Shown one piece after another: positions 1 to 30,852 of a stretch of DNA of 30,852 nt; the first letter of the stretch is position 1, and every line of letters starts with the position of its first letter. Where the stretch lies: positions 1-30,852 of IMG/VR virus record IMGVR_UViG_3300014613_000077, one strand, 5' to 3'. The translations under genes and the position numbers were made by a program. Source of the stretch: a virus. Its lineage: Duplodnaviria > Caudoviricetes. The notes beneath the pieces are model-generated. The model made no database searches and was not told the DNA's origin. It was given only the letters and a program-made list of their open reading frames with translations.

Positions 1-75
1 CGGGGTGAAGCTATGGCTTATGATGAAGCCGCTTTCGTTCAGCTTATCTACAAACACAACCTGACAGGATTCTAA
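1..75 (+). CDS. 3' end of an upstream hypothetical protein (partial)
   Basis: Frame open from base 1 (RGEAMAYDEAAFVQLIYKHNLTGF*); its TAA overlaps the next ATG (TAATG, 73-77). Confidence 0.5.
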   Translation, partial: RGEAMAYDEAAFVQLIYKHNLTGF

Positions 76-587
76 TGAGAGTGATTGATATAACTATTAG
101 CGGCGCTATCTTCTCCGATGATCGGAAGTATCGCTACGCTCTGTGGAGAATGTGGAATCCAGTTCTACCCATCTTGGGGTGTGTAGGTCTCAATCCCAGC
201 GATGCAAACGGGGAAAGGAACGACCCCACAATAAAGAGGGGGATCGTCAGAGGTGGTAGATACGGCTTCGGGGGATTCATTATGACAAATATGCATGGTT
301 TAGTATCCACTGATCCCAATGCTCTGCTTAATAATCCAGACGCCGTAGGCGAATTAAACGATTACTATATCAAGCAGATGGTTGAGCTTACAGAGTGCCA
401 GATTTGCGGATGGGGAAGTTTTAAGCCAGTGAAATACCGAGAGACTGCGGTATATTCCATGCTCAAGAATCCAGTATGTCTGGGTGTGAATGATGATGGC
501 CATCCAAAACACCCTTTGTATGTGCCTTATAGCGTGCCAATGAGAAAGTATGAAATTCCCCACTCCCCGGACATTAGAAAGGGTTGA
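75..587 (+). CDS. DUF1643 family protein
   Basis: Motifs A.FS....YRY.L.R.W, GLNPS.A....NDPT, GWG and CLG.N..GHPKHPLY are typical of DUF1643. Confidence 0.85.
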   Translation: MRVIDITISGAIFSDDRKYRYALWRMWNPVLPILGCVGLNPSDANGERNDPTIKRGIVRGGRYGFGGFIMTNMHGLVSTDPNALLNNPDAVGELNDYYIKQMVELTECQICGWGSFKPVKYRETAVYSMLKNPVCLGVNDDGHPKHPLYVPYSVPMRKYEIPHSPDIRKG

Positions 588-680
588 GGGATGATGCAAA
601 AGAGTAAGCTGCTTACTGCCCTAATGGTCATGGTTAGCATTACTCTCAACGGAATAGATTAATATGGAGGAAGATAAATT

Positions 681-1355
681 ATGTCAGAATCCAGACACAG
701 GAAAGTAGATCGCCAGGAATTATTACGGCGTCGAGAGCGTGAAAAGGCTGATGGTTTGTTCCTCGCTTATAGAAATATGGGAACGGGCCGGACTATCGTT
801 GCCTTGACTGGATTATGTAACCAGATAGGGTTCAAAATCGCCAAATCTACAATTGCTCGCTATTCGATTAAGTATGAATGGCAGCGCAAGCTCCTGGAAT
901 TAGAAAGTTTCGATGCAGAGAGGCGAGAAAAAGATGTAGCCAAAATCGTAGATGATATGAACCGTCAGGATGCAGCTATGGCCCAGGGAATGAAAGGGTT
1001 AGTAGTGGGGGCGATTAGATATCATCAGGACCGGATGAGAAAGCTAGCTGAAAGGCGTCGGCAGCGAGGCGAGGAAGCTCAGCCTATGTTAGATATGCCA
1101 TATCATGATCTAGCGAATATGGCGCGAACAGCGCAGCAGATTGAAAGGTTAGCCCGGGGCCAGGCTACTTCTCGGACTGAGATATGGGTTGATATTGCTC
1201 AGACCGTAGTTAGGGAATTCGTTCTGATTTTCATTGCGATAAACGATATTGAAGATAAGTCTGTAAGGAAGCAGGAGTTTACTCGGCTAGGTGATGAAAT
1301 GATGCGACGATATTACTCAGAGACAACTAAACAGCAATTAGAGGCCGAAAATTAG
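681..1355 (+). CDS. Probable terminase small subunit / helical DNA-binding protein
   Basis: SD GGAGG; N-terminal 'F.AYR.MG..RT.....S.KYEWQ.R' HTH-like region seen in TerS-like proteins, then coiled coil and an 'ERLARG..T' motif; lies upstream of terL. Confidence 0.6.
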   Translation: MSESRHRKVDRQELLRRREREKADGLFLAYRNMGTGRTIVALTGLCNQIGFKIAKSTIARYSIKYEWQRKLLELESFDAERREKDVAKIVDDMNRQDAAMAQGMKGLVVGAIRYHQDRMRKLAERRRQRGEEAQPMLDMPYHDLANMARTAQQIERLARGQATSRTEIWVDIAQTVVREFVLIFIAINDIEDKSVRKQEFTRLGDEMMRRYYSETTKQQLEAEN

Positions 1356-1436
1356 TTCACCTACTATTAACCCTTGCCAAACGGACTATAATATGATATA
1401 TATAGCGTTTAAGAGGGCTATGACAGGTGATCTACA

Positions 1437-1676
1437 ATGTGGAAGTGGGAATGTCAGCATTGTGGGACTCCTTTACGGGAGAGCGGTTTGAATAACGGAG
1501 CTTGCTATCGATGCGGATCGAGGAATCTATCTCCGGTAGAACAGCTATGTTTGCCATTAAAATTCAAAGGAGAGAAAAATGATATTCATAGTAGGTCTGA
1601 TATCGGGCATTATAATCGCTATTCTTCTGGCCGGAATCATAGTTTATACTCAGGTAAAAGCCAAGGAAGAAGCTAA
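1437..1676 (+). CDS. Small Zn-ribbon protein (CxxC...CxxC)
   Basis: CQHC and CYRC pairs, SD-like AGGTGA; the 3' part overlaps the next ORF by about 100 nt, so the call is uncertain. Confidence 0.45.
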   Translation: MWKWECQHCGTPLRESGLNNGACYRCGSRNLSPVEQLCLPLKFKGEKNDIHSRSDIGHYNRYSSGRNHSLYSGKSQGRS

Positions 1677-1827
1677 AAGAATTATCGCCTCCGGGATGCT
1701 TACTGATCTAAAAAAGATAGATCGCATTTTGAACATTCTGGCTAAGACCTCAAACGATCTTGAAGCGACTCGACTTTTTAATCAACTGTATGAACTACGG
1801 CACCAGCGTCTATTAAGCAGGGGTTAA
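1579..1827 (+). CDS. Small membrane-anchored hypothetical protein
   Basis: SD AGGAG; N-terminal hydrophobic helix IFIVGLISGIIIAILLAGIIVY. Confidence 0.7.
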   Translation: MIFIVGLISGIIIAILLAGIIVYTQVKAKEEAKRIIASGMLTDLKKIDRILNILAKTSNDLEATRLFNQLYELRHQRLLSRG

Positions 1828-2001
1828 TAGTACATGATAGACCTGGAAGAGCTATCTGTTTCTATTAAGAATATGACCCGTCGCCAGGAGATTTACAGGA
1901 TACTTAAGCGTGAACTGAGTAAAAGGGGATACTGGAAATCATTACCTCGGGGAAATCCGGTAAAAGGCTTTAAGCAGGGTAGATTAAGCAGGGGTAAATA
2001 G
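1812..2001 (+). repeat. 19-bp direct repeat ATTAAGCAGGGGT(T/A)AATAG at 1812-1830 and 1983-2001, plus a partial copy at 1970-1982
   Basis: 18/19 identity read directly from the sequence. Confidence 0.8.
1834..2001 (+). CDS. 55-aa basic hypothetical protein (not in ORF track)
   Basis: Hand translation MIDLEELSVSIKNMTRRQEIYRILKRELSKRGYWKSLPRGNPVKGFKQGRLSRGK*; fills the gap, with SD-like AGGGG upstream. Confidence 0.65.
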   Translation: MIDLEELSVSIKNMTRRQEIYRILKRELSKRGYWKSLPRGNPVKGFKQGRLSRGK

Positions 2002-2004
2002 ACT

Positions 2005-2667
2005 GTGCAGGATATCGGAAGGCTCTATGATCAGATAGCACAAACCTATGACTCCCTTTATGTTCACCGGTTAGATCATAATGAGAATGTACTTATTTCA
2101 GAAATGCTTTGCGGATTTACTCATGGTAGGGTTCTTGATTTAGGGTGTGGAACTGGATTAGCCCTTTCGCTTAATGGGATAGAACCAAAACGATATTTGG
2201 GAATTGATATTTCAAGAGGGATGATTACAAGAGCAAAGGAGAAATATCCCGACGCCTCGTTTCGGTTAGCTGATATGGTATCTGTTCCGATCCCAGATCA
2301 GAGTATAGATAGTATAATTAGTCTGTTTGGCCCATTCTCTTATGTTGAAAAGCCTATATGGGCTGTAGCTGAGATTAGTAGATTATTACGGCCCGGAGGG
2401 ACCTTCTTTATTATGGCTTATGGATTAGGTCATACTCACAAGAAGGGATATTGTCTCTATCAGCATTCGGTTAGACGATTACTCTATACTACTGAATCGT
2501 TAAGAGATTTGTTTAAGTGGGAATTTACTGATATCGAGACTTATCCCTTTTCCTTTCGTTCTTTACCCATATTGCACCCTTCGCTCTATAAAAGGATCGA
2601 GCGATTTTTAAGACCCTGGAAAGCAGGAGCCAGCTTTATAATTATTACGGGAAGGAAGGAGCTTTAA
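2005..2667 (+). CDS. Class I SAM-dependent methyltransferase
   Basis: Motif I VLDLGCGTG, GIDIS..M, and L.PGG motif; small-molecule MTase-like, without the DPPY/PCQ motifs of DNA methyltransferases. Confidence 0.9.
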   Translation: MQDIGRLYDQIAQTYDSLYVHRLDHNENVLISEMLCGFTHGRVLDLGCGTGLALSLNGIEPKRYLGIDISRGMITRAKEKYPDASFRLADMVSVPIPDQSIDSIISLFGPFSYVEKPIWAVAEISRLLRPGGTFFIMAYGLGHTHKKGYCLYQHSVRRLLYTTESLRDLFKWEFTDIETYPFSFRSLPILHPSLYKRIERFLRPWKAGASFIIITGRKEL

Positions 2668-3815
2668 TGCCAATTCCTAGGTTTATGTTAGATACTAATG
2701 TTTTCGATGCTGCATTGGATCGATTAATTAAGCTATATGAAGAAGGACATAGGGTTGTAGTCTCATTCTCCGGGGGTAAGGATAGTACCGTTTGCCTTGA
2801 ATTATCGCTCCTAGCAGCCAAGTTGACTGATAGACTTCCGGTAGAAGTAGCGATGCGCGATGATGAAATTATGTTTCCAGGCACTTTTGAATATTCAGAG
2901 CGGGTTGCAGCCAGGCCGGAGATAAAGTTTCACTGGATTATTGCTAACCAGCCAGTAATAAATATGTTTAATCGCGCATCACCTTACTTTTGGGCGCTTG
3001 ATCCCTCATTACCGCCAGAGAAATGGGTTAGGCAGCCTCCAGTCTATGCCTATACGATTAAAAAGAACTTTATTGAAGCAATAATTCATCCCGATAAGAT
3101 GCCGCCCCCGGAGGGGAAGAAGCTAATTAGCATTATCGGGTTACGAGTACAAGAAAGCGGGCGAAGACGGCGCGGATTATATTCATCTGGCGGGTATATG
3201 ACTAAAGCGAATCGCTATGGCGTGCTTAATGGTCGGCCGATATATGATTGGACTGATGGCGATGTTTGGAAGGCGATTCTAGATAATAAATGGGATTACA
3301 ACGATGCTTATGATGTAATGCACAGATTAGGAGTGCACCGTAACGCCTTACGTATTGCTCCACCGACTCAAACTGCTGCTTCTATAGGTGCGCTTTGGGT
3401 AGGAGCGAGAGCATGGCCGAAGTGGTTCGATAAGGTTTGCGAACGATTACCAGGAGTACGATCCGCTTCAATGTTTGGTAAAAGATCAATAGAACCAATG
3501 AGGCCATTTAGTAAGACCTGGGAATATACCTATAAAAAGTTTTGTATTGATGAGGCTCCAGAGTGGATCGCACAGCGAGCGATAAAAGTAATGGATGATT
3601 ATTTAAGGAGACACTCTAGCCATTCATCTTATCCCTTCCCCGATATTCTAGGATGCTTAAAGTGCGGTGAACAGTTCGGGAGCTGGAAGCGGTTAGCCCA
3701 AATCATATATATGGGTGATCCGTTTTCCCTAAAGCAATCAGTTCTATCAGCAATAGAGCCAGAGTTCTTTAGGCCGGGATGGGGGACATGGGAAGGGGGA
3801 AAGCCGTCATGGTAA
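2667..3815 (+). CDS. PAPS-reductase-like PP-loop protein (IbrA-like)
   Basis: PP-loop VSFSGGKDS, GLR..ES..R, and PIYDW...DVW motifs; TAATG overlap with the MTase gene. Confidence 0.9.
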   Translation: MPIPRFMLDTNVFDAALDRLIKLYEEGHRVVVSFSGGKDSTVCLELSLLAAKLTDRLPVEVAMRDDEIMFPGTFEYSERVAARPEIKFHWIIANQPVINMFNRASPYFWALDPSLPPEKWVRQPPVYAYTIKKNFIEAIIHPDKMPPPEGKKLISIIGLRVQESGRRRRGLYSSGGYMTKANRYGVLNGRPIYDWTDGDVWKAILDNKWDYNDAYDVMHRLGVHRNALRIAPPTQTAASIGALWVGARAWPKWFDKVCERLPGVRSASMFGKRSIEPMRPFSKTWEYTYKKFCIDEAPEWIAQRAIKVMDDYLRRHSSHSSYPFPDILGCLKCGEQFGSWKRLAQIIYMGDPFSLKQSVLSAIEPEFFRPGWGTWEGGKPSW

Positions 3816-4072
3816 CAAAGTCGTTACTTGTACAGCTAGAACAGGCGAATTGGATTTGGGCGAAGACCTATGCTACCTTTGCGCCTCACTGGTATATCTT
3901 TGAGAAGGATAATTCAGAATTGTTTCCGAAGCTGTCTGTTCTTATTGAAAAGAAAGGGGAAGATAGAAGGTTCCGGAATACCGGTAAAATCTATCGCTAT
4001 CTAGTAATAGGTCAATACCAGTATTGGCGAATAGGCAATATTCTGAACCGAGCTAAGAAAGACGCACGTTAA
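3809..4072 (+). CDS. Hypothetical protein with W..AKT....PHWY motif
   Basis: ATG at 3809 preferred over 3779 (GGGGG SD, short overlap with the previous stop); I recall this motif next to phage PAPS-reductase/ParB genes but have not verified it. Confidence 0.7.
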   Translation: MVTKSLLVQLEQANWIWAKTYATFAPHWYIFEKDNSELFPKLSVLIEKKGEDRRFRNTGKIYRYLVIGQYQYWRIGNILNRAKKDAR

Positions 4073-4080
4073 GGAATCCA

Positions 4081-4926
4081 ATGAAGAAAGAAACAGAAGG
4101 CTTTAATACCTCGCCAGAAGAAACTCAAGAAGCAATTGTACAAAAGGGTATCAGGAAGGGAAAGAAAGAGATTGAGAAGAAGAATAAAGCCCTTGATACT
4201 CTTACCATTGAATACGTTTCGATAGATTCAATCAGACCAAATGATTATAACCCAAACCGCCAATCAGAGCATGATTTTGAGCTACTTTGCCGTTCGATGA
4301 TGGAAGATGGCTTTACTCAGCCTATAATCGTTATTAAGTCGAATAGAGAGATCGTTGATGGTGAGCATCGCTGGCGGGCAGCGAAGACCGTAGGCTATAA
4401 GGAAATTCCGGTCGTATTCGTGGATATGACACCGGAACAGGCCAGAATATCCACGTTAAGGCATAACCGGGCGAGGGGAACTGAGGACTTTAATCTCTCT
4501 GCTCAAGTATTACGCGATCTCCAAAAACTAGGGGCTATAGATTGGGCGCAGGATAGTCTTATGTTAAGCGATACCGAATTAAACAGGATGCTGGATGATG
4601 TTCAGGCAACGGATTTAGCATCTGAAGAATTTTCTCAGGCATGGGAGCCGGATAAGATAATTTCAGATGATATGAATGTTGAAGGCCGGCAAGAAGGTGA
4701 TATTCTTCGTGCTGGAAGCATAGCTGCGGTTAAGGATGTACGCGAGCGAGAACGCCTATTAAGAGAAGCCAAATCGCAGGAAGAACGCCTACAGATCAGA
4801 AAGGATATGGCGATATTCCGGATATCTCTAATCTTCTCTGGTGAGGAAGCCGAGTTAGTAAGGAGTGTACTTGGGACTAAACCGGCCGAAAAGCTGATAG
4901 AAATGTGTAAACTGGTTAAGGTGTAA
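4081..4926 (+). CDS. ParB/Srx-like N-terminal domain protein (IbrB-like)
   Basis: PNDYNPN, GFTQPI, IVDGEHRW and STLRHNRARG motifs match IbrB-type ParB proteins. Confidence 0.9.
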   Translation: MKKETEGFNTSPEETQEAIVQKGIRKGKKEIEKKNKALDTLTIEYVSIDSIRPNDYNPNRQSEHDFELLCRSMMEDGFTQPIIVIKSNREIVDGEHRWRAAKTVGYKEIPVVFVDMTPEQARISTLRHNRARGTEDFNLSAQVLRDLQKLGAIDWAQDSLMLSDTELNRMLDDVQATDLASEEFSQAWEPDKIISDDMNVEGRQEGDILRAGSIAAVKDVRERERLLREAKSQEERLQIRKDMAIFRISLIFSGEEAELVRSVLGTKPAEKLIEMCKLVKV

Positions 4927-6413
4927 TGCCTATTTTAGCGGGTCTTTTACCTTCTCGAATAATCTCGACTAAGGAATCCAGTGGTGAAGACTGGTTAAAA
5001 TCGCCAGCAGATACAGCAGTACATCTTTCACAGGGTAAGTGGAGACACGCTTCCCATGTAGATTTAATCTCTGATGAAATCACCGAATTAGAACACGAGC
5101 CAATATTTCTGATTATAAACGTACCTCCTCGGCATGGCAAATCGCAACTTATCTCCAGGTGGACTCCGGTATGGTTCCTTAAAAAGTGGCCTCATAAGCA
5201 CGTTATCCTGGCATCTTATCAGGCGGGCTTTGCCTCATATTGGGGCGGTGAAGTCAAAGATACCATAGCTTCTAACTCGCATGAGTTGAGGCTGAGTTTA
5301 TCACAGGATACCAAATCGAAAGCTCACTGGAGAATAAGAGGTTATGGCGGAGGGATGATTGCTACTGGTATTGGCGGGCCTATTACTGGGCATGGTGGTG
5401 ATTTGATTATTATAGATGATCCGATTAAGAACCAAAAAGAAGCCATGTCCGTAATTTACCGAGAGAATCTAAAACAATGGTATCGATCAACTCTCCGGAC
5501 TCGGCTACAGCCTAATGGGTCAATAATAATTCTAATGACGCGATGGCATGAAAACGATCTTTGTGGCTGGCTGATTAAATACATGAAGGGTGAACTAGAG
5601 GGCGAAGATGAAATATCTGAAGACTTACCGCATGATCACTGGAAGGTAATAAACCTTAAGGCAATAGCTGATCCTAGTGAAAGTGAGCCCGATCCGCTAG
5701 GCCGTAAGCCGGGCGAGGTCTTATGGTCGGAGATGTATGATGATAAGGCATTAGCTGCCTTGAAAATCTCAGTCGGTCCGTTCTGGTGGGCTGCTCAGTT
5801 CCAGGGAAGCCCTAGGCCCGAGGGCGGAGGTCTATTTAAAGAAGGCTGGTTTAAATATTATGATCCGAAAAAGAGGGATGAACTGAAGCTTAATCGCTTT
5901 ATACAGTTTTGGGATACAGCGCATAAAGAGAATCAATCAAATGATCGGAGTGCCTGTATAACTTTTGCCGAGGGTTTACATGGATATTATATACTTGATT
6001 TATGGGTTGGGCGGCCGATATTTCCAGACTTAGTAAGGCAGACCGATATTGAATATAAGAAGTGGCTTCCTGATTCTGTCGAAGTGGAGGACAAGGCATC
6101 TGGTATTTCGCTGATTCAGCAGTTACGCAGGGATACCAAGATTCCAATTCGAGCAATTAAGGCAGTAGATGATAAGGTTATTAGAGCTAATAGCGTAACT
6201 GGAATTGTAGAAGCGGGTAGGGTATGGTTGCCGGCGAGAGCTCCGTGGTTGAGTACCTTCTTGAGCGAGGTCTGTTCATTTCCGGCAGCGGAGCATGATG
6301 ATATAACGGATACCTTCGTCTATGGTCTGATGCACTATAAGCCTAGGAGGGTAGATTTAGGTAAAATCCCTATAAGTGAAAGAACAGAAAGTAAGTGGAG
6401 AGAACTTAAATGA
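4926..6413 (+). CDS. terL: Terminase large subunit
   Basis: Walker A PPRHGKS, Walker B IIIDDP, coupling motif MTRWH, nuclease motifs WDTA, VEDKASG and HDDITD. Confidence 0.97.
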   Translation: MPILAGLLPSRIISTKESSGEDWLKSPADTAVHLSQGKWRHASHVDLISDEITELEHEPIFLIINVPPRHGKSQLISRWTPVWFLKKWPHKHVILASYQAGFASYWGGEVKDTIASNSHELRLSLSQDTKSKAHWRIRGYGGGMIATGIGGPITGHGGDLIIIDDPIKNQKEAMSVIYRENLKQWYRSTLRTRLQPNGSIIILMTRWHENDLCGWLIKYMKGELEGEDEISEDLPHDHWKVINLKAIADPSESEPDPLGRKPGEVLWSEMYDDKALAALKISVGPFWWAAQFQGSPRPEGGGLFKEGWFKYYDPKKRDELKLNRFIQFWDTAHKENQSNDRSACITFAEGLHGYYILDLWVGRPIFPDLVRQTDIEYKKWLPDSVEVEDKASGISLIQQLRRDTKIPIRAIKAVDDKVIRANSVTGIVEAGRVWLPARAPWLSTFLSEVCSFPAAEHDDITDTFVYGLMHYKPRRVDLGKIPISERTESKWRELK

Positions 6414-6541
6414 GCGAAATCAAGTTTACTAATATAACAGAAATGGCTACTAGCTTAAAGGGATGGACTATTCGGGATGTGAAACAGTTATCTAATAATG
6501 GATTAGCCTTGAGGCTATATCATCCGGCAGCGGAGCATGAT
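6281..6541 (+). repeat. 19-bp exact direct repeat TCCGGCAGCGGAGCATGAT at 6281-6299 and 6523-6541
   Basis: Identical copies, both translated as PAAEHD in two different genes. Confidence 0.85.
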
Positions 6542-6649
6542 ATAGCTCTGACCATAAAGGCAACGATAGAAATGGGCCGGTCCGGTAATATTGTGGTTGC
6601 TAATGAAGGTCTTTTAATCCATGCCGAGGATATAATTGCTGAGCATTGA
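6410..6649 (+). CDS. Hypothetical protein
   Basis: ATGA overlap with terL; SD GGAG. Confidence 0.75.
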   Translation: MSEIKFTNITEMATSLKGWTIRDVKQLSNNGLALRLYHPAAEHDIALTIKATIEMGRSGNIVVANEGLLIHAEDIIAEH

Positions 6650-6674
6650 CATAGGTAGTTACCTGTGTTACCCT
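6646..6674 (+). promoter_or_regulatory. Possible sigma70-type promoter upstream of the portal gene
   Basis: TTGACA-17 nt-TACCCT with TG at the extended -10 position. Confidence 0.45.
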
Positions 6675-6693
6675 AGCGACAAGGGGGCGTAGG

Positions 6694-7998
6694 ATGGAAA
6701 ATAATGGTCATAAAACCGTATATAGTGAGAGGATTACAACTAAACGTAATCCTCTTTTAGCTCTTGGAGTCAGGGGATTAAAAAACCTAGCTGGATATGT
6801 AAATGAAGAATACCTATCTATGCTTCAGTCATGGGATAAAGAAGCTAAGAACTATCTTGAGATGCGCGATGATTGTATTATTGCTACGATGTTGGATGCA
6901 ATCAAACTTCCTCTGTTAAAAGCACCGATAACAGTTGAATCAGTCTCGGAGGGGCTAGAAGATAAACTGGCTGCTGAATTTCTGGAAAAGAATATACATA
7001 ATATGAATCAGCAGCTATGGCTAGATCATGTTCAGGATATGCTTGAGTGCGTTGAATTTGGTTTTGCTATAGCCGAGATAACTCTGGAAAAACGAACCGA
7101 TGGTCATATCTGGATCAAGAATCTCGATCCCCGGGGCCAGGAGACTTTATATAAGTGGGGCTTTGGCGAAGGATCAGAAAGGGATACAACTAAGATATTC
7201 TATCAGCGTGATCCTGATAGCGGAGAAATCATGGAGATTCCGCTAGAAAAGTGCGTTCATGTTACTATGAGGGGAAGGAAGGGGAATCCGCAGGGCCATG
7301 CTTTATTACGCTCATTATTTAGGCCATGGAGAATGTGCCGCGATCTGGAGAATCTTGAGGCTATCGGAGTTGAAAGAGATGTAGGCGGTATGCCAGTAGC
7401 CAAGTTACCAGAAGGAAATATATCTGATAGCGATATGACCGATCTCAGAAATGCCTTAAAATCCCTTCGGATTGATGAAGCTTCGTTTCTAGTCTTACCC
7501 TTTGGGGTTGACGTTGGGCCTTATGGATCAGGAAATAAAACATATGACGTTTCGGTTATCATTGAACGTCTACAGAAGATGATCTTGGGCCGAGCATTTG
7601 CTCAATTCCTGAAGTTAGGCATGGATAACGTAGGTACTCAGGCATTGGTTAAAGGTAGCCAGGCGTTCTTTCAGTTACATCTAGGCGCAGTTCAGCAGGC
7701 TATTCTACCAGCATGGAATCAGCAGCTTATTCCGTATCTATTCCAGTATAATCACTTTCCGGGGATATCCGGTTATCCGAAATTAGCTTGGGCTGATCCC
7801 GGGCAGATAGACATAAATAATATTGTTCAGGCATTGGAAAAGGCTGCCGGGATAAAAATATTTACGCCAACGGATACTGATGAAGATAATCTGAGAGAAT
7901 TGATGAACTGGCCCGAATTACCGGAAAGCGAAAGGGGTATTCCTAGGGAACCGGAGAAGCCAAGTCTCTTAGATATTATAAAGACAGGTACTAAGTGA
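6694..7998 (+). CDS. Portal protein (DUF935 / Mu gp29-like)
   Basis: Follows terL; GF...EI, GNP.G..LLR..., ERD..GMP motifs; 434 aa. Confidence 0.88.
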   Translation: MENNGHKTVYSERITTKRNPLLALGVRGLKNLAGYVNEEYLSMLQSWDKEAKNYLEMRDDCIIATMLDAIKLPLLKAPITVESVSEGLEDKLAAEFLEKNIHNMNQQLWLDHVQDMLECVEFGFAIAEITLEKRTDGHIWIKNLDPRGQETLYKWGFGEGSERDTTKIFYQRDPDSGEIMEIPLEKCVHVTMRGRKGNPQGHALLRSLFRPWRMCRDLENLEAIGVERDVGGMPVAKLPEGNISDSDMTDLRNALKSLRIDEASFLVLPFGVDVGPYGSGNKTYDVSVIIERLQKMILGRAFAQFLKLGMDNVGTQALVKGSQAFFQLHLGAVQQAILPAWNQQLIPYLFQYNHFPGISGYPKLAWADPGQIDINNIVQALEKAAGIKIFTPTDTDEDNLRELMNWPELPESERGIPREPEKPSLLDIIKTGTK

Positions 7999-9575
7999 AC
8001 TTAAGGCCGAGCCCTGGAAGTTGGGAAGAAGTAACTAACCGCCAGCAAAGATTACTAGAGCGGACTTATAAAACCTGGAGCATGGATGTTAGAAAATCAC
8101 TCAAAAAGGCTACTCTTGCCGGGTTATTAGTTCCTTCCCTTAATACCATATTCGAGGCCAAGCTAAACGAACTTAAGGATAGATTGATCTCGATTGTTCA
8201 GCAGGGGGTAGATCGAGCAGCTAGGGCTTCAGCTAAATCTCGATTTGAAACTGATTTAGTTCAGAGTGTTGTCTCCATGCAAAAGGATGATATAGCCGTA
8301 ATGGTAACTGCATCCTTAATCCCCAATATTCATGCTAAATTACTTCCTACCATTGCGACAGGGCAAGCATTGAATTCTCAACTAATGATAGAAGGATTCG
8401 GTATGGGTGAGTCGTTAATCAGCCAGTATTCGGGTGCGGCATGGGTAACTATCTTCGAGGTTCAAAAGTCGCTAGGATTGCAACGTGAGGCCGAGCGTCT
8501 ACACTCTGGTGGAGAGATAGAACCAGTACGATGGGTACTTGATCCTATGGCTGAACATTGCCAGCGTGGAAGCGATGGCTACTTTGGATGTCCGGAACTA
8601 GAAGGAGAATATCCTGGCGGATGGTATACATTGCCAACAGTCCCGGCCGGGAAGGTAACTTGTCGCGGGAATGCAGTTTTACCTGGTAATATCATAGATT
8701 CGAATGATGTGGAATTAGCAGCCAGATTAAGTTATACAGGTCCCGCTCTGAAATTGATTACTCAAGGTGGTGTTGAAATCGCCATTACCGCCAATCACCC
8801 TGTACTCACGCCAAAGGGTTGGCTTCGCGCGAAGTCCCTGAATGAAGGCGATTATGTAATCAATAGCACCTTCAGTAAGACGCCGATGATTATTGTCAAT
8901 GATTATCATAAGGACGTGCCAGCCCTGATTGAGAAGATATGGGACACGTTCGCGGTAGTATCTGGAATCTATACTAGTCCACTTTCGCCCATTATGGCCG
9001 ATGATTTCCACGGCGATGGGAGGTTCTTGGATGGCGATGTCAAGATTGTATTTCCCGATAGCCAATTGAGGGATAAAACTAATTCCAATCAGTTCCAATC
9101 CGGAAATGATAGCCCGTTCAGTGAAGGATTGCTGGCTACAAGACCGCTGACGGCTGCTGGCTCTTTTATGAAGATCAATAGGGCTTCGCTTGCTACCGCG
9201 GATAGCCGTATGATAAGAAGCGATTTGGTTAATCCTTTGTTCGGGCGTCATTTTCGACCACTTAAGCTTTTCGGATTCGCTTTGAGTCCGAAGGTGAATT
9301 CCCTGTCTTTTGAGTGCATGGGCGATAACCCCGCGGCTTATCCCCAAATTACCCGACAACTTCAAGAGGCTTTCACTCGATTGGTAACGCTGGATAAGAT
9401 TACCAATATCATCAAATTCAACTATTCTGGCCATGCTTACGACCTTCAAACTTCTAGTGGTTATTATCTGGCTAACATTATATCACAACGACAGGGGATT
9501 ATTTTATCTAATTGCCGTTGTCACATTGAAGTCTTTCGCGATGGTAAATGGAAACGTGGAGTTTATGATGATTAA
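7995..9575 (+). CDS. MuF-like minor head protein containing an intein (526-aa precursor, predicted 246-aa spliced product)
   Basis: Follows the portal gene; VRW......EHC...C.EL.G motif; removing residues 227-506 restores the MuF-type C-terminus VTCRGNCRCHI. Confidence 0.85.
   Translation: MNLRPSPGSWEEVTNRQQRLLERTYKTWSMDVRKSLKKATLAGLLVPSLNTIFEAKLNELKDRLISIVQQGVDRAARASAKSRFETDLVQSVVSMQKDDIAVMVTASLIPNIHAKLLPTIATGQALNSQLMIEGFGMGESLISQYSGAAWVTIFEVQKSLGLQREAERLHSGGEIEPVRWVLDPMAEHCQRGSDGYFGCPELEGEYPGGWYTLPTVPAGKVTCRGNAVLPGNIIDSNDVELAARLSYTGPALKLITQGGVEIAITANHPVLTPKGWLRAKSLNEGDYVINSTFSKTPMIIVNDYHKDVPALIEKIWDTFAVVSGIYTSPLSPIMADDFHGDGRFLDGDVKIVFPDSQLRDKTNSNQFQSGNDSPFSEGLLATRPLTAAGSFMKINRASLATADSRMIRSDLVNPLFGRHFRPLKLFGFALSPKVNSLSFECMGDNPAAYPQITRQLQEAFTRLVTLDKITNIIKFNYSGHAYDLQTSSGYYLANIISQRQGIILSNCRCHIEVFRDGKWKRGVYDD
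8727..9434 (-). CDS. HTH + DUF559/Vsr-like PD-(D/E)xK endonuclease, putative homing endonuclease nested antisense in the intein
   Basis: N-terminal HTH (RYQSSESLLKLSGNLGISRGVIAHALKRQGI), basic linker, then S.TE...L...GI.F..Q..IGKY.LD...IAVEI.G...R..YL..QGW.VL; ATG at 9434 with GAAGGT 7 nt upstream (track start 9449 is a TTG). Confidence 0.8.
   Translation of the reverse strand: MARIVEFDDIGNLIQRYQSSESLLKLSGNLGISRGVIAHALKRQGIHLRTQSESEKLKWSKMTPEQRINQIASYHTAIRGSKRSPIDLHKRASSRQRSCSQQSFTERAIISGLELIGISFIPQLAIGKYNLDIAIQEPPIAVEIIGHNGRKWTSIDSRYYRERVPYLLNQGWHVLMIIIDNNHRRLTEGAIDYIIAFIQGLRAKPTLWREYRVIGGNGDFNTTLSNQFQSGTCIT
9477..9485 (-). promoter_or_regulatory. Extended -10 promoter TGATATAAT driving the antisense endonuclease
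   Basis: Reverse complement of attatatca (9477-9485) is a perfect TGnTATAAT, about 42 nt upstream of the ATG at 9434; no clear -35. Confidence 0.7.
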
Positions 9576-9777
9576 TCGTTTCAGCGAGAGGAAAGACGGA
9601 GTATACAGTATCTATTGCGATTGCTGTGGGAGAGAAAAGCTGGCTGAGATTAGGGATAACAAATTAGTTATCATGGATCGACGGCATGGAAAGAGACATA
9701 TTACGGTTATTAATATCAGGGAACTAAACGAGCTATCGAACGATAGACTATTGACAAATACCAGTTCTCATATATAA
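9568..9777 (+). CDS. Small Zn-binding protein, Mu Com-like
   Basis: CDCCG.EKLAEI....LVI..RRH...H resembles Com (CxxCxxxLA...IxCxR); ATG at 9568 with GGAG SD is more plausible than track start 9433. Confidence 0.6.
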   Translation: MINRFSERKDGVYSIYCDCCGREKLAEIRDNKLVIMDRRHGKRHITVINIRELNELSNDRLLTNTSSHI

Positions 9778-9778
9778 T
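9751..9778 (+). promoter_or_regulatory. Consensus sigma70 promoter for the capsid operon
   Basis: TTGACA (9751-9756), 16 nt, TATAAT (9773-9778). Confidence 0.8.
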
Positions 9779-9835
9779 AGGAATTAGGTATATTACGTAA
9801 TCTAGGCGGATAACCGCCTTATACAGGCAAGAGAT

Positions 9836-9878
9836 TAGCCCCGTTGGGTAGAAAACTGCTCGGCGGGGTTATTTTTTT
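9836..9878 (+). terminator. Intrinsic terminator / attenuator hairpin
   Basis: TAGCCCCGTTGGGTAG-AAAA-CTGCTCGGCGGGGTTA stem (several G-U pairs) followed by T7. Confidence 0.75.
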
Positions 9879-9914
9879 AGGAGCTCGACAAATGGGAAAG
9901 AAAGATTAAGGAAA

Positions 9915-11321
9915 ATGAGTCCATTCGGCCCATATAAAGATTTTGCGGATTGTATCTCTCGAAATGGTGATAAGGCTTCACCAGAAGGCTTTTGCGCTTG
10001 GCTAGAACATCGAATTACCGGACAGTGGCCTGGGGAAATGTCTTGTAGTGCGATGCCCGGGGAATTGTTTCAGGTATTTGTTGAGGCATACGAAGTAAAG
10101 CGCAATGAGGGGGCGGATGATCGGGATGCTTATGATTCTGCGGTAAAGCATCTTGAATCCATGGGTTGGGTAAATACTCAACGGGGATGGTCTAAGTTAA
10201 TCGGATCGCAGATGCAGGCCCCGGAATTAAAAACCATCTCTAATGTTAAGATTTTCAGCACAGGAGAACATACCGATTCTATGGGTATAACTCGAAAGTG
10301 GGATAAGGCGAAGCTGGATAAAATGGTAGATGCCTTTATCGCCAATGTGCCAATTATAGTCTCATTAAAAGCAGGGCATACCGCAGATTCGTTTAATCGG
10401 GAAATCGCCAAGAAGCTAAGCGTTCCGGTAGAAATAATTACCGGAGATGGTGGCAAGGGGCAATGTTCATTAGGCCGGATGTCTAAACTGGAAAGAAAAG
10501 GCGATCTTCTAATTGCTTCCTTTGAGAATGTTCCAGAACCTATCGCCAACCTGATCGAGTCAGGGATGTATTCAACTGTAAGTGTAGAAATAGAAGAAAG
10601 CGTTGGCGATTTTGAGTTTGTGATTACCGATGTAGCTCTTTTAGGAGTTGAAGAACCAGCGGTTAAAGCTGCCAGATTAGATCGGGTTAATGTCTTCGGA
10701 GCCCCGAGAAAGGGAGCAATCGTATTTTCAGAATCTAAAGATAGCCTACAAAATAATCAGGAGGGAAATGTGGAAGAAATTAAAGCTATCGCAAAAGGGC
10801 TAGGACTTCCAGAGACGGCTACTCTAGAAGAAATCTTAGCTGCCATTGCCAGTCTGATAGAACAGACCACGAAGATGCCTGAAGCCATGAAGGAGTTTTC
10901 CAGCATGAAGGAAACGCTAAAAACCCAGGCAGAGATGATTAAGCGTTTCGAGCATCAGCAGAGAGTGGAGAGTTATCTTAAGATAACATCTGCCTTTAGT
11001 GCCATTCAGGGGAAGCCTGAAGATATGGCAAAAGAATTAGCCGAGGTCGAGGAAAAAGCCGGGAAGGAAATAGCTGATAAGATAGTTGCCAGCTATCAGG
11101 CTGCTAATACCGCATCACAGGCAGCCTTAAAGGTCATTGGCAGCACGAAGCCGGGGCAGAAATCGGATATCAAAAATACCCACGCCTTTGCCAAGAAAGT
11201 TGAAGCTAGGGCTGGCGAGAAGAAGATATCCTTCCCGGAAGCCTTGGTACAGCTTCAGATTGAGGACCCGGCTGGATATCGCGAATATTACAGAGCTGTA
11301 AGCGATGAGAGGGAGGAATAA
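9915..11321 (+). CDS. Head maturation protease/scaffold (Mu gpI-like) with N-terminal Cys and ChaB-like domains
   Basis: IF.TG.H, K.GH, Y..VSVE and VALLG...PAV protease motifs; helical C-terminal scaffold region; upstream of the capsid gene. Confidence 0.85.
   Translation: MSPFGPYKDFADCISRNGDKASPEGFCAWLEHRITGQWPGEMSCSAMPGELFQVFVEAYEVKRNEGADDRDAYDSAVKHLESMGWVNTQRGWSKLIGSQMQAPELKTISNVKIFSTGEHTDSMGITRKWDKAKLDKMVDAFIANVPIIVSLKAGHTADSFNREIAKKLSVPVEIITGDGGKGQCSLGRMSKLERKGDLLIASFENVPEPIANLIESGMYSTVSVEIEESVGDFEFVITDVALLGVEEPAVKAARLDRVNVFGAPRKGAIVFSESKDSLQNNQEGNVEEIKAIAKGLGLPETATLEEILAAIASLIEQTTKMPEAMKEFSSMKETLKTQAEMIKRFEHQQRVESYLKITSAFSAIQGKPEDMAKELAEVEEKAGKEIADKIVASYQAANTASQAALKVIGSTKPGQKSDIKNTHAFAKKVEARAGEKKISFPEALVQLQIEDPAGYREYYRAVSDEREE
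10770..11321 (+). CDS. Nested in-frame scaffolding protein (Mu gpZ-like internal start)
   Basis: AGGAGG at 10759-10764, 5 nt before an in-frame GTG, at the protease/scaffold boundary (VEEIKAIAKGLGLPETAT). Confidence 0.65.
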   Translation: MEEIKAIAKGLGLPETATLEEILAAIASLIEQTTKMPEAMKEFSSMKETLKTQAEMIKRFEHQQRVESYLKITSAFSAIQGKPEDMAKELAEVEEKAGKEIADKIVASYQAANTASQAALKVIGSTKPGQKSDIKNTHAFAKKVEARAGEKKISFPEALVQLQIEDPAGYREYYRAVSDEREE

Positions 11322-11327
11322 AAGAAC

Positions 11328-11732
11328 ATGGGAAACATGGTTGATAACTTCATAGCAATCCCGGGGCTTAAGGCCAGTGGTACTGTGGTTCAATACCGGG
11401 CTGTGAAAATGGATTCTACAGCCTTACAGGTGGTAGCGATATCAAATGCTAATGCACCAGATAGGCCAATAGGAATTCTGCAAAATGATCCGGCATCCGG
11501 TGAGGCTGCGGAAGTAGCTTACTGCGGGGTATGTAAGGCTGAATATGGCGACAATGTATCTGTAGGGGACAGCCTTTCCTTGGATAATAATGGAAAGCTA
11601 ATTACCGATGCTGTTGTTGCCGCCCAGGATGGGGTTGACCTGTATCATGTTGCTCTGGCACTTGAAGCCGGAGCCGATACCGAGGTCCATTCGGTCTTAC
11701 TTTATCCTGCTCAGCCAATAGGCAAGGAATAA
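11328..11732 (+). CDS. Capsid cement / head decoration protein (DUF2190-like)
   Basis: YRAVK, PIGILQN.P..GE.A.V...G, and ALE.G motifs; directly before the capsid gene. Confidence 0.8.
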   Translation: MGNMVDNFIAIPGLKASGTVVQYRAVKMDSTALQVVAISNANAPDRPIGILQNDPASGEAAEVAYCGVCKAEYGDNVSVGDSLSLDNNGKLITDAVVAAQDGVDLYHVALALEAGADTEVHSVLLYPAQPIGKE

Positions 11733-11754
11733 GAGTGAGGGAGGATAACGAGAA

Positions 11755-12711
11755 ATGCCATTACCAACTATTAAAGATGTAAGAGTTGTCGATCCGGTAT
11801 TAACTGATCTTAGTATCGGATTCAAAAACAAACGCTTTCTATGGGATCAGATAGCACCTATAGCTAAGAGGGATCAGCAATCAGGAACATTCTTTATCTA
11901 TACCCGTGATTACTGGTTCAGGCGATTAGCCGGCGCTATGAGAGCACCCGGTGGGCCATATACCCGGGTTGGATATGGGGTAAGCACATCTACTTATTCC
12001 ACTAAGGAACGTGGCTTTGAGAAACCACTGGATGATTCGATTAGGAATGCCAGCCAAACACCGGAAGATGTTGCAGTAACTGATACCAAGTTCCTTACTA
12101 ATTTACTTGAGCTAGAACTGGAGAAGGATGTTGCCGCCGGGATGTTTGTTACTAGTGTGTGGGGAACAACTACAACCTTAACCGGGACTAACCAGTGGAG
12201 CGATTTTGATAACTCTGATCCGATTGCCAATGCGGATACCGCGAAGCGGACTATCCGGCGTAATACTGGAGCAGAGCCTAATATCTTGTTTGTGGGTGCC
12301 TTGGCCTGGGAAAAGTTGAAGGAACATCCCCTTATTCTCGATAAATATAAGCACACACAAAAGGGAATTATGACTCCAGAATTGGTTGCTGCAGTTCTTG
12401 GGGTTGAATCCCTAGTAGTGGGCGATTCTATCGAGAATACGGCAGCAGAGAAAACGCCAGGTACGGCTTCCTTTACCGGGGCTGATATCTGGACTGATAA
12501 TGCCCTGTTTCTGGTAAGGAATAATCCGACTCTTGAAGTCGCTACCGGTGCCTTTACCTTTATATGGGATGAAGTCGGTAACGTACCCTGGGCGGTTCAG
12601 AAGTACCGGGATGAGAATGTAAGGTCAGATGTAACCCGTGTGTTTACTCACTATGATCCTAAGATAGTGAGCTCACAGCATGGGTATATCTACCTTGATT
12701 GCGTAGCTTAA
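11755..12711 (+). CDS. Major capsid protein (HK97 fold)
   Basis: VDPVLT.LS.G, W.D..NSDP, L..HP.I and terminal GY...DCV motifs; SD GGAGG; position in head module. Confidence 0.9.
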   Translation: MPLPTIKDVRVVDPVLTDLSIGFKNKRFLWDQIAPIAKRDQQSGTFFIYTRDYWFRRLAGAMRAPGGPYTRVGYGVSTSTYSTKERGFEKPLDDSIRNASQTPEDVAVTDTKFLTNLLELELEKDVAAGMFVTSVWGTTTTLTGTNQWSDFDNSDPIANADTAKRTIRRNTGAEPNILFVGALAWEKLKEHPLILDKYKHTQKGIMTPELVAAVLGVESLVVGDSIENTAAEKTPGTASFTGADIWTDNALFLVRNNPTLEVATGAFTFIWDEVGNVPWAVQKYRDENVRSDVTRVFTHYDPKIVSSQHGYIYLDCVA

Positions 12712-12728
12712 GAAAAGGAGAAAGGGTG

Positions 12729-13142
12729 ATGTCATACGAGGCTTATCGAGTTCGCAAGAGATTTGGATGGGGCGGATGGGAGTTTGCCCCGGCCGGAGAT
12801 TGTCAGTGTTCGCAGGAGGCGAATTCACCATGCCAGGAAAGCGGGTGCGCTGGCCAGGTAGGAACGGGATGTAAGGCGTGTCCACCGGAAGTATGCCGAT
12901 GTGCCTGCAATATACCGATAGAGCGATATGGTGGGGATGTGTGGATAGTTCAAGCAGGGCATCCGAGAAAGGATATTATGCTTGCCAATCGCTTTGCGGT
13001 AGGCGATGCGAGTTTGCCTCCTGTTGAAGAACTGTTGAAACAGATAGAGTTTCAAAGGTTACTCCAGCCTCCGAAAATAACACCGAGTAAGAGTCCAAAG
13101 ATAACGAGAAAGGCTTCTCCTGCTGGAATAGTGAGGGTGTAA
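12729..13142 (+). CDS. Cys-rich hypothetical protein
   Basis: ATG at 12729 with AGGAG SD; 9 Cys within 36 residues. Confidence 0.75.
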   Translation: MSYEAYRVRKRFGWGGWEFAPAGDCQCSQEANSPCQESGCAGQVGTGCKACPPEVCRCACNIPIERYGGDVWIVQAGHPRKDIMLANRFAVGDASLPPVEELLKQIEFQRLLQPPKITPSKSPKITRKASPAGIVRV

Positions 13143-13160
13143 TAACAGGGGAGGAACTAA

Positions 13161-15536
13161 ATGGCAGACTCTAGTTTATTAACTGCTTCATCTCAAAGAA
13201 ACCTTCTTAGGTTCTTGAAGCAGGTTAAATCAGCCTTCAATACTACAACTGGGCATGATCACGATGGGACTAACTCCAAAGCTATTTCAGCATCGGTAAC
13301 TTATGGGGTTGCCGGGGAAATGGCAGCAGCGGGGATTGGCGCTGCTAATGCAGCCGGATCAACTGCTAAATCCGCGAGAATCGATCATGTTCACGCGATT
13401 AACTATGGCTTGGTAGGAAGCATGGCCGCGGCCGGGACCGGGACCGCAAATGCGGTAGGGACTGGCGAGACATTAGCCCGGATTGATCACGTTCATGCTT
13501 TAGGGACTCACGATCATAGCGGGGCAACTAAAGGTGGACAGATCGGGCCCACTGCGTTTGCTGCTGACGCCTTTACCGCCGATGCTGCGGGGCGAGCACC
13601 GTTTCAGGATGGCATTTGGCCTGCGGCGAAACTAGCTAATGGCTGTCTTAGCGCGGATGCAACTGGAAGGGCCAAAGTAGCTGCCGCATTCTTTGGAGCT
13701 GGCGATGCGACATCTAGGGCGATATTCGCTGATCTTTTTATGGACTCAACCTTCTGTGCAGCCAAGATAGCCGATAATGCGATTCCCGGCTCAAAGGTAA
13801 ACTGGAGCTATGGGGTAACTCCGGGGAATATAGCGCCGGATGATACTGCTGCTGGAGGCTCAAGTGCTCAAGTAGCCCGAATTGATCATACTCACGGCAT
13901 AACCTGTGCTGCACCTTCGGCCGGGCTTGCTGCTGCGGATGCGGAAGGAGCTGCGACTTCATTTGCCAGATCAAACCACGTTCACAAAGCAACGATAACT
14001 GATGCAGTAGACTTTACCTTTGGTGCTTCGGATGATGCGGTTATCAGGTGGAGTACAGGCGATGCGTCAAATCATAGTTTTGTGATAGGTCTTGCTGATG
14101 CCAACCAGGCAGTACATATCACTGATAAAACGGCGGTAGCTACTGACTGGGACGTAGTAGCAGATACACATCCATCGCTATACATTCACTCAGATACAAC
14201 CCCGGCTACGGACTACATCAAGATATGGCACGATGCCACGGACGGATTTATCGATTCAGCTAGTGGCAATCTAGTGCTTATGGCAGGAGGCGCGGAGCTG
14301 GTTAGCATTGAAACAGGTACGGTAGTGTTTAATGAAGCTTCGGCGGATGTGGATTATCGCGTTGAGTCCAATGATAGGGCGTATGCCTTATATATTGATG
14401 GTGCTAAGAACGCGATTGTGATGGGTTCAAATACCGATACTTCGGATGTTGACAAAATGGTTTTCATCAATCGGGTTGCCCATACCGGAAGCGATGCCAA
14501 TACCTCATATGCTGACCTGTGGGTAGCGCCTGGTGGAGCCTACACAACGGCTAATAATACTCGTACCTATGCGGTAATAGCTACTGCCTACTTTGGCGAG
14601 CCAAACATCACTAAGGGCGGTACTGATACCATCACAGAAGCAGCCACGGTTTACATCGCTGGTGCGCCAACGGAAGGATCAGCTAACTGGGCATTAAGGG
14701 TTGCAGCTGGTGGAGTGAGTTTTGCTTCTACTCTGGTTTGCGGCGGCGCGATAACGGCTTCGGCTGGTATCGGCTTTGCTGATCAGTCAATCAGTGGTAC
14801 TACTGGCAACCTGACAATGAGCGGTGCCGGCTATGTCTCCATCGGGGCTAGCCCGGCAGCTTCCGGTTATCTTAGATTACCCAATGCTGGTGTATTGGCA
14901 TGGAGAAATCAGGCTGGCGATGGCGATATATCGGCGCTATCGGTAGATACTGCTAACGATGTGCTGGTGGGAGCTGATTTGCAGCTAGGCGGGAATGCCC
15001 TTCTGGGTAACTCAGCAGCCAACGGTGATCTGACTTTAACGACTACCACGAGTGGTACAAAAACTACCTCATACATTTTACCGGGGCAGATGATAGATGC
15101 TTCAGTAGGATCAATCGTTATCCGAACCAAAGCGGGAGCGCCGGGTGATGGTGAGGCTGGAGCGACTGATATTGATGGGGAGCTTGCTTTCGATACTACG
15201 AATCATAGATTCTACTTTCGTGAAGGTGGGGCCTGGCATTATGTAGATCGTACAGCAGGCTTTGGTATCCCAACCTGGGAGCAGAACTGCCCGGTATGCG
15301 GTGAGTCGATTTTACTTGGCGATGCAGTTAGCGGTGTGATTGATAAAATCAACGCTGATGGTTCTCGACATGGTTTATGGGCTCATAGCAGATGCGTTAA
15401 GGCTAAGACTGAGGGGGTTGAACTCTCGCATCTTTCAGTTGAACCGGAAATAACCGATTCTAAATCCTTCCCAAGTGCAAGAGAGCGCATGGAGAAAGGA
15501 CTAAAGAAGGTGGGCGATCAGTTAGTCCCTGCCTAG
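13161..15536 (+). CDS. Large Ala/Gly/Thr-rich fibre-like virion protein with AR.DHxH repeats
   Basis: Four AR(I/S)(D/N)HxH repeats, two further HDH motifs, beta-rich body, C-terminal CPVC...HSRC. Confidence 0.7.
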   Translation: MADSSLLTASSQRNLLRFLKQVKSAFNTTTGHDHDGTNSKAISASVTYGVAGEMAAAGIGAANAAGSTAKSARIDHVHAINYGLVGSMAAAGTGTANAVGTGETLARIDHVHALGTHDHSGATKGGQIGPTAFAADAFTADAAGRAPFQDGIWPAAKLANGCLSADATGRAKVAAAFFGAGDATSRAIFADLFMDSTFCAAKIADNAIPGSKVNWSYGVTPGNIAPDDTAAGGSSAQVARIDHTHGITCAAPSAGLAAADAEGAATSFARSNHVHKATITDAVDFTFGASDDAVIRWSTGDASNHSFVIGLADANQAVHITDKTAVATDWDVVADTHPSLYIHSDTTPATDYIKIWHDATDGFIDSASGNLVLMAGGAELVSIETGTVVFNEASADVDYRVESNDRAYALYIDGAKNAIVMGSNTDTSDVDKMVFINRVAHTGSDANTSYADLWVAPGGAYTTANNTRTYAVIATAYFGEPNITKGGTDTITEAATVYIAGAPTEGSANWALRVAAGGVSFASTLVCGGAITASAGIGFADQSISGTTGNLTMSGAGYVSIGASPAASGYLRLPNAGVLAWRNQAGDGDISALSVDTANDVLVGADLQLGGNALLGNSAANGDLTLTTTTSGTKTTSYILPGQMIDASVGSIVIRTKAGAPGDGEAGATDIDGELAFDTTNHRFYFREGGAWHYVDRTAGFGIPTWEQNCPVCGESILLGDAVSGVIDKINADGSRHGLWAHSRCVKAKTEGVELSHLSVEPEITDSKSFPSARERMEKGLKKVGDQLVPA

Positions 15537-15546
15537 ATAAAAGAAC

Positions 15547-15575
15547 AGGAGGGGGGAGAAAATCTTCCTCCTCCT
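15547..15575 (+). terminator. 13-bp hairpin after the fibre gene (terminator or mRNA-stabilising stem)
   Basis: AGGAGGGGGGAGA-AAA-TCTTCCTCCTCCT; followed by AT-rich sequence rather than a clean U-tract. Confidence 0.5.
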
Positions 15576-15640
15576 TAATAATATTAACGCCTTAACCCAG
15601 GCGTAATAACCGGGGAAAATTTTGAAGGAGGGCACATTAG

Positions 15641-16042
15641 ATGCCAAACACTGAAACCAAGAAAACGCTGGTAGACTTTCTTCCCAAGGGTGAGGACCAA
15701 GAGGATGATGAAGCTTTACTTGCTACTTTGATAGGAGAAGACGGCAAGCTTAAGGTTGATGATTCCCTTCCTCCTGAATACGAATTGGAACTCATGGCAG
15801 GCCAGATGCTTGAGCATATTGCTGCGTATAAGCAGGCAAGGCAGAATATGAGAAGTGCCCGTAACGCAGGGAATCATTCTCAGGCTGAAAGCTTTTTGAA
15901 ACAGATGAATTTTAATCGAACGACAGCAGCCATAATTCAAAGTGAATTTCCGAAGGCGAAGGCGATTGCAGACGAGATCGCCAGGATAAGGGTAAAGCAG
16001 ATGCAAACTCAGCGCCTTCAAGCATTAGCAAACGAAGAATAG
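15641..16042 (+). CDS. Helical hypothetical protein
   Basis: SD AAGGAGG; acidic N-terminus, helical C-terminus. Confidence 0.8.
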   Translation: MPNTETKKTLVDFLPKGEDQEDDEALLATLIGEDGKLKVDDSLPPEYELELMAGQMLEHIAAYKQARQNMRSARNAGNHSQAESFLKQMNFNRTTAAIIQSEFPKAKAIADEIARIRVKQMQTQRLQALANEE

Positions 16043-16054
16043 CGGGGGTGAACC

Positions 16055-16465
16055 ATGGGGACTACGGTTGAGACGGTCTTACCATTAGGCGAAGGCCAGG
16101 CTAAATCTGATCGAGTGGCGATAATCAATAATCCGTTGAAGGGTAGTTTTGTAGCTGATGATACGGATAACCATGACTATCCTGTAGCATCTATCGGGAA
16201 AGGAAGAATGACTGTTGCATTAGATAATCAGGCTAATCAGGATGCAACGGTTACAATCTATGGGATGCACGATGATGCCGGAACTGTTGGAGATATAGGG
16301 ACGTTCTTAATAGGATCGTTTACAGTAACCGCTCTAAACGATAAGGGCTATGAGGTTATAAACGATCCGTTTCCCTTTTACCTAATCCGGGTTGCTTATG
16401 GTGTAACCCCAACTGACGATCCCAAGAAGACTACTACAGTCTATATGGACCTATTCGCATTTTAG
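16055..16465 (+). CDS. Beta-sandwich virion/decoration protein (putative)
   Basis: SD GGGGTG; beta-strand pattern ending PFPFYLIRVAY; located in the structural module. Confidence 0.6.
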   Translation: MGTTVETVLPLGEGQAKSDRVAIINNPLKGSFVADDTDNHDYPVASIGKGRMTVALDNQANQDATVTIYGMHDDAGTVGDIGTFLIGSFTVTALNDKGYEVINDPFPFYLIRVAYGVTPTDDPKKTTTVYMDLFAF

Positions 16466-16474
16466 GAGGTAGAG

Positions 16475-17989
16475 ATGTTAGGCAAAGTGGGCGGTAGTTT
16501 AGGTAAGTGGGCTCGCTATATCAATGCTAATGATACTTCAGCAGCATTGACAGTAAATCAGCGTGGCTCGGGTCTAATATTTGATTGTCAAGCGGGGGGA
16601 GTCAGTAAGTTCTCGGTTAGTAATACGGGGGCCGTTTCAATAACTGGAGCAATTACGGTTGTTGATGATGTTCTGTTTACCCTGGGAACTGATGCCGATG
16701 GTGTTCTCCTTAATCGAAGTACATCATTAAATGCTAACACGGCCTTAACGGGAGTATTTATAGGCACGCCTGTTACTCCGGCACTGGCAGCTAATACCCT
16801 GATTATCGCTAATAAAACTGCGGACGGCGATATACTGCTTGCTGCCAATGATGGCGGTAACTCAAAGGCTTGTCTATTCTTTGACGCATCTGCACCTGAT
16901 CTCATTTTGTACAATGTTGGAGGGACTTGGACAGCAGGGGCTACGACGTGGACAATCCCTTCCGTGACACTAGGTGGGGGAGTAGCAGGCGGCGACCAGA
17001 GTTTCACCAACGTAGGCGATATGACCTTCGCTGCTGGAAGCATCCTAGCTTCTGGATCGACTAGCAGTAACACTCTGTTGCTTCGAGCAAACGATACGAC
17101 GTTTATTACGTTTACGACCGGGGCGACTGATACCTGTGAAATAGCCAATGCTACAATTACCACGCCTATTCTTGCTTCACTTTATCAAGCATCTGGTGGA
17201 GGGTTGATTTCTATTCCAGCCAGTGTAGGAGTAGATACGATCTGCTTACTTGGAGCAACCCAGGAACTTGATGGGAAGACCATCGACTCAGCAGTAGCTA
17301 AGGGAACTTGGACAGCATCAGGCACTTGGACAATTCCTGCGGTAACACTGGGAGGTGCTGTTGCTGGTGGTGATCAAGCGTTTACTAATGTTGGTGATAT
17401 GACTTTTGCTGCCGGGAGTATTTTAGCTTCGGGGTCAACAAACGGGAACACGTTATTGTTTCGAGCAAACGATTCAACCTTCATCACGTTTACCACTGGA
17501 GCTACCGACTCTTGCACACTCGGCACTCCGATTACACTCGATTCAGCTCAGGTATTTTTAGGCGATAAACTACACCTAGGGGATGGCGCTACTGACTTGG
17601 GAGTGGGAGCCAATGAGCTGGCTTTCACAGTGCGATCAGACACGGATAATAGATGCAGCTTAAGGCTACACAATGATGGCAGAGACAGGGCCTTTTCTCT
17701 TGATTTAGAGCCGGGAAGCAATACGCCAAATTTGCAACTTTGGTATCACGCTGGCGCATGGGTGAATATCCTTAATGTTAGTAGCGTGGGTGCTCTTTCA
17801 ACTATCTTGTCGGTTGATACTCTAACCTACAAAGTTTCTGGAACTCAAGTAGTTGGGGCAAGAGTAGTAGATGCTGGAATAAACGATGCGATTGAAGTAG
17901 CTTTCGGAGTTGCCTATCCTAATGCATCGGCAGTGTTGACAGCACTTCAAGCTGGGATACAAGCACATGGCTTAATAACAGCAGCTTAG
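16475..17989 (+). CDS. Second fibre-like virion protein with an internal ~72-aa duplication
   Basis: SD AGGAGGT; T/G/A-rich; C-terminal V.GTQVVGAR...L.A....HGLI resembles head-fibre ends. Confidence 0.7.
   Translation: MLGKVGGSLGKWARYINANDTSAALTVNQRGSGLIFDCQAGGVSKFSVSNTGAVSITGAITVVDDVLFTLGTDADGVLLNRSTSLNANTALTGVFIGTPVTPALAANTLIIANKTADGDILLAANDGGNSKACLFFDASAPDLILYNVGGTWTAGATTWTIPSVTLGGGVAGGDQSFTNVGDMTFAAGSILASGSTSSNTLLLRANDTTFITFTTGATDTCEIANATITTPILASLYQASGGGLISIPASVGVDTICLLGATQELDGKTIDSAVAKGTWTASGTWTIPAVTLGGAVAGGDQAFTNVGDMTFAAGSILASGSTNGNTLLFRANDSTFITFTTGATDSCTLGTPITLDSAQVFLGDKLHLGDGATDLGVGANELAFTVRSDTDNRCSLRLHNDGRDRAFSLDLEPGSNTPNLQLWYHAGAWVNILNVSSVGALSTILSVDTLTYKVSGTQVVGARVVDAGINDAIEVAFGVAYPNASAVLTALQAGIQAHGLITAA
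16922..17515 (+). repeat. Intragenic duplication: 16922-17137 and 17303-17515
   Basis: GTWTAGATTWTIPSVTLGG...TGATDTC versus GTWTASGTWTIPAVTLGG...TGATDSC; near-identical protein with many synonymous DNA differences. Confidence 0.9.
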
Positions 17990-18014
17990 AATAGAAGTCG
18001 TAGGAGCAAGCCAA

Positions 18015-18533
18015 ATGGCAACTGGAGCTAATACTTACGGGACAGTAGCCGGGGTAGAAAGACTAATTGGAGATATCGTTACCTCCCGGACCTTTGGATC
18101 CGGGACTGTACCGACTTTAACTCAGGCTGAAGCTGAACTCGATAACGTGGCTGCTGAGATAAACGCTGAGTTAGATGTTTATGGCTATACAGTACCGATA
18201 AGCTCAGCGAACTATGCGACGGCTTATGCAGCAGCCAAGGCAGCTAACGAATACGGGGCTGCTGCTCGGTTACTCGGTACAATCCCAGCCGAAGCTTATA
18301 ACTCGGATGAAGACATTGAAGGGACTTCCCCTTCTCGATCAGAGATGTATGAAAGGCTTTTAACTCGCTTTCTGAAAAGAATCAAGGAAGGAAGATTAAG
18401 GGCAGGAATGAGAGAAGGACGATTATCTAATACTTATTCCGGGAGCCGGTTAGATGATGATAGCGAAGTAAAAGTACCATTCTTTACTCGGGATATGGAT
18501 ATGTATCCCGGATCAAGGAGTTTAACTGAGTGA
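18015..18533 (+). CDS. Head-tail adaptor (Mu gp36/DUF1320-like)
   Basis: YGTVA.V, EINA.L...GYTVPI, L..I.EG and FTRDM motifs. Confidence 0.75.
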   Translation: MATGANTYGTVAGVERLIGDIVTSRTFGSGTVPTLTQAEAELDNVAAEINAELDVYGYTVPISSANYATAYAAAKAANEYGAAARLLGTIPAEAYNSDEDIEGTSPSRSEMYERLLTRFLKRIKEGRLRAGMREGRLSNTYSGSRLDDDSEVKVPFFTRDMDMYPGSRSLTE

Positions 18534-18970
18534 GCCAGGCAAGTGTTGAGGCAGCGATAGTAGCTACCATAAAGCTACACGCAGATTTTGATGATACCAA
18601 CTGCGTGCTAAATGATACTCGCTATCTAGCTAAAGGATTAAACAGATTAGCCATAGTCTCTTATAATTCGCACCGCCAAGAAGCCGCGACTTTAAAGATG
18701 GATAAAAAGTTATGGAATTATAACGTTGATGTTTTAGTTCCCTGGCGAGGCGAAATGACTACTCTAGAGAGTTCAGTTGCTACTGAGACTCAGAAGGTCT
18801 GTGACATCCTAGCGCAATATCCGAGGCTTAATGGGACATCAGGGGTATTAAGAACCGAAATGACGCTTTCTACCGCCCCAAATTTGATTACACAGTCTAA
18901 GGGGGCCTATAGGGGTAGAAGACAAAACCTTCAAGTAACAGAGATAATTGATCCGGGAAGGGTAGAATGA
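18530..18970 (+). CDS. Putative tail terminator/completion protein
   Basis: GTGA overlap; size and position among neck genes; helix-strand pattern. Confidence 0.55.
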   Translation: MSQASVEAAIVATIKLHADFDDTNCVLNDTRYLAKGLNRLAIVSYNSHRQEAATLKMDKKLWNYNVDVLVPWRGEMTTLESSVATETQKVCDILAQYPRLNGTSGVLRTEMTLSTAPNLITQSKGAYRGRRQNLQVTEIIDPGRVE

Positions 18971-19452
18971 AGGTTGTCTTTGAAGCTAAGGGGATAGGGG
19001 AATTAACAGGTCAGCTAAGAACTGCTGATACTATCATAAACATCAGTATAAATGAGGGCTTGCGTATGATGGGCCATTTATTCGTACCTGCAAAGGGGAC
19101 AGGCCCGTTAGCAGATGAGACACCTAAAATCACCGGAAAACTGGCGCGATCTTCTTATTTTGAGGTTATGGGCGGGCCGGAAGATCAGAGATTGGAAGTT
19201 AAACAGCCTGCTCAGTCTGAGAATGGCGTATTTTACGGATATATCGTTCGAGAAGGACGGGGGCCGGTTCATGCCAAGAATGTCAAGGCATTACATTTCT
19301 ATATTGGTGGGCGAGAGTTTTTTAGAAAGTCAGTTGGTCCGGCGGCAGCTAATCCCTATCATAAGAGGGTTTTTGCAAGATTAGAGTCTGATGTTCAGAA
19401 AATCGTTAATGATATGGGTAAGAGGATAGTAGCGACCTTATCAGGGAAATAA
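18967..19452 (+). CDS. HK97 gp10-like neck/tail completion protein
   Basis: TP..TG.LARS, Y...V.EG, KNVKALHF...FRKSV and A.NPY motifs. Confidence 0.8.
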   Translation: MKVVFEAKGIGELTGQLRTADTIINISINEGLRMMGHLFVPAKGTGPLADETPKITGKLARSSYFEVMGGPEDQRLEVKQPAQSENGVFYGYIVREGRGPVHAKNVKALHFYIGGREFFRKSVGPAAANPYHKRVFARLESDVQKIVNDMGKRIVATLSGK

Positions 19453-19453
19453 A

Positions 19454-19888
19454 ATGGTAACGACCTTTTTTGATTCAGGCTTGAGCGTATTTCAGATAAC
19501 CGATACCGGAGGGACACTCAGGGATATTTCAGCCTATGTAATCGCAATCAGAGGTCTTCCCGGGGAATATCCTTTATATGATGTTATGGCCTTTGCCGAT
19601 GAAGGTATGACTTCAGTAAAGGGTAAGCCGAATATAAGTTTTGAGGTTGATCTAAAGTGGTCTGTCGATGCTAATGTGGGGCCGGATACTGTCTTAGAAC
19701 CTTTAGTTGAAAGCGACAATGCGGTTGCCTTTGATTATGGCCCTCGCGGTAAATCAGCAACGAATACAAAGTATTCAGGGAACTGCCTTGTCGAAAGGTT
19801 TGTGATTAGTTCTGTTATCGGAAGCGATATTGAAGCTACCGCCTTCTTAAGGGTAAACGGGAAAGTAACGAGAGGTACTTATACATGA
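19454..19888 (+). CDS. Tail tube protein-like paralogue 1
   Basis: DISAYV, DV.AF.D....VKG, F.YGP.G, KYSG.C and V.G.VTRGT motifs of siphoviral tube proteins. Confidence 0.75.
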   Translation: MVTTFFDSGLSVFQITDTGGTLRDISAYVIAIRGLPGEYPLYDVMAFADEGMTSVKGKPNISFEVDLKWSVDANVGPDTVLEPLVESDNAVAFDYGPRGKSATNTKYSGNCLVERFVISSVIGSDIEATAFLRVNGKVTRGTYT

Positions 19889-20613
19889 GCAGGGGATCAG
19901 GGAAGTCAGCCAAAGTTTACATGGATCAATACGATTATTCAGGGCGTACCAATGCCATTGAATTACTGATAGATAATGTTCTGCCTGCGGTTACTGCTCC
20001 GAATGATTTAGCCGAAACCTTAGTGGAAGCCAAGCTAAAGAGTTCGCTTAAATTAAACGGCTTCTTTGATGGTGTAGCAAATCAATACGATCAGCATACT
20101 TGGGCAGCTATAGATGGGAATGAACATAAGGTGGGAGCTTACCCCGGAACATTGGCTCCCGCCGGAGCTATAGGCTATGAGCTGTTAGCCAGAATTAAGG
20201 ATGAGCCGCGAACCCTGGAGGTAGAAGGAGCAATCCTGCTTAATGTTACCTGGCAGGGCGATAACATTGTTAGATCAACCGTACTCTATAACGGAGCGAT
20301 TACTGCTACTGGCGCTAAGACCGGACAGAATGTTGATGCCAGCACTGCGGGGCAGATATATGTCGCCGTATTAAGAGTGCTGGAAGTAACAGGTGCCGGC
20401 TCAATCACAGTTAAGGTACAGGAATCATCTGATAATGGAGTTGGCGATCCTTATGCTGATTTAATTACCTTTGATGCAGCTACCGGGATAAGCGTACAGC
20501 GCAAGACAGTAACTTCAGCTACGGAAGCCTATAAGCGAATAAACATTTCAGCCTTTAGTGGATTCACTTCAGTTACCGTGATGGTAGCGGTGGGAATAGA
20601 AAAGGGAACTTAA
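19885..20613 (+). CDS. Tail tube protein-like paralogue 2 with C-terminal beta-sandwich domain
   Basis: N-terminal half aligns by eye with its neighbours (LPAVTAPNDLAETLVEA...LNG); C-terminal half has V.VQESSDNG...ADLITF...AYKR. Confidence 0.65.
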   Translation: MSRGSGKSAKVYMDQYDYSGRTNAIELLIDNVLPAVTAPNDLAETLVEAKLKSSLKLNGFFDGVANQYDQHTWAAIDGNEHKVGAYPGTLAPAGAIGYELLARIKDEPRTLEVEGAILLNVTWQGDNIVRSTVLYNGAITATGAKTGQNVDASTAGQIYVAVLRVLEVTGAGSITVKVQESSDNGVGDPYADLITFDAATGISVQRKTVTSATEAYKRINISAFSGFTSVTVMVAVGIEKGT

Positions 20614-20624
20614 GGAGGTAAAAC

Positions 20625-21038
20625 ATGGCAAGAATACCAGGAAAGAATGCAGACTTTAGTTTTGATTTGGTACAGATCGAAGATGAACTAGAGTCTATCG
20701 AAATGCTAACCGAGGTCACATTACCGGATGTAACTGCTTTTGCTGATTCAGCCGATACCTGTGTGGAAGGATTACCCAAGAATAGGTTTACGCTAAACGG
20801 GGCTGCTGATCTTGCTGCAAATCAGGGTGATGCTAAAATTTATGGAGCTATCGGTGCCGGACCTAAAGCTTATGTGTCTGATCCTACGGGAAGTGGACCG
20901 GGAGCAGATGCGCCCACTTATGGCGGCAATGCGTACGTTAAAACATACCGCTTGACCTGTTCAGTAGTTGGCGCGATAACCTATTCTGCTGAACTTCAGG
21001 TTAGCGGAGCCAATACCAGAAATGTAACCCCGCCATAA
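20625..21038 (+). CDS. Tail tube protein-like paralogue 3
   Basis: SD TAAGGAGGT; LPDVTAFADSADTCVEGL...LNG, YGG.AYV..Y and ITYSAELQVSG motifs. Confidence 0.75.
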   Translation: MARIPGKNADFSFDLVQIEDELESIEMLTEVTLPDVTAFADSADTCVEGLPKNRFTLNGAADLAANQGDAKIYGAIGAGPKAYVSDPTGSGPGADAPTYGGNAYVKTYRLTCSVVGAITYSAELQVSGANTRNVTPP

Positions 21039-21064
21039 ATGTAACCTAATAAAGGAGGTATGTA

Positions 21065-21523
21065 ATGGAAGGAGAATCCAAGATTCCGGTAAAGCGGATA
21101 CCAAGCGATGATTGTGCTGTTTTCCTGAATCGGATAATTGATTTGGAAAAGGAGACAATCATTGACCCGGGAACACCTTATTATTTACACAAAGGAGAAT
21201 GGGTTGAGGTTATCCCCTGCTTAACCATGTCTGATCTGATCATGGCAAATCGGCTATCTGGCATGGCGCAAAACTTCTCATTAAGCAGGGCAGAAGATTC
21301 TATTACTCAACTATGTAATGGATTAACTAAAAGGATTATGGCTTGGAATTGGACAGACTTGAGGGGAAATCCATTATCACAACCAAGGGATAATCCTCAA
21401 GTTTTCCTTGAGCTTACTGCCGATGAGCTGGTTTACCTGATCGGACTTATGGGAAATGAAACAAAGAGCGAACGAAAAAACGCCTGTATGCCCTCCGAAA
21501 CAGTATCTTCGGGGGGCATATAA
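21065..21523 (+). CDS. Tail assembly chaperone (gpG-like)
   Basis: I.AWNWTD..G.PL motif; between tube and tape measure genes; ends in ERKN at a slippery site. Confidence 0.8.
   Translation: MEGESKIPVKRIPSDDCAVFLNRIIDLEKETIIDPGTPYYLHKGEWVEVIPCLTMSDLIMANRLSGMAQNFSLSRAEDSITQLCNGLTKRIMAWNWTDLRGNPLSQPRDNPQVFLELTADELVYLIGLMGNETKSERKNACMPSETVSSGGI
21475..21481 (+). other. Programmed -1 frameshift slippery heptamer A AAA AAC
   Basis: X XXY YYZ pattern in the chaperone reading frame; the -1 frame is open from 21460 to 21729. Confidence 0.8.
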
Positions 21524-21729
21524 CTGAGGCTGAAATGATAGGTGCAGTGTGCGAGACTTTTCACTGTCTACCGGATGTAGCCTTAAGGCAGAATCCTAAT
21601 CTGGTAATCCCGGTTATGGAGGCCAGATTAGCGAGAGAAGCCAAGGCACAATATGAAATCGATGCTTCTAAAATGACTCTTTCAATGGCTAAGATGTGGA
21701 AGGAGCTTACTGATGGCGAGTCTGGCTGA
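21481..21729 (+). CDS. Frameshifted chaperone extension (gpT-like)
   Basis: The -1 frame reads RLYALRNSIFGGHITEAEMIGAVCETFHCLPDVALRQ...; C..F.CLP..A is typical of these extensions. Confidence 0.75.
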   Translation, partial: RLYALRNSIFGGHITEAEMIGAVCETFHCLPDVALRQNPNLVIPVMEARLAREAKAQYEIDASKMTLSMAKMWKELTDGESG

Positions 21730-22771
21730 GCTTTTAATCTTAATCAGGGCCAGAGATGAGGCTTCGGGAACTATTGATAAGGTTACGAAACAGACGGTTC
21801 AATTAGATCGCGCTTTCCAGAGCGTAGGCCGTCAAGCTGTACTAATGGGAGCTGGGATTGTAGCTGCGTTCGGTTTGGCGGTAAAAGCCTATGCTGAGCA
21901 TGATCAGAAAATGGCAGCGACTCTAAATAATGTCAAGAATAGTTTCAACCAGCTTCGGATTTCAGTAGGTCAGGCGGTAGCTCCATTAGTAACGTATTTA
22001 GCAGAGTTGCTAAACAAGACAATAGCCTGGCTACAGGCTCATCCGGCATTATTGGCAGCCGTATCAAATTTGGGCCTAACCTTTGGTATTCTTTTATCTG
22101 TAGTCGGGCCGATTTTAATCCTCCTGCCAAGCCTCATAGCAGGGTTCAAGCTGCTGGCAGCGTTCTTTATTGGATCGTTAATACCTGCAATATCGGCAAC
22201 CGCAGTAGCTGCCTGGAATGCAGTAGTGGCTCTGGTTGCGATGTTAGCCGCCTCGGGTCCGGCTGGATGGGCGATGCTGGCTGGGTTTGGAGTCGCTTTG
22301 GCCGGGGCCTTAACTTCGGTGGTAATGATAGGTAAGGATGTTATATCTTCATTTTCAGCGCAGAATACGGCAATTCAGGAAACATCTAATTCTTATAGTT
22401 CTTTAGCAATTGCTGCCGATAGAGTAGCCGAAAGCCAACAGAAAATAACCTTCGCTCAAGAGCAGAATATCTTAAGCCTTAAGAGGCTAAATCAGGAAAC
22501 TGAACGCTATATGGCTTTAATGAATGCAATAACCGAATCTTCTTCCAATCTAGCCTGGCAAAAAGCTTGGGCTGGAAAAGAATTATATATGACTGAAAAT
22601 ATCTATCCTTCTGCGTTTGGTGGAGGGGGCGGTATTCCCACAAAGGGCATGATTCCTATTGAAGGGCTACCTGGGCCAATTACTATCAGGGTCGATCTGG
22701 CTAATCCTTATGGTGAATATGTTGTAGATTCTGCTGGAAACGTAGTGCGTAAGCGGGAGGAAGTCGAGTAA
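21713..22771 (+). CDS. Short tape measure protein (352 aa)
   Basis: N-terminal L.I.IRARDEAS motif, VGP...L hydrophobic Ala/Gly-rich segments; follows the chaperones. Confidence 0.85.
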   Translation: MASLAELLILIRARDEASGTIDKVTKQTVQLDRAFQSVGRQAVLMGAGIVAAFGLAVKAYAEHDQKMAATLNNVKNSFNQLRISVGQAVAPLVTYLAELLNKTIAWLQAHPALLAAVSNLGLTFGILLSVVGPILILLPSLIAGFKLLAAFFIGSLIPAISATAVAAWNAVVALVAMLAASGPAGWAMLAGFGVALAGALTSVVMIGKDVISSFSAQNTAIQETSNSYSSLAIAADRVAESQQKITFAQEQNILSLKRLNQETERYMALMNAITESSSNLAWQKAWAGKELYMTENIYPSAFGGGGGIPTKGMIPIEGLPGPITIRVDLANPYGEYVVDSAGNVVRKREEVE

Positions 22772-24675
22772 TGGCCTTGATGCGGGTCAAGCTGAGTGAT
22801 GGGACTACTACCGTTGATCTATTCTCAGGTAGCGATGCGCTCTTGCTAGAGTCAGCCATTACTATGCCGCCGCCAAAGGTAAGCGATAGCTACATTACAT
22901 CTCGATTTGAAGATGGAGCTCCATTGGCCTATGCAGTCTATGAAAACCGGACTATTACCTTGCCGATTAAGATTTGGGGCTCATCCCTATCTGATCTAAA
23001 AACTAATGTCCGGCAGATTCAGAGAATGCTTAACGATGCTCAATATCGTTCTCTTAAGGGATATGGAGCAAAATATTATCTTGAACTACAGTGGGGGGAT
23101 TCTAACGGAGAATCTACCTTTTTTGATGTAATGCGTGGCGATCTTAGACTGCCTACCGGATATCTGGGCGTTCTTTTAGTGAGAAGATACTTTATCGTTA
23201 ATGCGCTTCTAACCTTGGAATGCCTTCCCTTCGGAAGATATACGAATCAAAGTATAAATTCAGCGACGATAGATAATTCGCAGAGTACATACGATGTTAT
23301 TCAGTCCTATTTAGAAAATGACGATGGTAGTGATGATATTAATGCTGCTAATGATTGGGCAGCGCAGACATTTACCACGCCGTCAGCTTATTCATTAACA
23401 AGGGTAGCTATATATATTAGCCGGACTGGTTCACCGGGAACGATTACCGTAGAAATTTATGCTACCTCGGCCGGAGAGCCTACTGGAGCACCGTTAGGAA
23501 GTACGACAGTTAATGGAGATTTGATACAGACAGTCGATAATGTCTGGCTAGTAGCTACGTTTGGGACTCCGGTATCGTTATCTAACGGCGTTCAATATGC
23601 CTTGGTAATTCGCGGTGCTGGCTTCGCCGGAGCTAATTATATTTCATGGCGTAAGGATACTGCAGGCGCTACGTTCGCAGGCGGGAATAAATTATTTTCC
23701 ATTGACGGCGGAGCTACTTGGGCTTCTTCGGCCGGAACTGATTATCTGTTTGTCTTATATACTTCAGAAGCTCAAGTTAACTATCAGGATATCTCTACTT
23801 CAGAAGGCTATGGAGATGTACCTGCCAGGATGTATATAAAACTTGCCCAAGCTTCAGCAACCGGAACGAAGAAAGTTTGGGTTGCTAAGCGAACCGGGAC
23901 TAGGCAGACTGATGATCTATGGCTAGAAGGCGAAGACTATTCTTCGTTTACCTCCATAGAAGCCGGGCCGGATTACTTTAGCTATCCGGCCTATTTTAGC
24001 CAGGCTTCGGGAGATACGTATGCCCGGATGCTGGCTCAGATTGGAATAGGTAGTGAAAATGACGTAGAAATGTGTCGGCTAAACTTTACCATTTCCACGG
24101 TTCCAAGGGGTCAATTTAGAGTTCTAGCTCGGGTAAGAGTAGTCTGCGATGATGCTAACGATTATGATCATCCCGGCTTTGGAATAGGCTGGAGCTATGG
24201 AGGACGTACTTATTCGCCTGTAGAAGCAAATGGAGAGTATTACACAGTTTCAGCGCATAACACCTGGGAAACGCTAGACCTTGGGCTCTTAAACTTACCT
24301 CCGGTCCAGGAGAGCGAAATTGCAGGCAATAATACGATTGAGCTTAGATTATTCATTAAAAGTCTGGATACGTTTAGTATTGGCGAAGATTATAACATGG
24401 ATGTAGACTTTATCTTCTTGCTTTCGATAGATGAAGGCATAGTCATAGTTGCCGATGTGATCAACACTGATACTCTAGCTATTGATGGTATTTCTTCACC
24501 AAAACAGGTTTATACCATCGATGGGAGCGATAAGGTATCTGATATACGCAATTCAAAGGGCATTCCATTTGATCTTGGGCGCGAGAATACCAGAATCTAT
24601 ATTCTCCGGGATGATAACAAGGATATGGATTTTACTTCTACGATTACATATCAGCCGAGGTATTTAGTAATATGA
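22771..24675 (+). CDS. Distal tail (Dit-like) protein with inserted putative carbohydrate-binding domains
   Basis: YENRTITL.I.I.G and LTLECLPFG Dit-type motifs, terminal Y.PRYL; inserts such as AQTFT...SPG.ITVEIY....GEP.G. Confidence 0.7.
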   Translation: MALMRVKLSDGTTTVDLFSGSDALLLESAITMPPPKVSDSYITSRFEDGAPLAYAVYENRTITLPIKIWGSSLSDLKTNVRQIQRMLNDAQYRSLKGYGAKYYLELQWGDSNGESTFFDVMRGDLRLPTGYLGVLLVRRYFIVNALLTLECLPFGRYTNQSINSATIDNSQSTYDVIQSYLENDDGSDDINAANDWAAQTFTTPSAYSLTRVAIYISRTGSPGTITVEIYATSAGEPTGAPLGSTTVNGDLIQTVDNVWLVATFGTPVSLSNGVQYALVIRGAGFAGANYISWRKDTAGATFAGGNKLFSIDGGATWASSAGTDYLFVLYTSEAQVNYQDISTSEGYGDVPARMYIKLAQASATGTKKVWVAKRTGTRQTDDLWLEGEDYSSFTSIEAGPDYFSYPAYFSQASGDTYARMLAQIGIGSENDVEMCRLNFTISTVPRGQFRVLARVRVVCDDANDYDHPGFGIGWSYGGRTYSPVEANGEYYTVSAHNTWETLDLGLLNLPPVQESEIAGNNTIELRLFIKSLDTFSIGEDYNMDVDFIFLLSIDEGIVIVADVINTDTLAIDGISSPKQVYTIDGSDKVSDIRNSKGIPFDLGRENTRIYILRDDNKDMDFTSTITYQPRYLVI

Positions 24676-25781
24676 AAGATGAGCTGCAAATCAAGCTCTA
24701 TGATCGTAATCTTAGTTCTCCTGTTTCTTACGGGAACATCTTACCTCGCCTGCAAAGGTCAAGGTTTTCTACCAAACTACACGGTGGATTCAGTATATTC
24801 GAGTTTGTTTTAAGAACCGAACTGGCTGAAGCCTGGGAATGGTTGACCAAGAGAATGTACTATCGGATTGTAATAGAAGATCGAGGCAAGGTTCTATGGG
24901 AAGGTCGAATTCAGGATGTCTTTATTGATGCCGGATTGTGTGGAGGTACGGCTTACGGGTATTGGGCCAGCATGAATGATGGTAAATATTCGACGGCTTA
25001 TAATGATGTAGCTTCGACTGTAATCCAGGCCATTATTACGGCACAATGCCCGCAGATTCAAAATGACTATACCAACTTCGATACTACCGATATCACGATT
25101 AACAGTGCCTGGAGCGAAGAAGATTATTTTGATAAATCGCCGCGCGATCTAATAGAAAAGCTACTCGAATTTGGAGATACATCAGGAAACCAGTATTACT
25201 TTGCAATATGGGAAGACCGCATTCCTTACTTAAGGGTGCGGAGCACATCAACTATTAAATGGATGGTTTATCTCAAGGATTTAAAGAGATTCCGTCTTCA
25301 TTACCGAGCTGCCGATCTCTGGAACTCAGCATATTCAGTCTATGAAGCGGGGGGAGCTATTACCAGGACAGCAGTTACGAGTAATACAGATTCGCAGACG
25401 AAATATGGAGTTGCCAGACAGTATGCTATCCCGAATCTAGGCCCTGTTTCGTTAGCTTCAGCACAAGCGCAGAGGGACCGATGGCTAAACGAGCATAAAG
25501 ACTTATGGCCAGCAGTAGAAACTATGACATTAGGCGGATTTGTCTATGATACTAACAAGGTTAAATATCCGTCTTCCTGGGTACGGGCTGGAGAAACGAT
25601 TACCATTATCGATTTGGTGCCGGCATCAGCAACCTTAGATGTAGTTAGCCGTGATGCGCTCAGAACCTTTTTTATCATGGAAACGAATTATCACATCGAT
25701 AATGATGAAAACGAGATATGGGTCGATACTCCTTCGCAGAGATTAGATGCGATTCTCGCCAGGCATTTGAGGCACAAATGA
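24672..25781 (+). CDS. Baseplate hub / Tal-like tail protein
   Basis: ATGA overlap; WEGRI, S..KYG and RAG..I.I motifs; follows Dit. Confidence 0.7.
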   Translation: MKDELQIKLYDRNLSSPVSYGNILPRLQRSRFSTKLHGGFSIFEFVLRTELAEAWEWLTKRMYYRIVIEDRGKVLWEGRIQDVFIDAGLCGGTAYGYWASMNDGKYSTAYNDVASTVIQAIITAQCPQIQNDYTNFDTTDITINSAWSEEDYFDKSPRDLIEKLLEFGDTSGNQYYFAIWEDRIPYLRVRSTSTIKWMVYLKDLKRFRLHYRAADLWNSAYSVYEAGGAITRTAVTSNTDSQTKYGVARQYAIPNLGPVSLASAQAQRDRWLNEHKDLWPAVETMTLGGFVYDTNKVKYPSSWVRAGETITIIDLVPASATLDVVSRDALRTFFIMETNYHIDNDENEIWVDTPSQRLDAILARHLRHK

Positions 25782-26089
25782 ATCTTAAATTAGCCGCCTT
25801 TCGGAGGCGGGCGGTGGGAACCAGCAACCATCGCGGCATCACCTCCTTTGAGAAGCCCCCATCGGAGTTTTCTCCTTTCTTCGGTGGGGGCATAATTATT
25901 TTAATCAACGTGATTGTTGGAATCTGGTTGAGCTCGATCTGGATATGGGCCTTCTATCAATTATATAAAGGGTATGCTTTGGTTGAAACTAACAGGACCG
26001 TTTTACTTTTCGAGCTTTATCTATCAATCGCAGTATTGTTGTTCTTTCTATTACAGATACCGTTCTGGATAAGGAGATTAAGATGCTAG
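25778..26089 (+). CDS. Two-TM membrane protein (holin-like candidate)
   Basis: ATG at 25778 (ATGA overlap) preferred over 25718; two hydrophobic helices and a basic C-terminus. Confidence 0.65.
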   Translation: MNLKLAAFRRRAVGTSNHRGITSFEKPPSEFSPFFGGGIIILINVIVGIWLSSIWIWAFYQLYKGYALVETNRTVLLFELYLSIAVLLFFLLQIPFWIRRLRC

Positions 26090-26586
26090 ATATTAAACCG
26101 GGTGATTTATTTGCCACACCGCCTAATGGGTGGCTATCCAAGATGATCTGTAAAAGACTAGGGGCCAAGACGTTCCATTGGGGAATTATCTTGGCTGAAT
26201 GCGAGAACAAGGATTTTATCACCAGCGAAAGTACATCGAAGAAAGGGACTTCAGTTTCAAGACTGGCCGGGAGAAAAGCTCGTATCTATCGCCTCATGGG
26301 GATTTATGGCGTGACACCGCTACATCTTGTAGCCATTCACTCGGAATATGGTGAACTTCCCTATGACTGGCAGGTAGGCTTCTGGACCGGACTTTGGTGG
26401 CTGTTAAAGTCATATTTCAAAGTTATTCTTCCAGTTAGGAAGGATAATAAAGTCAACTGTCAGGAGTGGGTCTGCTTGGTAGCTAATGAACTTGGCGTGC
26501 ATCTTACTCCTGATGATGAATACCCGATCTGTACTAATCTAGAAAACTCGCCTTACTTACAGGATATGGGGGTGATAAATGAGTGA
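26083..26586 (+). CDS. Permuted papain-like NlpC/P60 (YiiX/YaeF-like) enzyme
   Basis: PGDLF...FHWGI...ES...G with the His first, then PYD...NCQEWV with the catalytic Cys last. Confidence 0.8.
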   Translation: MLDIKPGDLFATPPNGWLSKMICKRLGAKTFHWGIILAECENKDFITSESTSKKGTSVSRLAGRKARIYRLMGIYGVTPLHLVAIHSEYGELPYDWQVGFWTGLWWLLKSYFKVILPVRKDNKVNCQEWVCLVANELGVHLTPDDEYPICTNLENSPYLQDMGVINE

Positions 26587-26830
26587 CGCAGAGACTCTAG
26601 GATTGAAATCTAGGCAGGTTAAAAGGGAAAGTAGTATTAGAGATATACTGGCAATAATTTACTTCCCCTTTCTGATAGTTTGGTTTTTGCTTTTGGCTTG
26701 GATGCTTATGAATATTAACATGGATGCACTAGCCGGAGTAGGACTGGGATCAGCTACAGGTATTTTTCTAGCTAAGTTTGGCGATATGTGGCAGTTTTAT
26801 TTTCGTAAGCGTCCCGGAGATAGTAAGTGA
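26579..26830 (+). CDS. Two-TM holin-like protein
   Basis: Two hydrophobic segments, ending QFYFRKRP. Confidence 0.65.
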   Translation: MSDAETLGLKSRQVKRESSIRDILAIIYFPFLIVWFLLLAWMLMNINMDALAGVGLGSATGIFLAKFGDMWQFYFRKRPGDSK

Positions 26831-27264
26831 TTGACCTATCTTTGTTAGCTCAAGTCCTTTCAGTTTTCATTACGATAGGTATCGTCTATTTCTCCTTCAT
26901 TACCAAGCAGCAAGAGCGTATCCGAGCGGTAGAAGAGATCTCAAAGAATAATTGTAAGCGCCTGGATAAAATGGAAAGTATTGATCGGAGACTAGCCATG
27001 ATGGAGTCCAAGTATGAACTGTTCTGGAAGGTTATTGAGCCGCATCTGGAAAAGATTATCCATTCTCCTGCGCACCAAGAACGTGATTATTTAGTCAGTA
27101 AATTTGTCAACGAACATCTAACTATATGTGAACTGGAACGCTTGGCTACGTTGATGGAAGAAGCCTTAGAAGAAAACCATGATTTAAGTAAATCAATTGC
27201 CTTCTCACTATTATTAGCCCGGACACGGGTAGAAATTCTAGCAAGGGAAGAAAAAGACAAGTGA
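26827..27264 (+). CDS. N-terminal TM + coiled-coil protein
   Basis: GTGA overlap; LLAQVLSVFITIGIVYF followed by heptad-like RI.AVEE...RL..ME. Confidence 0.7.
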   Translation: MIDLSLLAQVLSVFITIGIVYFSFITKQQERIRAVEEISKNNCKRLDKMESIDRRLAMMESKYELFWKVIEPHLEKIIHSPAHQERDYLVSKFVNEHLTICELERLATLMEEALEENHDLSKSIAFSLLLARTRVEILAREEKDK

Positions 27265-27515
27265 TAGCTAACTATTTAAGCGTTATTGTAGCCGTGATCT
27301 GCTGTATAATTTCTTGGAAGATTTATCATATTACTCGGGCCAAGAGTATATTGATCTTGTTCTGTGCCGTGCTCTATGGAATGTTACTCAGGTTTCTCCT
27401 TTGTATTATCCCCACCTCGACTATAATGATAGCCTATCTAATGTTAATCTTCTGGATATTCCTGGCTGTTTCTTGCTGGATGCTCTATCGCCTCCTAAAG
27501 GGTATAATTAAGTAA
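27261..27515 (+). CDS. Three-TM membrane protein
   Basis: GTGA overlap; three hydrophobic helices in 84 aa. Confidence 0.7.
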   Translation: MIANYLSVIVAVICCIISWKIYHITRAKSILILFCAVLYGMLLRFLLCIIPTSTIMIAYLMLIFWIFLAVSCWMLYRLLKGIIK

Positions 27516-27571
27516 CCATAATCCTCCGCTGACTTTCATACGCCTCCTTAATATATAACAGTTTTGTCATA

Positions 27572-27585
27572 ATTTGTAGACAAAT
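27572..27585. promoter_or_regulatory. Palindromic operator candidate ATTTGT-AG-ACAAAT
   Basis: Perfect 6-bp inverted repeat in AT-rich intergenic DNA upstream of an HTH gene, overlapping a TAGACA -35-like hexamer. Confidence 0.45.
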
Positions 27586-27637
27586 ACTACCCTTTTTATC
27601 TAATATATTATAGATATAAGAAAGGGGGGTCTACGAG

Positions 27638-27865
27638 ATGAACATAAGCCAAAGTGATTTACTCGAATACTTAGAGCTTTATCGGGCGGGGTATCATTTA
27701 AGTCAAAAGGTACTAGCCAGGCAGTTAGGTATCTCACATAGCTATTATCGTATGATCATACACGGAAGAAGATCGGTTACTACCAAGTTTTATAAATCTG
27801 CCTTTGAGTTCATAATGGAAATCAAAAATAAAAAGGAGGAATCAACCCCATGCCACACGAAGTAG
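27638..27865 (+). CDS. XRE/Cro-like HTH transcriptional regulator
   Basis: LSQKVLARQLGISHSYYRMIIHGRR matches the HTH_3 pattern. Confidence 0.85.
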   Translation: MNISQSDLLEYLELYRAGYHLSQKVLARQLGISHSYYRMIIHGRRSVTTKFYKSAFEFIMEIKNKKEESTPCHTK

Positions 27866-28803
27866 AAACCATGATGTTTGCCGGAGAAACGCCTTGGCAC
27901 AGATTAGGTAAAGAGGTAGCTGGGCTACAGACGGCTAGAGAGGCGGTAGCCGTTGCTGGATTAGATTGGGAAGTTGAACTCTTACCAATCTATACTAAGA
28001 ATGGAGAATATGTTGAAATCACTGAAAGTAAGGCTGTTACTCGAAAGACTGATCACCGAGTATATGGTATTGTAGGAAGTCGCTATGTGCCGATCCAGAA
28101 TAACGATGCCTTTCAGTTTTTTGATCAGGTAATCGGGACCGGGAAAGCAGTATATGAAACCGCTGGTTCACTTCAAGGAGGAAAAAGAATCTGGATATTA
28201 GCTAACCTTAAAGGATCAATCGAAATAGCTGGAGACGAGATTAAGCGATATCTACTTTTAACTAACTCACATGATGGTTCAATGGCCCTTCAAATGTTCT
28301 GGACTCCGATTCGCGTAGTTTGTTGGAATACGCTTCAGAGTGCTTTCGCTAGTGCTGGGACTAGGTTCTATTCCAAGCATACCTTTAATGCTAGGCATCG
28401 CATAGATGCTGCGCAGGAGATTCTAGGATTATCCATTCGGTTCTATGATAAGTGGTTAGGCCAAGCACAGAGACTTGTTCAATATCAGCTTTCGGCCGGT
28501 GAAATGCCTAAACTACTCGCTGCTTCTTTCGGATTAACCAGAGCGGATGAAGTTATTAGCGCAGTTCTTAAGCCTCAGATTGAGAAGGCTGAAGAACTGA
28601 TTTATATAGGACGGGGCCAGGAGAATCCGAAGATTCAGGGAACAGCATGGCAGGCGTTTAATGGTATAGCCGAGTTTGTCGATCATTACCGGATATATCG
28701 GAATGGGAATACAGATGAATCAAGACTTCGCGGGCTTTTGTTCGGATCAGGAGCCGGAATTAAGGCGAGAACTTGGGATTATCTGATCAAGAAAGCGGTG
28801 TAA
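27850..28803 (+). CDS. DUF932 (TIGR03299-like) phage/plasmid protein
   Basis: PWH.LG, AGLDWEV, Y.P.QN..AF.FFD, ETAGSL.GG, NSHDGS and TPIRVVC.NTL motifs. Confidence 0.92.
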   Translation: MPHEVETMMFAGETPWHRLGKEVAGLQTAREAVAVAGLDWEVELLPIYTKNGEYVEITESKAVTRKTDHRVYGIVGSRYVPIQNNDAFQFFDQVIGTGKAVYETAGSLQGGKRIWILANLKGSIEIAGDEIKRYLLLTNSHDGSMALQMFWTPIRVVCWNTLQSAFASAGTRFYSKHTFNARHRIDAAQEILGLSIRFYDKWLGQAQRLVQYQLSAGEMPKLLAASFGLTRADEVISAVLKPQIEKAEELIYIGRGQENPKIQGTAWQAFNGIAEFVDHYRIYRNGNTDESRLRGLLFGSGAGIKARTWDYLIKKAV

Positions 28804-28845
28804 ACACCTAGCGCCAAAGTAAGAAATAGATGGGAGGATAACCCA

Positions 28846-29034
28846 ATGGCACATGGAACATCTAGCAAGACAAAAATAGTAGCCTTTCGTCTACCTGTTG
28901 ACGTTTATAACGTACTACAGCGCCGGATAGATGGGGCAAGAACTCATTGGGAATCAGTAGGGGAATATTTGCAAGATCGTATTATTTATGATGTAACCCG
29001 GAAGCATGGAGGGGCTAAAGATGAAAGACGGTGA
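28846..29034 (+). CDS. Ribbon-helix-helix DNA-binding protein
   Basis: KIVAFRLP.DVY..L........SVGEYL pattern; SD GGAGG. Confidence 0.7.
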   Translation: MAHGTSSKTKIVAFRLPVDVYNVLQRRIDGARTHWESVGEYLQDRIIYDVTRKHGGAKDERR

Positions 29035-29161
29035 TAGGTTAATCCAGGCGATAAACAGAATGCAGAGATTAAGGAATTGGATGTATGCGATGATAAGCGA
29101 GGATTATCTGGTCCGGGATAAAGTAGATTGGCTGGACTTCATTCAGGCTAATAGAAACTAA
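29021..29161 (+). CDS. 46-aa hypothetical protein (not in ORF track)
   Basis: Hand translation MKDGDRLIQAINRMQRLRNWMYAMISEDYLVRDKVDWLDFIQANRN*; SD GGAGG at 29008-29012. Confidence 0.6.
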   Translation: MKDGDRLIQAINRMQRLRNWMYAMISEDYLVRDKVDWLDFIQANRN

Positions 29162-29166
29162 AAGGC

Positions 29167-29196
29167 TTGACATAGGCTTTACATTTATGGTATTAT
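29167..29196 (+). promoter_or_regulatory. Sigma70 promoter
   Basis: TTGACA, 18 nt, TATTAT with extended TG. Confidence 0.75.
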
Positions 29197-29217
29197 CAGA
29201 GTTAAAAGGAGGCTAAA

Positions 29218-29487
29218 ATGAAGAGTAAAGAACCCAAAATCTGTTATTACTGTGGAATGCCGGTAGATGGTGGATTGGGGGTTACTTCTGTTCACATCGG
29301 AGGTCAGGGGGATGTAGGTTTTCCAGTCTGTCAGGATACCAAGGAATGCTTGAAACGGGTTGAAAAGATTAAATTCAGGTGTGCCTATTGCAAGGATCAG
29401 TTCGATCAGCTTATCGATCTAGTTAAGCATAATGTTGAAAAACATAAGACCGTTACTGATAAAATGATCGGGGAGGCGATAAGATGA
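29218..29487 (+). CDS. Double Zn-finger protein with a classical C2H2 finger
   Basis: CYYC...C....C, then FRCAYCKDQFDQLIDLVKHNVEKH; SD AAGGAGG. Confidence 0.8.
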   Translation: MKSKEPKICYYCGMPVDGGLGVTSVHIGGQGDVGFPVCQDTKECLKRVEKIKFRCAYCKDQFDQLIDLVKHNVEKHKTVTDKMIGEAIR

Positions 29488-30728
29488 AAGGCCATTGTCC
29501 GCATGGAGAGTTTGAATTAGAAAGGGGCTGCCCTCAGTGTATTAAGGAAAATACTGCAAAGAACCATAAGCAGCTAGTCCGGGTAAGGTATTTCTCAGAA
29601 ACTACCGGCGAATTAAGCCCACGAGAATACACTTACTTTTCCGAGGATACGCTGAAGGTTAATGATATTGTCGTTGTTCCAGTCCGGGATACCATCGGAA
29701 AGGCAAAGGTTAGCGTCATCGATGTGTCCGAATCTGAGATTGAAGCCTTCCGTGACAAAGTAAAAATAATACCGGCGGGATCGCTGGTACAGCCAATTGA
29801 TACAAAGATAAACCTATGCGATACCTGCAATCTTTACGATCAGTTCCCTGCTTGCACTGCATTATTAGCAGAGTTTGGTGATGGTCGGGGGAACGATAAT
29901 ATCATCAAATGCGATAATTATGTTGGTTCTGAATCTGTGGGTGTTCCGAATAGGAGTGTCCCTAACGAGACTGAGGCTGTAATACGGGTAGACCCTGGGG
30001 CTTGCCTCGCACCCAAGCATTTACCAGTTGAAGCCACTGAAATAACACTTGAGCCTCCATTAGATTTGTCTGTCCCCTCTGGCTCACCAGGGCAAATGGC
30101 CATCATTAAGGTTGGCCCTGAGTATGACCCGGCAGTATTACAGTTGTCTGAAGAAGCCAGGAAATTGAGGGACTATGCAATATCCAGAGATATTAAGGCG
30201 GTAGCCGATCTAAAACCAGCGACCGATGATTTGTCTCTGATCAGCAAGTTAAAGAAGTCGTTAAACGAACTAAAAGCTGGCTATCTTAAGCCGATCAAAG
30301 CACATATTGACTCGGTTAATGCAGCCTTTGCTTCCATCATAGCTCCCCTGGATGAGGCTGATACTTCTACTCGGTCAAAGATTATAGCCTATCGCCAGGA
30401 GCAAGATCGTAAGGCAAGGGAAGTCGAGAGAATCAACCAACTCCGCATGGAAGCAGCAGAGAAGGAAATGAAACTCAAGGGCGAGATTACCGAATCAGTC
30501 AATCTTATAGAAACTCCGCCAGCTCCCCCGGCCCATGTCAGAACCGAGGTGGGCACGCTTGGTACAATGAAGATTAGGAAATATAGGATAATCAACTTTA
30601 CTCTGCTACCAGATCAGTACAAGATCGAGAACTCGGTTTTACTTAATAAAGTGGTTAAAGCTGGGATACCTGAAATTCCTGGGGTTGAGATTTACGAAGA
30701 AGAAGTTTTAAGGGTGACTACAAGATAA
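29484..30728 (+). CDS. Multidomain protein: Cys clusters, SH3-like segment, C-terminal coiled coil with gp157-like IPGV tail
   Basis: CPH...CPQC, YTY....LKVNDIVVVPV, CDTC...C...C, long helical region, LP..Y...L...VK.G..EIPGVEIYEE. Confidence 0.6.
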   Translation: MKGHCPHGEFELERGCPQCIKENTAKNHKQLVRVRYFSETTGELSPREYTYFSEDTLKVNDIVVVPVRDTIGKAKVSVIDVSESEIEAFRDKVKIIPAGSLVQPIDTKINLCDTCNLYDQFPACTALLAEFGDGRGNDNIIKCDNYVGSESVGVPNRSVPNETEAVIRVDPGACLAPKHLPVEATEITLEPPLDLSVPSGSPGQMAIIKVGPEYDPAVLQLSEEARKLRDYAISRDIKAVADLKPATDDLSLISKLKKSLNELKAGYLKPIKAHIDSVNAAFASIIAPLDEADTSTRSKIIAYRQEQDRKAREVERINQLRMEAAEKEMKLKGEITESVNLIETPPAPPAHVRTEVGTLGTMKIRKYRIINFTLLPDQYKIENSVLLNKVVKAGIPEIPGVEIYEEEVLRVTTR

Positions 30729-30741
30729 AGGAGATTGAAGA

Positions 30742-30852
30742 ATGAAGATAGAAATTAAAAGTCGGGGGGATGATTTTATCATTCTATCTGGTAATTATGA
30801 ATCAGTAAAAGATTGTCTAGAAAAGAATAGAGGCGCATACCTCGAAGGCGCA
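30742..30852 (+). CDS. Pentapeptide-repeat protein (5' partial)
   Basis: SD AAGGAG; MKIEIKSR...SVKDCLEKNRGAYLEGA, a typical phage leader followed by the first A(Y/N/D)LxG repeat. Confidence 0.7.
   Translation, partial: MKIEIKSRGDDFIILSGNYESVKDCLEKNRGAYLEGA

Follow-up and report, generated by a model that had tools for sequence, protein, structure and literature searches.

A phage head-gene intein that begins with alanine and carries a predicted Vsr-fold homing nuclease on its antisense strand

Described two-strand inteins and the locus studied here

The closest described systems are inteins of actinobacteriophages. A preprint by Gosselin, Arsenault and Gogarten (bioRxiv 10.1101/2025.01.02.630785) presents in its main text full inteins whose VSR-like, possibly EDxHD, endonucleases are antisense. 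It reports an HHpred match to 3R3P and non-canonical endonucleases in all minor capsid inteins, and it also refers to inteins with antisense LAGLIDADG endonucleases from 1998. In the available parts of the papers on I-Bth0305I (PMC3239194) and its family (PMC2677866), EDxHD enzymes reside in group I introns or are free-standing between split-intein halves. Second-frame endonucleases over a stop-free passenger, with frame-dependent selection and a putative Shine-Dalgarno sequence, appear in the accessible text on a cyanobacterial dnaX intein (bioRxiv 10.64898/2026.09.14.751524) and on the hidden HNH of ShiLan (PMC11855218). With respect to splicing, the available part of a 2014 review (PMC4031507) states that all class 2 inteins are KlbA orthologues derived from a single event, and that class 1 inteins generally depend on Cys1 for splicing.

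We analysed a viral DNA stretch of 30,852 nucleotides (Caudoviricetes; IMG/VR record IMGVR_UViG_3300014613_000077), hereafter the window, in which an intein and an antisense nuclease gene share the same DNA (Table 1). The original prediction knew of no description of such an architecture; the layout is in fact already in the main text of the Gosselin preprint. Shared features are a contiguous intein, an unstructured in-frame insert, a Vsr-fold ORF that is antisense and helical in its N-terminal part, and a match to 3R3P/1CW0. Additionally, Gordonia phages have homologues of the window nuclease on the antisense strand of MuF-like genes. The inteins of the preprint's main text are class 1 and class 3 only, whereas the window intein has Ala1; their splicing domain is typically free of the second ORF, whereas the window ORF overlaps blocks B and F; the words 'promoter' and 'start codon' occur zero times in that main text, whereas signals for the window nuclease are predicted within the splicing region. 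The preprint family is actinophage, whereas the relatives of the window extend far beyond actinophages, a comparison that takes the preprint members from its main text only. The out-of-frame LAGLIDADG of dnaX and the HNH of ShiLan belong, by the accessible accounts, to other nuclease families in +2 or out-of-frame ORFs, and ShiLan has no splicing domain, unlike the window intein. The two-strand intein/Vsr layout is already known; what sets the present case apart is that the intein starts with Ala1, a start that arose repeatedly on the tree, and that expression signals are predicted inside it, two features on which the original prediction did not remark. Our literature search, which covered few subscription journals, found no paper on a class 2 intein outside KlbA or on promoter or ribosome-binding signals in these inteins.

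Table 1. Features of the intein-bearing gene and of its antisense nuclease gene (positions in the window)
Feature	Position	Strand	Remarks
Sense host ORF	7995-9575	+	526 aa, intein-containing
N-extein, gene in head-morphogenesis slot	7995..8672	+	226 aa; C-terminal VTCRGN
Intein	8673..9512	+	280 aa; from Pfam, AF2 and empty-allele junctions
Intein residues, N-terminal region	Ala1 8673-8675; Thr B7 8787-8789; His B10 8796-8798	+	
Sense passenger insert	8862..9383	+	174 aa; conserved residues (DFHGD etc.) read as shadow of antisense codons
Intein residues, C-terminal region	Asp F4 9441-9443; Ser G6 9507-9509; Asn G7 9510-9512	+	
C-extein	9513..9575	+	20 aa + stop; begins with Cys+1 of CRC; matches C-terminus of intein-free homologues
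Antisense nuclease gene	8727..9434	-	235 aa from ATG; 240 aa from TTG (9449)
Antisense protein parts	HTH aa 1-46; helical linker; Vsr/DUF559-fold domain ~aa 100-221		E106, D132, E143, R163
Predicted ATG start codon	9432..9434	-	reverse complement of His codon CAT just before block F
Shine-Dalgarno-like GAAGGT	9442..9447	-	7 nt before ATG; formed by Asp-Leu codons of block F
Extended -10 promoter motif TGATATAAT	9477..9485	-	inside C-terminal splicing region; also in L001

Intein, host gene and antisense protein

The predicted 280-aa intein was borne out by the Pfam Intein_splicing model (36.5 bits; cut-off 35.8) and by empty alleles. Its boundaries are exact because 24 of 26 intein-free N-extein homologues read CRGN|CRC at the junction; one reads CRGT|CRC and one has diverged, and one of the 26 was read by eye, the motif script having matched upstream. 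A shifted N-junction with Cys -4 as residue 1 was rejected with the empty-allele junctions and the intein alignment. The host gene sits between portal and maturation protease in a packaging/head module of terminase, portal, intein-bearing gene, maturation protease and major head protein (PHROGs), and this gene order together with the C-terminal CxC site fits MuF (PF04233) head morphogenesis proteins. The N-exteins of 109 family members comprise 65 with a Phage_Mu_F match, 7 with Phage_min_cap2, 6 with VG15 and 31 with none of these (E<=0.01). The window host protein gives neither a Pfam Phage_Mu_F nor a PHROG match, and its 26 empty homologues likewise lack Phage_Mu_F; the description of the ORF as MuF-like is based on its relatives and gene position. 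We take IPR006528, the InterPro label used in the actinophage preprint, to be the MuF domain.

Several side observations concern the surroundings of the intein. The C-terminal CxGNCRC domain of the host is also found fused to 2'-5' RNA ligase-like domains or Mu-type portals (P0197-P0239). At one related locus (L167:2739-3098, minus strand), an intein C-terminal match just upstream of the intein suggests two inteins in one host gene. In the window, methyltransferase, PAPS-reductase-like and ParB-like genes lie between the small and large terminase genes (2005-4926; PHROGs) and possibly form a DNA-modification module, and just before the protease gene (9751-9871, plus strand) a 12/12 sigma70 promoter motif precedes a 16-bp hairpin and T run.

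The fold check on both frames came out as anticipated, with Hint only on the plus strand and an HTH followed by a Vsr/DUF559 fold on the minus strand. In the AF2 model of the whole sense intein, the Hint halves are mostly above pLDDT 90; the insert is mostly below 50 over residues 141-218 and at 64-89 over residues 81-130. All 32 structural matches of this whole-intein model at Z>=2 are Hint-type, the insert contributing no fold match beyond Hint, and the 174-aa insert alone matches zero Pfam families at E<=1. The passenger peptide shows no recognisable fold by these searches, in keeping with the earlier reading of it.

That the minus-strand ORF lies within the intein and in exact codon register with it was confirmed; sense DFHGD, for example, is antisense IAVEI. 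The probability of 235 open antisense codons arising by chance is ~1e-6 to 3e-8, given the window's own codon usage. The ORF reaches past the insert on both sides, with its start in block F and its final ~45 codons opposite the N-terminal splicing region, block B included. Pfam matches of the antisense protein all fall below curated cut-offs (MTES_1575, E 2.5e-5; DUF559, E 1.2e-3; HTH_58, E 0.013). Its AF2 model, built with 144 sequences (pLDDT 91.1, pTM 0.77), matches 3HRL (Z 10.8, rmsd 1.8, 89 aligned), Vsr 1CW0 (Z 10.6, rmsd 2.6, 111 aligned) and I-Bth0305I 3R3P (Z 10.5, rmsd 2.8, 95 aligned) in structural comparison (VIA). Additionally, an 18-sequence nuclease profile matches 3R3P with E 1.5e-6; a single-sequence search of solved structures gave zero matches, so that the profile was needed, and Foldseek with the nuclease model returned nothing at E<=0.001, the E-values being only 0.01-0.07. 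Residues 1-46 resemble HTH domains, and many relatives have two such domains.

The protein shares with I-Bth0305I the Vsr-like catalytic fold and an N-terminal DNA-binding part. In the comparison with the available part of PMC3239194, window E106, D132 and E143 correspond to E170, D196 and, at the position of Vsr Phe62, an acidic residue of I-Bth0305I; the positions of H213 and D222 are unmatched. Among 144 aligned nuclease relatives, E106 is kept in 141 and D132 in all 144; the codon census across inteins gives Asp at D132 in 130/130, and Glu in 128/129 at both E143 and E106. The EDxHD His is present as GGxWH in 94/144 relatives; the window is without it and has H147 in a low-confidence loop. 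The region aligned with the final Asp (D222) has R163, kept in 140/144 relatives. The EDxHD motif is thus incomplete, and the nuclease is described here as one that appears to work like EDxHD enzymes, not as a strict member. It also differs in setting, being antisense in a contiguous intein.

Family extent, selection and predicted expression signals

The nuclease-intein family spans many phage groups, far beyond actinophages. The nuclease matches 105 deposited records of phages whose hosts include Salmonella, Pseudomonas, Gordonia, Escherichia and Vibrio; one cultured carrier is Gordonia phage Fosterous. An exhaustive search at E<=1e-10 yielded 1,201 clusters at 50% identity, turning a rare actinophage curiosity into a large family. 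In 10/10 inspected records a longer annotated gene encloses the nuclease on its antisense strand, and the nuclease carries no annotation of its own; the host genes are named head or minor capsid proteins in five and hypothetical in the other five.

Both frames stay open across this family. A nuclease-selected set of 169 loci gave 131 clusters at 95% identity, one of them a copy of the window; the intein frame is open in exact register in 130, and the other two frames always contain stops. Two further loci (L170 and L171) were set aside as brief matches no better than chance. An intein-selected set avoids the bias of the nuclease search and was made from the best 80 of 550 loci, of which 4 incomplete ones were dropped, leaving 67 clusters. 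Among these best-ranked loci the antisense frame is open between blocks B and F in 66/67 clusters, and in 55/56 of those new to the nuclease-selected set (two delimited short); decay is undersampled here because mini-inteins would not rank in the best 80. The expectation that the antisense ORF stays open in homologues was upheld in both sets. The absence of TTA/CTA/TCA codons from the nuclease frame was discarded as evidence, being circular because loci had been filtered for an open sense frame, and is kept only for the contrast with one locus (L142:1547-2672). There 11 stops interrupt the intein frame and a whole host gene lies upstream, while the nuclease ORF is intact: the nuclease seems released from its intein. 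A single in-frame stop in an otherwise typical antisense nuclease (L190) is a candidate for early decay or a sequencing error.

Which strand is under selection was judged from the wobble positions, sense position 1 being antisense wobble. Among 21 independent pairs chosen by sense identity, position 1 is more variable than position 3 in the insert in 20; the same pattern occurs in 1/19 N-exteins and in 1/21 in each splicing half. Between the window and its relative L001, divergence at sense positions 1/2/3 is 0.27/0.09/0.13 in the insert, 0.04/0.04/0.39 in the C-terminal splicing region and 0.35/0.12/0.59 in the C-extein. The codon census agrees: the sense column opposite D132 is Val or Ile, always encoded by the two codons that give antisense Asp (130/130), and sense F/L opposite E143 and E106 behaves likewise. 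These patterns indicate that purifying selection acts on the antisense frame in the insert and on the sense frame in the splicing halves and exteins, and that sense-residue conservation in the insert reflects the antisense codons. The dual coding proposed at the outset, with the antisense frame as the selected one in the insert, is supported by the wobble flip together with the census.

The predicted signals for expression of the nuclease, namely a start codon, a Shine-Dalgarno sequence and a -10 motif, occupy synonymous positions within the C-terminal splicing region of the intein. Counted with related inteins taken as independent, the His just before block F is encoded by CAT (giving ATG) in 82/93 and by CAC (giving GTG) in 11/93, compared with CAT for 167/387 extein His codons; among 35 inteins without this His, 21 have ATG two codons on. 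The family Shine-Dalgarno consensus GAGGT at -12..-8 is formed by the Asp/Asn-Leu codons of block F, and its Leu codon is CTC in 83/109 inteins versus 264/1193 in exteins, counted in the same way. For the promoter, the initial range of 35-70 nt upstream gave exact TATAAT in 27/128 inteins versus 3.5 expected. The range was changed to 25-60 nt after a second register was seen, and the resulting 52/128 inteins with exact TATAAT, versus 7.4 +/- 2.4 expected from synonymous resampling, is a post hoc figure that again counts related inteins as independent. With the same post hoc range and the same treatment, an extended -10 or a -35/-10 pair occurs in 52 inteins versus 4.9 expected, and promoter motifs are absent in 76/128 relatives. 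For the window gene, a consensus scan that requires a -35 box found no -35 box and no conventional promoter near the start, and no terminator-like site was found in 7900-8800. The embedded signals offer a testable answer to how a hidden antisense gene is expressed. In the window clade, 6-7 residues are inserted in the C-terminal splicing region directly behind the codons of the extended -10 motif (9477-9506).

Homing, the alanine start and alternative explanations

Homing is the cleavage of an empty allele followed by repair-mediated copying. In a tree of 37 N-exteins, the 12 intein-bearing ones do not form one clade (p-AU 1e-38; at least 5 changes), the intein-bearing extein of P0185 is 99% identical to that of empty P0156, and the inteins of the window and L001 are 75% identical and their exteins 50%. 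These observations are consistent with the mobility proposed earlier: the patchy presence of the intein on the host tree fits homing, and repeated loss could also produce it. The natural empty allele L253 agrees with the window's flanks at 26/30 and 25/30 bases. Target symmetry was rejected as evidence, the 10-bp core of empty sites being 8/10 palindromic in 6/12 loci and 4-6/10 in the rest. Contigs of four DNA runs contained no joint that skips the intein, which says nothing either way.

The first residue sets the window intein apart, as 121/124 family inteins start with Cys and the window's starts with Ala. Its residues form the full class 2 (KlbA-type) set of Ala1, Thr B7, His B10, Asp F4, Ser G6, Asn G7 and Cys+1, each shared with class 2 Mja KlbA in the available parts of PMC4031507 and PMC7765530; a class 3 assignment was rejected with Asp, and no Cys, at F4. 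Of the solved structures, KlbA (2JMZ) gives the best sequence match both to the window intein (E 0.005) and to the family profile (E 6.5e-12); in the fold search with the window intein it ranked 22nd (Z 9.1). The window intein is nonetheless not a KlbA orthologue: its host is a phage head gene, and on the tree it is nested among Cys1/Ser1 inteins. Ala1 was found in seven inteins; all keep Asp F4 and His B10, and four of the seven have His instead of Ser at G6. On a 42-row subset of the 128-row tree, Ala1 inteins need three changes and their monophyly is rejected (p-AU 3e-117). The well-supported window clade comprises three Ala1 inteins among Cys1 and Ser1 inteins of the same site; the Cys1/Ser1 sisters there (P0185-P0189) are 51-54% identical, whereas within the clade inteins are 57-75% identical to that of the window and exteins 47-50%.

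We consider it likely that an antisense-encoded homing nuclease is combined here with an Ala1 intein using the class 2 route. An HTH plus Vsr-fold protein would be made separately from its own antisense promoter TGATATAAT (9485-9477) and ribosome-binding site, with translation from the ATG at 9434. The nuclease would cut empty head-gene alleles near CRGN|CRC, and repair of the cut allele would copy the intein in; the Ala1 splicing domain would excise itself by direct attack of Cys+1. On the evidence of the sequences compared, the antisense gene is almost certainly real and expressed in the family, and its protein very probably has a homing nuclease role. It is fairly probable that the window's own Ala1 copy still splices, and if it does, the class 2 route is its likely mechanism.

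As an alternative, the ORF might be a mere reverse-frame shadow of a conserved sense protein, or a dead relic; reverse frames in register are often open, and the Pfam matches are weak. This reading is already contradicted by the wobble flip, the open antisense frames and the codon census, and its probability is close to nil: wobble moves to the antisense frame in the insert, antisense codons explain the sense conservation, a confident nuclease fold stands against no fold match for the insert, and only 1/67 intein-selected clusters has an antisense stop. Alternatively, the antisense protein could be real and act as a DNA-binding regulator or a non-homing nuclease, the intein spreading otherwise. 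The HTH domain, doubled in many relatives, and the partly kept EDxHD motif suit such a role, but the three acidic Vsr/I-Bth0305I active-site residues are almost invariant, intein presence is patchy, and the nuclease is seen outside an intact intein frame in only 1/131 clusters. We regard this as quite improbable.

The remaining alternative accepts the nuclease as a real homing enzyme and places the defect in the intein, which would no longer splice, with C-end cleavage only or none, while the phage tolerates a broken accessory head protein. Cys1 is the norm (121/124), class 1 inteins cannot bypass step 1 according to the accessible text of PMC4031507, so that Ala1 could be a defect, and the C-extein is only 20 aa long. 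However, Ala1 persists in a well-supported clade at the intein and extein identities given above, all seven Ala1 inteins retain Asp F4 and His B10, and in the Ala1 pair of the window and L001 the splicing residues and the CRC C-extein are under purifying selection. Loss of splicing is therefore an unlikely explanation, and a splicing Ala1 intein with an antisense homing nuclease remains the reading we prefer.

We see an even chance that class 2 splicing arose at least three times in one phage intein family outside KlbA, while an antisense nuclease, with its promoter, ribosome-binding site and start codon all embedded in the catalytic blocks of the intein, keeps the elements mobile. If so, the Cys1/Ser1 sisters at this site would offer natural controls on how an intein manages to dispense with its first nucleophile. 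P0199, P0207, P0210 and L184 form a group of their own with short Ala1 inteins (249 aa), L184 being assigned by length and motifs, outside the tree; the antisense nuclease of L184 is shortened but open, and the hosts of the other three are Phage_min_cap2.
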